From Nanobdellota archaeon (GTDB lineage Archaea > Nanobdellota > Nanobdellia > Pacearchaeales > GW2011-AR1), in NCBI GenBank assembly GCA_018817405.1, contig JAHITZ010000042.1, positions 1-63,048 on the forward strand: DNA of 63,048 nucleotides, given 5' to 3'. This document shows, piece after piece, positions 1 through 63,048 of this stretch. The notes beneath the pieces are model-generated. The model was given only the letters and a program-made list of their open reading frames with translations, had not been told where the DNA came from and did not search any database. Within the stretch, counting starts at the first letter, position 1, and each line of letters begins with the position of its first letter. Both the position numbers and the translations under genes were made by a program.

Positions 1-187
1 TGATTGAAATGGAGCGGCAAACCAAGCCGATGGTAAAGATTTATGAATTCTCGATGCAACTTATTCTTGTGCTGATTTGCTAATAACATACACAAATCAG
101 CACTTCATATTTCAACTAATTTTCTATTCCGGATGGAGCCGAAAAATAGGAAAAATTTATAAACTATATATTTTAGTCATGATCACA

Positions 188-691
188 ATGGACTGTGAAG
201 ACGCACGAGATGATGGGGAAATAGGCCTTATGCGGACAGATACCACTGGACTCCCACGGACTAAAACCAGCAGATATCTTCTTGACGACGAAGGGGTTGT
301 TCTTGTAAAGCAGAAAATGTTAAAATGCAGAGAATTAGGGACAATAGATGCAAACTTTGCAGGAGAATGTCACCCGATTGAATTAGGTTTCATGAGCTAT
401 GGTGCATCAATTGATATTCCTTAGTATACAGAATTTAGGACGGCTAGAGATACAACAGGAACACCTCTTAGCAGCTGTTTCTTCTTTAAACAAGATGATA
501 ACATTCCCCTAAGTGCCTTCCTTTTTGTTAAAACACCATTAATGCGGTTAATAGGAAGAGATAGAAAAAGTTACAGCGTGCAAGCATATGTACGAAGCCC
601 AGCAAAAAGGATAATTCAGCCAGCTAGAGCAATAGTGGAAGAAATCTTGAGATACGAGGCCGAACGATCTCAAGAAGCACGCAGCGCATGA
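188..691 (+). pseudogene. Orphan gene interrupted by an in-frame TAG (422-424)
   Basis: The ORF MDCEDARD...IDIP stops at TAG 422-424, but the same frame stays open for 88 more codons (YTEFRTAR...QEARSA) to TGA 689-691; a TATA-like TTTATAAA lies ~25 nt upstream of the start. Confidence 0.55.
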
Positions 692-749
692 TAGGTTTAT
701 TTCCGGTTAATAGCAAATTTTAAAAACCCCCAATTTCATTAAGTTATAT

Positions 750-773
750 CTACTTCTAATCATTTAGAGGTAG
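750..773 (+). promoter_or_regulatory. 5' leader hairpin of the spt5-rpl11 operon
   Basis: CTACTTCTAA-TCAT-TTAGAGGTAG, a 10-bp stem (1 GU) directly upstream of the GGAG RBS. Confidence 0.45.
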
Positions 774-779
774 CGGAGC

Positions 780-1286
780 TTGAATAAGATGATATTTATT
801 ATTAAGGTTACGACGAATAAAGAAGAAAAGGCTGTTGAGATGATCAGCGACAGAGCTAAGAAAAAAGATTTGAATGTTTTCTCTGTTGTAAAACTGCATG
901 GTCTAAAAGGATACATGGTTTTGGAATCAGCTGATCGCGAGTCTGCTGAAGAAGCTGTGTTTAATCTGCCCTATGTCAAGGGGATTATCGGAAAGACTGT
1001 TCAGTACGAAGAAATAGAACAGATGTTAGAGCCAAAAGTTGAAGAAATGAACATTGAGATAAATGACATTGTTGAAATAATGGGACAGACATTTAAGGGT
1101 GAGCAAGCAAAAGTTACCAGAATTGACAAGCAGAAAGGTGAGGTTGTTGTTTCGCTTCTTGGAGCTTCAGTGCCTATCCCAGTTACAGTAAAAATAGATA
1201 ATATCAAAGTTATACGGCGTGAAAAGGAAGTGGGAGAAGAAGACGAAGAAATTAAAGAAGATGATTTCGAGGGGTTGGTGGGATGA
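780..1286 (+). CDS. spt5: Transcription elongation factor Spt5/NusG (probable start ATG 789)
   Basis: NGN domain (IFIIKVTTNKE, LKGYMVLE) plus KOW (DIVEIMGQTFKGEQAKVTRID); upstream of rpl11 as in archaea. Confidence 0.95.
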   Translation: MNKMIFIIKVTTNKEEKAVEMISDRAKKKDLNVFSVVKLHGLKGYMVLESADRESAEEAVFNLPYVKGIIGKTVQYEEIEQMLEPKVEEMNIEINDIVEIMGQTFKGEQAKVTRIDKQKGEVVVSLLGASVPIPVTVKIDNIKVIRREKEVGEEDEEIKEDDFEGLVG

Positions 1287-2002
1287 AAGTCAAACTAATT
1301 GTAGACGGCGGGAACATGAAACCTGGACCATCTGTATCGCAGCAGCTTGGGCCGATGGGAATAAACCTTGGAAAAGTAATTGAAGATGTGAATAAAGCGA
1401 CATCTGGATTTAAAGGAGTTAAAGTTCCGGTTGAACTGGATGTTGACACTAAGACAAAGACTTACACAATTGAAGTTTCTTCACCTCCTGTTGCAGAGCT
1501 AATTAAAAAAGAATTGAAATTGGAAAAGGCTTCTGGCGAAGCTGGGAAGAATTATGCAGGGAATATTGCGTTTGAAACTATTTTAGGGATTACAAAAACA
1601 AAACAGGATACTCTTCTTGCTAAGGATTTGAGGTCTGCTGTAAAACTTGTCGTTGGGACTTGTGTTTCAATGGGTGTTTTGATTGATAATAAAAACGGAA
1701 AAGAAATCGAGCAGGAGATTGAAGAAGGGAAATATGATGATACTATTCAGAATGAGAAAACATCTCCATCAGAAGAAAAGAAAAAAGAGTTAGAAGAATT
1801 CTGGAAGGAAATTTCAACAACGCAGGAGAAAACTAAGAAAGCTGCTGAAGCTGCTAAGGCTGAGGAGGAAGCTAAGAAGACTGAAGAGGCTGCTAGTGCA
1901 CCTGCAACTCCTGATGCTGGGGCTACTCCGGTTGCTGGTGCTGATACTGGTGCGAAGAAGGAAGAGCCTAAGAAAGAAGAGAAAGGGAAGAAGAAGAAAT
2001 AG
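1283..2002 (+). CDS. rpl11: 50S ribosomal protein L11 (uL11) with a low-complexity C-terminal tail
   Basis: VKLIVDGGNMKPGPSVSQQLGPMGIN, PPVAELIKKE and VGTCVSMGV motifs. Confidence 0.97.
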   Translation: MKVKLIVDGGNMKPGPSVSQQLGPMGINLGKVIEDVNKATSGFKGVKVPVELDVDTKTKTYTIEVSSPPVAELIKKELKLEKASGEAGKNYAGNIAFETILGITKTKQDTLLAKDLRSAVKLVVGTCVSMGVLIDNKNGKEIEQEIEEGKYDDTIQNEKTSPSEEKKKELEEFWKEISTTQEKTKKAAEAAKAEEEAKKTEEAASAPATPDAGATPVAGADTGAKKEEPKKEEKGKKKK

Positions 2003-2097
2003 TTTTTAGAAAAGTTTTTATAGAGGCATTTTCTAAGGGATTTATTACAAAACAGACCCTGAGACAATCTCTTGAAGGAAGGTTTTCAGCAGAAACT

Positions 2098-2400
2098 GTG
2101 GACTATTCTAGAACATGCAGAGAGGCTCTTGATAATGATTCTGATGTGGCAGAATTGACCGGGGATATGGTACCTTTACTTGGTACAGCAGCTTCGATAA
2201 TGGCTGCAGAAGTTTTTAGCAAATCTTCTCCTGATCGTGATTTTGAAATTACTAATCTTCCTGCTGGTACAATTTGTGATGATGTAAGAGGGGCTGTAAG
2301 AGAATATTTTTCTTCTAGAGATGAAGGTAACCAACCACCTTTTGTGACTGTAACTCCGTATAGGCAAGGATTTTTAGTTAGTGTACCAGAATTTAGCTGA
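2098..2400 (+). CDS. Hypothetical protein inserted between rpl11 and rpl1
   Basis: 100-aa ORF with a GTG start and no recognisable motif. Confidence 0.5.
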   Translation: MDYSRTCREALDNDSDVAELTGDMVPLLGTAASIMAAEVFSKSSPDRDFEITNLPAGTICDDVRGAVREYFSSRDEGNQPPFVTVTPYRQGFLVSVPEFS

Positions 2401-2447
2401 TGCGAAAACCTTAAATACCTTAATCCTCAAGATAAATTATCGTTAAA

Positions 2448-2494
2448 CTACTTCCTGGCGCGATATGTTCTATGCGCGCGCGGGTATGAAGTAG
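2448..2494 (+). promoter_or_regulatory. GC-rich 5' leader hairpin of rpl1
   Basis: CTACTTC (2448-2454) pairs with GAAGTAG (2488-2494), with an inner GCGCG/CGCGC stem; overlaps the AGGAG RBS. Confidence 0.5.
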
Positions 2495-2502
2495 GAGATA
2501 AA

Positions 2503-3117
2503 ATGGATATAAAGGAAGCATTAACAAAACTGAAAGAAGAAAAGAAACGCAAGTTTGACCAGACAGTAGATTTGATTATCAATCTTAAAGGGATAGATTT
2601 AAAGAGAGATCAGATGAATCTCGTTGTTACTTTGCCAAATAAGGTTAAGGAGAAAAAAGTTTGTGGGTTTCTTACACAGAAGTCAAAACTTGTGAAAACA
2701 ATCACAGAGCCAGAGTTCAAAAAGTATGGTGAGAAAAATGCTTTGAAGAAGTTGGTTAAGGAGTATGATTATTTTATTGCTGTTGGGAATTTGATGCCAA
2801 AAGTTGCGACAAACTTTGGCAAGGTCCTTGGTCCTGTGGGCAAAATGCCTTCTCCTCAATTAGGGGTTATAATGCAAGAAAGTGAACAAGCAATAAAAGA
2901 AACTCTTGATAAAATTTCTACTTCTTTGAAAATCAGATTGAAGGAAGCCAGCTTTAAGTTTGTTGTCGGAAAGGAAAGTATGGACTCTGAAAAGGTAATT
3001 GAAAACATCAAGTCAGTTTACAAATCAATTGAAAATGCTTTGCCAAAGAAAAAAGAGAATGTTAAGAATGTTATGTTAAAGTTGAGCATGAGTAAACCGA
3101 TGAGGGTGGAAGTGTAA
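2503..3117 (+). CDS. rpl1: 50S ribosomal protein L1 (uL1)
   Basis: KRKFDQTVDLIINLKGID and FGKVLGPVGKMP motifs. Confidence 0.97.
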   Translation: MDIKEALTKLKEEKKRKFDQTVDLIINLKGIDLKRDQMNLVVTLPNKVKEKKVCGFLTQKSKLVKTITEPEFKKYGEKNALKKLVKEYDYFIAVGNLMPKVATNFGKVLGPVGKMPSPQLGVIMQESEQAIKETLDKISTSLKIRLKEASFKFVVGKESMDSEKVIENIKSVYKSIENALPKKKENVKNVMLKLSMSKPMRVEV

Positions 3118-3118
3118 G

Positions 3119-4102
3119 ATGGCGGAAAAAGAAAAACCAATCAGAGAAAAATCAATACCTGATTACAAAAAAGACCTTGTTGTTGAAATAGCTAACAAAA
3201 TAAAATCAAACAGAACTGTTCTTGTAGCCTCAACAAAAAGTTTGCCTGCTTCGCAGTTTCAGAAAATAAAAAAAAGTTTGAGAGGAAAGGTTGAGATTAT
3301 AGTTGCTAAAAAATCTATAATTTTGAGGTCGATATCTGGAATAGAGAAAGGAGCCTTACAAAATCTCAAGAAGCAGGTTGGCGCAGATGTCTGCTTGATT
3401 TTTTCTGATGTGGGCGCGTTTGAACTTTCTGCTTTGTTGGGTGATAATCAAAGTGCAGCGAAAGCTAAGGCAAGAGACATTGCTCCTTTAGATATTAATA
3501 TTGAAGCTGGTCCAACTGACTTGATACCTGGCCCGGCAATTTCAGAACTTGGAAGTGTGGGGCTGAAGGTAACAGTTGAAAACGGAAAATTAACAATAAA
3601 ACAAGGAGCAACAATTGTTAAAGAAGGAGAAATTATCAAAGAGAACGTTGCAAATGTCATGGGCAAGTTAAATATTACACCCATGAAAGTTGGTTTTATT
3701 CCCATTGCAGCTTATGATGCTGAAGATGATACTGTTTATACAGAAATTAAAATTGATAAAGAAGGAGCCTTGCAAGAATTGAGAGAATCTGTTGGGAAAG
3801 CATTTGGTTTTGCTGTGGGCGTTTACTATGTTGTGAAAGAAACTGTTAAGTACTTTATTTCAAAAGCTGGGAAGGAGGAGAATGCTTTGGAGAAGAAGGT
3901 TGGGGGGAAAGGAGAAGATGAGGGTGAAAAGAATGCGGACGGTGGGGAGAGGGGTGGTGAGAAGAAGGAAGATAAAGAAGGCGATGAGAAAGAAGAAAAG
4001 ACGCCGGAGAGCGAGGGCGTGGAGGAAAAAGGTGGGGAAAAATCAGCTAAAAAGAAAAAGGAAGAAGAAAATTCTGAAGAAAGTAAGGAGAAAGAAAAAT
4101 GA
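3119..4102 (+). CDS. rpl10: 50S ribosomal protein L10/P0 (uL10)
   Basis: IPDYKK, IAPLDINIEAGPTDLIPGPAISEL and LNITPMKVG motifs; charged E/K tail. Confidence 0.96.
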   Translation: MAEKEKPIREKSIPDYKKDLVVEIANKIKSNRTVLVASTKSLPASQFQKIKKSLRGKVEIIVAKKSIILRSISGIEKGALQNLKKQVGADVCLIFSDVGAFELSALLGDNQSAAKAKARDIAPLDINIEAGPTDLIPGPAISELGSVGLKVTVENGKLTIKQGATIVKEGEIIKENVANVMGKLNITPMKVGFIPIAAYDAEDDTVYTEIKIDKEGALQELRESVGKAFGFAVGVYYVVKETVKYFISKAGKEENALEKKVGGKGEDEGEKNADGGERGGEKKEDKEGDEKEEKTPESEGVEEKGGEKSAKKKKEEENSEESKEKEK

Positions 4103-4317
4103 CTAACGAAGATCAATTAAGGGAACTTGACGCACAGTTTACAACTGAGTTAACAGCAAGAAATTATTTAAAAGCAAATGATATTAATAATTCTAGATTG
4201 ATGTTATCTTCTCAAGGACCTGTTGAAGTTAGCAGATTGGTTAGATATTACAAAGCTAGGGCGCAAGACCTTGCTGAAATTCTTGCTCAAAAAAATACAA
4301 GGGAGGGAAGTCAATAA
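4099..4317 (+). CDS. Hypothetical 72-aa protein inserted between rpl10 and rpl12
   Basis: ATGA overlap with the rpl10 stop and TAATG overlap with the rpl12 start (translational coupling on both sides). Confidence 0.65.
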   Translation: MTNEDQLRELDAQFTTELTARNYLKANDINNSRLMLSSQGPVEVSRLVRYYKARAQDLAEILAQKNTREGSQ

Positions 4318-4601
4318 TGGAATATATTTATGGAGCTTTGTTGTTGCATAAGCTTGGACAGCCAGTTAACGAGGACAACTTGAAAAAAGTTATAGCTGCG
4401 ACTGGCGCGCAGATTGATGAAGCGAAAGTTAAAACACTTATAGCGAGCTTGCAAGGCGTTGACATTGCGGCAGAACTTGAAAACGCGAGTGTGTTAGCAG
4501 CAGCACCTGCACAAGTAGGAGAGGCAGCACCAAAGAAAGAAGAAAAGAAAGAAGAAAAGCCAAGCGAATCAGCTGCTGGTTTATCAGCACTCTTCGGTTA
4601 A
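4317..4601 (+). CDS. rpl12: 50S ribosomal protein L12/P1
   Basis: MEYIYGALLLH N-terminus and AAGLSALFG C-terminus. Confidence 0.98.
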   Translation: MEYIYGALLLHKLGQPVNEDNLKKVIAATGAQIDEAKVKTLIASLQGVDIAAELENASVLAAAPAQVGEAAPKKEEKKEEKPSESAAGLSALFG

Positions 4602-4756
4602 ACTTTTAATTGTTTTTTATTTTACCAACAAGGTACGTTTACTTAAATCTATTCTTAAGAATGTTAACTAAAGAGGTTTATTTTAAGAGGGGAGTTAAGA
4701 ATTATTATTTCTAAATATCTATGTTGAGATATAATAAACCATTTAAATGAGATTAT

Positions 4757-5026
4757 TTGATTATACGTATGAAAACACGAGATGATAAATATACTCCTTT
4801 AGACAGAAGGGGAGAGGGAGATAGTTTTTTAGGATTTATGAGGGAAGATAGAATAGAAGATAAATTAAGAACGAAAGAAATGGTTGGTTTTATTGGATAT
4901 CTAGCTATTTTGGCAGTAGGTGGGGCTTGTTTTTTGTATAGTCTTAAAGCAAGTGACCAAAGCCAAGACTCAATTCTTTCAGAAAGACAGACAGTTCTGG
5001 AACATGATGTGAAGAGAGATAGATAA
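4757..5026 (+). CDS. Hypothetical single-pass membrane protein (probable start ATG 4769)
   Basis: One hydrophobic segment, MVGFIGYLAILAVGGACFLYSL. Confidence 0.5.
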   Translation: MIIRMKTRDDKYTPLDRRGEGDSFLGFMREDRIEDKLRTKEMVGFIGYLAILAVGGACFLYSLKASDQSQDSILSERQTVLEHDVKRDR

Positions 5027-5350
5027 CATTAAATATTTAAAGTGATTCTATATTTTTAGAACCAAAAAAAGTTTATAAATTTGCAACTTCTGTATTCTAC
5101 CTATAAAATAGAAACGGATAATTATCAACCTGATTACTTGAATGGGAGAATGTATCTTTTAAAAGAAGGGAGGATGTGTTAGAATAGAATCTAACGGAGA
5201 CGATTGTTATACAATGTATCTCTCAAGACCTAAATTTGTGAAATGGAGGCAAGTGGTGAAGCGAGAGGATGCAAGAGGTTTATTGAGACAGATGGGTGCT
5301 GAGTTTAATTCTAAAAGTTTATAAGTTGTTAAAACTCTGAATATTTGTAT

Positions 5351-5434
5351 GCCAGCGTGGCGGAGTGGTCTAACGCGTCGGTCTTGAAAACCGATTCCCT
5401 CACGGGAGCAGAGGTTCGAATCCTCTCGCTGGCG
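5351..5434 (+). tRNA. tRNA-Ser(UGA)
   Basis: Acceptor GCCAGCG/CGCTGGC, D-loop GAGTGGTCTAA, anticodon arm TCGGT-CTTGAAA-ACCGA, long variable arm, T-arm AGAGG-TTCGAAT-CCTCT, discriminator G; upstream TTTATAA box. Confidence 0.97.
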
Positions 5435-5524
5435 TCAAGGATTCGAAGGGTCAGGCGGTGGAAGGTTCGACGAGCTTTGAGATTCTGGCTAATGTTTATC
5501 AACTTCAGAAGTTCAAAGCGAGCA

Positions 5525-5537
5525 CTCTCGCTGGCGT
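5525..5537 (+). repeat. Direct repeat of the tRNA-Ser 3' end (att-like)
   Basis: CTCTCGCTGGCGT occurs identically at 5423-5435 and 5525-5537. Confidence 0.75.
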
Positions 5538-5612
5538 TGTAAGAAACCTTATCGGTTTCCGTCAAGAACTGAAAGTTCTTGAGGAAAAAAGTTGTACGCA
5601 TCAAAAAACTAT

Positions 5613-5857
5613 AAATGAACAACCCCTCCCTAAAGGACGAGGTATCAGGAACTAAAACAAAAATGTTAACAGACACACAAAATCCACAAAGAAAAGATTT
5701 AATATTTAATTACGTCAAGAACCAAAGATTCTTGAGCGCATCCAAGAATCGCATTATTTGGGATTCTTGGTGTCTTAGATTTATTGATTATCAATTAAAT
5801 TTTGAGGACCCAATTCCTCGCTCTGCTTTAGAGTGGAAGTATCCTTGCCGTTGATAT
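5613..5857 (+). mobile_element. Non-autonomous IS200/IS605-like mini-element (PATE/MITE-like), copy A
   Basis: Left ATGAACAACCCCTCCCTAAAGGACGAGGTATC and right CAATTCCTCGCTCTGCTTTAGAGTGGAAGTATCCTTG resemble the subterminal hairpins of IS200/IS605 elements; no transposase inside. Confidence 0.6.
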
Positions 5858-5899
5858 AATAAATTTGCTCTGCAAATCTTGTTCACTTTACAATGCTAC

Positions 5900-6229
5900 T
5901 CAGGGCTGGTTCTTGCCAAAAAACCTTTTCCAGCCCCTCTTCTTTTCCTCAACTTTTGGTTCATCTTCAACCACCTCATACTTTATCTCTGGCTTTGTTT
6001 TTAGAATTGGGGCAGATTCAGCCATTTCTAAATCAACGCGGTTCAATGCTTTTTCAATTTCTATTTTTGAGTAGCCCTGATTAATCAAAGCCCAACGCAA
6101 TGATTCTTTTGTGTATCCTTTTTTTAAATTCCTTTTTATATAGTTAATTAATTCTTTCATCAAATTTCTTTTTTTGAACATTTGATTATTTGACAAGAGG
6201 AATATATAAAGTTTCGTTAATAGATTCAC
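5900..6229 (-). CDS. Small conserved-type DPANN hypothetical protein (probable start 6181 or 6160)
   Basis: Helical module LINYIKRNLKKGYTKESLRWALINQGYSKIEIEKAL; a similar module is present in 32643..33032. Confidence 0.7.
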   Translation of the reverse strand: MNLLTKLYIFLLSNNQMFKKRNLMKELINYIKRNLKKGYTKESLRWALINQGYSKIEIEKALNRVDLEMAESAPILKTKPEIKYEVVEDEPKVEEKKRGWKRFFGKNQP

Positions 6230-6322
6230 TAATATCCAACCACCAATTAGATTATCATAAAACCAGATTACTTGAGTGAAGGATTACTTGTGGGGATTTC
6301 TTGTTGAAGGGTTTACTTAATA

Positions 6323-7795
6323 TCAAGATAAGATTATAGGTCTTGTTTGCCTGTAAAATTTAATTCCTGCGTTGAGCTTTTTCTTTGACTCCGAGTAGAG
6401 AGTTAAAAGTTTTTCTCCTTTTTTTATCTTGTCATTTACATGCTTGTAAAGATATAACCCTGCTGCTTTGTCTGTCGGGCAACCAAGTATTCTGGCTAGA
6501 TGGTTAATTAACTTGTTATCTGTTGATTTTACTTTTCCTGAATGTTTTCCGAGGATATTGTGTTTAAACTTTGCAAGTTTTAATGTTTTTTTCTTTTTCC
6601 CCTGGGCAGAAATGATTTCTTCAAATTTTTTTAATGCTCTTCCAGAATCTAAAATTTTCTCTGCCATTTCTTTTCCTTTTCCTTTTTTTGCTTTTTTAGT
6701 CATTTCAAGAAGGTGTGATGCAAGAAGGATTGATTTTTTTTCTAAATCAAGGGGTCTTCCATGTTTTCTTTTCAAAATTTTGTAAACATCAATCATCTCT
6801 AAAACAGGACCAACTGCATTTCCAATTGGCTGAAAACCAGGAGTTAAAACAACTTTGAGATTTAATTTAAAATGATTAGAAATTTTTAGAAAATGTTGTT
6901 TTAGTTTTTTTGCTTGTGCAAAACTGACTTTTGCCCCTTTGCCGTATGGAACGTCCAGCAAAATGAATTTGCTTCCGGTTGCAATTTTTTTTGATAAAAT
7001 TGAAGCAATGAGCTGTGGTTCTGGGTCAAGGTTAAGCATTTTTTCTACTCTTATTAATTTGTCGTCTGCTGGAGCTAATCCGAGAGAGCCGCCCCATGCA
7101 AGGCAAGCATTGGTTTTGCGTACAACTTTTTGTAAATCATATACTGATAAAGAGATATTTGTTACAGCTTCCATGACGTCGGCTGTAGCGGCGGCAGTTG
7201 TTATTGCTCTTGATGAAGTTTTTGGTATTGTAATACCTGCTGCAGCGCATATTGCTACGACTAGGGGTGTTGTTCTATTCCCAGGAATTCCTCCTATTGA
7301 ATGTTTGTCTGCAATTTTCTTTTCTTTCCATTTTAGTATTTGTCCTGTATGTGCCATTGCCTCAGTTAAGTAGATTATTTCTTTAACTGACATTCCATTG
7401 TGATACACGCCCGTAACGAAATAAGCAATCTCAGCCTCGTTTAAAGCATTGTTTACAATATCTTCTATTATCACATGAATTTCTTTTTTGGATAATTCAA
7501 GATTATTTACTTTTTTGAGAATAAATCTCGTGCTTCTTGGTTCCAACGCAACTGAAATTTCTATTTTTTCCCCTTTTTTAATTTTAAAATTAGAGATTGC
7601 TTCTTCTGAGAGAGAAATCTCTTTTTCTGAGAGTAATTTTTTTATAATGTTAACAGAGAGGATTAGTTTTGTGCCTTTGTGAGATATCTCTATCCTGCTT
7701 CCCTCAATGATATTCAATTTTTTAGCAAATTTTCCGTTGATAAATGCTATTGGCCGACCAGCTTCAAGATGCATTGGCTTGAATTTTAGTTTCAT
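6323..7795 (-). CDS. deoA: AMP phosphorylase (thymidine phosphorylase family)
   Basis: DKHSIGGIPGNRTT, PKTSSRAIT, WGGSLGLAPADD and IGNAVGPVLE motifs; archaeal N-terminal barrel domain. Confidence 0.93.
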   Translation of the reverse strand: MKLKFKPMHLEAGRPIAFINGKFAKKLNIIEGSRIEISHKGTKLILSVNIIKKLLSEKEISLSEEAISNFKIKKGEKIEISVALEPRSTRFILKKVNNLELSKKEIHVIIEDIVNNALNEAEIAYFVTGVYHNGMSVKEIIYLTEAMAHTGQILKWKEKKIADKHSIGGIPGNRTTPLVVAICAAAGITIPKTSSRAITTAAATADVMEAVTNISLSVYDLQKVVRKTNACLAWGGSLGLAPADDKLIRVEKMLNLDPEPQLIASILSKKIATGSKFILLDVPYGKGAKVSFAQAKKLKQHFLKISNHFKLNLKVVLTPGFQPIGNAVGPVLEMIDVYKILKRKHGRPLDLEKKSILLASHLLEMTKKAKKGKGKEMAEKILDSGRALKKFEEIISAQGKKKKTLKLAKFKHNILGKHSGKVKSTDNKLINHLARILGCPTDKAAGLYLYKHVNDKIKKGEKLLTLYSESKKKLNAGIKFYRQTRPIILS

Positions 7796-7844
7796 TTTTT
7801 TGTGGATTTGAAAGGAGGGTTGGCTTAAAAAACGTTTTCTTTTT

Positions 7845-7947
7845 GTTAAATCAAGTTTCCGATTGAACAGGGATTTGAGAATGAATACATGATTACATCT
7901 TTAATATTATCCAACCCCTCTAATTATTAATAATAAATCTGTCCTGT
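7845..7947. repeat. Dispersed intergenic repeat, copy 1 of 3
   Basis: Invariant cores GATTTGAGAATGAATACA and ATTATTAATAATAAATCT are shared with 8834-8936 and 32449-32556. Confidence 0.85.
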
Positions 7948-8030
7948 GGATTCACCGAATCTCTCCTACATCCAACTAAAAGGAGTATATTCTACTTCTA
8001 TAAATTTATTACAACAATGATTATAAACTT

Positions 8031-8609
8031 TTGAAGTTATTGTTTTGTATGAGAGTAAGAGAGACAAATAAAAAAGATATTGAAGAGAAGTTTTTGGAAA
8101 TGAGTGAGTATATGAGTATGGATTACCTTGCTAGTTGCCTAAAGAATCATCTTGACTTTGATACGAGAAAGTTTGTTTTGGTCAAACTGTCTGGGCTTTT
8201 TGAAGCAAAGGCGATGTTTTTAGATGCCGCTAAAGCAATGAAATCTGCTGCAGAGATTAACACAAATAAGCAAAATAAGATTAATGATTTTACTAAATCT
8301 GGAGAGCTTTTTATCCGTGGAGGAGATTACGACAGAGCAGATATTTGCATGAAAAAAGCAACCTCGCTTGCTGAGGGAAAACAAACCGAAGAAGTAAAGG
8401 GAATGATAAAAGAGTTTTATAAAACTCACGCAAGAAGTTGTATTGAAAGAAACAAAAGAAAACAAGCAATTGCAATTTATGAAAAACTTGTAACTTTTGA
8501 TCTTGTTGAAGAAGAGAAAAAAGAATTTGAAAAAAAACTCCTTGAACTGTATGAAGGTGTTGGTGACTTAGACAGGTACAAGAAGTTGCAGAGACGGATT
8601 TCTAATTAA
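8031..8609 (+). CDS. Hypothetical alpha-helical (TPR/SNAP-like) protein (probable start ATG 8049)
   Basis: Helical-repeat pattern such as SGELFIRGGDYDRADICMKKA and QAIAIYEKL. Confidence 0.75.
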   Translation: MKLLFCMRVRETNKKDIEEKFLEMSEYMSMDYLASCLKNHLDFDTRKFVLVKLSGLFEAKAMFLDAAKAMKSAAEINTNKQNKINDFTKSGELFIRGGDYDRADICMKKATSLAEGKQTEEVKGMIKEFYKTHARSCIERNKRKQAIAIYEKLVTFDLVEEEKKEFEKKLLELYEGVGDLDRYKKLQRRISN

Positions 8610-8618
8610 AAATAAATA

Positions 8619-8634
8619 AACCTCCGAAGAGGTT
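8619..8634 (-). terminator. Hairpin terminator with a cUUCGg loop
   Basis: Minus strand AACCTC-TTCG-GAGGTT followed by a T-rich tract, just after the small ORF 8643-8753 and between convergent genes. Confidence 0.6.
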
Positions 8635-8642
8635 AAAAAAGA

Positions 8643-8753
8643 TTAATCGCCTATAGAAGAATCAAGCCCGTCAATAAGGTCTTCAACTTCAAAGTCGAAT
8701 TCTTCTTCAGGCATTGCCTCAGGGTTTTTCTCTTCTAACACCTTTTTTACCAT
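8643..8753 (-). CDS. Small acidic protein, 36 aa (MVKKVLEEKNPEAMPEEEFDFEVEDLIDGLDSSIGD)
   Basis: Not in the ORF track; GAGG RBS just upstream, TTTAAA box further upstream, UUCG terminator downstream. Confidence 0.6.
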   Translation of the reverse strand: MVKKVLEEKNPEAMPEEEFDFEVEDLIDGLDSSIGD

Positions 8754-8833
8754 TTTCCTCTTTTTCTTTTTTCTGCATCTTAAAGTATTTAAAGTTTGCC
8801 TCTTGATAATTAAACGCACGTTTTGAGAAGACT

Positions 8834-8936
8834 GTTAAGTCAATTTCTCAATCGGACACTGGATTTGAGAATGAATACAAGATTGCAGCTTCAACATTAT
8901 CCACGTCCCTAATTATTAATAATAAATCTGTCTTGT
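8834..8936. repeat. Dispersed intergenic repeat, copy 2 of 3
   Basis: Same invariant cores as copies 1 and 3; similarity to copy 3 extends ~45 nt further right. Confidence 0.85.
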
Positions 8937-9160
8937 TGTTTATTAAGTGTATCATAGTTTCCAGTTTAAATGTTTGTTTCACAAAAACAGCTTTGTCCTG
9001 AGTAGAGTGATTTCACTAAATTTGGGGTTGGGCAGGGGGTGGAAGGCGGGTTTTCGATGACAGTCGAACTTAGTAGGAATACGAAATCACCAAAGTCTTA
9101 TTATTCCGGACAACTCCACAAAAACACAACCTTTAAAAAACCCCTGAAATTAAATGTGGT

Positions 9161-9298
9161 ATGGCGCAGTATAAATGTTTTGAATGTGAGAAGTCAATCA
9201 GCAGCAAGGTCTTAGAAAAGAGATTTGTCTGCCCTCATTGCGGTTCTAGAATATTTTACAAGCCAAGGAATAAGATAGTTAAATTGAAAGCAATCTGA
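9161..9298 (+). CDS. rpoP: DNA-directed RNA polymerase subunit P (Rpo12)
   Basis: Translated by hand: MAQYKCFECEK...FVCPHCGSRIFYKPRNKIVKLKAI; C4 zinc ribbon; conserved synteny with prefoldin beta. Confidence 0.93.
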   Translation: MAQYKCFECEKSISSKVLEKRFVCPHCGSRIFYKPRNKIVKLKAI

Positions 9299-9300
9299 TT

Positions 9301-9639
9301 ATGAATCCTGATTTAGAGATTAATAAAAAAATAGAAGAATTGCAGGTTCTTGAGAGTCATCTTCAGAGGATTTTAGCTCAAAAGCAAAGTGTGCAGATAG
9401 AACTTAATGAAATTGATAATGCTCTTGAGGAATTAAAAAATTCTGATGAAGAGGCTTACAAAATTGTCTCAGGGTTTATGATAAAGTCTACAAAGGATAA
9501 ATTAGGAAATGAATTAAAAGAGAAAAAGAAATTGTTTGAAATGAGAATGGAGTCTGTAGAAAAGCAAGAAGAAATAATTGAGAAGAATGCGGAAAAATTA
9601 AGGGAAGAGGTTAAATCTGTTGTTTCTAAGGGTAAATAA
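9301..9639 (+). CDS. pfdB: Prefoldin beta subunit
   Basis: Coiled coil-hairpin (ALEEL...AYKIVSGFMIK)-coiled coil; follows rpoP. Confidence 0.9.
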   Translation: MNPDLEINKKIEELQVLESHLQRILAQKQSVQIELNEIDNALEELKNSDEEAYKIVSGFMIKSTKDKLGNELKEKKKLFEMRMESVEKQEEIIEKNAEKLREEVKSVVSKGK

Positions 9640-9826
9640 GGAAAAATAAGGTCTATGAAAACCGAATGCATTTGATATACTGCAGGAGATAATTATTATA
9701 GAACTATCTTCTTTGAAGCTGTTGTTTGGTATAATCTTTCTGATAAAACAGGTTGGCTGTTTTTCTTATACTACAAGTCGTCTGCCATACAATAATATTT
9801 ATATAGTCTGGTAGCGGAAAAGATTT

Positions 9827-10204
9827 ATGGCTTTTAATTTCAAAGGAATGTTTGGAAAGGGTGAAGAGGAAGAATATATTGAGCTTGACCTTGATTCTGT
9901 TGCACCTCAAGAAAATAAGGTGATTGTTAAGCCGTTCGTTTTAAGAGATTATGACGGAACGGAAGAAATTTTAAATTCTTTAAGAACAGGTTATACAATT
10001 GCAATCATTGATATCAAACCATTAAAAACAAAAGATATAATTGAACTGAAAAGGGCCATTTCAAAGATAAAAAAGACAGTTGATGCTTTAGAAGGAACAA
10101 TTGCAGGTTTTGGAGATAGTATAATTCTTGCAACGCCACAGTTTGCGCAGGTCCATAAGCCGACTGCTCCGCAGAAGAAGAGTAAGCTGGATTATTTTGG
10201 TTGA
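9827..10204 (+). CDS. sepF: Cell division protein SepF (archaeal DUF552 type)
   Basis: N-terminal amphipathic helix, EYIELD, LRTGYTIAIIDI, LKRAISKIK, GTIAGFG and ILATP motifs. Confidence 0.88.
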   Translation: MAFNFKGMFGKGEEEEYIELDLDSVAPQENKVIVKPFVLRDYDGTEEILNSLRTGYTIAIIDIKPLKTKDIIELKRAISKIKKTVDALEGTIAGFGDSIILATPQFAQVHKPTAPQKKSKLDYFG

Positions 10205-10340
10205 TTTTTGGAGTGAATAGTTATTTGGTTTTTTTGTATATTCTTCTCTAGAATGGTAAAACAGATAGTACATTGTTAACTTAGCGGTTGGTAAAACAAA
10301 CTACAAAAATATTTAAACACAAAACTCATATTTTTATCAT

Positions 10341-10417
10341 GGTTACGGCACAGAGGGATTTCTGCTAACTTTAACATCCTAAATTAAGTTAGTTCTAACC
10401 TCTCTGTGCCGATTTCC
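10341..10417 (+). ncRNA. Putative hairpin small RNA inside the transposon left end
   Basis: 12-bp stem CGGCACAGAGGG/CTCTCTGTGCCG with inner stem CTAACTTTAA/TTAAGTTAG; TTTAAA box ~25 nt upstream. Confidence 0.5.
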
Positions 10418-10573
10418 GAGTCACCCAAACCTTTAAATATATAATAGATATATGTTTTCTCAAGGATGTTAAGGTTGGAATAGCAACTACAAGGTCGTTG
10501 TTGCTTGTAGCTTGACAAACTTATGTTTACCAAAGAGGTGAACATTAAATTAAATTGCAGGAGGAAAAAATAA

Positions 10574-11515
10574 ATGCAAAAACAAATAGAAGTGAAGACA
10601 GAGCAAGGCATTAATCTAAGCCAAAGAATAATTATGCCGACACATAGAGAGCTGTTGAAGTCAAAGCAGTATAATCTGCCGATAGTTTCTCTAAGTCCGT
10701 TTGCTGTTTTTGTTAAGAAAATGGCTTCAACGCAGAGACATAATTGGACAGGCAACGTTAATGTTGATAAGCAAGCGATACAAGAGGTATGCAAGGATTT
10801 TGGTTCATACGATTTCTTAATAAATTTTCAGTTTAAGAAACAAATTGACTTTAATCAAAGTGAGATGGATTACTTAGAGCAAGTTCAACAAATCCCAGAA
10901 CTGTCGTATATCTGCATGAATGAAAAAAGTGCAAACCAAACGGCACAGGAATTTGAACAACAACTTAGTGGCTGGAAATTACGAAACACTGGAAAGTTCA
11001 TCGTTCCAGTTATAGAATCTTCAACCAATGAAAAAGTTAAGAAAGTCGCAATAATGAAACGAGAAGGTATAAGGAGATGTGCCATTATTTTCCGAAGTTT
11101 TATAACCGAAGATGACAGAGCAGATTTAAGCCGAATATTAGCCAACCTAAGAATAGCCAATATCTATTCAATGGTCTTCGGAGTTAATCCGAAAAAATGG
11201 TCTAAGACTGCGGCTTCAATGTATCTTCCGCCATTACAATTTGAAGCAAACGCCATATCATCTTGGATTGCGTGGGGCGGGGCAAAAGTTCCATTAGAGC
11301 TTTTATGTTCCGACTGGATTTATAGATTGTCCGATTCTGCCGACGCTGGTCTTGCGAGTTACAATGGTTCTGGTAGAAAGAATTTTCTTACTGGGAATTC
11401 AAGCGTAGCTTTCAATACAGCATTAAGCCAGATTGACACAGTAAACCAAGCGAGCTTACTAGCACAAAACTTTGTCTTACTGCCCGAAGTTCAATTTAAA
11501 CGCCTCTTCAACTGA
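10574..11515 (+). CDS. Hypothetical 313-aa cargo protein, possibly a TIM-barrel (TGT-like/beta-protein-like) fold
   Basis: Long ORF with a strong GGAGG RBS; alternating beta/alpha pattern (LINFQF, YICMNE, FIVPVIE, AIIF, SMVFGV); the fold is inferred only. Confidence 0.8.
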   Translation: MQKQIEVKTEQGINLSQRIIMPTHRELLKSKQYNLPIVSLSPFAVFVKKMASTQRHNWTGNVNVDKQAIQEVCKDFGSYDFLINFQFKKQIDFNQSEMDYLEQVQQIPELSYICMNEKSANQTAQEFEQQLSGWKLRNTGKFIVPVIESSTNEKVKKVAIMKREGIRRCAIIFRSFITEDDRADLSRILANLRIANIYSMVFGVNPKKWSKTAASMYLPPLQFEANAISSWIAWGGAKVPLELLCSDWIYRLSDSADAGLASYNGSGRKNFLTGNSSVAFNTALSQIDTVNQASLLAQNFVLLPEVQFKRLFN

Positions 11516-11713
11516 TTGGTTTTTGTCTGGGTAATAATCCCAAACATTAATCCATAATTTGTTGAGGTATTTTTTTATTTTATTTTTCTCTTTCTTTTTT
11601 ATTTCATTATTTTTAAATTTTCTTTCCAGTTTTGCGTCTGCTAAGTCTAATGCAAAAACTCTTTTTTCCCATTCAAAATATTTATCGTCGTTTTTTCTTA
11701 TTTCCATTTTCAA
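11477..11713 (-). CDS. Small basic hypothetical protein
   Basis: 78-aa ORF overlapping the RHH gene, apparently in the same minus-strand unit. Confidence 0.5.
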   Translation of the reverse strand: MKMEIRKNDDKYFEWEKRVFALDLADAKLERKFKNNEIKKKEKNKIKKYLNKLWINVWDYYPDKNQSVEEAFKLNFGQ

Positions 11714-11861
11714 TTAGCTTTAGTTTATTGGAGAATAGCCAAGCGTGGACAATCTCTTGGAGTAGTTTGGATTCTTTCATGGCGTATTTTTCCAATGCTT
11801 TATTGAACAAATCAAAATCATCTTGTTCCAATGTAAACTTTATCTGTCTATCCGATGGCAT
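11682..11861 (-). CDS. Ribbon-helix-helix-like DNA-binding protein, 59 aa
   Basis: Translated by hand: MPSDRQIKFTLEQDDFDLFNKALEKYAMKESKLLQEIVHAWLF...; beta-strand plus two helices typical of CopG/RHH. Confidence 0.65.
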   Translation of the reverse strand: MPSDRQIKFTLEQDDFDLFNKALEKYAMKESKLLQEIVHAWLFSNKLKLIENGNKKKRR

Positions 11862-11869
11862 TATTTAAG

Positions 11870-11921
11870 GTAGCTACTTTAATATATAAAAGTATCTACT
11901 TTAATTAATAGTAGTAGCTAC
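11870..11921. promoter_or_regulatory. Three palindromic operators with 22-bp spacing
   Basis: GTAGCTAC at 11870, GTATCTAC at 11892 and GTAGCTAC at 11914, between the divergent RHH and DUF2080 genes. Confidence 0.65.
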
Positions 11922-11964
11922 GAAGTATAGAAAGGTTTAAATATAAGATATATCTATTATATAC

Positions 11965-12132
11965 ATGGAAGAAAAAGTTAAGGAAGCGAAGAAAATTAAA
12001 GACGAATTAGATAAACTCGGAATTGAAGTTATCTTAGAAATAGAAGTAACTGCTTTCGGAACATCGGCTCACATCCCAATATCAAAAAAATTTATCGGGA
12101 GGAAAGTGTCAATAATCGTGCCAAAAGAATAA
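11965..12132 (+). CDS. DUF2080-family transposon-associated protein, 55 aa
   Basis: Translated by hand: ...EIEVTAFGTSAHIPISKKFIGRKVSIIV; matches the DUF2080 pattern; directly upstream of the transposase. Confidence 0.85.
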   Translation: MEEKVKEAKKIKDELDKLGIEVILEIEVTAFGTSAHIPISKKFIGRKVSIIVPKE

Positions 12133-12147
12133 TCATATTAAATTAGA

Positions 12148-12165
12148 GGGGAGCCGAAGCTCCCC
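12148..12165. terminator. GC hairpin between DUF2080 and the transposase
   Basis: GGGGAGC-CGAA-GCTCCCC; reads as a cUUCGg loop on the minus strand. Confidence 0.5.
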
Positions 12166-12189
12166 GTATTCACCCAACGCTTAAATCAG

Positions 12190-13134
12190 ATGAAATACAA
12201 AAATCATAACCAAACCAAGTATAAAAAAGTATTGTGTCCTAATTGTAATTCTGCCGAAACAATCAAATGGTGCAAGAGAAAAACGCAGAACCGAGGAGAA
12301 ATACAGCGATACAAATGCAAGTCGTGTAACTCGTGTTTTACGCCTGACGATGGATTTTTCAGAATGAGGAACACGCCACAAAAGGTGAGCCAGAGCATAG
12401 ACTTATTTTACAGAGGAGTAAGCACAAGAAAAGTCCAAGAGCATTTAGCTATCTTCCATCCCCACAACGCTTCTAATGTTTCAATTTACAAATGGGTTGT
12501 TAAGTATTCTAAGATGATAAGCAAGTTTACGAACAAGCTAAAAGTTACAGTAAGCGGAGAAGTTCAAGTTGACGAAATGGAATGCCACAGAAGAATAAGC
12601 CACAAGGCAAAAAGAGGAATAGATAAAAACTGGTTCATTGACAGCATAGACCCAGAGACGAAGTTTTTAATTTCTGGCGAGTATTCAAAGACAAGAGGAA
12701 AGCGAGACATTAAAGCAGTTGTTTCAAAGATAAAAGAAAGGACAGAAAACCAAATACAGATGGTTACGACAGATGGGCTTTTGACGTATCCAAAGGTGAT
12801 TAAGTCTGTTTGGGGTTACAATCATAAGTTAAAGAGATGTAATGTTTTTCATAACAAAGTTAACGCCTCAAAAGGCGAGGGCTTTAACCATCCAATAGAA
12901 AGACTGCACAACAGCGTAAGAGCGAGAACAAAAGTTATGCGTGGATTTCACGGCTCCATTAATTCCGCTAATGCTATTTTGAAGGGCTACGAGATTTATT
13001 ACAACTTCATAACTAAACATCAAGCGATTAAGAAATGTCCTTATGAGTTGGCTATTCCTGAATTGGCTTTGGCTCTGGAAAACGAGAAAAACCGATGGCT
13101 CGGACTAATTAAACTAAGCAACATAAACAATTAA
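12190..13134 (+). CDS. DDE transposase, IS1/IS6-like
   Basis: Zn ribbon CPNC...YKCKSC, HTH (GVSTRKVQEHL...SIYKWV), catalytic VDE / TTDG / PIERLH. Confidence 0.92.
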   Translation: MKYKNHNQTKYKKVLCPNCNSAETIKWCKRKTQNRGEIQRYKCKSCNSCFTPDDGFFRMRNTPQKVSQSIDLFYRGVSTRKVQEHLAIFHPHNASNVSIYKWVVKYSKMISKFTNKLKVTVSGEVQVDEMECHRRISHKAKRGIDKNWFIDSIDPETKFLISGEYSKTRGKRDIKAVVSKIKERTENQIQMVTTDGLLTYPKVIKSVWGYNHKLKRCNVFHNKVNASKGEGFNHPIERLHNSVRARTKVMRGFHGSINSANAILKGYEIYYNFITKHQAIKKCPYELAIPELALALENEKNRWLGLIKLSNINN

Positions 13135-13137
13135 AAA

Positions 13138-14385
13138 ATGAAGAAACACTATAATCTTATGATAGAAAAAGAGCAAGAGAGTTTCATAAATTGGGATTTC
13201 AAAGAAGCGGAAACTAAACAGTTCACTCACGGCTATCATACTTATCCAGCCATGATGATACCCCAGATAGCAAGAAGGTTAATTTATCTCTATGGTAAGA
13301 ACGCTAAAACCCTCTTAGACCCGTTCTGTGGCTCTGGCACGTCTATAGTTGAAGCGTCTTTAACTCCGCAAATTAAAGAGGCGTTCGGCTTTGACCTAAA
13401 CCCCCTCGCTGTTCTGATTGCGAAAGTTAAAACGACTCCATTGGACACGGCGGAGTTAGGGAGGATATTAGATAAGTTATTAGTCGCTCAAGGACACAAC
13501 GGCGTTCCAGATTTCAAGAATATAGAATTTTGGTTTAAGCCACAAGTAACCGAAAGGTTGGCAACGTTGAAAACTGCAATAAACAAAATCAAGAACAAAG
13601 ATGTTAAAGACTTCTTCTTGGTTGCGTTTTCCGAGACTGTTAGGAACGTATCAAACACAAGGAATGGCGAGTTTAAACTTTACAGGATGGCAGAGAAAAG
13701 TTTAGAGAAGCATAACCCATGGGTCTTTAAAGAATTTGAGAAGATAGTATTAAAGAATATTCATGGAATGAAAGAATACAACAAAGCAAGACACAAGACA
13801 AAGACTACTGCCACACTGGGAAGCAGTATGTTAGACTTGCCGTTGAAACCGCAGAGCATTAATTTAATCGTAACTTCTCCACCTTACGGTGACAGCAGAA
13901 CAACTGTGGCTTATGGGCAGTTTTCAAGGTTGGCTTTACAATGGTTAGACTATGAAGATGTGGCAAGTTTAGACAATCGGCTTATGGGTGGAAAAGCCAG
14001 CAAAGAATTAGAAGTTAAAATAAACTCCCCAACCCTCAAAAGCATTATAAAAGAAATTGCAGAGAAAGACGAGAAGAGGGCAAGAGAAGTTTTAAGTTTC
14101 TACGATGACTTTGACCAATGCGTTGACCAGCTAAACAAAGCTATGGCTAAAGACGGCTATGTTTGTTTTGTTGTTGGGAACAGAACCGTTAAAGGAGTGA
14201 ATATCCCAACGGACAAAATAATGGCGGAGATGTTTAAAGCAAAAGCAGACTACGAGCATATTACAACTCATTTACGTAATATTCCAAACAAAAGAATGCC
14301 CTCATTAAACTCTCCAACAAACAAGGTAGGCGAGAAAGTAACGACAATGTGCAACGAGTTTATTTTTGTTCTTCGGAAGAATTAA
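13138..14385 (+). CDS. Type II DNA methyltransferase, N4-cytosine type (MvaI-like)
   Basis: HGYHTYPAMMIP, motif I LDPFCGSGT and motif IV TSPPY; convergent with an MvaI/BcnI nuclease. Confidence 0.9.
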   Translation: MKKHYNLMIEKEQESFINWDFKEAETKQFTHGYHTYPAMMIPQIARRLIYLYGKNAKTLLDPFCGSGTSIVEASLTPQIKEAFGFDLNPLAVLIAKVKTTPLDTAELGRILDKLLVAQGHNGVPDFKNIEFWFKPQVTERLATLKTAINKIKNKDVKDFFLVAFSETVRNVSNTRNGEFKLYRMAEKSLEKHNPWVFKEFEKIVLKNIHGMKEYNKARHKTKTTATLGSSMLDLPLKPQSINLIVTSPPYGDSRTTVAYGQFSRLALQWLDYEDVASLDNRLMGGKASKELEVKINSPTLKSIIKEIAEKDEKRAREVLSFYDDFDQCVDQLNKAMAKDGYVCFVVGNRTVKGVNIPTDKIMAEMFKAKADYEHITTHLRNIPNKRMPSLNSPTNKVGEKVTTMCNEFIFVLRKN

Positions 14386-15152
14386 TCTAATTCAGTTATA
14401 GAAAACACCTTGCTTAAGTTATTTTTGTTTATCCTAAAACCTGAGCCGTGGTCGTGATTTTTCCCGATTAGCTTAGGGTTTTTAGTTTTCCTATAAACTC
14501 CCAGTCTAAAGTCATATTTTATTATTCCTTGCTTTGTAAAGTCCAAAAACTTATCAAATGTTAAACCAGACAATAGAACCGCTTTGTTAAACCTAAACAT
14601 CTCTTTTCCATTTTGTTTTTTACGCTCTGCACTGATAAAGATAATATACTTGCATTTATGTTCAACTATTTCTCTTAATTTTTCAAACGGATAAAAAGCA
14701 GTTATAGAAGCGTCTATTGTATCTTGTTCAAGATTTTTAATTTTGATAAATATTTTTTCTTCTGCTTTGCTAATGTCCAAAAGGAAACCAAACTTTCCCT
14801 TAGATGTGTTAAATTTGTCTGCGGAAAAGGTTGTATGTAAAATCTTTGAGTCTCTAAATTCTTCATCAAAATATCCAAAAGTTTCCCGTATAATGCTATT
14901 AACTCCTCTTGGGTTTGGAGATTTTGTAAATAACGTAACCATCGCCTGAGACAATTCTCTTGCAGACTTTAACTCAATCACTCCCTTATAGTCCGCGGAA
15001 TCTTTATTATTTTCTATAACTCCTAACAAATCTTCTGCTGTCTTTCCTATCCCTGTATCGTGAAACCTTCTTGAATCAATAAAGCCCATCTGTTTCAACT
15101 TTTCAAATTCTATTTTGAACTCTTCTAATACCTGCTTTTCAGAGGATTTCAT
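14382..15152 (-). CDS. MvaI/BcnI-family type II restriction endonuclease
   Basis: TGIGKTAEDLLGVIENN...AD...IELKS, TLFTKSP, FGY and HDHGSGFRI signatures. Confidence 0.9.
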   Translation of the reverse strand: MKSSEKQVLEEFKIEFEKLKQMGFIDSRRFHDTGIGKTAEDLLGVIENNKDSADYKGVIELKSARELSQAMVTLFTKSPNPRGVNSIIRETFGYFDEEFRDSKILHTTFSADKFNTSKGKFGFLLDISKAEEKIFIKIKNLEQDTIDASITAFYPFEKLREIVEHKCKYIIFISAERKKQNGKEMFRFNKAVLLSGLTFDKFLDFTKQGIIKYDFRLGVYRKTKNPKLIGKNHDHGSGFRINKNNLSKVFSITELD

Positions 15153-15255
15153 AAAAAACAGAGATAAGACAACCCTTTAAACTTTTCCACCAACCGTTAA
15201 GTTAACAATGTAAACAGATAGTGAAGTTTAAATACCCAAATTTTCTAAAAAAACC

Positions 15256-15730
15256 ATGAGAGAAAGTATAGATCGAGAAATAAATACCTGCCGTGATGTC
15301 TTAGAACAAACGTTAAAAAGAGTAGGTGATCTCCATTCAGCTTGGGAAATGTTTTCCCCTAATAACAACAATGTTCTGCTTCGTTGTTTAAAATATAGCC
15401 TTACTAGAGGTGAAAGGGACTATGCCGAAGCGCATTACATTGACGTAGAAAGACCATCAGGCCCGGCTCAGGATGTCACTGAGGTTCTTACAATTCTAAA
15501 CTCAGCAGCCAATAACTTTTACGATGCTGGGAGCAATAGCAGCCCAATTAATGGTCCCAGACACTGCAGCCCTCGCTTTCAGAAGCGCAGCAGACTGTTA
15601 CAGATCAATGCAAGATTGGGTAGAAAATCCACAAACCTGGATGCTTAAAAGGGAACATCAAATGATAGATCTAAGTGTTGCATGTGGAAGAGAATCAGTA
15701 CAAATCGCAGAAATCCAAAACAGAAATTAA
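15256..15730 (+). pseudogene. Frameshifted helical hypothetical gene
   Basis: ORF 15256..15648 (...AANNFYDAG) appears to continue in ORF 15524..15730 (AIAAQL...FRSAADCY); shift near 15530. Confidence 0.5.
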
Positions 15731-15864
15731 AATTAAATCTATTATCTTCTTTATTAACAACTATCTCCTTGTTTATTTCCCTAATTTTCTTGGTAAAAAT
15801 CCTGAGTTTTTTATGGATGGGTCGTTTACCCGAAACTAAAAACATCCCTTATAATAATAGGACA

Positions 15865-16233
15865 CTATTTCTTAGCCAAGGAAAAAACAGTCTTCAAGGC
15901 AACAATAATTGTTGCAGGGACAAACATAACCAATAAAGCGCCTAGGACTGAAGAAACTATTCTTCCTATTGCAATGCCTCTGATTGCAGCGTCTAACACA
16001 AGACCTTGAATTCCTGCAAAACTAACTATTACTAAAGATACAGAAGCAAGAAGAAAAGTTTGGACTTCTTTTTCTGAGACGAAATAGCCTGCAACTAAGC
16101 CAAGCAGTGCGAGAATACCTAAGAGAAGGGGATTGGTTTGGTTTCTTCCGAAGATTCCTACCGAAACTGCAAGAATCATTCCAATTAAAAAGGCCCAAGC
16201 CCCAATCAGATTCTCTTGGTATTTTATTGGCAT
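15865..16233 (-). CDS. Hypothetical 4-TM membrane protein
   Basis: Four hydrophobic segments; IGAWAFLIG and FVPATIIVALK patterns. Confidence 0.85.
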   Translation of the reverse strand: MPIKYQENLIGAWAFLIGMILAVSVGIFGRNQTNPLLLGILALLGLVAGYFVSEKEVQTFLLASVSLVIVSFAGIQGLVLDAAIRGIAIGRIVSSVLGALLVMFVPATIIVALKTVFSLAKK

Positions 16234-16565
16234 TTTATTTACTTTTTTATTGTATAAAAGAAGGTTCTTGCTTTATTAAATATTTCGTTACTGCCAATTT
16301 CGGTTTAACGTAATATAAACAGCTCAATTTATTGCCCACCCTCTACCCCCACCAAACAATTATATAATCTTGATACAAAAAAATCCTGCGAGTGATTAGC
16401 GAGCAGATGACTGTTGTTTTGATAGGTGTAGGTATGTTACATCAGACGTTTACTTTACAGTCAGTGTGGTTTAGCTATTTTTCTGAATTTTTTAGCAAAA
16501 AAATGTTTTCCTTCCAGCACCGAAATATTTAAATAGGCGTTTTGTAACTAAAAAATTACAACAAT

Positions 16566-18521
16566 ATGAAAAACAAAAATAAATTTTTCAGTTTGATTGT
16601 ACTTTCAATTCTTGCATTAGTCATAAGTGGTGGTTTTGTTAGTGCTACAGATTGTTTGACATTGGCAGAAGTTACTGTTCCTGAAGATGTGGATCACGAC
16701 CAAGGATTTTTTGAGGTTGAATTCAGATTAAGTTATACTGGAAGCTGTACTCTTCCAAGAACAGGAATTGAGTGGGTTTTCTTTTCAAATATTGATGAGA
16801 TGACTTGGACTGCTCCAACACAAAGTGGACTAGGGTTTGGAGAATCAAAATTACTTAAGGTTCCGTTTACTTTCCCAGCACATCATTCAGGGGATATATC
16901 AATTAGTGTTATGGTTACTAGTGCAGAAGGTGATGCAGACACTCTTGCTTTAACACCCATTGAAATAAATAACGCACCTTCTATTAAAATAACAGAAACA
17001 CAAGTTATCACACAAACTCAAGATGGAGTAATTGAAGTGGAAAACGATGGAAATATTAACTGGGCTGATGTTGAATTGAGTTCTTCTACAGAAGATTTTG
17101 AGGTTGAGTTTTCTGATGATGAATTTAATTTGCCTGCTGGAGAAAAGAAGACAATTACTGTTTCTCCGGTTGACCTTGGTACAGTTGGATTTGGCGGCGA
17201 GTACGTGGTGATAACAGCTACTTCCAACGATGGAACAACTGACAGTATTACAATGAATATTGAAGGTTCATTTTGCGAAGTTGGGGAAATTGGCGGCAGA
17301 TTAGAAATCACAAATATTGAGATTAATAATAAAGACGGGGATGATAATGAATGGTTTCTTCTGGATGTTATTAAAATAGATGTTGAGGTTGAAAATACTG
17401 CAAACGATGATGTGGATGATGTGATGATTGAATTAGGATTTTTTGATAGTGAGGGAGTAAATCAAGTTAATGATTTTGAATTTGACAACGCAGATGAAGA
17501 AGAATTTGATGTAGGAAAAATTAGGGACGGAAAGGAAGAAACAGTAACTTTCAACTTTAGGGTTCCTGCAGATTTTGAAGAGGGTGATTACAAGTTAACA
17601 ATTAAAGCATATAGCAAGGATTTGGGAGAAGATGTCGAGTGTGTGGATACTTCAAGAGACCATGACGGCGTTGGAGACCTTTTCACAAACATTGATATTC
17701 AAAGAGAAGATGATGAAGGAAAATTTATTGCTTTCGATAACATTGAGTTTACTCCTGTAGAAGGAACTTGTGGTGACAGAATAACAATAACACTTGATGT
17801 TTTTAATGTTGGTGATGAAGACCTTGAAGATAGGATAAAAGTTAAATTGAAAAACACTGAATTGGGTATAGATGAATTCTTTGAGATAATAAGCAACCTT
17901 GACCAAGGAGATAAAGAAACTGCAAGTTTTGATTTTGTAATCCCGCAAAATGCAAGGGATGACTCTTATACTTTAAGATTGTCTTCTGAATATGATTATA
18001 ATCGGGGAAATTACAGACAAGGTTCAGATGTGGATGAGGTTGTTTCATTTAGAGTTATTGGGTGTGGTTCACCAGTTGGAGAAAAAGTTGCTGATATAAG
18101 TGCTGTTCTTGATTCAGATGAGCCAATGGCTAGAGAAGAGTTGATAGTGAGGGCGACAATAACTAATCTTAAATCAGACAGAGCAAGTTTTGCTATTGAT
18201 GCATTTGGTTATCAGTCTTGGGCTTCGTTAGATGAATTGTCTCCTAGAATAGTTGATCTTGCAGCTGGAGCTAGTGAAGATGTTGTATTAACTTTCACAT
18301 TGGATGAAGATGCATGTGGAGAAGAATCATTTGATGTTGAAGTGCGTGATAGTTCTGGAATGATAGAAACAAGAGAAATTGGTGTGAATATTGGATGCAC
18401 TTCTCAACCAAGCGTTGGATTTGACTTGGGGGACAACAGTTTCTTGTGGATAGTTGGTATAATCAATGTTGTCTTGGTTGTCTTGATTATAGTTGTTGCT
18501 GTTAGAGTTGCTAGGAGATAA
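16566..18521 (+). CDS. Putative S-layer/cell-surface protein with Ig-like (CARDB-like) domains
   Basis: Signal peptide, acidic beta-rich repeats (IDVEVEN, LDVFNVG, GDYKLTIKAY), C-terminal TM plus basic tail. Confidence 0.85.
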   Translation: MKNKNKFFSLIVLSILALVISGGFVSATDCLTLAEVTVPEDVDHDQGFFEVEFRLSYTGSCTLPRTGIEWVFFSNIDEMTWTAPTQSGLGFGESKLLKVPFTFPAHHSGDISISVMVTSAEGDADTLALTPIEINNAPSIKITETQVITQTQDGVIEVENDGNINWADVELSSSTEDFEVEFSDDEFNLPAGEKKTITVSPVDLGTVGFGGEYVVITATSNDGTTDSITMNIEGSFCEVGEIGGRLEITNIEINNKDGDDNEWFLLDVIKIDVEVENTANDDVDDVMIELGFFDSEGVNQVNDFEFDNADEEEFDVGKIRDGKEETVTFNFRVPADFEEGDYKLTIKAYSKDLGEDVECVDTSRDHDGVGDLFTNIDIQREDDEGKFIAFDNIEFTPVEGTCGDRITITLDVFNVGDEDLEDRIKVKLKNTELGIDEFFEIISNLDQGDKETASFDFVIPQNARDDSYTLRLSSEYDYNRGNYRQGSDVDEVVSFRVIGCGSPVGEKVADISAVLDSDEPMAREELIVRATITNLKSDRASFAIDAFGYQSWASLDELSPRIVDLAAGASEDVVLTFTLDEDACGEESFDVEVRDSSGMIETREIGVNIGCTSQPSVGFDLGDNSFLWIVGIINVVLVVLIIVVAVRVARR

Positions 18522-18560
18522 ATTTCTATAAGGGGAAAGTTTTTAAAAAGCAGATTTTAT

Positions 18561-19081
18561 ATGGATTTAAAAGAGGAAGACTGAAAAAAATAGAAAAATG
18601 GCAAATTACATTGAAATGGCCCGTCGGAATTCAGAAGAAGTAAGAGGGAGACAAGGATTAGTAAGAAAGGTAAACTCTCTTTTAAGAGAGTCATTTGGTT
18701 GGGGTTGGAGGGCAGATTATGATCTTGAACTAGTATATGGCGGACGGGCCTGTGGTGAAGAAAGTTAATAGACTCGGTATGACTACAAAACTACTACTTG
18801 GGTTTTTCCCAATTCGTTGCGCTGGGGGACTAGGTATTTCAACGGAAGATGATGGTTCTGTTATGCTTGTCTTTCCCAAGTATATTGAGAAAGCAAAGAG
18901 ATATGCGAAGTTATATGAGCAGATGTTCGGAAGAGGAGTTACTATCTCTCTTTTTGAGGAAAGAAGGGGTCCGGGTCCAATGCAGGAGTTCTATTTCCAT
19001 TCTCTTAGAAGTAGAGAAGACTGTAGGGGCAAGGTAGTAAGATACGTCTGTAATGAGAAAGGTTTTGAGGTTGTTGAGTAA
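18561..19081 (+). pseudogene. Orphan gene with frameshifts
   Basis: MDLKEED (18561) / LKKIEKMANYIEMARR...LVYG / DGPVVKKVNRLG... (18737..19081) read as a single gene broken at about 18581 and 18742. Confidence 0.45.
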
Positions 19082-19192
19082 GGAAGGGGAAGGTACCGGT
19101 TGGGAGAAATAGGCGAGGCAAAGATTTGTCTGAGGAGTGGTTCTAATAAAAAAGAAGGATAATCTTTTAAACTTGTCTTCCTTGATGAACAA

Positions 19193-19738
19193 ATGAAAGA
19201 CAGAGAAGCATATGTTTTATTTGGAAGGTACTTCATACTCCTCTTGCTCGGTTTGTTTAATTTGAAATTATTTTATCTTGTGTTTAATTCCCTTACTGTT
19301 CAGCCGGTATTTTGGGTTTTGTCGCTGATTCATGATAATGCGACTCTTTTGGAAGGAAATGTTATCTTTTTTGGAGGTGTTTATGCACAAATAATCTCTG
19401 CTTGTATTGCTGGTGCAGCATATTACCTTTTATTGATACTGAACCTTTCGACGCCAATGAGCATTAAAAAAAGGATAAAAAGCATAGGTTTTATCTTGTT
19501 TACTTTTCTTATTCTTAACATAGCAAGAATACTGATTTTCGCCGTCATTGCTACGTCGTCTGGGCAGGAATATTTTGACCTTGCGCATAGATTAACATGG
19601 TATTTTGGCAGCACATTCATGGTTGTTGCGATTTGGTTTTTTAATGTTTGGCTGTTTAAAATAAAAGACATTCCAGTCTATACAGATATTAAAAATCTTT
19701 ATGGGGAAATTGTTTCTGGAAGAAGGATAAAGAGGTGA
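19193..19738 (+). CDS. Archaeosortase/exosortase family protein (pacearchaeosortase-like)
   Basis: Short multi-TM protein with a Cys-Arg-His triad: IISACIAG, LNIARI, DLAH. Confidence 0.85.
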   Translation: MKDREAYVLFGRYFILLLLGLFNLKLFYLVFNSLTVQPVFWVLSLIHDNATLLEGNVIFFGGVYAQIISACIAGAAYYLLLILNLSTPMSIKKRIKSIGFILFTFLILNIARILIFAVIATSSGQEYFDLAHRLTWYFGSTFMVVAIWFFNVWLFKIKDIPVYTDIKNLYGEIVSGRRIKR

Positions 19739-19741
19739 TAA

Positions 19742-20362
19742 ATGTTCGTTGAATTTTATCAGGCCGGTGTTGAACTTCTCCTCGACTTTTCTTCTTCGCT
19801 GGGTTATGTTGGGGTTCTTTTGCTGATGGCTTTGGAAAGTTCTTTTATACCTTTTCCGAGCGAAATTGTGTTAATCCCTGCGGGGGTTTTGGTTCAGCGA
19901 GGGGAAATGTCTTTTTACTTGATTTTTATTTTTGCAGTGATTGGCAGTTTGGCAGGAGCTTTAGTAAATTATTTTCTTGCTTTGCACCTTGGCAGGAGGG
20001 CTGCAAACAAATTTATTTTCAAGTATGGAAAAATATTTTTTATTAACGAGAAAAGTATTTTGAAAGCAGAAAAGTATTTTGAAAAGCATGGGGAGATAAC
20101 GACGTTTATCGGAAGATTAATTCCAGGGATAAGACAGTTAATCTCTCTTCCTGCTGGTTTTTCCAAAATGAATTTGTTTAAATTTTCATTTTATACTGTG
20201 CTCGGAGCTGGAATCTGGTCTTTTATCTTGATTTATTTAGGTTATTTCTTTGGCAACAACATGGAAGTTGTAAAAGAAAACCTAAGCGTTATCACTGCGA
20301 TTGTAGTGGGTGTTTCGTTGTTAATTGTTTTGGTTTATATTTGGAGAAGAAAGGGAACATAA
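19742..20362 (+). CDS. dedA: DedA family membrane protein
   Basis: [18 protein letters not shown] and [16 protein letters not shown] motifs. Confidence 0.95.
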
Positions 20363-20495
20363 TTGGATTTAACATTAGGATTTTACGAAGTTTTGCGATT
20401 GAAGAGAGAAGAGCGCGACGTCCTATTGAGTTGAAAAAGGGCAAATTATACTGGGATGAAGTCCAATTAATACAAAGAATTGAAGGCAGAATTAA

Positions 20496-20900
20496 TTATC
20501 CAAGTCCACTTTGTCTTGGACGTGTACGCAATATCAATTGCATCATTTCCTCAGATATCTCAAATAGTGACTCAAGAGATGCTGATGTTTCACCATTCTC
20601 AACCTCTGATACCGGATTAGGTGTTGCTAGAGGTCGGGGGATTTGATACTGAATACCATTATTATAAATAATTGCATATTGATTATCTCCTTTTTCTGAT
20701 TGATGAACCACCTTTGTTGGATCAAGCATCACTAGAATATCTGTTTCAGGGTGTAAATTAGTTGTTGAATTATTGGAATACATTCTTCCAGATGGATCAA
20801 TACATATCAATGGATTATTTGGACGAACAGAATCGGCAGTAGCTTGTTCACATCCATTTCTTTCAACATACCTTTTTCTCTCAATTACTCCTAAAGCCAT
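20496..20900 (-). CDS. Hypothetical protein
   Basis: 134-aa ATG ORF with an AT-rich TATA-like box upstream; no recognised motif. Confidence 0.55.
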   Translation of the reverse strand: MALGVIERKRYVERNGCEQATADSVRPNNPLICIDPSGRMYSNNSTTNLHPETDILVMLDPTKVVHQSEKGDNQYAIIYNNGIQYQIPRPLATPNPVSEVENGETSASLESLFEISEEMMQLILRTRPRQSGLG

Positions 20901-21145
20901 AATATGTAGTAACTATTTAGTAGAATATATACTTTTCGGTTGAAATTCTGCTCCTTCTAATTTTTAGGTCTTTCTTTCGATTTTGTCTAACATTAAATTA
21001 TTGATAATACCCAAATATGGATTTTTTCAATATTATTACTATACCCAAGAAATAATAGATGTTTGTTGTATTCCTAGCTCTTAAATCAATTCCTAAAGAT
21101 TATATTCAAACATAAGGGGTTTTTGTTATTAGTTTGCATTCAGAA

Positions 21146-21847
21146 TCATCCTTCCTTGGCATCTAAAACTGATTGAACTATGAACTTTTCTACAGCTGGC
21201 AAGATTTCGCAATTTGCAACATTTGTTATATAGCAGTTACCCTCTCTTGTTATTGAAGTTTTCTCTCCCTGCTGAAAAAGAAGAACCATTCTGTCGGGTT
21301 TGTTTTCGCATGTGATATAATCCAGACCATTGGCTTCTGCATCTGCCTCGTCGACAGAAGCTCCTTTTACCTTAAAACCATTTTGGTTTAAGAACGCTCC
21401 CAAACTAGCCATTGCAACATTACTGTATTCACATAACAATCCAGTTGAATTTAGGGTTGCGTATATGAATTCTCCTTTTTTGAGATACTCTATTTCTCCA
21501 TCAACAGGAATGTTGTTTTTTCTTGGGTCGTTTCTGAGTAAAACTGTTACTGTGCTGGTGCCTTTAGAGCCTATAACACTCCCTGTTGTTGGAGTTGTGG
21601 TTCTATCGGTGGAATAAAAATATTTAAACAATGGAATCTCCCCAAACCTTTCTTTAGTGAATTTTAATCCTTGATACTCGAAACTTTTTGTGCTTTTAAA
21701 TATTGCAGAAGATGCGAAGAAAATTAGGATTAGACCCAACATAACACCTAACACCCAGTATAATTCCTTGTCTGCCTTGGATGATTTCTTGGCTGGTTTT
21801 TTTTCTGCTTCTTTTTTACTTTTTTTCTTGACAATCTCTTTTTTCAT
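21146..21847 (-). CDS. Hypothetical membrane-anchored protein
   Basis: Basic N-terminus, single TM, FEYQGLKF, LRNDPR, paired Cys. Confidence 0.85.
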   Translation of the reverse strand: MKKEIVKKKSKKEAEKKPAKKSSKADKELYWVLGVMLGLILIFFASSAIFKSTKSFEYQGLKFTKERFGEIPLFKYFYSTDRTTTPTTGSVIGSKGTSTVTVLLRNDPRKNNIPVDGEIEYLKKGEFIYATLNSTGLLCEYSNVAMASLGAFLNQNGFKVKGASVDEADAEANGLDYITCENKPDRMVLLFQQGEKTSITREGNCYITNVANCEILPAVEKFIVQSVLDAKEG

Positions 21848-21977
21848 TGTGATTTGTAGTAATTACGTTTTAAAAGGTTTGTTGTTGTGTCGGGCTAACT
21901 TCAAAATAGATTCAGTATTTAACCTCGATAAATATACAAGACTGATTAGTGGGATGGGCAGGTGAAGGGTTTACTTA

Positions 21978-22529
21978 TTATACCATTTCAAGGATTCTGT
22001 AGAGAAAAGCGTCTACTGCCCTCATATCTCCTTCAATAAATATGCAGTTTTCTTTTTGGTAAACTCTGTTTTCTGGGCTATCTTGCCAGATTATCAGGTT
22101 TTCTGTGCAATTTTTTTCAGGAAGGTCTTTATCGCAAGGACCGTAACAAGCTTCTTGGATTCTTGATGCGAATCTTCCAAATGTTGTAGCAATCTCAGAA
22201 TTTACTGCTGTGCTATCTGAAACAAGGTACAAGGAAATGCCTTGATAATTTATTAAAGAAAAAGAAATATCTACAGAGATATTTTCTATAGATTCTGGAG
22301 AATTGATAAAGTAAAAATCTTCGCCGTTGAGCGTTGCAACCCATCGGTTCCCGTTATATATCACATCTCCTTCATTATGGCCTTTGTTTGTGTTTGGGCC
22401 ACCTGGATTGGACAAAAAGCCGTATCCTACTGTCCCAATAACAAGAACCAAAAGCATGAAAAGGCTGAGAAAAAAAATATTTGTTTTTTTCTTTTTTTCC
22501 AAGTCTTTTTTTGAACTGATTCGTCTCAT
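21978..22529 (-). CDS. Hypothetical membrane-anchored protein
   Basis: Single TM; IQEAC...LPEKNC...CIFIEG...AVDAFLY; C-terminus resembles that of the neighbouring gene. Confidence 0.85.
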   Translation of the reverse strand: MRRISSKKDLEKKKKTNIFFLSLFMLLVLVIGTVGYGFLSNPGGPNTNKGHNEGDVIYNGNRWVATLNGEDFYFINSPESIENISVDISFSLINYQGISLYLVSDSTAVNSEIATTFGRFASRIQEACYGPCDKDLPEKNCTENLIIWQDSPENRVYQKENCIFIEGDMRAVDAFLYRILEMV

Positions 22530-22709
22530 GAAAGAGTAAGGAATTCTTTATTTTAAAAGATTTGCTATATTTTCATTATCTCTGATGAAGCAAGGAATTT
22601 TAACAGAAAGTTGTACTCATTAAATTCTTCACTTCATGGTTATGACCAGTTTACAAAGAAAAAAGAAAGAAAAATAAAAAGAAAGGAAAAAATCCTTTCA
22701 AGCTTGTTC

Positions 22710-25202
22710 TTAGGCTAGTACAGATGTGATGTCTTCTGCAGTGCTTCCAGTGTATTTCATACCTACTGTAGTGTCAACTGTTTGTGTTGTCAATGCTGTA
22801 GCTGCAGTTGCAGTATCTTGTATAGCATATCCTGCTACAATTGTAGCTACCTTGTCTCCTGTCCTGGCAAAAGTTTGGACAAGATATTGTCCTACACCAA
22901 CACCTGTTGCTGTTGTCCATGTATCTCCACACATTGGTGTTGAGCTTCCTAGCAATTGGGCTGCAACTGTGTTAACACAACTACCTCCAATAACAACTAT
23001 GCTTTTACCAGCATATGAAGTTGCTTCAGCATCTGTGACTGGAACTCCGATTGTGTTTGTTCCACTACTGCCTGAAGTTGTTCCACTTTCTGTCAAGTAT
23101 ACTTCTGCATAAGATTCAGAATCTCCGGTTGGGTAGTAAACTTCTACATAATCTTCATCTGGTTTTGTATAGTGCAAGATTCTTGCTCCAACATCAGATT
23201 TCATGTATGCTTCGTAAACGCTTGTAGAATCACCTTGTTCTAATCCGCCCCAGGTTTCACTTGTAGCAGAACCACCTGTTCCTGCACCATTTACCTGGCT
23301 AACTTGCAATGGATTGTTAGTTGAAGTGGTGTCATCAATTGTCATGTTAAAGTCTACTCCTGAAGCAATATTGTCTTGGTAATCTTCCTCTTGCATATGA
23401 AGGAACCATGTATTAACATCATTTCCAGTATCTCCAACCCATTTGCCTGCTTGTGATGAAAGGTTAATACTACCTTTGAAGTCTTGATTATCTACTCCTT
23501 GTGTAACATTAACAGGCAACCATATCTTCAAACCGCCCACAGTATAAATTGTGTGGAAATTAGTATTTCCAGTTGCAGTTATCAAAATAGATTTATCTGC
23601 AGTACTGTGGTTTATATTTGTTAATGTAAAAGATACCAACCCAATGTTACAAGTACTTCCTTGTGTTTTATCCTTGCATACTTCTACCCATGATCCACCT
23701 GTGTCCTTTTCAATTGTAGCTTCAGCTCTGGAACTTGCATCTGTGTTGTTTCTTACTGTTGCTCTTAATAGATAAGACTCTGCTTGTGCAGAAATATTGT
23801 ATGTTGCTACAAACCATTTATCCATGTCAGCACTTCCGTGCTTTTGATAAAAAGTAAGTGTGCTAGTATCAGAAGTTGCTAATCTTTCATCAGCTGCTTT
23901 TCCAATAGCTGTAAAGTTTCCTGTTGTTGCAGAGTTATATAGAAGATTAAAGCTAACTGTCCCGTCTTTGATAGGCAAAGTTATTTCCATGCTGTTATCT
24001 CCGTCTTTTTCAAGAAGGATTTTTTCTTCCTCTGACCTGACAAAGTCGTTCATAGTAAACTTAAGTGTTTCAAATCCAGGCAAAACAAGATCTGATTCTG
24101 GACTAAGGAACACTTCGTCATCAGTTATCCATTCTACAACAATTTTGTCAATTTTTTCACTACCTCCTGAGCCAGTTCCTTTGTGTACATAACCTTTCAC
24201 ACCAGTTACTGTAGCATCGTTTAGCTTTATTTCTGAGCCAGAAGTTATTTCTAACTTTCCAGAACCAATGCTAAATTCTACATTTCCAACTACTCCTGTG
24301 ACATCTCTTTGGAAAATGTTTTTAACACCAAGATATGACCCATCAGAAAGCTTAAAGCTTTCACCTTCAGCAAGTTCATCTGTTGTTTCACCATTAATGG
24401 TTAATCTTGCTTGAGTGGTTGTAAGGCTAATAATATTTACTTCATAAGATGTGCCACTTACAACAATTGTTTCAGTTTCTCCTTCATTTACAATTCCTGC
24501 GTTTGCTGAATCAAGTAAGGTAAGTTTTCCGTGATATATTGCATTTGCTCCTGTTGAGCTGGAGTTATCAAAGTCTGAAATATAATAATCCTTACCCATT
24601 AGGTGCAAGTCACTTCCTTCAAAATCTTCAAGCTCACTTGAAGCAACATCTGATTCTGCATCTGATGTAAAGTCAAGTGTGTAGTTCACAACCCATGTAT
24701 CTGAACTAAGTTTGAAACCAAGAGTTGGTGTTCTTTCGTCCAAACCCACTTCACTTTCATAGTCAGAATCTCTAAAATGCTCAAATGTTGGAGAGCCAAC
24801 TGTTATTGATTGCTCGTAGGCAAAATCGTCATTGTCATCTGCTGTGTAGGTTCCGTCTGCAAGAAGAGTTGATAAATCCTCATTATCAATTGAACCTGTG
24901 AAAACTCCCCAGTTATTGTTTAAGTTAAGATTGTCACTTGATTTCGCAAGCAAGACATAATCTCCTCCTTCTGGGACGCCTGTTGTTGTATCTGCTACGA
25001 CAAAACCGTTTAAGCTTTCTTGAACAGTTAATGTTGCTGCAAGGTCATTTGTTGCTGCTGGATGGCTACCGTAAACAATTGCAACATCTGCCACTCCTCC
25101 TGTTACGAAAGGATCTGGATATGTTGTTGCTGCGGCCAATCCAACTGTAGAAAGTAACATTGCGCTACTTGCCAATGCACTTGCAATTTTTTTAAATATC
25201 AA
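22710..25202 (-). CDS. Major S-layer protein (archaeal S_layer_N/C type)
   Basis: Signal peptide, YPDPFV...VAIVYG N-domain, VVIGGSCVNTVA and VAGY...T C-domain, many N-x-S/T sequons; TTG start with GGAGG RBS. Confidence 0.9.
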   Translation of the reverse strand: MIFKKIASALASSAMLLSTVGLAAATTYPDPFVTGGVADVAIVYGSHPAATNDLAATLTVQESLNGFVVADTTTGVPEGGDYVLLAKSSDNLNLNNNWGVFTGSIDNEDLSTLLADGTYTADDNDDFAYEQSITVGSPTFEHFRDSDYESEVGLDERTPTLGFKLSSDTWVVNYTLDFTSDAESDVASSELEDFEGSDLHLMGKDYYISDFDNSSSTGANAIYHGKLTLLDSANAGIVNEGETETIVVSGTSYEVNIISLTTTQARLTINGETTDELAEGESFKLSDGSYLGVKNIFQRDVTGVVGNVEFSIGSGKLEITSGSEIKLNDATVTGVKGYVHKGTGSGGSEKIDKIVVEWITDDEVFLSPESDLVLPGFETLKFTMNDFVRSEEEKILLEKDGDNSMEITLPIKDGTVSFNLLYNSATTGNFTAIGKAADERLATSDTSTLTFYQKHGSADMDKWFVATYNISAQAESYLLRATVRNNTDASSRAEATIEKDTGGSWVEVCKDKTQGSTCNIGLVSFTLTNINHSTADKSILITATGNTNFHTIYTVGGLKIWLPVNVTQGVDNQDFKGSINLSSQAGKWVGDTGNDVNTWFLHMQEEDYQDNIASGVDFNMTIDDTTSTNNPLQVSQVNGAGTGGSATSETWGGLEQGDSTSVYEAYMKSDVGARILHYTKPDEDYVEVYYPTGDSESYAEVYLTESGTTSGSSGTNTIGVPVTDAEATSYAGKSIVVIGGSCVNTVAAQLLGSSTPMCGDTWTTATGVGVGQYLVQTFARTGDKVATIVAGYAIQDTATAATALTTQTVDTTVGMKYTGSTAEDITSVLA

Positions 25203-25235
25203 TTTTTTTTAAACCTCCTTTCATATCTTTTTATT

Positions 25236-25305
25236 GGCAGCCCCGCGAGGCACCCTCTTTGAGGAGACTGCATTTTAATTTGCAATCCGCCAAGACGCCG
25301 TTTGA
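25236..25305 (-). promoter_or_regulatory. Structured 5' UTR of the S-layer gene
   Basis: GC-rich GCAGTC...GGCTGC closing stem with internal CCTC-AAA-GAGG and CC-TCGC-GG hairpins; TATAAATA box at ~25322-25329 on the minus strand. Confidence 0.5.
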
Positions 25306-25612
25306 TGTTAATCTCACGACGTATTTATAGCCTAATAAGGTTGTAATGTCCAACAAAATTCTCTTTAAAAAGCTTTCGTTAGTTTATTTGAAATTTATTG
25401 TTTCTCCGAAGAGAGAATGGATTTTATTTATAAATCTTTTGTTACTATTCTATGATTAAACAGCTCTTTTTGAATTGCAGAATTTTTGTATTTTAGTATG
25501 GGGGGTCTTTTTTCTAATATGTGCAAAAACGAAACATATAAATACTTAGTATATTTCCTACATATCTAGTTAAAAATACCACATATGATAATTTGGGAAA
25601 AATTGAGAGTAA

Positions 25613-25969
25613 ATGGCAGACAAATCAAAAACAAGAGAAATAACAATTATCGACGAGGGCGGGACATTTAATGCCCTTCTTAGAAGGTTTACTGGCGGTA
25701 AGGACTATGATTTTGAAGGTTTGGCTTTGTTGAGAAAGTTGTTGAGCAATGAAAAAGCTAGATTGATGCATACAATTAAGACAAAAAAACCTATCTCAAT
25801 ATATGGACTTGCGAAATTGCTAAAACGGGACTTTAAATCTGTAAATGAAGACATCAAGTTGCTAGAAAAATTTGGATTTGTAGATATGATTGCTGAAAGA
25901 ACAGGGAAAAGAGAGCGTTTGAGACCTATTCTTGCAGTGAATTCTATGAATATTAATATAAAATTGTAA
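25613..25969 (+). CDS. Winged-helix transcriptional regulator (COG4190/HVO_A0114-like)
   Basis: LLSNEKARLM...PISIYGLAKLLKRDFKSVNEDIKLLEKFGFV HTH. Confidence 0.85.
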   Translation: MADKSKTREITIIDEGGTFNALLRRFTGGKDYDFEGLALLRKLLSNEKARLMHTIKTKKPISIYGLAKLLKRDFKSVNEDIKLLEKFGFVDMIAERTGKRERLRPILAVNSMNINIKL

Positions 25970-25971
25970 TT

Positions 25972-26466
25972 TTAGAGGCATATCTCCAGCTTCATGGTGA
26001 TTCCGTCAGGCAGGGGTTTGGCTGCAGAACGATATTGCCTGCAGGATATCTCTCCTCCAAAGATGGGTTCGTTTAATACAGATACTGGTCCTGTTGTTGT
26101 TTCCCGAGTGATGTCAAGTACATAGCCTTTTGTCGGGCTGTTTTCTGCAAAAACCCAGCTTGACTTTATCACATTTTCCATTGTTTCTTTGAGAATAACA
26201 CAGGGGTCTTCTCCAGTAAGAGGGCAGTTAGCTATTCCAGTATCACACATTAAGATAACGTCGCGCAATTTACGGGGAAATGGGGTCCCGCATTCAGTAG
26301 TGATTTCAAATGCTGCTTCAAGAAATTGGGATATTTCTGCACTGCTAGTTGGTTCTGCATTTGTTGCCTGCCTTAAGTAGATTCCTAAAAAAACAAGGAA
26401 AACCACTGCTACCACTAGCATTATCAAGACAAATCCTACCATTTCTTCTTGTGCTTTCTTTTTCAT
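25972..26466 (-). CDS. Type IV pilin-like protein (class III signal peptide)
   Basis: MKKKAQ|EEMVGF followed by a hydrophobic helix. Confidence 0.8.
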   Translation of the reverse strand: MKKKAQEEMVGFVLIMLVVAVVFLVFLGIYLRQATNAEPTSSAEISQFLEAAFEITTECGTPFPRKLRDVILMCDTGIANCPLTGEDPCVILKETMENVIKSSWVFAENSPTKGYVLDITRETTTGPVSVLNEPIFGGEISCRQYRSAAKPLPDGITMKLEICL

Positions 26467-26471
26467 ATTAA

Positions 26472-27020
26472 TTAAGGGTTTTTTGCTAATGTGTGGATTT
26501 TTCCAAATTCGTACTTGTAATCGCCTGAACCTCCTGCTAAACTAGCATCCCACCTTGCCAAAGATACAAATGCTGTTTTAGTTCCTGAAAGACCTCTTCC
26601 TTCAGGCAGGTTGATAATTCTGATATTTTTGCAGTCTGGTAAGTCTGATGGAATGAGACAGGTTTTTTCAACAGGGTCAGGGTAAATTCTTTCTATCATT
26701 AAAAAATCTAAATTCCAAAGTTTTTTACCGTGGTTTGGATTTTGCGAGAGGGCAAAGGCTTTATCAAAATCAATGCATGCTGAACAATCGCTACTTGCTG
26801 TAAATGCTAATTCAGGTGTTCCTGAAAGCTGGCTTGCTAGTTCCTGGGCTTCTTCTTCTCTTAATTGTTCAGCTGTTTCTCTTAAATTTGCTGTTGAAAT
26901 AGAAAAATAAACCAAGGCGACCATTGCAAAAAAAATCATGACTGCAACTAGCATAAACGCCATTTGCTGTATTTTCATCTGTGCTTTTTTAGAACATATT
27001 ACATTGTACATTGTTTGCAA
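26472..27020 (-). CDS. Type IV pilin-like protein (class III signal peptide)
   Basis: SKKAQ|MKIQQMAF followed by a hydrophobic helix. Confidence 0.8.
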   Translation of the reverse strand: MQTMYNVICSKKAQMKIQQMAFMLVAVMIFFAMVALVYFSISTANLRETAEQLREEEAQELASQLSGTPELAFTASSDCSACIDFDKAFALSQNPNHGKKLWNLDFLMIERIYPDPVEKTCLIPSDLPDCKNIRIINLPEGRGLSGTKTAFVSLARWDASLAGGSGDYKYEFGKIHTLAKNP

Positions 27021-28005
27021 TCTCTAGACCTCCTGCTTTTGCATAAACATTGTTTAGATAATTTGTTGCAGCAGTTGGTTCGTTAATCTTGAAGTTGTCA
27101 GCTGCAGTTGAAACTGCAGACTTATATTGGTTAAGAGGGTTTTGTAATATTGGAGAGCAGCCAATATTTTTTCTTTTTTCAAGGTATATGTCTGCAAGTT
27201 GCTCTGCATGTGCCATTAATCTTTTTACCTGGCATTCGTAAATTTCAGGGTCTGAAAATATTGCAGCATACATTAAAGTGAATTCGTTAGTGCCTGAACT
27301 AAAAGATTCAATGTATGGGAGTGTTTTGCCTTCTTTTGTTACTGTACCTTTGTTGTTAAAAGTATCTATATCTACTCTGATAGTACATGAAGAACCGAAA
27401 CAAACTTTTTTCGCTTCTGGAGGGCAAGATGCAGGAGGGCTTAAAATTATGTTGGCCATATTTAAGTCCATTAGTTCGTTTGTTATGTAATCAGGGAAGC
27501 CAACAAAACAATATTTTTCTTGGTCAGGCCAAAGCATGAGCAGGTCTGCGACTTTAAATGGCAGGTTAAAAGGTTTTGATAAAACGTAGAACTCTTCTTT
27601 TCCATGCAGTGATTGATTTGAAAACAAGTATTTATTGTGGAATGTGCTTTTAACTCCTTGTTCATTTTTTACATCCCATTTACCTCCGATGGAGGATTTT
27701 ATAGAAGTGCTTATGTGCTGTGAACCGAAGGGGTTTCCAAGTGACTGCGGGGGATCGCATCCATTAAAGAGCATTGTTTCGTCTGGAACAAGAATAGTTG
27801 CAAACTTTTCTGCTTCAAGTTCTGTTTCTATTGGAGTTAATAAAACTCCTATTTTTTTTCCTCTTACTGATTCTCTTTCTAATTGTTTCATACCAACAAT
27901 TTGCGTGGCAATATAAACAGCGAGAAAGATAACTACTGCTCCGATAAAGATGGTGAATATCCAGGCAAAGCCGAATTCATAGCCTTTTTTAGAACCTCTT
28001 TTCAT
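26989..28005 (-). CDS. Type IV pilin-like protein, large (class III signal peptide)
   Basis: Start reassigned to ATG 28005: MKRGSKKG|YEFGFAWIF plus hydrophobic helix. Confidence 0.8.
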   Translation of the reverse strand: MKRGSKKGYEFGFAWIFTIFIGAVVIFLAVYIATQIVGMKQLERESVRGKKIGVLLTPIETELEAEKFATILVPDETMLFNGCDPPQSLGNPFGSQHISTSIKSSIGGKWDVKNEQGVKSTFHNKYLFSNQSLHGKEEFYVLSKPFNLPFKVADLLMLWPDQEKYCFVGFPDYITNELMDLNMANIILSPPASCPPEAKKVCFGSSCTIRVDIDTFNNKGTVTKEGKTLPYIESFSSGTNEFTLMYAAIFSDPEIYECQVKRLMAHAEQLADIYLEKRKNIGCSPILQNPLNQYKSAVSTAADNFKINEPTAATNYLNNVYAKAGGLEIANNVQCNMF

Positions 28006-28127
28006 AAAGTAAAAAGAAGAAGAGATATTATAAAGATTTCCGAAGTGGTGATAATTCAATTTTGTTAGTTGTTATAAAAATAAACTAAATATTATTAGTG
28101 TGCGGGTGGATTAGATGTTGACTATAA

Positions 28128-28688
28128 TTAAGTCCAGCTGTCGCTCACTTTGACAAGGGCTTCTGTATCTCCTTTTCTGAGAAAAACGCTGACTTTTCCT
28201 TTTACCACATTAACGCAGAAGAATCGGTCAGATGTTGTCATGCATTCTGATTTTCCTTCTCTGCATCTTAGATTGAAAGTGGCAAGTGATTTATCACACG
28301 CTTCTTCTGGAGGATAGAGGAAGATGTTTTTGTTTTCTGATGGATTAAATAAGTAGTTGGTTAGGAGTTCGTTGTTGACTGCTGGATCGTCAATGAATGA
28401 AGAATCTAATCTTCCGAAACAAACTTTTTTAATTTTTGTTCCTAACAAACCTGATTGAGGAAGGCTTCCATTGAAAGCATCGCCATAAATTCCAGATGTC
28501 CATGCTTTTTCTACTTCTCTTTGTAAGTTATTATAAAAGAATCCCACTTGTGTGCATTTGTTTAAACTAAGGAAATGGTTTATTGCGAAAAAGGCGACTG
28601 CGATTATTAACGCGATGATGAATATTGAAAAAATCGCTCCGAAAGACAGACCGAATATGCCTTGTGCTTTTCTGTTGAGTCTTTTCAT
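28128..28688 (-). CDS. Type IV pilin-like protein (class III signal peptide)
   Basis: NRKAQ|GIFGLSFGAIFSIFII motif. Confidence 0.8.
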   Translation of the reverse strand: MKRLNRKAQGIFGLSFGAIFSIFIIALIIAVAFFAINHFLSLNKCTQVGFFYNNLQREVEKAWTSGIYGDAFNGSLPQSGLLGTKIKKVCFGRLDSSFIDDPAVNNELLTNYLFNPSENKNIFLYPPEEACDKSLATFNLRCREGKSECMTTSDRFFCVNVVKGKVSVFLRKGDTEALVKVSDSWT

Positions 28689-28957
28689 TTTTTAAGCCCC
28701 TTTAAAGTCCCGGAAACTTTGATTACTTTAATTTTGTTTGGCGAGAGTTCAAAAGCAGCCCTGATTTCATTTAAAGATTTTCTCTCAATTGCCAAGATAA
28801 TTTTGTTTTCTTTTTTGACAAAATGCGGGGCTGCCCTTGCCCAGCCTAAAATTCCGATGTAATCCAAGATAGTGTTTTCAATTTCCTTTTTGGAGTTTGC
28901 TTCTAACAAGAGATAACGTCTTTTTATTTTTGCAGAGGGTTTTGTTTTTAGTTTCAT
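28685..28957 (-). CDS. rnp2: RNase P protein Pop5/Rpp14 family
   Basis: KPSAKIKRRYLL N-terminus and VIKVSGTLKGL C-terminus. Confidence 0.85.
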   Translation of the reverse strand: MKLKTKPSAKIKRRYLLLEANSKKEIENTILDYIGILGWARAAPHFVKKENKIILAIERKSLNEIRAAFELSPNKIKVIKVSGTLKGLKK

Positions 28958-29137
28958 TTAATTGAGAAGGGAATTACCTTTATAAAATTGTTTAATTTGT
29001 AATTGCTCACTGCGTTCGCGTGATTAATGTCAATCTATTTTTATTGTGGGGTTGTGTGATATTTTTTATTTCAATTATGAAAGTAAATCATTCTTGCAGT
29101 TTATCTGACGAGAGTGATAATCTTAATGGTCAGGTTC

Positions 29138-30010
29138 CTATGCAATTATCGTGGCATTCGCAAGAATATTTATTCTCTCCTTAATGACTCCGCTTTCAAG
29201 AGAAAAGCCCAGGCTTTCTGCTCCGCCTATTTTGAAATTATTGATTCCCACGACTTCTCCCTGCGTGTCAATTAATGGGCCTCCGGAATTTCCGGGGTTT
29301 AGGGAGACATCTGTCTGGACATATTCAGCAAGGCCGCTTGGGCCCACGCGGTTTAAAGCTGAGATAATTCCTTCTGTTACTGTTAATGTTAAACCTAGGG
29401 GGTTTCCTATTGCAATTACTTTTTTTCCAGCTTGTAAATCAGACGAATCTGCCAGTTCAAGAAAATCGTATTGGCCAGGAATCTTAAGCAATGCAAGGTC
29501 TCTTAGCTCATCTTTTCCGATAAACTGTGCTTGAAAGGAATCTCTGTTGTATGTTACAACTTCAACATTTTCTTCTTTGCCGATTATAATGTGGTAATTT
29601 GTTACAATAAAACCAGAGGAATGGACAATAAAGCCTGTTCCGATTGACCTGTCTGTGCGGATTGTAACAACACTTTTTACTGCATCTTCAATTATTCCTG
29701 AAAAATCGTCTTGTGCTGATTTCAAGAGCTTTATTTCCTGGTCGAAATCTTCTTCTTGTCTTGTTATTGCACCAGATATCTGATTGAAATTTTCTTGGTA
29801 GATGGCATCATAATTCTCAACTATTTCTGTAGTGAATTCTCTTAACTCTGAAGCTGTTCTTTCCATTTCTGCATCAATCTTGACATTTAGTTTTGAAACT
29901 TGCATACTCATTATAACGAAAGAAGTTGTTTGTAAAATTGCAAGAATTATAACTAAACCATAAAGCGCGTTTCTATGTTTCCTGTGGGAATTATGCAGGT
30001 CTTTAATCAT
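29138..30010 (-). CDS. Membrane-anchored trypsin-like serine protease (HtrA-like, no PDZ)
   Basis: Triad TNYH / DLALL / NPGNSGGPL; N-terminal TM plus coiled coil. Confidence 0.93.
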   Translation of the reverse strand: MIKDLHNSHRKHRNALYGLVIILAILQTTSFVIMSMQVSKLNVKIDAEMERTASELREFTTEIVENYDAIYQENFNQISGAITRQEEDFDQEIKLLKSAQDDFSGIIEDAVKSVVTIRTDRSIGTGFIVHSSGFIVTNYHIIIGKEENVEVVTYNRDSFQAQFIGKDELRDLALLKIPGQYDFLELADSSDLQAGKKVIAIGNPLGLTLTVTEGIISALNRVGPSGLAEYVQTDVSLNPGNSGGPLIDTQGEVVGINNFKIGGAESLGFSLESGVIKERINILANATIIA

Positions 30011-30263
30011 AGTTTGTTTTGGAAATGAATGTATATATATTTTGTGTAGAGGATTGTTAGATGTGTTGTCGAGAAGAGATTACATATAGTTTACATTTAA
30101 AATTATCAATCAGTTCTGATTAATTATATATGGGAGCGATTGTGAGGGTATTCTGTTGAGGAAGTTTCCTTACAGAAAAAGGAGTTGTTAGTTTTGTTTG
30201 ATTTTTTATTACCGATATATATAGGAAAATTCTTTTCTTTAGAAGTTAATTATAAAGAAGAAT

Positions 30264-30839
30264 ATGAAAGGAGGTGATAGAATGAATAATAAACAACTTT
30301 GGACGACGATAGTTGTTGCTGTGATTGCGGCTGTTGTGGCTTCGGTTATTACAGTGAGTGTGATGGGTAATGCTATGTTTAGTCCTCCTAACTTGAAGAT
30401 TACATCTGAGGTTAATGCGAATGCTTGTAATGCTGATGGGGTTTGTGAGGTAATCAGTCTCACAGCTTCAGAAGATATTACTGTTGGCGATGCCGCTACT
30501 TTTAAATATGTTAGCGCGGGCGCAATAACTGGGAACCAACTATTTACAGATGATTTTGTTATAAATACAGACGGAAGTCCTGACATGAGATTAATACTTC
30601 TTAATGAGAATGAAGATATTGAACTTCATGCGCGAAATGGTGCTTCGTTGACTGTCGGCGAGGACCCCTATGATGTTGGCCATGGTGCTGTAGTCGTAGA
30701 AGGAGGAAACCTTCTTGTTTATGGAGAACTTGGTGCAACAGGAAAGTTGAATTCACAAGAATATGTTGGGAACAGCACAGCCTATGCATGTATTTCCCTC
30801 TCTGGCGAAATTTTCAGAAGCTCCACACCTTGCGTCTAA
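30264..30839 (+). CDS. Secreted or membrane-anchored hypothetical protein (probable start ATG 30282)
   Basis: GGAGG RBS, N-terminal TM, NANACNADGVCE motif, C-terminal AYAC...GEIFRS..PC. Confidence 0.8.
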   Translation: MKGGDRMNNKQLWTTIVVAVIAAVVASVITVSVMGNAMFSPPNLKITSEVNANACNADGVCEVISLTASEDITVGDAATFKYVSAGAITGNQLFTDDFVINTDGSPDMRLILLNENEDIELHARNGASLTVGEDPYDVGHGAVVVEGGNLLVYGELGATGKLNSQEYVGNSTAYACISLSGEIFRSSTPCV

Positions 30840-30900
30840 ACAATCTTTTTTCTTTTTCTTTTATTTCTGAAAGATATTTAAACTCTATTTTCTTTTTGTT

Positions 30901-32241
30901 TTGATGAAGATACACACAATCGGCGGTTATGACGAAGTTGGGAAGAACATGACTGCACTTGAAATTGGCGAAGATGTTTTGCTTTTTGACTGCGGTTTGT
31001 TTTTGCCTGCTATTGTTGCTGTTGAAGAAAGAGAGAAGATACCGACAGAAAAGGGTATGAGGTCGCTGGGAGCGTTGCCTGATGACCTTTATTTAGAGAA
31101 GAAAAATTTGAGAAAGAAAGTTAGAGCTATTTTAGTTTCGCACGCTCATTTAGACCATGTCGGTGCGATTCCTTATCTTGCTGAGAGATACAATGCAGAT
31201 GTTTTGGGAAGTCCTTTTACAATGGAAGTTTTGAAAATTTTGATGAAGGACAATAATCAAAGAATAAGAAACAAAATTATTCCTGTAAACTTGAATTCTT
31301 CTCGTGTGATAAAGGGCAAGAGCGGAAATTATAAAGTTGAATTTCTTAATATAACTCATTCTACGATTCAGAGCACGGTTATTGCGGTTCATACGCCGGA
31401 AGGCGTGGTCATGTATGTTAATGATTACAAACTAGATAACTCCCCGACGTTTGGAGAAAAGCCAAACTATAAGAGATTTAAAGAATTGTCAAAGCAAGGA
31501 ATTAAAGTATTAATTGCAGATTGTCTTTATGCACCTGATGACAGAAAAACACCTTCTGAAAAAATAGCAAGGGGTTTGTTGGAAGATGTTTTGTTTGGAA
31601 CAGAAAACAGAAACTCTGGAATTATTATTACGACTTTTTCTTCGCACATAGCAAGGTTGAAAACTATAACAGAATTTGGACAGCGGTTGGGAAGGGAGGT
31701 TATTTTCCTTGGGAGAAGTTTAAGCAAATATATGCAGGCTGCGAAAAACGTTGGAAAAGGCGGTTTTGCGAAAAATGTCAAGATTTTCACTTACAGAAGA
31801 CAGCTAGAAAAAGCCCTGCAAAGCGTGAATAAGAATAAAAAAAAGTATCTTGTTGTTTGTACTGGTCATCAGGGAGAGCCAGGAAGTATTTTAGACAGGA
31901 TTGCAAGGAACCAGTTACACTTGCATCTTTCTCAGGACGACCATGTGATTTTTTCTTCGAAGACAATTCCTACTCCTGTAAATGAAGCAAGCTGTGAGCA
32001 GTTGAGAAAGCGTCTTAAAAAATTTCAGGTGAGGATTTTTGATAATGTCCATACCTCGGGGCATGGAGGGCGAGAAGATCTGCGTGATTTGATAAAGCTG
32101 ACAAATCCTCAACATATTATTCCGTCACATGGTGACTTGAAGAAGACAACTGCTGGCGCAGAGTTGGCCCAGGAAATGGGATATAAGTTGAACAAAACTG
32201 TTCATTTGATGCAGGACGGCGGGATGCTGCGGGTTGAATAG
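30901..32241 (+). CDS. rnj: Ribonuclease J (MBL/beta-CASP)
   Basis: GGYDEVGKNMT, SHAHLDHVG, FSSHIAR, CTGHQGEP, HTSGH and IPSHG motifs. Confidence 0.95.
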   Translation: MMKIHTIGGYDEVGKNMTALEIGEDVLLFDCGLFLPAIVAVEEREKIPTEKGMRSLGALPDDLYLEKKNLRKKVRAILVSHAHLDHVGAIPYLAERYNADVLGSPFTMEVLKILMKDNNQRIRNKIIPVNLNSSRVIKGKSGNYKVEFLNITHSTIQSTVIAVHTPEGVVMYVNDYKLDNSPTFGEKPNYKRFKELSKQGIKVLIADCLYAPDDRKTPSEKIARGLLEDVLFGTENRNSGIIITTFSSHIARLKTITEFGQRLGREVIFLGRSLSKYMQAAKNVGKGGFAKNVKIFTYRRQLEKALQSVNKNKKKYLVVCTGHQGEPGSILDRIARNQLHLHLSQDDHVIFSSKTIPTPVNEASCEQLRKRLKKFQVRIFDNVHTSGHGGREDLRDLIKLTNPQHIIPSHGDLKKTTAGAELAQEMGYKLNKTVHLMQDGGMLRVE

Positions 32242-32242
32242 T

Positions 32243-32413
32243 TTTCCCCCTACAATTAGAAAATAAATAGATTTCCTGAAATTCGCTATCCCACGTTCAC
32301 TCGCAGTAAGCTGTAGTGTACTACGCGAATTTCCAACGGAAATCTCTAATTCCCATTTGGCCGATGCAAGCATCGGGGTATTAAACCCAAATGGGAATAA
32401 AATGTAGGGGAAA
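32243..32413. ncRNA. Putative 170-nt multibranch structured RNA or palindromic element
   Basis: Nested inverted repeats TTTCCCC(C)TACA/TGTAGGGGAAA, AGATTTCC/GGAAATCT, GAAATTCGC/GCGAATTTC, ATTCCCATTTGG/CCAAATGGGAAT, CCGATGC/GCATCGG. Confidence 0.6.
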
Positions 32414-32448
32414 GTTATAAATATTTTGAAAAATTTGGATTTCTCGGT

Positions 32449-32556
32449 GTTAATTCAACTTCCCAATTGAACACGAGATTTGAGAATGAATACAAAACAT
32501 ATAACTTCAATCTTGTCCAACCCCTTCCCCATTATTAATAATAAATCTTGTCTTGT
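32449..32556. repeat. Dispersed intergenic repeat, copy 3 of 3
   Basis: Same invariant cores as 7845-7947 and 8834-8936. Confidence 0.85.
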
Positions 32557-32642
32557 GTGTTTACCAAGCATAACATGATGTTCAGTTAAAGGGTTTGCTT
32601 TACACTCTGAAAACCTATTTAAACTACTTTTCATTTGTTTAG

Positions 32643-33032
32643 ATGAGTAAAATGCGCGAAGAAATTATTGCAGGGATTAAAAACGCGATGACGCGTGGCC
32701 AGAGTTTAGAGCTGGCTGCTCAGAGTCTTGTTAATGCAGGGTATAATCCGCAAGAGGTGAAGGCAGCTGTGCAAACGATTTCTACAGGAGCGAGTAATAT
32801 TGTTTATTCAAGGTCGAGCGAAAGTGCTGGTTCGAAAGGCAGTGCTCCTCAAGCTCCTGTTGATCCAACCCCTGCCTCTAAAGAGATAGAAAAACCTCCC
32901 CTACCTCAACTCCCTAAAACAGGCATAAAACAAAAAGGAAGTAGAAAAATGGGAATTATTATTTTCATGGTGTTTTTGCTTGTCGTGTTTATTAGTGCTA
33001 TTGGTTATTTGATTTATTATTTGGCGACGTAA
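32643..33032 (+). CDS. Hypothetical protein: N-terminal helical module, Pro-rich linker, C-terminal TM
   Basis: IIAGIKNAMTRGQSLELAAQSLVNAGYNPQEV resembles the module in 5900..6229. Confidence 0.8.
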   Translation: MSKMREEIIAGIKNAMTRGQSLELAAQSLVNAGYNPQEVKAAVQTISTGASNIVYSRSSESAGSKGSAPQAPVDPTPASKEIEKPPLPQLPKTGIKQKGSRKMGIIIFMVFLLVVFISAIGYLIYYLAT

Positions 33033-33039
33033 ATTTAAA

Positions 33040-33200
33040 AAATGAACTACACCGAAGGATAAGATATTAGTTAAAATGTTAAAAAAACCAAAAGCAGAAA
33101 GAGTAAGGCTTATGATTAGTAATTGTGGTTATAATAAATCTAAAAAAATAAATTCTGGGGGGCAATTCCTCGCTCAGCTTCAAAGCTGATGTATCTTTGT
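33040..33200 (+). mobile_element. Degenerate IS200/IS605-like mini-element, copy B
   Basis: Shares AATGAAC, AAAATGTTAA and CAATTCCTCGCTC-hairpin-GTATCYTTG, in the same order, with 5613-5857. Confidence 0.55.
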
Positions 33201-33201
33201 T

Positions 33202-33933
33202 GTGCGTAAAATGAAACCTAAAGATTTTTTTAATTTGTTTGGGAAGGGGTTAAAAGATATTTATAAAAATTTTCTTATTTTAGTTCTGTCTATCTTGTTG
33301 GGGTTTATTTTATTTATAATCTCTCAATTTGGTAGTGCTCTTGCTCCTCGCTTGCAGACAACTATCTCCAACGTCATTTGGACCATTGTGGTCGGATTGG
33401 TTTCTCTTGTTTTAGTTTCTTATTTTTTTGCAGGTTTGATTGGCATGGCAAAAAAAACAGTTAAAGGAAAAGCAAAGCGGAAAGATTTTACGTTGAATGC
33501 GAACAAGTTTTGGTTTAAGAATTTTCAGATTGTGTTGATTATGTTGGCGGTGGGAATTTTAATTTGGGGTATTGCACATTATGGTGCGTTTTTTATTGGT
33601 AAAGCTTTTGGTTTGAATCTCAATGCTGCTTTGTTAATTTTTATCTTAATTTACTTTGCAGGTCTTGTAGGGATTTTAATTTTCTTTACATTTTCCAGTT
33701 TTTTTCTTGTTGTTAACGATTTGAATGTTCTGGAGAGTGTGCAGAAATCTATGAAATTTGTCAAGAAGAATTATTTAGGAACATTAAGTTTAAGCGTTGT
33801 CTTTTTTGTGATCTATTTTCTAATTGATTCTATTGAAGGAATTTTAGGGGATGCTTTGATTTATGCTGTTGTTTTACCGTTTGTTGTTTTTGTGATGGTG
33901 AGGTTTGTCTTAACAGCAGGTTTAAAAAAATAA
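33202..33933 (+). CDS. Multi-pass membrane protein
   Basis: About 6 TM segments; probable start ATG 33211. Confidence 0.85.
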   Translation: MRKMKPKDFFNLFGKGLKDIYKNFLILVLSILLGFILFIISQFGSALAPRLQTTISNVIWTIVVGLVSLVLVSYFFAGLIGMAKKTVKGKAKRKDFTLNANKFWFKNFQIVLIMLAVGILIWGIAHYGAFFIGKAFGLNLNAALLIFILIYFAGLVGILIFFTFSSFFLVVNDLNVLESVQKSMKFVKKNYLGTLSLSVVFFVIYFLIDSIEGILGDALIYAVVLPFVVFVMVRFVLTAGLKK

Positions 33934-33949
33934 GATTCTTGACTGGACA

Positions 33950-34804
33950 ATGGGCTTTGTGAATACATTACCATACATCAGCAATCCGATTGAGGAGTTT
34001 GAAGATTACAAGTTTGTGAGTTGGGAGAAAGAGATCTATCCGCAGTTTAAAGGTGAAACGAAAAAAGGAGAGATTGATTTTTTGACTGAATTGATAATGG
34101 AACGCAATTTGCGGAGCGTTATTGACTTCGGTGTCGGAGGGGGTGTTGAATTAAGCGGAATAATTGAAGAATTAGAGAAAAAGAAATATTTATTAAAGAG
34201 TATAGAAGCAAATGAAGTTGATGAGGACTTTATTAAACAAGCTACTAAGCTATTTGATAAGAAAAAGCAAGAGGTTGAAGTTCATAAAGCTAATTGGCTA
34301 GACTTGCCAAACGCAGATCCAGGATATACACATATTTTTGATTTCGGGTTTTTGACAGGAAATTCCTTAACTTATATTGGTGGTGGAACAAGAGGATACA
34401 CAAAAAAAGCGCAACAAGTTGTTGTTAGCAAGTTTGCGGGCTTGATTAAGAAAGGAGGATATTTATTTATTGACTCAAGAAATTATGATTACATAAAATC
34501 GCTAATGAACCTGCCAAAAGAAAAAATATTTGAAAATTTTACTTTTGATTATACAATTTATTACCATGGTTCTGAGAAAAGAATTATTGTTTTTCCTGCG
34601 TATATTAGTGACACAGTTGTTGTATTGCATTATTATGATAAAGAAAACAAAGTATGGAGCAAACTAGATTTTTATCCGATTTATCAGAAAGACATGGTTG
34701 AGATTTTAAGCAGGGATTTTGTTATTGAGAAGAAGTTTCATGATTTTGAGGAAAAAGAGAAGAAGAAAAGTATTTTTGTTCAGTATTTGGCTAGGAAAAA
34801 ATGA
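33950..34804 (+). CDS. Class I SAM-dependent methyltransferase, glycine/sarcosine N-methyltransferase-like
   Basis: VIDFGVGGG motif I, ANWLDL, LTGNSLTY and GGYLFIDSRNYD. Confidence 0.8.
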   Translation: MGFVNTLPYISNPIEEFEDYKFVSWEKEIYPQFKGETKKGEIDFLTELIMERNLRSVIDFGVGGGVELSGIIEELEKKKYLLKSIEANEVDEDFIKQATKLFDKKKQEVEVHKANWLDLPNADPGYTHIFDFGFLTGNSLTYIGGGTRGYTKKAQQVVVSKFAGLIKKGGYLFIDSRNYDYIKSLMNLPKEKIFENFTFDYTIYYHGSEKRIIVFPAYISDTVVVLHYYDKENKVWSKLDFYPIYQKDMVEILSRDFVIEKKFHDFEEKEKKKSIFVQYLARKK

Positions 34805-35355
34805 TCTACGAACCTGCTGAAGATTCTTATTTGTTGGAGAAAGAAGTTAAAGTTCGGGCGAATGGAAAGCGCGTGTTGGATGTTGGAACTGGGAGTGGAA
34901 TTCAGGCAAGGGCTGCCTTGGATTCAGGAGCAAAGGAAGTTCTTGCAGTTGATGTTAATCCTGAAAGTGTTGAACATTGTAAGAAGAAAGAGATTAATGC
35001 TATTCAATCTTATTTGTTTTCTAATATTTCTTCTGGAAAATTTGATTTAATTATTTTTAATCCGCCTTATTTACCTTATGATTCTCTGGAGGATAGGGTG
35101 AGCGCGTTGGCTACTTCTGGGGGGAAGAAAGGGGATGAGATAATTGTTAGGTTTTTGAAAGATGTTGGAGATTATTTGTCAGAAGATGGAATTATCTTGT
35201 TGGTTGTTTCGTCTTTGACGCCTTTGGGAGAGATTGGGAATGTTTTGAAAGAGAAGAATTTTGTTAAGAAAGTTATCGCGAGTGAGAAAGTTTTTATGGA
35301 AGAGTTGTGGGTTTGGAAGATTAGAAAAGATTATAAACTTCAACCTGATATGTAA
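34801..35355 (+). CDS. HemK2/PrmC-like release factor glutamine methyltransferase
   Basis: MIYEPAEDSYLL, VLDVGTGSG and FNPPYLP. Confidence 0.92.
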   Translation: MIYEPAEDSYLLEKEVKVRANGKRVLDVGTGSGIQARAALDSGAKEVLAVDVNPESVEHCKKKEINAIQSYLFSNISSGKFDLIIFNPPYLPYDSLEDRVSALATSGGKKGDEIIVRFLKDVGDYLSEDGIILLVVSSLTPLGEIGNVLKEKNFVKKVIASEKVFMEELWVWKIRKDYKLQPDM

Positions 35356-35358
35356 GGT

Positions 35359-36021
35359 ATGTGGTATTTAAAATTCAAGTTGAGGCATAGAGATTGTATT
35401 TTTGCTCCACTGGTAAAGAAATATAACTTGTCCATAGAATTTTTTCCGTTGAGACATGAAATGAAAGGGAAGAATCTTTATACTTCTGCCTTGCATGTTA
35501 CTAAAGGTGATGAAAAAGATATTAAAAAATATTTGAAAGACTTGAAAAAGAATCCAAGGGTAATTGAAATGGAGGTATCGAAAGAAATTATTTTTACACT
35601 AACTAAGGAAGAAACCGACAAGGAATCTTACGAAGCAATATATAATACGAAAATCCTTTACATCACTCCAGGTTACAATACTCCAGATGGTTACGAAGGT
35701 TGGGAGGTTGCCTCCTGGAGCAGAAAACCTCTAGAAAATCTAATAAAGGTCATGGAAAAGGCAAAGAACGTTACTCATTTTGAAATATTGAGATTTGAAG
35801 AGAAGGGTCTTGGAGAAGTGTATATTCTTCAACTGTTTCCAGATCTCCCAAAAAAGCAGAGGGGGGCTATTGAACTAGCGTATAAGTCTGGATATTACCA
35901 GTTTCCAAAAAAAACTAATTTGGACAAACTGGCTAAGGTGGCTAGAGTATCTAAGCAGACATTTCAAGAAAACTTGAAAAAAGCTGAATCTAGATTAATG
36001 CCTCTTCTTCTTAGAAAATAA
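35359..36021 (+). CDS. HTH-10 (bacterio-opsin activator-type) regulator
   Basis: C-terminal LPKKQRGAIELAYKSGYYQFPKKTNLDKLA...TFQENLKKAE. Confidence 0.9.
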   Translation: MWYLKFKLRHRDCIFAPLVKKYNLSIEFFPLRHEMKGKNLYTSALHVTKGDEKDIKKYLKDLKKNPRVIEMEVSKEIIFTLTKEETDKESYEAIYNTKILYITPGYNTPDGYEGWEVASWSRKPLENLIKVMEKAKNVTHFEILRFEEKGLGEVYILQLFPDLPKKQRGAIELAYKSGYYQFPKKTNLDKLAKVARVSKQTFQENLKKAESRLMPLLLRK

Positions 36022-36066
36022 TTGTAAAACCTGACATATAATGTATAAAATTTATGTAGGGAGATT

Positions 36067-36558
36067 TTGTTTGTTTTCTATGGAAAAAACAGATATGAAG
36101 CAGAGTTACTCGCACGCGCAGAGTACTTAGAAAGGGAGAGGGCTGTAGCAGACGCAACAAGGAGCGAAGTAGTAAAAAGGTTTAGCTCAGAGGTATCTGA
36201 CGGAGATGCTGTAAGAATCAATTTCGAGCGAACCGAAGAAACCAAAAGAGAATATCCTAACATTGATGATTTCGATTTTGTAGGTGTAGTAAAACATAGG
36301 AGAGATAGTGGGGGAATTGGAGATCATTTTTATTATCTTGGGAATTCTAGAGAGGTATCAGAATTTTGTAGAATAGACACAGTTGGAAGAGGTTCAAATC
36401 CACAACGATTTATGAAAGAAGGAGAATATTCTAGAGGAGGACGTAAATCTGCTCCTTTAATTGTTCACAAGATGGTTGACTTTAAAGTGTTGGAAAAATA
36501 CCAGATCCATCAAAAGAGGAAATCTAAACAAATAAATGGATATCAAAATGACAGATGA
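36067..36558 (+). CDS. Hypothetical protein, paralog of the downstream ORF; 5' end possibly frameshifted
   Basis: ATG 36080 is out of frame across an A6 run; aligns with 36536..36892. Confidence 0.6.
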   Translation: MFVFYGKNRYEAELLARAEYLERERAVADATRSEVVKRFSSEVSDGDAVRINFERTEETKREYPNIDDFDFVGVVKHRRDSGGIGDHFYYLGNSREVSEFCRIDTVGRGSNPQRFMKEGEYSRGGRKSAPLIVHKMVDFKVLEKYQIHQKRKSKQINGYQNDR

Positions 36559-36892
36559 AACAGAAAACAGAAGAGATGTGACAGAAAGATTCGAGGAAAA
36601 AGTTGAAGACGGAGATCTAGTCAAAATTTCCTTTAAACCTAACAAAAAAACTGTGATATCCTGCGGAGATCTTAGAAGGTTTTGTCTTGCAGGTTTTGTA
36701 GGGCGTAGCCTTGATATTCCTAGATTGTATTATCTAGGGATGTCTAACAAAAGTTCCCACTTTTATAGATCTGGAAATTTTGTGTTAGATAAAGTTGCTT
36801 TTTTCAAGGAAGGCATATTCCAGAGTGGTGCGCATATTTACGAAATGGATGATTTTCAAATATCGGAAAAATATCGCGGAGGGTCTAAGTAA
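36536..36892 (+). CDS. Hypothetical protein, tandem paralog
   Basis: Shares RxxVxxRF..V.DGD.V.I.F, YYLG.S, F.KEG and M.DF...EKY with the upstream ORF. Confidence 0.65.
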   Translation: MDIKMTDETENRRDVTERFEEKVEDGDLVKISFKPNKKTVISCGDLRRFCLAGFVGRSLDIPRLYYLGMSNKSSHFYRSGNFVLDKVAFFKEGIFQSGAHIYEMDDFQISEKYRGGSK

Positions 36893-36893
36893 A

Positions 36894-37832
36894 ATGATAG
36901 AAATTAGTTTAGAAGGCATTCGTAAAGAGTTTGATGGGCTTCTAGATTCAGAATTAGAGAGGACAATAAAAGAAGCTAATGATGAAAATCACGAGCTAAT
37001 GGATAGCTTTAAAGAAAAAGATCAACAAATAGAGAATAAGTTGGCTAGGATGAATCCGATAACGAGATTTTTCTATAGATTATCTTTGAGTATTCACGAC
37101 ACAGACCCAAATCCCTTTCCTTGGATTCTTATTACCCCTTTTAGTAATTTCAAACAAAGGGTTGCGGAAGGCATACTTAATAGAAGGAATAAAAATGGGA
37201 CAAACAAATATACTGCTAGAGAAAGGCTCGTTGAAAATTTTGAAAAAACAATGGCTTGTTCTGATTGTGAGAATGGTCAAAACGCATTACATGGTGATGA
37301 TCTTTCTGAAGGGAGAGTCCTGACAGCTATACGCCGGTATGTTTGTGGAAATTTAAAGGATATGCAAGAATGTATTCTTCGCGATCAAAAGTTTATTGAT
37401 GAACATAAGCAAAAAACAGCAGAGTATGAAACTCTCAGTGCCCTTAAGGGGTTGGGTGGTTGGTTGGATCGTAAATGTTTTGAAATAGATAATCCTTATT
37501 TTGAGAGTCGTAAACCCCTTATCCCAAAGAGAACGCTAGGAATAGAGAGGTTGAAGGAATTTTATATTTTTCTTCAAGAAATTGAACCTCTTACACTAGT
37601 TGAAAATCCCTTAGAAGCAGTAACTTCAAGGGTTAAAGAGTATCAAGCAGATGCGGACAAAAGAGACGCGAGTTTAAGAATAGATAATCGCCGTATTGAG
37701 TATGCATCGCACCTCGCACAACTCATTCCTTCTATGAAAGGCCAAGAGGAAGAACTTGAGAGGCTCAGGAAAGAAAGATATAACTTAGAGCTTAGTCAAA
37801 TCCAGGGGGGAGCAATTAAGGATCTATTCTAA
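36894..37832 (+). CDS. Hypothetical coiled-coil-rich protein
   Basis: Long ORF; ATG 36894 lies directly after the previous stop. Confidence 0.7.
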   Translation: MIEISLEGIRKEFDGLLDSELERTIKEANDENHELMDSFKEKDQQIENKLARMNPITRFFYRLSLSIHDTDPNPFPWILITPFSNFKQRVAEGILNRRNKNGTNKYTARERLVENFEKTMACSDCENGQNALHGDDLSEGRVLTAIRRYVCGNLKDMQECILRDQKFIDEHKQKTAEYETLSALKGLGGWLDRKCFEIDNPYFESRKPLIPKRTLGIERLKEFYIFLQEIEPLTLVENPLEAVTSRVKEYQADADKRDASLRIDNRRIEYASHLAQLIPSMKGQEEELERLRKERYNLELSQIQGGAIKDLF

Positions 37833-38025
37833 TTTTTCTTATTTAGCCAGGCTAAACAATCTCTCAACTTTATTCGTTTTCTTGCCTTGTCTTTCCTTAA
37901 CAAGCTCGTTACGTTTCATAAACTCTAAGGCCTCGATTGTTGCCTCTAAGGAAGTTTTTATGGAAACTCTCGAGGTGTGGAGTATATATCCAAAAGCTTA
38001 AAACCCTCTATTTTCTGTTTCTCTG

Positions 38026-38433
38026 ATGGAAAACTTGCAAGAAAACCAAGAGCTATTGCAAAGAGCAATCATGCTTAGACAGCAATCCGAGGAAATTGAG
38101 AAACAACTTGATTTTGTTAATGAGCAGATTAAAGAACTTGAGCAGTTTAGTGGAAGCTTGGGGGTTTTGGAAAAAGAGAAAGAAGAAGAGGTTCTTACTA
38201 ATATTGGGCGTGGTGTACATATGAAAGTAGAAAGGAAAGAAAATGAAAAGTTATTTGTTGAAGTTGGTGCTGGAGTTTTAGTTAGGAAAACTCCTGAAGA
38301 GGCGAGAAAAGTGATTAAAGAACAAGTGAAGAAGTTTCAGGAAGCGAAGTTGCAATTGACTGCGCAATTGCACATACATGCAGAGCAATTCAGGGAAATG
38401 ATGAAAGAGGTTGAGAAGATTAAGAGAGATTAA
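38026..38433 (+). CDS. pfdA: Prefoldin alpha subunit
   Basis: EVLTNIGRGVHMK and LFVEVGAGVLVRKT double beta-hairpin between coiled coils. Confidence 0.92.
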   Translation: MENLQENQELLQRAIMLRQQSEEIEKQLDFVNEQIKELEQFSGSLGVLEKEKEEEVLTNIGRGVHMKVERKENEKLFVEVGAGVLVRKTPEEARKVIKEQVKKFQEAKLQLTAQLHIHAEQFREMMKEVEKIKRD

Positions 38434-38909
38434 TCTTCTTTCAAAACTACGATGTTTGTCATTCCACGGCGTTTTCTTTCTACGAGGCCTTGGCCTTCTA
38501 AGCGGTCTATGACTCTGGTCATCTTTGCCTTACCGAAACCGAGTTTGTCTATGAGGTCTGATTGGAAGATTGCTTTTGTTTCTTGAATTAATTTGAAAAC
38601 TTGTTTTTCTTCTGGCTTTAGACTAGAGATATCTATTTTCTTTTTTTTGGGATGCACTTTGCGCAGGATTATTCTTTCTTTTGGTTTCGAAGAGATTAGA
38701 ATTCCTGCAATTATGATTAGGACTGCGACTATCCCTAGAGAGAGATACGTTTGTTGCTCTATTGTTTTGTTCATCTCGCAGGTTGGTCCGTGGACTGGGC
38801 CGCATTGGCCTATGACTATTTCTTTCATCGCGTTGTTAAATAGAAAGATAATGAAGATTATGATTATTGATATCCCTAGGAGCAAGTAGCCAACTTTCTT
38901 GTTTTCCAT
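38430..38909 (-). CDS. Membrane-anchored winged-helix protein (COG2512-like)
   Basis: Two TMs plus IFQSDL...KAKMTRVIDRLEGQGLVERKRRGMTN; divergent from the copper operon. Confidence 0.88.
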   Translation of the reverse strand: MENKKVGYLLLGISIIIIFIIFLFNNAMKEIVIGQCGPVHGPTCEMNKTIEQQTYLSLGIVAVLIIIAGILISSKPKERIILRKVHPKKKKIDISSLKPEEKQVFKLIQETKAIFQSDLIDKLGFGKAKMTRVIDRLEGQGLVERKRRGMTNIVVLKED

Positions 38910-39007
38910 TTTTATTTTTAGGTGAATTAGTTTAAGAAGTTATTGTTTTCACGGTGTGAAACTAGTTTCACAAAAGCGCTTAAATAAAATAGGTTTCTGG
39001 AAATGGC

Positions 39008-39799
39008 ATGACAAACAAAAAAACCGAAGACTTGCCGGCGTGTTGCCAACCGAAGAAAGATAAGGAAGGCAATATCAAGCAAGGACTTATTTATGGTTTG
39101 ATTCCCCATATTGGGTGCATTGCATTTATTATAGGAAGTGTTTTAGGTGTTACAGTTTTAATGCAGTTTTTCAAACCTATTTTGATGAATAGATATTTCT
39201 TTCATGCACTAATGGGAGTATCTATTGGTTTTGCTACACTTTCTTCTGTGATATATTTGAAGAAACATAAGCTGTTAAACAAAGAAGGTATAAAGAAAAA
39301 GAAGAGTTATCTATTTGGAATGTATGGTTCTACTATAGGAATAAATCTTGTTTTGTTTTTGGTGATTTTTCCGATGTTAGCAAATGTTGGTGCGACTGGA
39401 AATGCTATTGCTAATTTAGATTATGGTGGTTTGCCTTTGATGGAACTGAGTGTTGATATTCCGTGCCCGGGTCATGCGCCATTAATAACAAGTGAGTTAA
39501 AAACTATTCAAGGTGTTGAAGATGTGAGGTTTAATTTCCCTAATGATTTGGAAGTTTTGTTTGATCCTGACTTGACTTCGAAAGAGGATATTTTGGCTCT
39601 GGAGGTTTTTGAGGAATATCCGGCCACTGTTACGAGAGAACCTACAACTCTTGGCGAGAGTTCTGGTGGGGTTGGAGATGGCGGCGTGAAGCAGGTGCAG
39701 CCACTTGCAGCTGGTTCTAGCGGAGGCTCTTGTGGAAGTCCAACTTGTGGGGGTGGCAGTAGCTGCGGTGGTGGATGCGGCGGAGGTTGCGGAGGTTAA
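39008..39799 (+). CDS. Membrane protein with an HMA-like domain and a Cys/Gly-rich tail
   Basis: PACC, IPHIGC, 3 TMs, IPCPGHA HMA-like motif, tail GGSCGSPTCGGGSSCGGGCGGGCGG. Confidence 0.8.
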   Translation: MTNKKTEDLPACCQPKKDKEGNIKQGLIYGLIPHIGCIAFIIGSVLGVTVLMQFFKPILMNRYFFHALMGVSIGFATLSSVIYLKKHKLLNKEGIKKKKSYLFGMYGSTIGINLVLFLVIFPMLANVGATGNAIANLDYGGLPLMELSVDIPCPGHAPLITSELKTIQGVEDVRFNFPNDLEVLFDPDLTSKEDILALEVFEEYPATVTREPTTLGESSGGVGDGGVKQVQPLAAGSSGGSCGSPTCGGGSSCGGGCGGGCGG

Positions 39800-39800
39800 G

Positions 39801-40259
39801 ATGAAAGTGAAGAAAACATATTTTTGGGGAGTATTGGTTTTGATTGTTTTAGGATTTTTCATATTTGGAAGGGGTGCGATTACAGGAAATGTGGTTGGCA
39901 CTGCTTCTGCTAATGAATTAAGTATTCCGCTGTCAGAAATATCAGCAGAAGCGAAGTGGTACGAGTCTGACATTGAGGGGACAAGAGTTAGGTACTTTGT
40001 TGTTAAGTCAAGCGATGGAACAATTAAGACTGCTTTTGATGCGTGCGACGTTTGCTATGGTTCGCGCAAGGGCTATAGACAGGAAGGGAATATGATGATT
40101 TGCAATAATTGTGGGAATAAGTATCCTATAACTGGGTTGGGAACTGAGAATAAAGCAGGCGGGGGATGTTGGCCAGGTTATTTACCAAGTAAGATTGTTG
40201 GGGATAACTTAGTTATCAAGAGTTCTGATATAGCGAAAGGTAAATATAGGTTTGAATAG
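39801..40259 (+). CDS. DUF2318 membrane iron-sulfur protein (FtrD-like)
   Basis: AFDACDVC...GYRQEG..MICNNCG...GGCWP. Confidence 0.88.
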   Translation: MKVKKTYFWGVLVLIVLGFFIFGRGAITGNVVGTASANELSIPLSEISAEAKWYESDIEGTRVRYFVVKSSDGTIKTAFDACDVCYGSRKGYRQEGNMMICNNCGNKYPITGLGTENKAGGGCWPGYLPSKIVGDNLVIKSSDIAKGKYRFE

Positions 40260-40297
40260 CAAAAGGTTTAAATAGCACATATGTATCCTATTATCAT

Positions 40298-40669
40298 ATG
40301 ATAAACAAAAGCATATTAAAATCATGCCATAGCGAAGGTTACACAAACGAAGAACTTTACGCGGCGTACAAAATATTTTTTGGCACGTTAGTAAGCGAGC
40401 CAAGGCTGAAAATTATTAATCTTTTAAGGAAAGGAAAGAAGAATGTTTCAGAGATTGTCGAAGAATTTGGAATGGATCAAACTGCTGTTAGCCATAATCT
40501 GGCAAGGCTGCGAGAGTGTGGTTTTATTACCCTAGAGACAGAAGGAAAATATAGATACTACGCATTGAATGGGAAGACCATCAAACCCTTAATGGAAATA
40601 ATTGAAAAGCATATGGCGGGAAATTGCATTCATATTTTAAGGTCTCAAAAAAGCAAGGAGGAAAAATGA
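40298..40669 (+). CDS. ArsR/SmtB family metal-responsive repressor
   Basis: RLKIINLL...NVSEI...QTAVSHNLARLRECGFI...GKYRYY. Confidence 0.92.
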   Translation: MINKSILKSCHSEGYTNEELYAAYKIFFGTLVSEPRLKIINLLRKGKKNVSEIVEEFGMDQTAVSHNLARLRECGFITLETEGKYRYYALNGKTIKPLMEIIEKHMAGNCIHILRSQKSKEEK

Positions 40670-41031
40670 AAGAGAAGAAATGTCCAATATGTTATGAAAA
40701 AGTGTATTCTGGAGTTGGGAAAGGATGCAAGATGTGTGGCATGGTATTGGAAGATAAGAGCAGAGATTTTTGTTCTAGACAGTGCAGAGTTAAGTATGAC
40801 AAGATAAAGTTTGGAAAGCCATTAGCAATGGTATTTGTTCTGATTAGTTTAATGGGTCTGGTTTCTGCTGATGTAGGTGATGGAGATTATGGCTGCGGCA
40901 TGATGTCCTGGTTTTATGGAGGGATGTCTGGAATAGGTTTTTTTGGTTGGATAATTCAAATTTTGATAATTGTTGCATTGGTTTTGTTTATTGTTTGGCT
41001 TGTTAAAAAAATTCAGAGAGGTAAGAAGTAA
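40666..41031 (+). CDS. Cys-rich (TRASH-like) domain fused to a small membrane protein
   Basis: CPIC, CKMC, FCSRQC, then GCGMM and a TM; GGAGG RBS. Confidence 0.75.
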   Translation: MKEKKCPICYEKVYSGVGKGCKMCGMVLEDKSRDFCSRQCRVKYDKIKFGKPLAMVFVLISLMGLVSADVGDGDYGCGMMSWFYGGMSGIGFFGWIIQILIIVALVLFIVWLVKKIQRGKK

Positions 41032-41426
41032 TGGGATACGGATTTAGCAGGAAAGTTGACTTGGAATTTACAGAGGCAGTTGAAAATGTGAAGGCTGCGT
41101 TGAAGAAAGAGGGATTTGGTGTTTTGACTGAGATAAATGTGAAAGAAACCCTGAAGAAGAAGTTGGATGTCGACTACGACAATTATCTAATCCTGGGGGC
41201 TTGCAATCCTCCCCTTGCTCATAAGGCTTTAGAATCAGAAAAGAATATCGGATTATTGCTGCCGTGCAACGTGATTGTTTATTCTCAAAACGGAGAGACA
41301 ATTGTTTCAGCGGTGAATCCAATGGAGGCTATGTCAATGGTTAAAAATGAAAAGCTCCAATGCGTTGCTAAAGAAGTTAGTGAGAAATTAAAGAGAGTTG
41401 TTGATAATTTGGGAGGTAAGAAATGA
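41031..41426 (+). CDS. DUF302 domain protein
   Basis: GFGVLTEINV, YLILGACNP and IGLLLPCNVIV. Confidence 0.93.
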   Translation: MGYGFSRKVDLEFTEAVENVKAALKKEGFGVLTEINVKETLKKKLDVDYDNYLILGACNPPLAHKALESEKNIGLLLPCNVIVYSQNGETIVSAVNPMEAMSMVKNEKLQCVAKEVSEKLKRVVDNLGGKK

Positions 41427-41641
41427 AAAAACTAAAGCTGACAATTGAAGGGATGCATTGTGCTTCTTGTGCTTCGAATGTTGAGAAAAGTTTGAAGAAA
41501 GTTAAAGGCGTTAAGGAAGTAACTGTGAGTGTGATGACTCATAAGGGTTTTGTTGAGGCTGATGATTCTACTAGCGAAGAGGAAATGAAAAATGCGGTTT
41601 CTAGAGCGGGGTTTAAAGTTGTTGAAGTACGGGTGGAATAA
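41423..41641 (+). CDS. copZ: Copper chaperone (HMA domain)
   Basis: IEGMHCASC motif. Confidence 0.93.
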
Positions 41642-41642
41642 A

Positions 41643-43583
41643 ATGGCTGAGGAAAAATCTATTGAAGAGAGAGAAATAGCGAGTTGGAAGAGAAAGTTGA
41701 TTGGTTCGTGGGTTTTGACTGTGCCGATTATGTTGATTATGTATTCTGGAATGGTTTTTGGCTTGTCTTTGGTTCCAATGAAATGGATGCCGATTGTTTT
41801 GCTTGTTCTTGCGTTTCCAGTCATTTTTATTTTTGGCTGGCAAACTATTAAGGCAGGAATGCGTGGGCTTGTGACGTTTTACTTTAACATGGATTCGTTG
41901 ATTGCTTTGGGAACTGTAATTGCATATATTACAGGGTTTTTGCATTTCTTTGGTTTGACACAGGATTATTCTGGAGTTAGTTCAATGATTATGTCTATTT
42001 TTGTTACAGGGAAATATATTGAATCGCGAGCGCGGGGCAGGGCCTCAAGTGAGATCAGAAAGCTTTTGGAATTGGGGGCGAAGAAGGCGCGAGTTTTGCG
42101 TGGAAAAGAGGAGATTGAGATTCCTATTTCTGATGTGAAGGTTGGGGATGTTATGATTGTGAAACCTGGGGAGAAAATTCCGACTGATGGAGTTGTTGTT
42201 AGGGAGGAGAGTTCAGTGGATGAGAGCATGGTTACTGGAGAGAGTCTGCCTGTTGATAAAACCAAGGGGGGCAATGTGATTGGAGCGACTGTTAATCAGG
42301 ATGGTGTTTTGTATATTAAGGCGACAAAAGTTGGAAAAGATACGTTTTTGGCGAATATTATCAAGTTAGTTGAGGAGGCTCAAGGGACAAAGGTTCCGAT
42401 TCAGAAAGTGGCTGATAAGATTACGAGTGTTTTTGTTCCGATAATTTTGATGCTGGCTGTTTTGACGTTTGTTAATTGGATGATATTTACGCAGGATGTT
42501 AGTAGGTCGATTGGGGTTGCGATTGCAGTTTTGGTTATTGCGTGTCCGTGTTCATTGGGATTGGCAACGCCGATTGCGCTGATGGTTGGTTCTGGCATGG
42601 GCGCTAAACGAGGGATATTGATTAGGAAAGGTGAAGCGATTCAGACTATGAAGGAAGTTAAGACAATTGTGTTTGACAAAACAGGCACGATAACAAAAGG
42701 AAAACCAGAGGTTGTGGATGTTTATACTGTTGGGAAAATTAAGAAGGATTATTTGTTGGAAACTGCGGCGAGTTTGGAGAAGTTGTCTGAACATCCAATT
42801 GCGCGGGCGATTGTTTCATTTGTTGATGGGAAGAAACTGAAAGAAGTAAAGAAGTTTAAGATTTTACGTGGTCGCGGGTTACAGGGAGAAATTGGTAAGA
42901 AAAAAATAGTTATTGGTAATCAGACATTGATGAAGGAACAGAAGATTTTAGTTAAGGGTATTGAGGCGAAGATAGGAGAGTTTGAGGAGGATGGTAAAAC
43001 AACCATAATTGTTTCTGAAAATGGAAAGGTGATCGGTGCGATTGCTGTTGCTGATGCTGTTAAAGAGGACTCTCTTGAGGCTGTTAAGAAATTGAATGAT
43101 TCTGGTTATAAGACGGTGATGATCACAGGGGATAATGAAAGAACGGCTTTGGCAATTGCAAAGCAAGTTGGTATTAAATATACCATTGCGAATGTTCTGC
43201 CAGGGGATAAGGCTAAGAAAGTTGAGGAATTGCAAAAGAGTGGAATGGTTGCGTTTGTGGGGGATGGAATTAATGATGCGCCTGCGTTGAAGCAAGCTAA
43301 TGTTGGGATTGCGATGGGCACGGGCACAGACATTGCAATTGAGGCAGGAGATATTGTTTTAGCTAAAGGTTCTTTGATGGGTGTTGTGCAAGCGATTAAC
43401 TTGTCGCGTGCGACTTTTGGGAAGATTAAGCAGAATTTGTTCTGGGTGTTTGCTTATAATGTAGTTGCGATTCCGTTGGCTGTTGCGGGTTTGTTGCATC
43501 CGGTGATTGCGGAGATTGCTATGGCTGCATCGAGTATTACTGTTGTGGGGAATGCTAATTTGTTGCGGAGAAGGAAGATCTAA
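41643..43583 (+). CDS. copA: Copper-translocating P1B-type ATPase lacking an N-terminal HMA domain
   Basis: [26 protein letters not shown] and MAASS motifs. Confidence 0.96.
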
Positions 43584-43628
43584 TTTCCCATTAGATAAAT
43601 TTAAAAGCAGTTTATTATTGGAGTGGGA

Positions 43629-43721
43629 ATGGGAAAGGCAAAAAAACAATCTATAAAGATGGCTAAGAGAAGGTCGAGACGGAATAGGAAGAGGAATATT
43701 AATCTAAAGAGAAGGGGTTGA
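43629..43721 (+). CDS. Very basic 30-aa microprotein (MGKAKKQSIKMAKRRSRRNRKRNINLKRRG)
   Basis: Not in the ORF track; TTTAAAA box ~25 nt upstream, T-rich tract after the stop. Confidence 0.5.
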   Translation: MGKAKKQSIKMAKRRSRRNRKRNINLKRRG

Positions 43722-43822
43722 TTTTTGTCTAGATTTTAAATTGTCTCCCTGTTCAAGAGATAACACCAAAACCCAAGGTTTTTATAATTCTTTGACTGTC
43801 TTATTTATGAAAGAGAGGTAAT

Positions 43823-45727
43823 ATGGCTGAAGTAGAGCAACTTATAAATGTAGCGCATGTTCTAAAACGAGACGTAGCTGAAATGACGACGGCTGCTGGC
43901 TCGGGGCATCCGAGTTCGTGTTTTTCGTGTGCTGAGATAATGGCTGCGCTGTTTTTCCATGAGATGAAATATAATCCTAAGGATCCAAACAATTTAGATA
44001 ATGATGAGTTTATTTTGAGCAAGGGTCACGCTGCTCCGATATTATATTCTTCTTTGTTTAGGGCGGGATGTATTAAGGATGATTTGAAAAAACTGAGGAA
44101 GTTGACCAGTAATTTGGAAGGGCACCCGATGCCTACAAGCTCTTTTAGAAAAAGACCTTCTAGGAGTTCAGAAAACTACAATAGGAGTTCCCAGAACTCA
44201 AACCCCCATCGCGGACTTAAGTGGGTGAAGGTTGCGACTGGGTCGCTCGGGCAGGGTGCTTCGATTGGGATTGGCATGGCTTTGGCTGCGAAACTACATG
44301 GCAGAAAATATCGGACGTATGTTTTAATGGGGGACAGTGAGATGGCTGAAGGAAGCGTGTATGAGGCTTTGCAGTTGGCGCCGTATTATAATTTGAATAA
44401 CCTGTGTATTATTATTGATGCTAATAGGCTGGGGCAGAGCGGCGAGACAATGGTGGGGCATGATATACAAAGATATGTTGATGGGATTAAGACGTTTAAG
44501 TGGCATGCGATTGCAGTTGATGGGCATGATATTGGGCAATTGATTGGGGCGTTTGGTGTGGCGCGGAAAGTGGCGATGCCGACTGCGATTATTGCGAAGA
44601 CTAAGAAGGGCAATGGCGTGAGTTTTATGGAGAACAAAGAGGATTGGCACGGGAAGGCTATGAATTCTGAAGAATTGAAAAAAGCGTTGAAGGAAATCCC
44701 TAATGTTAAGATGCCTAAAATTAAAATTGAGAGTCCGAAGGAGATTGAGGTTTCTAAAAACAAAAAGAGTAGGGTTAAGACCAGTCAGTATGAGCTTGGA
44801 GGCTTTGTTTCAACTAGGATGGCTTATGGGAAAGCGCTTGCTAATTTAGCTGTGTCAGATCCGAATGTGATTGTTGTTGATGCAGAGGTTAGTAATTCAA
44901 CGCACTCTGGTGAGGTTAGGAAAGTAAGGCCTGGGCAGTTTATCGAAGCGTTTATTGCGGAACAGGATATGGTTAGTATTTGTCTTGGCCTCAGTAAAAA
45001 AGGATTTAATGTTTTTGGCTCGACGTTTGCTGCTTTTCTTTCTAGGGCGCATGACCAAATAAAGATGAGTGCTTTGTCTTCTGGCGATTTTACAATTTGC
45101 GGTTCGCATGCTGGCGTTTCGATTGGGGAAGACGGAGCATCACAAATGGGCTTGGAAGACATAGCTATGTTTAGAGCGCTGCCTGAGAGCATTGTTTTGT
45201 ATCCTTCAGACGGGATTTCTACTGAGAAGATTGTATATTTGGCAGCGAAGACGAAAGGCTTGAAATACATTAGAACGACTCGTGGGAAGACCCCTGTTGT
45301 TTACAATGAAAAAGAAGAGTTTAAGGTTGGAGACTTTAAAGTTCTAAAACAGGGTAAGAAGGACAAGGTTGTTTTGGTTGGTGCAGGAATCACGCTGCAT
45401 GAGTGTTTGCAAGCTCATGAAGCGTTGAAGAAAAAGAGAATTAATAGCGCGGTTGTTGATTTGTATTGTGTGAAGCCTTTTGATTCTAAGAAATTTATTG
45501 ATTTTGTGAAGAAGCATGGGAAAAAAGTTGTTGTTTCTGAAGACCATTATGAAGAGGGAGGAATCGGTGAGATGCTTGCAGAGGAATTGGAAAATACTGG
45601 AATTGAGATTTCACATTTGGCTGTTAGGGAAATTCCACATTCTGGCAAAAGCAAGGAGTTGTTAGAGAAATATGGGGTTGATAAGAAGGCTATTGTTAAA
45701 GCTGCGAAGAAATTGTGTGTTATCTGA
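43823..45727 (+). CDS. tkt: Transketolase (full length) with a ~25-aa insertion
   Basis: SGHPSS, LSKGHAAP, ATGSLGQG, GDSEMAEG, IAEQ and GEDGASQ motifs. Confidence 0.96.
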   Translation: MAEVEQLINVAHVLKRDVAEMTTAAGSGHPSSCFSCAEIMAALFFHEMKYNPKDPNNLDNDEFILSKGHAAPILYSSLFRAGCIKDDLKKLRKLTSNLEGHPMPTSSFRKRPSRSSENYNRSSQNSNPHRGLKWVKVATGSLGQGASIGIGMALAAKLHGRKYRTYVLMGDSEMAEGSVYEALQLAPYYNLNNLCIIIDANRLGQSGETMVGHDIQRYVDGIKTFKWHAIAVDGHDIGQLIGAFGVARKVAMPTAIIAKTKKGNGVSFMENKEDWHGKAMNSEELKKALKEIPNVKMPKIKIESPKEIEVSKNKKSRVKTSQYELGGFVSTRMAYGKALANLAVSDPNVIVVDAEVSNSTHSGEVRKVRPGQFIEAFIAEQDMVSICLGLSKKGFNVFGSTFAAFLSRAHDQIKMSALSSGDFTICGSHAGVSIGEDGASQMGLEDIAMFRALPESIVLYPSDGISTEKIVYLAAKTKGLKYIRTTRGKTPVVYNEKEEFKVGDFKVLKQGKKDKVVLVGAGITLHECLQAHEALKKKRINSAVVDLYCVKPFDSKKFIDFVKKHGKKVVVSEDHYEEGGIGEMLAEELENTGIEISHLAVREIPHSGKSKELLEKYGVDKKAIVKAAKKLCVI

Positions 45728-45840
45728 TTAATTATGTCTGGAAATGATTGTTGTAATGTTTGGTTAGAGCGTTTGATTTACATTGTTCGCTTGTTTTTAA
45801 AAATGAGAAAGTTTAAAAAAAAGGTTTTTCTTGTAGGGAT

Positions 45841-46725
45841 ATGAAAAAGAGTGTTATTGGTCTTGTGGTACTGGTGTTTGTTTTGTTTTTTAATGTTGGT
45901 TTTGCAAGTGCTAAGCAATGCGGTTTAAATATTTCGGTGGTCAATCAAGATCCTTATCCTGCTGTTCCAGGAGGATATGTTAAGGTTGTGTTTCAGATGA
46001 ATGGTGTTGATAACCCTGAGTGTGGAGAAGTTGGTTTTGAGATAGTAGAAAATTTTCCTTTTTCTTTGGACGAAGGAGAACCAGCGCGTGTTGATATAGG
46101 CAGTGGGACTCATATAAGAAACTTTAGGTCTTTTTGGCTTATACCTTATGAATTAAGGATACATGAAAATGCACTTGACGGAAACAACCCTGTTGATGTT
46201 GTAGTTTATCATGACCAAGGGAGGACTAAAAGTTTATCTAAAATAGAACAATTCGATATAAATATTGAAACTGCTGATGTGGATTTTGAGATTTCTATAA
46301 AAGAGTATGAAACCAGCACGAACACCATAACTTTTGAGATACTTAATGTTGGCGAGAATGACGTTGAGGCTTTAACTTTGGAAATCCCCAAGCAAGACAA
46401 CATAGCGGTCAAGGGAAGCAACAGAAATATCATAGGAGACCTGGATTCAAATGAGGACACAACTGCGAAATTTGAAGCAATACCTCAGAATGGAGAGATA
46501 GAGGTAAGCATAATCTATACTAATAAAATTGACGAACGAAGAATGCTGACAAAGAGGGTTGTTTATGACTCTTCTTACTTCACAGACAGGAAGGCGGAGG
46601 AGATTAAGCCTAAATCCGCGTACTTTTATTTGTTCTGGGTTTTTGTGGTTTTATGGGTGGTTTTGTGGTTTAGGAAAAGATGGAAGAGGAAGAAGTTGAA
46701 GGAGAGGGAGAGGAGAAGGAAGTAA
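45841..46725 (+). CDS. COG1361-like S-layer-domain surface protein
   Basis: Signal peptide, NQDPYPAVPG, IIGDLDSNE, C-terminal TM plus Arg/Lys tail. Confidence 0.82.
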   Translation: MKKSVIGLVVLVFVLFFNVGFASAKQCGLNISVVNQDPYPAVPGGYVKVVFQMNGVDNPECGEVGFEIVENFPFSLDEGEPARVDIGSGTHIRNFRSFWLIPYELRIHENALDGNNPVDVVVYHDQGRTKSLSKIEQFDINIETADVDFEISIKEYETSTNTITFEILNVGENDVEALTLEIPKQDNIAVKGSNRNIIGDLDSNEDTTAKFEAIPQNGEIEVSIIYTNKIDERRMLTKRVVYDSSYFTDRKAEEIKPKSAYFYLFWVFVVLWVVLWFRKRWKRKKLKERERRRK

Positions 46726-46838
46726 TTATTGTTTTTCTTTGAAATACCCCACAACATATTGAAGTTGGCCATAAATCCCCGATATATCTTTTGTTGTTTA
46801 TCATTCGAGCAATTGACCTCTCGGAGAAAACAGAATCA

Positions 46839-47987
46839 TCAATTTATTAATTCTTCAAAAACTTTGCTGTATTTTATGCCGACGTTTTTCCAGGTCATTT
46901 GTCTTGTGAATTCATAGTTGTTCATTTCAAGAAATCTTCTTTGTTCAGAGTTTGACAGCATGGAAATTATTGCTTCTGTAAATTCCTCTGGTTTATCGTA
47001 ATCGACGATTAATCCGTTTTTTTCTTTGATAATATCCATTGCGTGTGGGAATGGTGTTGATATGACTGCACGACCGCAACCCATCGCATAAACCAAGGTT
47101 CCTGAAGTTATTTGCTCTGGGTTTTGTGATGTGGACATGTAAATATCTGAAGCCTTTAGATAATTTATTATTTTTTCAGTTGGGACATATTTGTTGTGAA
47201 AAGCGACGTTGTTTTCTAAACCTAAATTTTTTATTTTTTTAATTAATGAATCTCTATAAGTTTCACCTTCTTCTTCCATAACTCCTGGATGTGTTGCTCC
47301 GACAATTAAGTACAGGGCATTTGGAAATCTCCTTACAACTTCTGGAAGAGAGTCGATAACATATTCGTATCCTTTCCCGGGGCCGACCATTCCGAATGAA
47401 GACAAAACTAATTTGTCTGAAAGGTTTAGTTTGTTTTTGTATGAAAATTGTGATTCAAAATTCACCTCTGGAATTCCGTGGTGGATTATTGAGATTGGAG
47501 TTTCAACTTGATATTCTTGGCGAAGAATTTCAACAGCTTTGTCTGTCATGACAACAATGTTCTTGACTCGCTTTGATATTGCTATTACTAATTTTTTAAT
47601 TTCATCGTGTGGAGTTGGGAAGACAGAGTGAAAAGTTATGATTGCTGGTTTTTTCAAGTGATCTAGAAAAGGAAGAGGATGGCAGGATTGTTCTCCGCAG
47701 AAAAGTCCGAACTCGTGCTGGATGCAGACGGCTTTTACTGATTCGTTGCTGTTGATATGATTTGCAATCTTTATGTATTGATCATAATCGTACGCCTTTA
47801 ATTTGTAGAGGACTTTGTCTGAATATTCATATGTATTTGAAGGGTCGTTGAGAGCGAGAATTTTTGTTTGGAATTTTTGAGACGTGTCTATTGCGTTTGT
47901 CAAGTCTCTCGTGAATGTGGCTATGCCGCACTGCCTAGGAGGATAAGATGACATGAACAAAGCTATTGGAAGATTATCACTATTCAT
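46839..47987 (-). CDS. Glycosyltransferase family 4
   Basis: SYPPRQCGIATFT, IQHEFGLF, GKGYEY and QITSGTLVYAMGCG. Confidence 0.93.
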   Translation of the reverse strand: MNSDNLPIALFMSSYPPRQCGIATFTRDLTNAIDTSQKFQTKILALNDPSNTYEYSDKVLYKLKAYDYDQYIKIANHINSNESVKAVCIQHEFGLFCGEQSCHPLPFLDHLKKPAIITFHSVFPTPHDEIKKLVIAISKRVKNIVVMTDKAVEILRQEYQVETPISIIHHGIPEVNFESQFSYKNKLNLSDKLVLSSFGMVGPGKGYEYVIDSLPEVVRRFPNALYLIVGATHPGVMEEEGETYRDSLIKKIKNLGLENNVAFHNKYVPTEKIINYLKASDIYMSTSQNPEQITSGTLVYAMGCGRAVISTPFPHAMDIIKEKNGLIVDYDKPEEFTEAIISMLSNSEQRRFLEMNNYEFTRQMTWKNVGIKYSKVFEELIN

Positions 47988-48063
47988 AGAGAAGTATTTA
48001 TTAAATTGAAGTTAAAAACATTTAGATATAAAATTATATAAACTAAATCCTATTTTTAGAAAG

Positions 48064-48768
48064 ATGAAAAAGACTAAGAAAAGAGGGATTGAAGTTTTAG
48101 TTTTTGCTAAAGAGAAAGAAGTAGCGGAAGAAGTTGCTGGGCTGATTACTAAAGAGATTAGGAAGAAGTCTGGGTTGAGGTTGGGGCTTGCGACAGGAAA
48201 GACAATGATTCCTGTTTATAGGGAATTAGTAAAATTGTATAAAAAAAAGAAGGTTAATTTTTCTAAAGTTAAGATTTTTAGTCTGGATGAGTATGTTGGA
48301 ACTAATAAAATGAGGAATTATCTGGAAAAGAATTTTTTTAGCAAGGTTAATGTTTCAAGAAGCAATATTAATTTGCTCGACGGGAAAGCAAGAAATTTGA
48401 ATTTAGAATGTAAAAGATATGAAAAGGATATTGGAAGATTGGATTTGCAAATTTTAGGAATTGGAAGAAATGGACATATTGGTTTTAATGAACCTGGTTC
48501 TGGGTTTAGAAGTAATACCAGAAAAATTAAACTGGAGAGGGCGACTTTAAAAGATAAAGGAAAATTTCCTGAATTTGCATTAACAATTGGTATTGGAACA
48601 ATTCTTAGAGCAAATAAAATTTTACTAGTTGGATTTGGAAAGAGTAAATCTGAAACAATTAGTTCCGCTTTGGACAAGATGTCTAAGAAGATTCCGGCAA
48701 GTGCATTGCAAAGACGGAAAAATGTTTTGTTTGTTTTAGACAAACAAGCTGGAAAAAATTTGAAATGA
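48064..48768 (+). CDS. nagB: Glucosamine-6-phosphate deaminase
   Basis: LGLATGKT, FSLDEYVG and LGIGRNGHIGFNEPG. Confidence 0.94.
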   Translation: MKKTKKRGIEVLVFAKEKEVAEEVAGLITKEIRKKSGLRLGLATGKTMIPVYRELVKLYKKKKVNFSKVKIFSLDEYVGTNKMRNYLEKNFFSKVNVSRSNINLLDGKARNLNLECKRYEKDIGRLDLQILGIGRNGHIGFNEPGSGFRSNTRKIKLERATLKDKGKFPEFALTIGIGTILRANKILLVGFGKSKSETISSALDKMSKKIPASALQRRKNVLFVLDKQAGKNLK

Positions 48769-49376
48769 AAAAAAAGATTGAAGCTATTTGTATTGTTGCA
48801 CATCCTGACGATGAAACAATTTGGATGGGCGGGATTATTTTGAAAAATCCAGACTGGGAATGGACAATTTTGTGTTTGTCTAGGAAAAATGACAAAGACA
48901 GAGCTCCAAAGTTTAGAAAAGTTTGTGAGTTGTATGGAGTGAAAGGAATTATCTCTGACTTGGATGATGAGAAGCTGGAACCATTAAATGTTGAGAAAGT
49001 TGCTAAGAAGATTAAAGATAATCTTCCAAAGAAAAAGTTTGAGTATATCTTCACGCATGGAAAGAATGGAGAGTATGGGCACTTAAGACATAAAGAAATC
49101 CACGAAGCTGTTTTGCATTTAATTTTTAAAAATGAATTAATTGGGGAGAAAGTTTACTTTTTTTCTTATCTCCCTGGAAGTGTTGAGTGGAAAGATTCTG
49201 GATTGAAAATTCCAATTTCAAATCCAAATCCAGACTGGAGAGTTTTTTTGGATGATGAAACGCTGCAGAGAAAGATTGAAATAGTAGTTTCTACTTATGA
49301 TTTTGGGTCAGAGAGCTTTGAAGCTTTGAGTTGTGCAAGTAGAGAAGCTTTTGACTTAAAAAAAGAGGAGAAATGA
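48765..49376 (+). CDS. PIG-L family N-acetylglucosaminyl deacetylase
   Basis: VAHPDDE and THG.NGEYGHLRH. Confidence 0.92.
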   Translation: MKKKIEAICIVAHPDDETIWMGGIILKNPDWEWTILCLSRKNDKDRAPKFRKVCELYGVKGIISDLDDEKLEPLNVEKVAKKIKDNLPKKKFEYIFTHGKNGEYGHLRHKEIHEAVLHLIFKNELIGEKVYFFSYLPGSVEWKDSGLKIPISNPNPDWRVFLDDETLQRKIEIVVSTYDFGSESFEALSCASREAFDLKKEEK

Positions 49377-50596
49377 AATCAATTGTATTATATCCGTATC
49401 CTGTTGAGTACGACGGGCAGAGTCTGCAAGGGCATTATTTGATGAGAGGTTTAAAAGAAATTGGAGATGAATCTGTTCCGATTAACAAGGAAGATAATGA
49501 AAAGAAAGAATTGTCTTATAATAAATTTAAGCCTGATGTTGTTTTTGGGATTGGTTATTGGGGTGATGTGCCTAATCTTGTTCAGCATCCGTTGAAGCAT
49601 GGGATGAAGCCTGTTCCTTGGGTCAATGCAGATGGATGGGTTGCGAATTATCAGGATGAATTAAATAAGTTGCCTTTGATTTTAGCGACGAGTAATTGGG
49701 TGAAAGCGACATATATAAGAGATGGCGTGAAAGGAGATAACATCAAGGTTGCTCCGATTGGGTATGATCACGAGATATTTTACCCAAGAGACAAGAACGA
49801 CAAAGAAGTTAAGAAAGTTAGGAAAGAGCTTAGAATAAACGATGACGAAATCATGATTCTTACTGCTGGCGGAGATGTTACAAGCAAGGGAGCACAGGAA
49901 ATTTTGAAAGCGTTGAACAAGATTAAAGATAAAATTCCAAAATGGAAATATGTTTGCAAGATTTGGCCGAGTCCGTCTGCGAGAATTTGGTGGAAGATGG
50001 AAAGAGAATTAATAACAATATTTGGTTTTGAAGACAAAGTTGTTTATAGCAAGAAGAAACTTTCTCCAGAAAAGATGGGTTTGTTGTTGAATGCTTGTGA
50101 CATTTATGCTGCACCTTCGCGATTAGAGGGTTTCGGAATGATTCAGTTAGAAGCTCAAGCTTGCGGCAAGCCGGTTGTTTCGATAAATACCGGGGGGCCG
50201 CAAGATACTGTCTCGCATGGAAAGACAGGATTTTTAGCTGATGTGAATTATGAAGTAAAGTTAAACAGCGAATGGGTTTATCCAAAAATGGGTTTTGAGA
50301 AAAGACATAAGGTTAAATTTCCAGAGCCAAAGACTTTTGCTTACCGGGCGAATGTTAATCAATTAGCAGATTATTTGCTGATGTTGATGAAGGATAATAA
50401 ATTGAGAGAAAAGATGGGAAAGAACGCTGCAAAGCACGCTTTCAATAATTTTAATTATATTGTTTCTGCAAAGCACATTTCTAATTTAATTAAGAAGTAT
50501 GTTTTGAAGCAAGAACCTACGGCAATTATTCAATTCGCTAAACATCTTGAGAAGATATCACAAGAGGAGTATTGTGTTCCTGGTTTGAAAGTTTAA
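49373..50596 (+). CDS. Glycosyltransferase family 4
   Basis: PSRLEGFGMIQLEAQACGKPVV. Confidence 0.93.
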   Translation: MKSIVLYPYPVEYDGQSLQGHYLMRGLKEIGDESVPINKEDNEKKELSYNKFKPDVVFGIGYWGDVPNLVQHPLKHGMKPVPWVNADGWVANYQDELNKLPLILATSNWVKATYIRDGVKGDNIKVAPIGYDHEIFYPRDKNDKEVKKVRKELRINDDEIMILTAGGDVTSKGAQEILKALNKIKDKIPKWKYVCKIWPSPSARIWWKMERELITIFGFEDKVVYSKKKLSPEKMGLLLNACDIYAAPSRLEGFGMIQLEAQACGKPVVSINTGGPQDTVSHGKTGFLADVNYEVKLNSEWVYPKMGFEKRHKVKFPEPKTFAYRANVNQLADYLLMLMKDNKLREKMGKNAAKHAFNNFNYIVSAKHISNLIKKYVLKQEPTAIIQFAKHLEKISQEEYCVPGLKV

Positions 50597-51738
50597 ATCA
50601 AAACTTTCTTCTTCTTCAAACTTTCATAAGCCGCAAGATACATACCTGCGTTCCAGGCTTGGCCGCCGCCAACGCTCGGTTTTCCTGTTTTTCCATGAAG
50701 CCATTCGCTGAAGTTTCCTTTTAGTTTCATGTTTGCCTCTGCTAATTTTCTTAATTGTTTTCTTGCTTCTTCAAACTTTTTGTATTTTATTAACGCTAAA
50801 ATATAAAATCCTCCGACATAGGGCCAGATTCCTGCGTTGAGGTAATGGAAAGGAGTTCCTGCTTCGCAATCTAAGAAATAATCCTGCCAGTCTTTACTTC
50901 CTCTTTTTATTGGGGGATATATCGCTTTTACTGGGTAGGGCTTGTCTATTTTTTTTCTTTTTATATGTGATAATATTTTTTCTGCTTGGTGTTTGTCTGC
51001 GAGATCGAAAAGAATTGCTAAGATATTTCCTAAGGAATCAAACCATTCGCCTTTTTCTGTGTATTTTCCGTGGTCTTTCCAGCGCCAGGGAAGATAAAAC
51101 GTTCCTGTCCAGAGGCCTCTTCCGTATTTGTCGTTGACTTTGCTTTTGATGCTTTGCGCTCTGTCTTTTTTTCCGATTAATATAAGGACTTTGTAGTAAA
51201 GAGCTTGGCTGTTTATTGTGTGACCGTATCTATGTGGGAAAGCGTCTTGCCAATCTGTCGTCGGCAATTGTTCTAACAATTCGTCTTCAGCCCAATCTCT
51301 GTAGTAAGTCCAGTTTACGGCTTTGTCTAAGTGTGGTTTTAGACGATTGAATAATTCTTCGTCTTTGTAACGTTTTTTGTAGGCGTAGCATCCGATGATA
51401 AACCACATTGAGGAATCGATTGACATAAAATCTACATGGTGTTTTCTTTTGCTGAACTTATCAATTGCATTTGGAATTTGTCCTTTTTCAGATTGATTGT
51501 TTGCCAAAGTTAAAAGAGAGTTTTTGAATTCATGCTTGAATTTTGTTCTGGCTAAACTTGCTCCGAGGGAAGTGATTACGCTGTCTCTTGCCCAAACAGC
51601 GTCGTAGCCAGGGTAGGCTGCGTGAAAACCTTCAGGATATGAACATTTATCCAGGACTTCAACAGCTTTAATATATGCCTCTTTTGTTATATTCATATTT
51701 GTAACAAGAGTTGCAAGTATTAAAACATTTTTATTCAT
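50593..51738 (-). CDS. (alpha/alpha)6 glycoside hydrolase, GH100 neutral invertase-like (probable start 51696)
   Basis: YDAVWARD, IDSSMWF, DWQD, YLNAGIWP, FSEWLHG and QAWNAG. Confidence 0.85.
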   Translation of the reverse strand: MNKNVLILATLVTNMNITKEAYIKAVEVLDKCSYPEGFHAAYPGYDAVWARDSVITSLGASLARTKFKHEFKNSLLTLANNQSEKGQIPNAIDKFSKRKHHVDFMSIDSSMWFIIGCYAYKKRYKDEELFNRLKPHLDKAVNWTYYRDWAEDELLEQLPTTDWQDAFPHRYGHTINSQALYYKVLILIGKKDRAQSIKSKVNDKYGRGLWTGTFYLPWRWKDHGKYTEKGEWFDSLGNILAILFDLADKHQAEKILSHIKRKKIDKPYPVKAIYPPIKRGSKDWQDYFLDCEAGTPFHYLNAGIWPYVGGFYILALIKYKKFEEARKQLRKLAEANMKLKGNFSEWLHGKTGKPSVGGGQAWNAGMYLAAYESLKKKKVLI

Positions 51739-51775
51739 ACCTCAACGCATCTTCCTCGCCTAGTTTCTTCCCGGC

Positions 51776-52990
51776 TTATTCGTAACGTAACGCATCAACA
51801 GGCTTGATTTTTGTTGCTCTCCATGCAGGCCACAATCCTGAAACAGAGCCTACAAGAAATGCGAATGCCAAGCAGGCGAAGATTAAATAGTAAGGAAATA
51901 TAACTTTTAATAATCCTCCTGCTGCAAGTTGGTTAACTGCGACGTATTCTATTGCTTTTGCTATTCCCATTCCGGCGGCAACTCCTAATATTCCTCCAAC
52001 AAGACCGAGAAGACCTGCTTCGATTAAGAAGATTGTTAAGATGTCTTTGTTTTGCGCTCCGATGGCTTTCATTACTCCGATTTCTTTTGTTCTTTCTAAG
52101 ACAGAAGTGAACATTGCATTTGCAATATTTACTCCTCCGACGATTAGGGAGATTGATGCAATTCCGAATAAAAAGAAAGTTACAATGCTAAGAACTGTTC
52201 CAAAAATTGCTAAAAGTTCTTCTGGTGTGAGGATTGTAAAGTCTAATGTGTCTTCATCTACGTCACGGGCTCGCATTAGTTTTTTTTCAACGCGGTCTGC
52301 AACGTTGTTTAGTTCATTTTGGTCTGAAACTTGGACTACAATATAATCTACTCTTTCAGGGATGTTAAATAGTTCTCTAAAGTCTTCGTTTGCCATGTAA
52401 ATTTGTTGGTCATCGGGAGGAGAGCCGATTGGTTCTACAATCCCCACTAGTTCAAACTCTACGTCGTTGACAAGCATTTTGTCGCCTAAGCCCATTGGTT
52501 TGCCCATATAGTCATTGTATTTGTATTGCGCTCCAACCATGATTTTGTTTTTGCCAGCGTCTGAGTTTTTTAAGAAACGGCCTTCATCTAAACCGTAAGA
52601 ACCAAAGGCAATGTCCATTCCGTCTGGTTCTACTCCTATCATCATTTTGAATTTTATTGTGTCTTTGAATTCTATTTTCGCGTTTCCCATTATGTAGTAA
52701 GTTACTTCTTCAACGCCTGAGACTTTTTCAACAACTTCTATGTCCTCTTCTGTTAGAGTGGCTGCTGTTGCTGCTCCGGGTGGGCCGAATTGTCCTCGGG
52801 GTTGTATGAAGAATTTATCTGACCCCATGGTTTCAAATTGCTCTTTGATTGTTGCTTGTAAACCAAGAGATAAAGAAACTAAAACGAAAATTGTTGCGAT
52901 GGAGATTAAAATTCCGACTAGAGTCAGGAAAGACCTTAGTTTTCTTTTCCTAATGTTCTTGAATGCTATGTTTAGGTAGTCGGATATCAT
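51776..52990 (-). CDS. ABC transporter permease, MacB/FtsX family
   Basis: RKLRSFLTLVGI, SVLERTKEIGVMKAIGA and PVDALRYE. Confidence 0.94.
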   Translation of the reverse strand: MISDYLNIAFKNIRKRKLRSFLTLVGILISIATIFVLVSLSLGLQATIKEQFETMGSDKFFIQPRGQFGPPGAATAATLTEEDIEVVEKVSGVEEVTYYIMGNAKIEFKDTIKFKMMIGVEPDGMDIAFGSYGLDEGRFLKNSDAGKNKIMVGAQYKYNDYMGKPMGLGDKMLVNDVEFELVGIVEPIGSPPDDQQIYMANEDFRELFNIPERVDYIVVQVSDQNELNNVADRVEKKLMRARDVDEDTLDFTILTPEELLAIFGTVLSIVTFFLFGIASISLIVGGVNIANAMFTSVLERTKEIGVMKAIGAQNKDILTIFLIEAGLLGLVGGILGVAAGMGIAKAIEYVAVNQLAAGGLLKVIFPYYLIFACLAFAFLVGSVSGLWPAWRATKIKPVDALRYE

Positions 52991-53362
52991 TTAGAGATTC
53001 TCCAGCGTGTATTTAGGATCATAAATGGGAGGCTTATTGTTACCAATAGCAGAAATTTGTATTTCTGCAACCTCTCTTACTCTTTCTCTATATCTTCTAT
53101 TTTCAAGTAGTTTGAAACATCCTACTAAAAATGAGCCCACAATGAACACGCCTGCTGCTCTTGCAAAATCAGCAAATATTTCATGAGAATCTATAATATA
53201 ATTACTTGCCATTACAGATAATGCGAAGGGACCGTAAAGGGCACGAACCCGATCAAAATTTCTTTCTGTTCTTGCATGTTCTATTGGAATCTCAGTAGTC
53301 CTTTCTTGAGGAACTTCTCTTGTTGTTACTAAATCGTTTCTGAATTTTTTTATATCAATCAT
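52991..53362 (-). CDS. Hypothetical 2-TM protein inserted between the permease genes
   Basis: ATGA overlap with the upstream permease stop; its own stop abuts the next ATG. Confidence 0.6.
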   Translation of the reverse strand: MIDIKKFRNDLVTTREVPQERTTEIPIEHARTERNFDRVRALYGPFALSVMASNYIIDSHEIFADFARAAGVFIVGSFLVGCFKLLENRRYRERVREVAEIQISAIGNNKPPIYDPKYTLENL

Positions 53363-54579
53363 TTTCTTAAAGCATCCACTGGATTTAGTTTGGAAGCTTG
53401 GTAGGCGGGGACGATTCCTGAGAGAACGCCGATTAATAATGAGAATGATAGGGAACCGACTAGAAGTGGAATTGAAGGGGCGACCTGGAATAGGGATTCC
53501 CCGAGAGCTGAGTTTGCTGCGCCTGCGACGCCGAGGGCCATGGCAAGGCCTATGAGCGCTCCGACTATTCCGCCAATAAGGCCGAGAAGACCTGCTTCAA
53601 TTATGAAAACTGCTAGAATATCTTTGTTTTGGGCGCCAATTGCTTTCATTACTCCTATTTCTCTTGTTCTTTCTAGAACAGAAGTAAACATTGTATTTGC
53701 AATCCCAATTCCTCCAACAAGAAGTGCTATGAGTGCTATGCCTGTGACGACGATGTTTATTACGCTTACAATCGTGCCAACTGTTTCAACGCTTTGACTA
53801 GGTGTCTGGACTTCGAAGTCTTCTTCACCAAGTTTTTGGTCACGATCTTTTCTAAGTTTTCTTTCTATTTCATTTGCAACTTCTTCTATGTCTGCGTCAT
53901 CTTCAACTTTAACAATTATGAAATCTATTTTATCATTCTGGATTTCAAAGATATCTTTCATGTCGTCGTCTAGCATTAATATTGCTCCATTAAGCATGAA
54001 TGTGCTGGAGCGTTCTAGAATTCCTATTACTTCGAAATCTTTTCCTTGGACGTCAATCCGAGAACCGAGCTTTATTTTTTTTCCGTAAGCATCGTTCTTA
54101 ACAAAATCATCTCCTATTGCGATTTTTCCTCTGTCTGTGGCTTTTACAAGTTTTCCCTGGGCTGCTTTCATATTAACAGATTTGTAAAGTTCTTCGAGCA
54201 TTTCATTGTTGTGAGGACCGCTTGCGACATAAGAAAAACCGAGAATATCATTGTATGTTACTTTTCCAGCGCGAAGATATCTTGGGATAGTCATTCTTAC
54301 TCCTGAAACTTTTTCTATGATATCTACATCTTGCTGGGTCATTGGTGTAACTGCAGTGCTTCCAGGAGGAGAGAAACCAGTGTCTGCCCCTTGGATTGTT
54401 AAAGTGTCTGTGGAGAGGGCTCCGAACTGTCCAGATATCGCGGTTTCTAATCCTTGACCTAAAGAGATTAGGGAGACAACTGCGGCAATGCCTATGAAGA
54501 CGCCGAGCATTGTTAGCCAGGAACGAATGCCTCTTTTTCGAACATTCTTGAATGCCAGAGCGAGATAGTCTGTAAGCAT
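53359..54579 (-). CDS. ABC transporter permease, MacB/FtsX family
   Basis: RSWLTMLGVFIGI, SVLERTREIGVMKAIGA and NPVDALR. Confidence 0.94.
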   Translation of the reverse strand: MLTDYLALAFKNVRKRGIRSWLTMLGVFIGIAAVVSLISLGQGLETAISGQFGALSTDTLTIQGADTGFSPPGSTAVTPMTQQDVDIIEKVSGVRMTIPRYLRAGKVTYNDILGFSYVASGPHNNEMLEELYKSVNMKAAQGKLVKATDRGKIAIGDDFVKNDAYGKKIKLGSRIDVQGKDFEVIGILERSSTFMLNGAILMLDDDMKDIFEIQNDKIDFIIVKVEDDADIEEVANEIERKLRKDRDQKLGEEDFEVQTPSQSVETVGTIVSVINIVVTGIALIALLVGGIGIANTMFTSVLERTREIGVMKAIGAQNKDILAVFIIEAGLLGLIGGIVGALIGLAMALGVAGAANSALGESLFQVAPSIPLLVGSLSFSLLIGVLSGIVPAYQASKLNPVDALRK

Positions 54580-54623
54580 GTTAATCAGAAACAATTAGGC
54601 CTTTTAGGTTTTTGCCTGGAGAG

Positions 54624-54950
54624 TTACCTCCTTTCGCTTTGGGGTTCTTCTGGTTCTGGAGCATTGAGTAATTCTAAGAGAAGGCTTTGAGATTCTCTGT
54701 CAAGAGGAAAGATGGTTTGTGATTCTCCAAGAGAGTCGTAGGAACCTCCAGGTATGCGAAGCATAGCTTTTTGTTTTATTTCTAAACCATCTGTAGCTCC
54801 TCCGAGTCTCCTTACCGCAAAAAGATAGTATGTCTGCTCATTAGGGTCTCCACCCAGTTTATCTTTCCATTGCTCAAGAGTGCCATTTCCACTATAAAGT
54901 GTGTTTGCATTGTGGCCTTTTATTACTAATTTTGATTTTTTGTCTGCCAT
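54624..54950 (-). CDS. Hypothetical protein within the ABC operon
   Basis: 108-aa ATG ORF starting 1 nt after the upstream stop. Confidence 0.6.
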   Translation of the reverse strand: MADKKSKLVIKGHNANTLYSGNGTLEQWKDKLGGDPNEQTYYLFAVRRLGGATDGLEIKQKAMLRIPGGSYDSLGESQTIFPLDRESQSLLLELLNAPEPEEPQSERR

Positions 54951-54951
54951 T

Positions 54952-55797
54952 TCATTCTCTCCTCCGGCTCTTCTTCGCTCTTCTTCGTTTTCTCCAAGAA
55001 CGCCAGATTATTATCAAGATGATTATGACGATTGCTGTGATGATGTATGTAGTTGTGTTGCTCTTTTGAATTAGGCCGAGTTCGATTGCTTTTTCTTCTG
55101 AATAAACGCGGAAAGGAAGATTTATAGTTTCTATTACTTTCTCATTGTTAAAATCTCTGTATTCTACAATTGTTTTAAGGTTTGAATTGAGTTTTTTGAA
55201 GATGACATCGAAAGAAGCTGTTTCAAAATCGTCTGATTCAACTTCGCCTATGTATTCTTCATTATCTGAAAGCAATGTAAAATCTTCTGGTAAAATTCTT
55301 ACTGAGACAAATCTTGCGTCGAAGAATCCTTTGTTGATTATTTTTAATGTTATTCCCCCCTGTCTGTTTTGAACAGGGTTGTCTGTGCTTACTGCAAAGA
55401 CCAAATCAGGGTTTGCTACGACTTTGACACCGATTGTTCCAGAGCGGGTTCTTTCGTCAGAATTGATTGCATAACTAATTGTGTAGGGAATTTCGTAATC
55501 TCCTGGCTCTATGTTTGTAGAGGCTTTGATTCTGAACACAAAATCTTCTTCGTCATCTTCTTCAATTTTGTCTATTGACTGTTCTGAAGTGCCGATTGGG
55601 ATGAACGGAAGGTTTTGGAAATTTAATATCAAAGAAACTTCTTCTGCGTCGTCGCTTAGGATGTTTTCTACCTCGATTCTTATCGTGCCTTCCTGCCCAG
55701 GAGCTAGAGGGGAAACGTCAACTGAGTTGAGAATTACTGCTGATGTAAGACTGAGGGAGAAGAGAAGGAGTAGGAGTATTGGGGTTGTTTTTTTCAT
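54952..55797 (-). CDS. COG1361-like S-layer-domain protein
   Basis: Signal peptide, PGDYEIP, YIGEVESDDFETA, C-terminal TM plus Arg tail; typical partner of MacB-type operons. Confidence 0.85.
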   Translation of the reverse strand: MKKTTPILLLLLFSLSLTSAVILNSVDVSPLAPGQEGTIRIEVENILSDDAEEVSLILNFQNLPFIPIGTSEQSIDKIEEDDEEDFVFRIKASTNIEPGDYEIPYTISYAINSDERTRSGTIGVKVVANPDLVFAVSTDNPVQNRQGGITLKIINKGFFDARFVSVRILPEDFTLLSDNEEYIGEVESDDFETASFDVIFKKLNSNLKTIVEYRDFNNEKVIETINLPFRVYSEEKAIELGLIQKSNTTTYIITAIVIIILIIIWRSWRKRRRAKKSRRRE

Positions 55798-55902
55798 TGT
55801 AGAAATTGATGTGGTGAGATGTTTAAAAGGTTTTTTGCTTATATTCATTGAGAAAGAGTGGTTAAATATGTTCTAGAAGGGTGTGAATAATCGCTAGGTT
55901 GT

Positions 55903-56249
55903 TTACTCTAACCAATCTCCACCAATTGACACGCCTCATTAATTTTATCGCTACTTATCTTATGAATCACCATTTCATTTAAATTTTTGTTTCCGTTTTT
56001 AAGAACAATCCAACTTGAAACCAAGTTTCATTCTCCAATCATTTCTATTATTTTTATTTTAAAATTCTTATATTTTGAATGACAATTTAGAATATTTGTT
56101 TTCACACTCTCTATGCCTCTGAGTTCTCCTCCCTTGCCTAAAGTATGAGCAACATATTTCTTAGAGATATATTCTGGAATTAGTTCTACCTTCTTATTGT
56201 TCCAAACATTTTCTATAAAATTTCTAATAATCTTATTATATTTTTCCAT
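55903..56249 (-). pseudogene. SnoaL/NTF2-like ester cyclase pseudogene
   Basis: NKIIRNFIENVWN...IIEMIGE, in-frame TGA at 56028-56030, then NLVSSW...HKISSDKINEA continues in frame; probable late frameshift. Confidence 0.75.
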
Positions 56250-56376
56250 TTAACTATATGAAGAAGTATCTTTTTATACCTGCTGTAGGACTAAACAACC
56301 ATCTGATTTTTTATTTCTGAATTTTATGTATTGAGAATGCAAATTGTTAGAGTAGTGGGTTATTTACTTAATGTCT

Positions 56377-57093
56377 TTATTTCCTAACCTTCGTCCACTT
56401 TCCCTTGATTTTCTTGGTGACCTTTTCTACCTTGCCATCCCGTAGCCAATAAATCTTTTTTGCATGCTTCATGGCGACATCTGGGTCGTGGGTCACCATA
56501 ATTACTGTTTCTCCTCTTTTATTGCATTTATCTAAAAACTGCATGACTATTTCGCCGGTTTTTGTGTCTAGGTTTCCTGTTGGCTCGTCTGCTAGTATTA
56601 CTTCTGGTTCGTTGGATAGTGCTCGTGCAATAGCAACTCTTTGTTGTTGGCCTCCAGAGAGTTGATTTGGGTAATGGTCCATTCTATCTTCTAAATCAAC
56701 CATCTCCAATAATTTTTCTGCTCTTTCTTCACGCTCCTCGCGATCAATATTCTGAAATAACATTGGAAGTATTACATTCTCCTTTGCAGTTAAGTTGGGA
56801 ATTAAGTTGAATGTTTGAAAAATAAAGCCGATTTTCTTACCTCGTATCTGGGCTAGCTCTGATTCTTCAAGATGTTCAATGTCTTTGTTGTCAAGATAAA
56901 TATCTCCATGGGTTGCTAAGTCTAAACTTCCAACTAGATTCATTGCTGTACTTTTCCCAGAACCAGAAGGTCCCATAATTGCGACAAAATCTCCTTTTTC
57001 AACTTTCAGAGAAATTCCATCAACAGCTTTCACTATGTTATCTCCCATTTCATAATATTTTTTTACAGCGTCTAACTCGATGAGGGTTGTCAT
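56377..57093 (-). CDS. ABC transporter ATP-binding protein (LolD/MacB-like)
   Basis: GPSGSGKS, LSGGQQQRV and ILADEPTGNLD. Confidence 0.96.
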   Translation of the reverse strand: MTTLIELDAVKKYYEMGDNIVKAVDGISLKVEKGDFVAIMGPSGSGKSTAMNLVGSLDLATHGDIYLDNKDIEHLEESELAQIRGKKIGFIFQTFNLIPNLTAKENVILPMLFQNIDREEREERAEKLLEMVDLEDRMDHYPNQLSGGQQQRVAIARALSNEPEVILADEPTGNLDTKTGEIVMQFLDKCNKRGETVIMVTHDPDVAMKHAKKIYWLRDGKVEKVTKKIKGKWTKVRK

Positions 57094-57316
57094 GTCTTTT
57101 TGGAGGAAGTGGAGGTTAAAAAGATTTGCGTATAAATCTGTAATGAGTTATCTAAAAATTAGTTAGCCTATTTTATCAGAAGGATACAACAAATAATAGC
57201 TTCAAGTGATATGGTTCTAGATAATATTATCAAATAATTTTTTAGGTTTGGAGGTGTGGGCAAGGAATTAAGCAATTTTGATGTTGTAACAAAAACTAAT
57301 TAAGTATATTTCCCTG

Positions 57317-57859
57317 TCAGATAAAATCACTCACTTTGTGCTTCCATTCTAAATAAGCAAGCCAGAAGAATAAGAGGACTGCCTCAAGAGAAGGGATAAA
57401 AAGTGTGTTCAATGGATTTGGCAACAAGTTTACAAAGTTAAAGGCGATGGAAAATGTTAAAATTGGGTATATCGGAAATATAGTTCCCGCTAATATTGCG
57501 TCTAAAACAAGATGAACAAAACTGCCAAAGGAAATCATGAGAAAGATTACATTTAGTTTTATTTTGTGTTTTCTTATTTGCCTAATTCTTAATTTTCTTG
57601 CCGGAAAATAAAGTATAAAGAATAATAGTGGAACGAAGATTGTGTGGGTAAAGGTTCTGTGGACTTCGCTTAGGGAAAACCCAAAGAAATACAAAATCCA
57701 GAAGACAATGATGTCAATGTCTGGAAGAAGTCCTGCGAGTCCGGCAATTAAAACGTAGTGCAGGGGGAAAGTTCCTTTTCCTTTTCTTGCCTCGTACCAG
57801 TCTTTAAACAGCGCCGCTATAACTAACGGAACAAGAATATGTAAAACAGCTTGCGGCAT
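57317..57859 (-). CDS. Membrane metal-dependent hydrolase (YdjM-like)
   Basis: N-terminal H, LLPDID, HRTFTH and HLVLD. Confidence 0.9.
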   Translation of the reverse strand: MPQAVLHILVPLVIAALFKDWYEARKGKGTFPLHYVLIAGLAGLLPDIDIIVFWILYFFGFSLSEVHRTFTHTIFVPLLFFILYFPARKLRIRQIRKHKIKLNVIFLMISFGSFVHLVLDAILAGTIFPIYPILTFSIAFNFVNLLPNPLNTLFIPSLEAVLLFFWLAYLEWKHKVSDFI

Positions 57860-57889
57860 TGTTGTGATAAGGGTGAAGAGTTTATAATT

Positions 57890-58780
57890 TTATTGGGTTT
57901 TGTATTTCTCTCCTTTTATTCCTGCTTTGAATTTACCAACCCAGCTAATCCAGCCTAAACGTGATTCATAGCTTCGATTAATTTTGAAATTTCCTGAGAG
58001 TATTGTTCTTCTCATAGTTCTGAATAGATTGTCTTCAGAACTAAAATCTAAATCATCTTTTTCAAATTCATTTGATGCAATTCCTGCACTTTGAATTCTG
58101 TGGGCATCTGAATTTGCTACAATTGGTTTATCATGTTGTTTAGCAAATCTCTCTGCTTTAGCATTAAATGCTCTTGTATATGGTCCTATTACTGGAAATT
58201 TTGAAAAGGCTCTTGACCACCTTAATTGTGCATTGTGTGCTTCTACAAAATCACATTTTTCTACTAACTGCTCTGCTCTTCCTAAACCAGCTCCGAAATG
58301 CTCTTCTACATCTGGATGTTCTAGCCCGTGTGTTAAGCCATTGTCATTACAGTACTGAAGAGTATCTTGAAAAACTCTTAAATTGGGAACAGAATTTGAG
58401 CCTACAACTAAATGGTCAAATATCTTACCAGATTCTTGAACAATTACTGTTTGGCCGTTTACTAAATACACTCTTTTCCCATGTCTCATCACAACTATTG
58501 AATCTTCTCCAAATGTGTCAGCATCGTATCCTCTTGGCAAACTTGCTAAATGATTTTCTGTTAAAAACCCTAACCTGTCATGAACTGTTCCTCTTAAAAT
58601 AACCCCTGTTTCGTCTACTTGGTCAGATTGACTTGTTACAGCACAAATTCCAATGTCTCTTTTGAAACATTGGTCTGCAATAAGTTGTAAAAGGTTTTTT
58701 TCTGCATAACCTTGAACTCTTAACCAATATGGCTCAAACCCAATTGGTCCGTGCATGTGCAGGTCTGCTTTTATTGTCAT
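57890..58780 (-). CDS. PHP-domain protein
   Basis: KADLHMH, EHP, VEAHNA and ANSDAH. Confidence 0.85.
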   Translation of the reverse strand: MTIKADLHMHGPIGFEPYWLRVQGYAEKNLLQLIADQCFKRDIGICAVTSQSDQVDETGVILRGTVHDRLGFLTENHLASLPRGYDADTFGEDSIVVMRHGKRVYLVNGQTVIVQESGKIFDHLVVGSNSVPNLRVFQDTLQYCNDNGLTHGLEHPDVEEHFGAGLGRAEQLVEKCDFVEAHNAQLRWSRAFSKFPVIGPYTRAFNAKAERFAKQHDKPIVANSDAHRIQSAGIASNEFEKDDLDFSSEDNLFRTMRRTILSGNFKINRSYESRLGWISWVGKFKAGIKGEKYKTQ

Positions 58781-58804
58781 GATAATTTGATTTTATCGGA
58801 TTTC

Positions 58805-59572
58805 TTAAATCTTTCTACGCAATATCCTTCCAGGTAAATTAAATACATCTCTTCCTAGTTTCCACATAATTTTTCTTCTGTGGTTTTGTCTAATTAATTT
58901 TGTAGGAATTTCGGAAGAGGGTTTGACATCTGATAGGGAGGTTGCTTCGGCAAGTCTGGATTTAAAACCCATGACGTAGCTGTCAATTTTGTCGTAATGA
59001 ACATAATGCGATGCTGCAGACACTATTCTGCCTTTTTCTAGACTGGATTCTGGAACAACTATTAATGACCCGAGCCCATAAGGTGGGAATGGGATAAATG
59101 CCCTGTCTCCGAAGTATCTGTACCCTAATTCAGAAGCAGCTTCTAAAGTGGATTGGTTGTACAAAGAGTTGGAAGGAGCAAAGAACACTGGAGAAATTCC
59201 GACAAGCCCTTCAATGATTACTCTACCTCTTTCCATTAACTCCTTTTGTTCTGCTTTTGTTGGAGGTTTATTCCAGGGATAAAGACAGGCATGTTCGTGC
59301 CAGCGGTCTGTGTACCGATGTCTGTGCTTGCAAGGTCCTCCAAGGGCGCCCTGTTGACCAATGAATGAACCTTCTCTGTCTCCGATTTATCTTACTAATT
59401 CCAGAAGTTCTGGCTGATATCCTTCTTGCCGGAGCTTTCCGTCGTAGACTGCGGAGAGAGTCAAGACTACTGGGGCGTTTGTTTCTAAAATTTGCCTTAG
59501 ATGGAATTCTACATCTTCGTCTCTGAACGATTCTGGTTTTGTGTGTTGGATGCGAATGTTAATTACTGGCAT
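58805..59572 (-). pseudogene. Polysaccharide deacetylase (DUF2334-like) gene with one in-frame TAA
   Basis: The two track ORFs share a frame (768 nt = 256 codons); single TAA at 59387-59389; IGQQG, WHE, FFAPSNSLY and YVH motifs. Confidence 0.75.
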
Positions 59573-59602
59573 GAAAATCTGGAGAAATACTTGTTTTTAA
59601 AA

Positions 59603-60469
59603 CTATCTAAAATTTTTTAGCGCCTCGAAAATAACTGGAGAAACGTCAATCCTCGCGTATTTGTTTGGAATTGTGTTTGTTGTTAGAAGACTTGCGTATT
59701 TTTTTATCCTCTTAGCAGCATTCTCAACAAGAACCCCGTGAACACCGATACAAGTTACTTTTTTTGCTCCGTGAGCTATTGCAATCTCGGCTGTTTCTTC
59801 CACAGTGTGGCCTGTTCCAATTATATCATCCACAATTATCACGTTTTTCCCAAGATTTTTTTCTTGTATATCAACCTTGCGCCAAGTATGTCTTTTCTTT
59901 TTCAAGATAATTGCTTTTTTTCCCAAGGGATATGCAACAGTTTGAGCCCATTGCTTGCTTTCTTTATCAGGTCCCACAATAGTAAATGGTTCTTTGAAGT
60001 TCTTTTTTATGTATTCTACTATTAAACCAGTTGCTGTTAGTTTCTGGAAATCTTTGTCTATCTGTTTTATGTTTTTGATTCTTTGCAGATGAGGGTCAAT
60101 TGTGTAAACTCTGTCAAAGATTTTTAAAAGAGGAGCGGTGTGTTTTATTGAAAAGCTATCGTAGTTTTCAAAGTGCGTATCCTGCCTTAAGTAAGGAAAG
60201 TATGGCGCAACAAGAATTATCTTTTTTGCTTTGTAGTCTTTAGCTATGCCTGCGGCAAGAATTGTTTCAATTAATCTGTTGTTCTGGTCGCGTGCAAAGG
60301 AATTAAATATTACAACTGTTTGGTTTTTTGGGTTTTTTGAGAATTTGACATATGACTCCCCGTCTGGAAAATCTTTTGTAATTACTTCTGAATATTGAGC
60401 TTTTAGTTTTTTTGCTACTTTTTTTGCTAAAGTTCTAGTTGTTGGGAATGTTGCAATTAAAATACTCAT
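59603..60469 (-). CDS. prs: Ribose-phosphate pyrophosphokinase
   Basis: FPDGESYV, PYFPYLRQD, GPD and IIVDDIIGTGHT. Confidence 0.95.
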   Translation of the reverse strand: MSILIATFPTTRTLAKKVAKKLKAQYSEVITKDFPDGESYVKFSKNPKNQTVVIFNSFARDQNNRLIETILAAGIAKDYKAKKIILVAPYFPYLRQDTHFENYDSFSIKHTAPLLKIFDRVYTIDPHLQRIKNIKQIDKDFQKLTATGLIVEYIKKNFKEPFTIVGPDKESKQWAQTVAYPLGKKAIILKKKRHTWRKVDIQEKNLGKNVIIVDDIIGTGHTVEETAEIAIAHGAKKVTCIGVHGVLVENAAKRIKKYASLLTTNTIPNKYARIDVSPVIFEALKNFR

Positions 60470-61101
60470 TTTTTTACAAGGGCATTTAGTCTTTTATAAG
60501 TTTCTTTTGGGTTTTTAGAGTCAGCTATGTAAGAGCCAGAGTTTATGTAGTTTACCTTGAGTTTTGCAAGGCGCTTAATTACTTCTGGGGTTGCTCCTCC
60601 ATCAACTTGGATTTTTATAGTTTTGTTTTTTTTACGGAGAAATCTGATTTTTTCGTAAATCTGGTGAATGAAATCTTGGCGTTCTTTTCCTGGCTGAACT
60701 CCGAGAAAGAGAATGCCATCAAGTTGTTTGAGATAAGGAATGACATTATTTACTGCAACATTTGGATTAATTGCTAAAAAAACTTTCATGTGAAGAGATT
60801 TTATTTTTTTAATTAATGAATTAATATTTTGGGTTGAGTTATGGTGGAAGATTATCTTTTTGAAGCCTTTTTTCTTTAATTTTTTTATTTGTAGTTGAGG
60901 ATTTGATATCATTAGATGGGCTTCGAAGTTGTTTGAGTATTTTTTTAAATCAGGAATTTGAGAGGGTTGGAGAGATTTTGCCTTGACAAATTTTCCGTCC
61001 ATAAAATCAATTTGGAGGTTTTTTGAGACTGGCAAGAGTTTTTTAAATCGCTCTGTGAATTCTTTTTTGTTGTGGGCGAAGATTGTTGGGATTATTTTCA
61101 T
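60466..61101 (-). CDS. rpe: Ribulose-phosphate 3-epimerase
   Basis: IDFMDGKFV, EAHLMI, LGVQPG, IQVDGG and SGSYI. Confidence 0.93.
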   Translation of the reverse strand: MKIIPTIFAHNKKEFTERFKKLLPVSKNLQIDFMDGKFVKAKSLQPSQIPDLKKYSNNFEAHLMISNPQLQIKKLKKKGFKKIIFHHNSTQNINSLIKKIKSLHMKVFLAINPNVAVNNVIPYLKQLDGILFLGVQPGKERQDFIHQIYEKIRFLRKKNKTIKIQVDGGATPEVIKRLAKLKVNYINSGSYIADSKNPKETYKRLNALVKK

Positions 61102-61550
61102 TTTTCATAATCCCATATCTTTTTGATTCTGTGATTGTGACGGTCTTCTTCAGAAAACCTTGTGTTGAGCCAGGTGGAAAGAATTTTTTTTGTTCTGCGG
61201 AAAGGAAAATTTTTAGCTCTCAAACATAAGACATTTGAATCATTATGTGACTTTGAGAATTTTGCAGAGTATTTGTCGTAAGCTGCGACTGCTCTGATGC
61301 CCTTAACTTTGTTTGCGGCGATTACCATTCCTATACCAGAGCCGCAGACTAAAATCCCTTTGTAGTTTTTGTTTCGTGCTACTCTGCTCGCAACTTTGAA
61401 TGCATAGTCTGGATAGTCATCATTTGCAATATACTCCTTTGGACCTAAATCATGGTAAGAAATTTTCTTTCTGTCTAAGAATTTTTTTATGTTTTGTTTA
61501 ACTTTAAACCCTGCGTGGTCTGATGCTAAGAAAATAGTCTCTTTTTTCAT
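61098..61550 (-). CDS. rpiB: Ribose-5-phosphate isomerase B
   Basis: ASDHAG, DYPD, CGSGIGMVIAANKVKGIRA and HNDSNVL. Confidence 0.96.
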   Translation of the reverse strand: MKKETIFLASDHAGFKVKQNIKKFLDRKKISYHDLGPKEYIANDDYPDYAFKVASRVARNKNYKGILVCGSGIGMVIAANKVKGIRAVAAYDKYSAKFSKSHNDSNVLCLRAKNFPFRRTKKILSTWLNTRFSEEDRHNHRIKKIWDYEK

Positions 61551-61627
61551 GAATGGATAAAGAAGAAGGGATTTTTAATAGTTTTGCAAACCAAATATTT
61601 TAAAAACCCTCATTCTAATCTATCACA

Positions 61628-62386
61628 ATGCCAAAAACAAAAAAAGAAGAAAAAGAAACAAAGAAAACCACTAAAGAAAAAACTCCGAAAAAAACAAAGT
61701 TAGAGGGGCTAAAAGAAAAAGCAGAAAAATTAGCCAAGGCAATAGAAACAAAAGAAATAGACATTAAAAAACAAGTTAAAGAAAAAGAAGGTCTTGTTCC
61801 AATTGAAGATTATCTCAAAAGTTCTATTCACCTGGGAACAAGAGCAATAACTCCGGACATGCGCCCGTATGTCTATAAAAGAAGGGCAGACAGTCTTGCT
61901 GTCTTTAACACAGCGCTTTTAGACGAAAAAATAAAACAAGGTGCAGAATACCTTGCAGAATATCCCCCAAGTGAAATCATTGTTGTTTGCAAGAGAGAAG
62001 CAGGAGCAAAAGCTGTTGAATTATTTTCTGAAACAACAGGCATAAAGGCATTTATCAAAAAATATCCGGCAGGAATTATAACAAACCCGAACCTATCTGA
62101 CTTCTTAGAAACAGAACTTCTGGTTATCTGCGACCCTTGGATAGACAAAGCAGCATTAGCAGACGCAAAACGAATAAAAATTCCAGTCATGGCGATTTGC
62201 GACACAAACAACTACACAATGAATGTTGATAAAGTAATACCTGGAAACAATAAATCAGCTAAATCACTGGGGATGATATTTTATCTTCTTACAAAACTCT
62301 ATGTTGAAAAAAGAAAGCTCGATGTAAAAGTCCCTCCAATCAGCCAATGGATAGATAACTGGGATAATTTGGTTCCGCCTAAGTAA
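61628..62386 (+). CDS. rps2: 30S ribosomal protein S2 (uS2) with a Lys/Glu-rich N-terminal extension
   Basis: YLKSSIHLGT, YVYKRRAD, IPVMAICDTNN and IPGNNK. Confidence 0.96.
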   Translation: MPKTKKEEKETKKTTKEKTPKKTKLEGLKEKAEKLAKAIETKEIDIKKQVKEKEGLVPIEDYLKSSIHLGTRAITPDMRPYVYKRRADSLAVFNTALLDEKIKQGAEYLAEYPPSEIIVVCKREAGAKAVELFSETTGIKAFIKKYPAGIITNPNLSDFLETELLVICDPWIDKAALADAKRIKIPVMAICDTNNYTMNVDKVIPGNNKSAKSLGMIFYLLTKLYVEKRKLDVKVPPISQWIDNWDNLVPPK

Positions 62387-62427
62387 ATCACAATAATCTT
62401 TAAAATCAGAAGCATAATTCTTGGTGA

Positions 62428-62817
62428 ATGAGTCGGTTTAATAAATTCTGGAAAAAATTCGAGATAATTTGGAGAAGACACTGGTACGAATTTTATATCC
62501 CTCTTTTAGTTACAATAGGTTTATCGATAGCGAGTTTATCAATCAGCTACTTTTTATTCTTTATGTTAATAATCTTCTTTTCAGAGATCATTGTTTCAAG
62601 CTTTATTAATAAAGAGGCCTACACAATCATCTTGTTGAGATTGGCTAAAGCAGATTTAATATTTTTATTTGTAATATATGCAAATTTAATATTTGGTTTT
62701 TCAATCGGCCCAATATCAAAATCTTTAATTCTATTACTTATTGCAATTATTGCCTCATTATTTTGGAGCATTGTGCATTATTCTTTCAAACCGAAACTTA
62801 AGGATGCCTCTTTTTAA
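62428..62817 (+). CDS. Hypothetical multi-pass membrane protein
   Basis: 129-aa ORF with about 4 hydrophobic segments. Confidence 0.6.
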   Translation: MSRFNKFWKKFEIIWRRHWYEFYIPLLVTIGLSIASLSISYFLFFMLIIFFSEIIVSSFINKEAYTIILLRLAKADLIFLFVIYANLIFGFSIGPISKSLILLLIAIIASLFWSIVHYSFKPKLKDASF

Positions 62818-62837
62818 CAGGGATAGCACAGTACAAC

Positions 62838-63048
62838 ATGGATGTTCAGATTAGTAAAGTATAAGAAGGAAATTTAATTATGAAAAGTATGGATCTGAAG
62901 GAGAAAGGAAGAAGGACACATCAAATTTGCCTATGGCTATGAAGTAGATGACAAAGAAGTAAGTTTAAACGATTTGGCTATGCTTAATTCCTTCCTTGAC
63001 AAGCTCAAGAAACAAGCAGAGAACGATTTTGAAGAGAGATTAGACAAA
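62838..63048 (+). pseudogene. Possible degraded gene running off the window end
   Basis: MDVQISKV*EGN... then IKFAYGYEVDDKEVSLNDLAMLNSFLDKLKKQA in another frame. Confidence 0.3.

What the first reader, a model, noticed from the sequence alone, without database searches (positions are those of the whole stretch)
10260..15221. Intact 4.9-kb DPANN cargo transposon carrying a complete restriction-modification system
Seen: 24-bp TIRs (23/24 identical, with TACATTG ends rather than the GG ends usual for IS1/IS6) and a perfect 9-bp TSD AACAGATAG. The TSD reads as 11 bp if the ends are drawn one base inside. A single Zn-ribbon/HTH/DDE transposase sits in the middle rather than in flanking IS copies. 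Passengers on both sides are a hairpin RNA, a 313-aa unknown, RHH and DUF2080 regulators, an m4C-type MTase and an MvaI/BcnI nuclease. Inference: this is a recently inserted unit transposon of a poorly described family that moves defence/addiction cargo in DPANN archaea.
Basis: partly seen in the sequence, partly recalled or inferred. Interest (0 to 1): 0.88.

Follow-up and report, generated by a model that had tools for sequence, protein, structure and literature searches.

The report
Cargo transposon carrying restriction-modification genes
A 4.9-kb jumping gene in a tiny DPANN archaeon carries its own transposase plus a complete restriction-modification system, and it belongs to a large family of transposons that move many kinds of genes between these archaea and that I found described in no paper.

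Summary
Window 10269-15212 is bounded by 24-nt inverted repeats (23/24) and an exact 9-bp duplication, AACAGATAG. It holds one Zn-ribbon/DDE transposase, a DUF2080 gene, an N4/N6-type DNA methyltransferase and an MvaI-like nuclease.

It is not a one-off. The same genome has a second element (contig C49, 3225 bp, perfect 24-nt ends, TSD GTGAAATGG) with a different methyltransferase. It also has a solo end beside a type IIG R-M gene.

In 80 related DPANN loci, 37 elements of 1.9-8.3 kb carry the same ends (T-R-Y-ATTG...). With the two own-genome copies, 38 of 39 elements have an exact 9-bp duplication. None is a bare IS.

DNA methyltransferases and nucleases are the commonest cargo. Lipid-synthesis, redox, surface-protein and regulator genes also ride.

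In 16 of 20 congeners the two genes that flank the element lie 53-2056 bp apart, so the site is empty there.

IS6 is the nearest family (70 bits against a cut-off of 125; 21-26% identity to named IS6). Ends, 9-bp duplication, size and cargo all differ from IS6.

I read it as a new, habitually cargo-bearing relative of IS6. No paper describing it was found, and ISfinder could not be queried.

The parts
10260..10268 (.). Left copy of the 9-bp target-site duplication AACAGATAG
   Evidence: Own pairs identical in 38 of 38 elements, cross pairs 0 of 1406.
10269..10292 (+). Left terminal inverted repeat TACATTGTTAACTTAGCGGTTGGT
   Evidence: Family consensus from 76 ends, with ATTG at positions 4-7 in 76 of 76.
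10345..10412 (+). Stable hairpin (possible small RNA) between the left end and the promoter-like box of the 313-aa gene
   Evidence: dG -32.1 kcal/mol, z -5.4, 0 of 200 shuffles as good. No Rfam match. Conserved in the G006 element, where arm changes keep pairing through G-U. Single copy in the own genome.
10574..11515 (+). 313-aa passenger of unknown function, predicted TIM-barrel fold
   Evidence: No Pfam or NCBIfam family. 18 homologues, none named. AF2 pLDDT 88.6. Only generic TIM-barrel matches, TM 0.35-0.48. 90% identical copy in the G006 element.
11477..11713 (-). 78-aa ORF, uncertain gene
   Evidence: No family. A homologous ORF lies in the G006 element (cluster 11).
11682..11861 (-). 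59-aa small protein, RHH-like by sequence pattern (inferred)
   Evidence: Only a weak DUF6694 match, E 0.0069. Homologues in the G006 and G019 elements (cluster 7).
11965..12132 (+). DUF2080 (AbrB-like) transposase-associated small protein, 58 nt upstream of the transposase on the same strand
   Evidence: PF09853 6e-7. NF033496 1.7e-8, above its cut-off.
12148..12165 (.). G+C-rich stem-loop between DUF2080 and the transposase
   Evidence: 7 pairs, 6 of them G-C. Function not tested.
12190..13134 (+). 314-aa transposase: CxxC...CxxC Zn-ribbon, helical region, RNase-H-fold DDE core
   Evidence: Invariant C16 C19 C43 C46 D128 D195 E237 R244 in 37 sequences. AF2 pLDDT 80.8. Foldseek best matches ISCth4, TnsB, RSV integrase and Mu.
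13138..14385 (+). 415-aa DNA methyltransferase starting 3 nt after the transposase stop; FCGSG and TSPPY motifs
   Evidence: N6_N4_Mtase 5e-12. Motifs read from the translation. 86% identical copy in the G003 element.
14382..15152 (-). 256-aa MvaI-like type II restriction endonuclease, convergent with the methyltransferase
   Evidence: PF15515 1.8e-48 over the whole profile. R.MvaI 2oa9 4.2e-38 and R.BcnI 5.4e-4.
15189..15212 (-). Right terminal inverted repeat (one mismatch to the left one)
15213..15221 (.). Right copy of the target-site duplication AACAGATAG

Best explanation
This is an intact unit transposon, probably autonomous, of a DPANN-wide family distantly related to IS6.

Proposed mechanism:
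- The single 314-aa transposase has a Zn-ribbon, an HTH-like helical region and a DDE core (D128, D195, E237, with R244 seven residues after E).
- It is inferred to bind the 24-nt terminal repeats. Their conserved core is T-R-Y-ATTG, then T13 and G18-G19.
- It is inferred to cut at the T1 ends and join them to a target opened with a 9-nt stagger. That gives the 9-bp duplication.
- A small DNA-binding protein encoded just upstream (here DUF2080/AbrB-like, plus a divergent RHH-like gene) is inferred to regulate transposase expression or help end binding.
- Everything else between the ends is cargo.

The cargo here:
- A type II R-M pair: an m4C-type methyltransferase likely co-transcribed with the transposase, and a convergent MvaI-like nuclease.
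- A left module of hairpin plus TIM-barrel protein.
- The R-M pair is inferred to give the host defence and to stabilise the element by post-segregational killing.

Shown: the ends, the duplication, the gene content, the family, and absence from congeners. Inferred: catalysis, regulation, the addiction role, and whether movement is cut-and-paste or IS6-like replicative cointegration (open, about even odds).
For: Ends and duplication:
- TIR and TSD are present and far beyond chance.
- Control with the right flank reversed: 5 of 80 loci gave any hit, 1 of them with a 9-bp repeat, all with 16-18 of 24 matching in A+T-rich sequence. The real data gave 41 of 80 loci with a hit, 37 of them with family ends.

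Other copies in the same genome:
- Second element at C49:2103-5327, with 24/24 TIR, TSD GTGAAATGG, a transposase 87% identical and a different N6_N4 methyltransferase.
- Solo end on C38, abutting a 987-aa Eco57I/MmeI-like R-M fusion.

Related loci:
- Of the 40 loci with at least 3 kb on both sides of the transposase, 29 are bounded by family ends plus an exact 9-bp TSD. Of the other 40, 8 are bounded.
- Sizes are 1890-8342 bp. All hold extra genes.

Transposase:
- Invariant Cys4 and D, D, E, R in 37 sequences.
- RNase-H DDE fold.
- IS6 matches all 37 sequences and has the best E-value, 9.5e-31.
- The closest annotated plasmid hits are IS6-family transposases, including ISCpe7, at 21-26% identity over 85-88% of the protein.

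Cargo, from 107 ORFs of 95 aa or more: N6_N4_Mtase 14, N6_Mtase 4, D12 3, C-5 2, Eco57I 2, MmeI 2, RE_MjaI 2, MvaI_BcnI 2.

Site occupancy:
- In 16 of 20 congeners sepF and the 122-aa membrane-protein gene sit 53-2056 bp apart on one contig.
- In 6 genomes both flanks align in one locus 71-552 bp apart.
- A contig of another study's run (X2) bridges the left junction, 9880-10298, with 0 differences.

Mosaic structure:
- The left 2.8 kb is 84% identical to the G006 element.
- The transposase-methyltransferase block is 85% identical to the G003 element.
- These two relatives sit at other sites with other TSDs.
Against: - No nucleotide-exact empty site was found. The intergenic target is not conserved at 70-79% flank identity, and two metagenome scans returned nothing.
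- Only one copy of this exact element is in the assembly, and nothing shows that it moves today.
- The transposase is below every curated IS-family cut-off: IS6 70.1 against 125, IS1 35.6 against 100. Family placement is therefore by nearest neighbour.
- 11 of the 40 well-flanked related loci showed no bounded element.
- One related contig (L084) has family ends but no duplication.
- The genome is a metagenome bin, 82% complete.
- The roles of DUF2080, the RHH-like gene, the hairpin and the 313-aa protein are untested.
Confidence: 0.85

Rival explanations
1. An ordinary IS6- or IS1-family insertion sequence of about 1.3 kb that merely sits next to an unrelated R-M system. On this reading the outer repeats are fortuitous.
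For: IS6 and IS1 are the best profile matches. NCBI names relatives 'IS1/IS6 family transposase'.
Against: - No closer inverted repeat bounds the transposase alone.
- The 24-nt ends enclose the cargo in 39 elements, with exact 9-bp duplications in 38.
- The end sequence is conserved across the family.
- IS6 is defined by 8-bp repeats, about 800 bp and 14-bp IRs, with one passenger-bearing member (passages of PMC7986276).
Confidence: 0.03
2. A fossil: a once-mobile transposon that is now fixed and inactive. Its R-M genes are kept by the host as defence genes.
For: - Single copy of this exact element.
- Decayed relatives exist. G018:C22 is 2231 bp with only a transposase fragment, and G008:C25 (613 bp) and G015:C8 (1393 bp) have no exact duplication.
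- Stops interrupt some homologues.
Against: - All ORFs are intact, the TIR is 23/24 and the TSD is perfect.
- The element is absent from 16 of 20 congeners at this site.
- Flank contigs of two other studies' runs stop fitting the window exactly at 10270 and 15212, while element pieces lie on other contigs. This is a hint only.
Confidence: 0.1
3. A compound (pseudo-compound) transposon or an integrase-borne island, rather than a unit transposon.
For: IS6 relatives typically mobilise cargo as pseudo-compound transposons (passages of PMC7986276).
Against: There is one transposase gene and no flanking IS copies. No integrase or recombinase family was found in any ORF. The short TIRs lie directly at the duplication.
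Confidence: 0.01

Closest known systems
IS6 (IS26) family, especially the long Zn-finger clade with ISCpe7-like members
   Same: Nearest by profile and BLAST: NF033587 at 2e-19 over the whole model, and 21-26% identity to annotated IS6/ISCpe7 transposases. HTH plus DDE with a basic residue 7 after E. Some IS6 clades have an N-terminal zinc finger (PMC7986276, passages).
   Different: - The score is below the curated cut-off (70 against 125).
- Ends start T-R-Y-ATTG.
- The duplication is 9 bp, not 8 bp.
- Size is 1.9-8.3 kb, against about 0.8 kb (up to 1.76 kb).
- Every bounded element carries passengers, whereas the review lists a single IS6 member with one passenger, ISDsp3.
- Cargo lies inside one unit, not between two IS copies.
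IS1 family, and the shared IS1/IS1595 Zn-ribbon
   Same: An N-terminal CxxC...CxxC ribbon matches NF050000 in 34 of 37 family members. IS1 is recalled to make 8-9-bp duplications (recollection).
   Different: The IS1 profile scores 35.6 bits against a cut-off of 100. There is no InsA/InsB frameshift. The ends differ from IS1's, which are recalled as GGnnnTG.
IS1595-family passenger-bearing IS ('tIS'; Siguier et al. 2009, recalled, seen only as a reference in PMC2853133)
   Same: Concept: a single-transposase IS-like unit with a Zn-ribbon/DDE enzyme and passenger genes inside the ends.
   Different: The IS1595 profile matches only 5 of 37 members, best 2.2e-6. IS1595 is recalled to make 8-bp duplications and to have other ends. 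Here cargo is the rule, not the exception.
Transposon-like R-M units of bacteria (Furuta, Abe & Kobayashi 2010, PMC2853133; passages read)
   Same: R-M genes enclosed by inverted repeats and a short target duplication. One Neisseria unit also holds a transposase-like gene.
   Different: Those are isolated cases with 8-bp duplications and 26-65-bp repeats, mostly without a transposase. Here there is a coherent archaeal family with its own transposase and conserved ends.
DUF2080 'transposase-associated protein' of methanogens
   Same: The window's 55-aa protein passes the DUF2080 cut-offs. The family also rings in Methanocaldococcus jannaschii, where an IS6-type IS is recalled.
   Different: Only 4 of the 39 bounded elements examined have a DUF2080-type gene: the window's, L072, and L077 and L117 (cluster 9). 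Others have a Zn-ribbon (16), another AbrB-like protein (8) or an RHH (5) in that slot.

Membership tests
IS6 family | Transposase reaches the curated IS6 profile cut-off | tested here: not met
   NF033587 scores 70.1 bits against a cut-off of 125. All 37 relatives match IS6, which has the best E-value of any family (9.5e-31), but no score above the cut-off was shown.
IS6 family | DDE triad with K/R after E, plus an HTH | tested here: met
   Invariant D128, D195, E237 and R244. Helices at 63-114 precede an RNase-H-like core.
IS6 family | 8-bp target duplication | tested here: not met
   9 bp in 38 of 38 elements. The 8-bp rule is from PMC7986276.
IS6 family | About 0.7-0.9 kb (at most 1.76 kb), with a single ORF filling the element | tested here: not met
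   1890-8342 bp with 1 to about 8 extra genes.
IS6 family | Short, about 14-bp IRs of the family consensus | tested here: not met
   24-nt ends with consensus T-R-Y-ATTGTTA...TTA..GG. The 14-bp figure is from the review. The GG start of the IS6 consensus is recalled.
IS6 family | Cointegrate-forming (replicative) transposition | not testable with these tools
   Needs mating-out or in vitro assays.
IS1 family | Transposase reaches the IS1 profile cut-off | tested here: not met
   35.6 bits against 100.
IS1 family | InsA-type N-terminal Zn-ribbon | tested here: inconclusive
   Zn_ribbon_InsA scores 16.4 against 26.1. NF050000 scores 23.2 against 28 in the window protein, but 34 of 37 relatives match it, best 6.8e-9.
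Type II restriction-modification system (MvaI/BcnI type) | Nuclease of the MvaI/BcnI family, full length | tested here: met
   PF15515 at 165.9 bits over profile positions 3-227 of 227. R.MvaI 134.6 bits over residues 9-247, with a D...E-x-K stretch aligned. Calling that stretch the catalytic motif is recollection.
Type II restriction-modification system (MvaI/BcnI type) | Adjacent DNA methyltransferase with AdoMet and catalytic motifs | tested here: met
   N6_N4_Mtase 46.7 bits against 26.7. FCGSG and TSPPY are read in the translation. The m4C assignment from SPPY is recalled knowledge, not tested.
Type II restriction-modification system (MvaI/BcnI type) | Recognition sequence and activity | not testable with these tools
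   Needs expression and cleavage or methylation assays. The recognition sequence is not predicted by any search.
Unit transposon / passenger-bearing IS (tIS) | One transposase, TIRs at the outer limits, TSD outside the TIRs, cargo inside | tested here: met
   and the family data.
Unit transposon / passenger-bearing IS (tIS) | Empty site in relatives | tested here: inconclusive
   Empty at synteny level in 16 of 20 congeners. No nucleotide-exact empty site was found.

The most novel reading that the evidence does not exclude
These elements are a distinct transposon family of Nanoarchaeia-class DPANN archaea that exists only in cargo-bearing form. It would serve as a main vehicle of gene flow in these reduced genomes. 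The cargo would include R-M systems, often fused transcriptionally to the transposase gene, so that DNA methylation could be part of the element's own life cycle. It would also include metabolic genes the hosts are thought to lack, for example a CDP-archaeol synthase plus CDP-alcohol phosphatidyltransferase pair in L120. The interchangeable small DNA-binding gene upstream of the transposase would be a family-specific regulatory slot.
Probability: 0.3. Interest if true: 0.8.

Novelty: new variant of a known kind. Interest (0 to 1): 0.66.

Why it matters
DPANN archaea have tiny genomes, mostly cannot be grown alone and have no genetic tools. How they gain genes is an open question.

A defined transposon with known ends, a fixed 9-bp duplication and a compact transposase gives three things:
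- a concrete, countable vehicle for gene transfer in this group, covering defence, lipid, redox and surface genes;
- an explanation for how R-M systems spread in these archaea; a 2026 survey reports R-M as under-represented in DPANN (PMC12988326, passages read);
- a candidate chassis for transposon mutagenesis or gene delivery in DPANN-host co-cultures.

For transposon classification, it is a clade next to IS6 in which carrying passengers is the norm. That blurs the line between IS and transposon.

Tried and rejected
- Exact empty site. Aligning the window's flanks to 8 loci of 7 congeners gave conserved genes but an unalignable intergenic target.
- Metagenome scan with the 33-nt left flank: 0 hits. 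Scan with the 30-nt left end: 0 hits.
- Reads: only Logan contigs were available.
  - No joint across 10270-15212 was listed.
  - Flank contigs of X4 and X5 end their fit at 10270 and 15212 and run on for 23-37 unlike letters that the output did not show. I cannot say whether that is the empty allele.
  - Parts without cover are not used as evidence.
- No RNA holder was listed.
- Rfam: nothing in 10000-15500 at E up to 1.
- tRNA scan of 7500-16500: none.
- The bacterial promoter/terminator scan was at shuffle level and does not suit archaea.
- PDB sequence search with the transposase: only a chance 15-bit hit.
- 313-aa protein: no family. The protein atlas gave unnamed archaeal clusters and a sub-threshold (0.83) viral cluster in which 15% of members carry TGT, a lead only. 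The fold search gave generic TIM barrels, so no function is assigned.
- A second end for the C38 solo repeat was not found at up to 7 edits.
- Literature searches:
  - 'DUF2080' + 'transposase': 0 papers.
  - 'ISMhu11': 0 papers.
  - DPANN + transposon + restriction-modification: 21 papers, 15 listed, none on such elements by title or abstract. I read passages of PMC12988326.
  - Pacearchaeota/Woesearchaeota + transposase: 4 papers, and the one checked was irrelevant.
  - I also read passages of PMC6563490.
  - Supplements were not opened. ISfinder and TnCentral cannot be queried here, so 'undescribed' rests on these searches only.
- Rejected ideas: a compound transposon (one transposase only), an integrase island (no recombinase) and an 11-bp duplication (family data give 9).
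- Assembly-graph hint. Three related contigs are the element plus flanks about as long as the assembler's k-mer on each side (L080 and L092 54 nt each side, L110 140/141 nt), with matching TSDs. That could mean insertion polymorphism. L084 has 55-nt flanks without a TSD, so I do not count this as evidence.

Full report
**1. Observation**

- A 24-nt inverted repeat lies at 10269-10292 and 15189-15212, with 23 of 24 positions matching.
- The pattern occurs only at these two places in 63 kb, against 0.00 expected from 100 shuffles.
- AACAGATAG lies immediately outside both arms, at 10260-10268 and 15213-15221.
- The alternative 11-bp reading exists because the base outside each end happens to match.

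ORFs and families:

| Coordinates | Product | Support |
|---|---|---|
| 10574-11515 | 313 aa | no family |
| 11682-11861 (-) | 59 aa | no convincing family |
| 11965-12132 | DUF2080 protein | above both curated cut-offs |
| 12190-13134 | 314-aa transposase | see section 4 |
| 13138-14385 | N6_N4-type methyltransferase | starts 3 nt after the transposase stop |
| 14382-15152 (-) | MvaI/BcnI-family nuclease | 1.8e-48; 4.2e-38 to R.MvaI |

The hairpin at 10345-10412 is real. It folds at -32.1 kcal/mol with z -5.4 and matches no Rfam family.

**2. More copies in the same genome**

The transposase has three further homologues in the 1.07-Mb assembly, at 87%, 61% and 28% identity.
- The 87% copy on contig C49 lies in a 3225-bp element. 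Its ends are a perfect 24-nt repeat, TACATTGTTAAGTTAAAGGGACTT, and its duplication is an exact 9-bp GTGAAATGG.
- The C49 element carries a different methyltransferase (N6_N4_Mtase 1.2e-56), an AbrB/MazE-like small protein and a 185-aa unknown.
- A solo end with one mismatch on contig C38 abuts a 987-aa Eco57I/MmeI-like type IIG R-M fusion.

**3. The family**

Size and naming:
- Homologues number 1448 at E up to 0.001 among 2279 candidates.
- The few that are named are called 'IS1/IS6 family transposase' or 'DDE-type integrase' of Pacearchaeota or Nanoarchaeota.
- A scan of species-representative genomes returned 80 loci (108 confirmed, best 80 kept). Nearly all are titled Pace-, Woese- or Nanoarchaeota.

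Bounded elements:
- A script looked for an inverted repeat flanking the transposase plus a flanking direct repeat. It found hits in 41 of the 80 loci.
- Four hits were A+T-rich with 8-bp repeats and unrelated ends, and I dropped them: L099, L134, L145 and L147.
- The other 37 share one end sequence and a 9-bp duplication. L073 is ambiguous between 8 and 10 bp.
- The control with the right flank reversed gave 5 of 80 weak hits, 1 of them with a 9-bp repeat.
- Detection was 29 of 40 where at least 3 kb flanked the gene on both sides, and 8 of 40 otherwise.

Ends and duplications:
- With the two own-genome elements, 38 of 38 have identical 9-mers on both sides. Cross-pairings give 0 of 1406.
- The consensus of 76 ends is T-[G/A]-[C/T]-ATTG-T-T-A-[A/C]-[G/C]-T-T-A-[A/G]-[C/A]-G-G.
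- ATTG, T13 and G18 are invariant.

Size and distribution:
- Sizes run from 1890 to 8342 bp, and no bounded element lacks extra genes.
- In an even sample of the phylum, 34 of 400 high-quality genomes have a homologue at E up to 1e-50. All are in the window's class, usually with 1-3 copies.
- Within the genus, 11 of 20 other genomes have a homologue at E up to 1e-30.

Derivatives and a sister clade:
- Derivatives with a truncated transposase or none exist. G018:C22 is 2231 bp with an exact TSD and only a transposase fragment. A 613-bp and a 1393-bp pair of ends lack an exact TSD.
- A sister clade with about 30% identical transposases has related ends, TGAGCTGTAAAGTTAACG, and is also 2.5-3.1 kb.

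**4. The transposase**

- In 37 aligned sequences C16, C19, C43, C46, D128, D195, E237 and R244 are invariant.
- The AF2 model (pLDDT 80.8) has a small beta ribbon, a helical region and an RNase-H-like core.
- Foldseek ranks ISCth4 (IS256 family), TnsB, RSV integrase, Mu and IstA first.
- By profile the nearest family is IS6, at 70.1 bits over the whole 202-position model against a cut-off of 125. IS256 (37.1 bits) and IS1 (35.6 bits) follow. IS6 matches all 37 relatives and has the best E-value among the families.
- The closest annotated proteins on plasmids are IS6-family transposases, including ISCpe7, at 21-26% identity over 85-88% of the length.
- The IS6 review gives the family definition: about 800 bp, 14-bp IRs, 8-bp repeats, transposases of 213-254 aa with longer Zn-finger clades, and a single member with a passenger gene (PMC7986276, passages).
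- The present elements meet the catalytic signature. They fail on score, ends, duplication length, size and content.

**5. Cargo**

Pfam on 107 cargo ORFs of 95 aa or more from the 37 elements (rows may overlap):

| Family | ORFs |
|---|---|
| N6_N4_Mtase | 14 |
| N6_Mtase | 4 |
| D12 | 3 |
| C-5 | 2 |
| Eco57I | 2 |
| MmeI | 2 |
| RE_MjaI | 2 |
| MvaI_BcnI | 2 |

- A motif-IV search marks 18 of 37 elements. One of these, L085, had no Pfam family.
- Two more elements carry C-5 methyltransferases.
- In 12 clustered cases, including C49, a related N6_N4 methyltransferase recurs, often directly after the transposase.

Cargo that is not R-M:

| Locus | Cargo |
|---|---|
| L120 | CDP-archaeol synthase plus CDP-alcohol phosphatidyltransferase |
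| L141 | ADP-ribosylglycohydrolase |
| L126 | dehydrogenase, radical-SAM enzyme, methyltransferase and kinase-like genes |
| L094 | flavoprotein/aldolase, thioredoxin-reductase-like and SAM-methyltransferase genes |
| L116 | laminin-G, collagen-repeat and PRC proteins |
| L125 | SDH-type protease |
| L133 | TrmB regulator |
| L083 | HTH_3 regulator |
| L104 | Exo_endo_phos nuclease |

The gene directly upstream of the transposase is a small DNA-binding-type protein of changing kind: a Zn-ribbon (16 elements), AbrB-like proteins (5 + 3), DUF2080 (4) or RHH-like proteins (3 + 2). I read this as a core regulatory slot.

**6. Insertion at this site**

- In 16 of 20 congeners the sepF homologue and the 122-aa membrane-protein gene lie on one contig, 53-2056 bp apart (coordinates).
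- In the window the same two points are 5645 bp apart, which is 692 bp without the element.
- Alignment of 8 loci confirms this for 6 genomes. The target itself is not conserved, so no exact empty site was seen.
- A contig from another study's run bridges the left junction without a difference. Pieces of the element occur at 0 differences in four runs of three other studies.
- The element's G+C (0.359) is close to the genome's (0.373).

**7. Mosaic structure**

- The left 2.8 kb (end, hairpin, 313-aa gene, small genes and most of the transposase) is 84% identical to the G006 element. That element then carries another methyltransferase and a 421-aa unknown.
- The transposase-methyltransferase block is 85% identical to the G003 element. 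Its nuclease is only 35% identical and its left arm differs.
- Ends can be hybrid: in G019 one end is of the GGTTGGT type and the other of the GGGACTT type.
- The modules are therefore exchanged by recombination between elements.

**8. Verdict**

- The element works like a classical DDE unit transposon. It is nearest to IS6 but does not meet that family's definition.
- I found no description of it in the papers searched.

Noticed in passing
G000 contig C49:2103-5327 (L002:652-3876): A second complete family element in the same genome. It is 3225 bp with perfect 24-nt ends and TSD GTGAAATGG. It carries a transposase 87% identical, an N6_N4 methyltransferase, an AbrB/MazE-like protein and a 185-aa unknown that may be its nuclease.
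   Followed up: yes
G000 contig C38:4546-4569 (L153): A solo family end (TATATTG variant) directly upstream of a 987-aa Eco57I/MmeI-like type IIG R-M gene. No second end and no transposase were found on the 9.4-kb contig.
   Followed up: partly
L120:7667-10191: A 2.5-kb family element in a Pacearchaeota genome. Its only cargo is a CDP-alcohol phosphatidyltransferase and a CarS-like CDP-archaeol synthase, which are lipid-synthesis genes on a transposon in a lineage thought to depend on hosts for lipids. Its TSD, ATATAATAA, is A+T-only, so the boundary deserves a second look.
   Followed up: partly
window 10427-10456 and 11931-11963: Two archaeal promoter-like boxes (AAACCTTTAAATATA and AAAGGTTTAAATATA) lie upstream of the 313-aa gene and of DUF2080-transposase. 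They share a 19-nt stretch in inverted orientation, 95% complementary (D1 and I6). This may be a common operator.
   Followed up: no
window 12148-12165: A G+C-rich 7-bp stem-loop (GGGGAGC...GCTCCCC) lies between the DUF2080 stop and the transposase start in an A+T-rich element. It may attenuate read-through.
   Followed up: no
window 15256-15648: A 130-aa ORF right of the element has no family. It is not matched at the DNA level in congeners, where sepF is followed almost directly by the membrane-protein gene. It may be a lineage-specific gene or the remnant of an earlier insertion.
   Followed up: partly
G017:C78:2374-2392 (L162): In a congener, a family end sits a few bases from the edge of the sepF match (2017-2368), on the side opposite to the window's insertion. 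The sepF neighbourhood may be hit repeatedly. The contig ends 0.8 kb further on.
   Followed up: partly
L024:76-3201 and L026:1185-3732: A sister clade of transposases, about 30% identical and also present on own contig C23, is bounded by related ends (TGAGCTGTAAAGTTAACG) in 2.5-3.1-kb units. The cargo habit may be older than the family studied here.
   Followed up: partly
L080, L092, L110 (whole contigs): Three assembled contigs consist of the element plus flanks about as long as the assembler's k-mer on each side (54/54, 54/54 and 140/141 nt), with matching TSDs. This is the shape expected for the 'occupied' branch of an occupied/empty bubble. L084 has the same shape without a TSD.
   Followed up: partly
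window 8833-9145 and 9692-9776: Short stretches left of sepF recur at 75-89% identity on at least ten other contigs of the genome. ARAGORN, run over window 7500-16500, finds no tRNA there. Their nature is unknown.
   Followed up: partly
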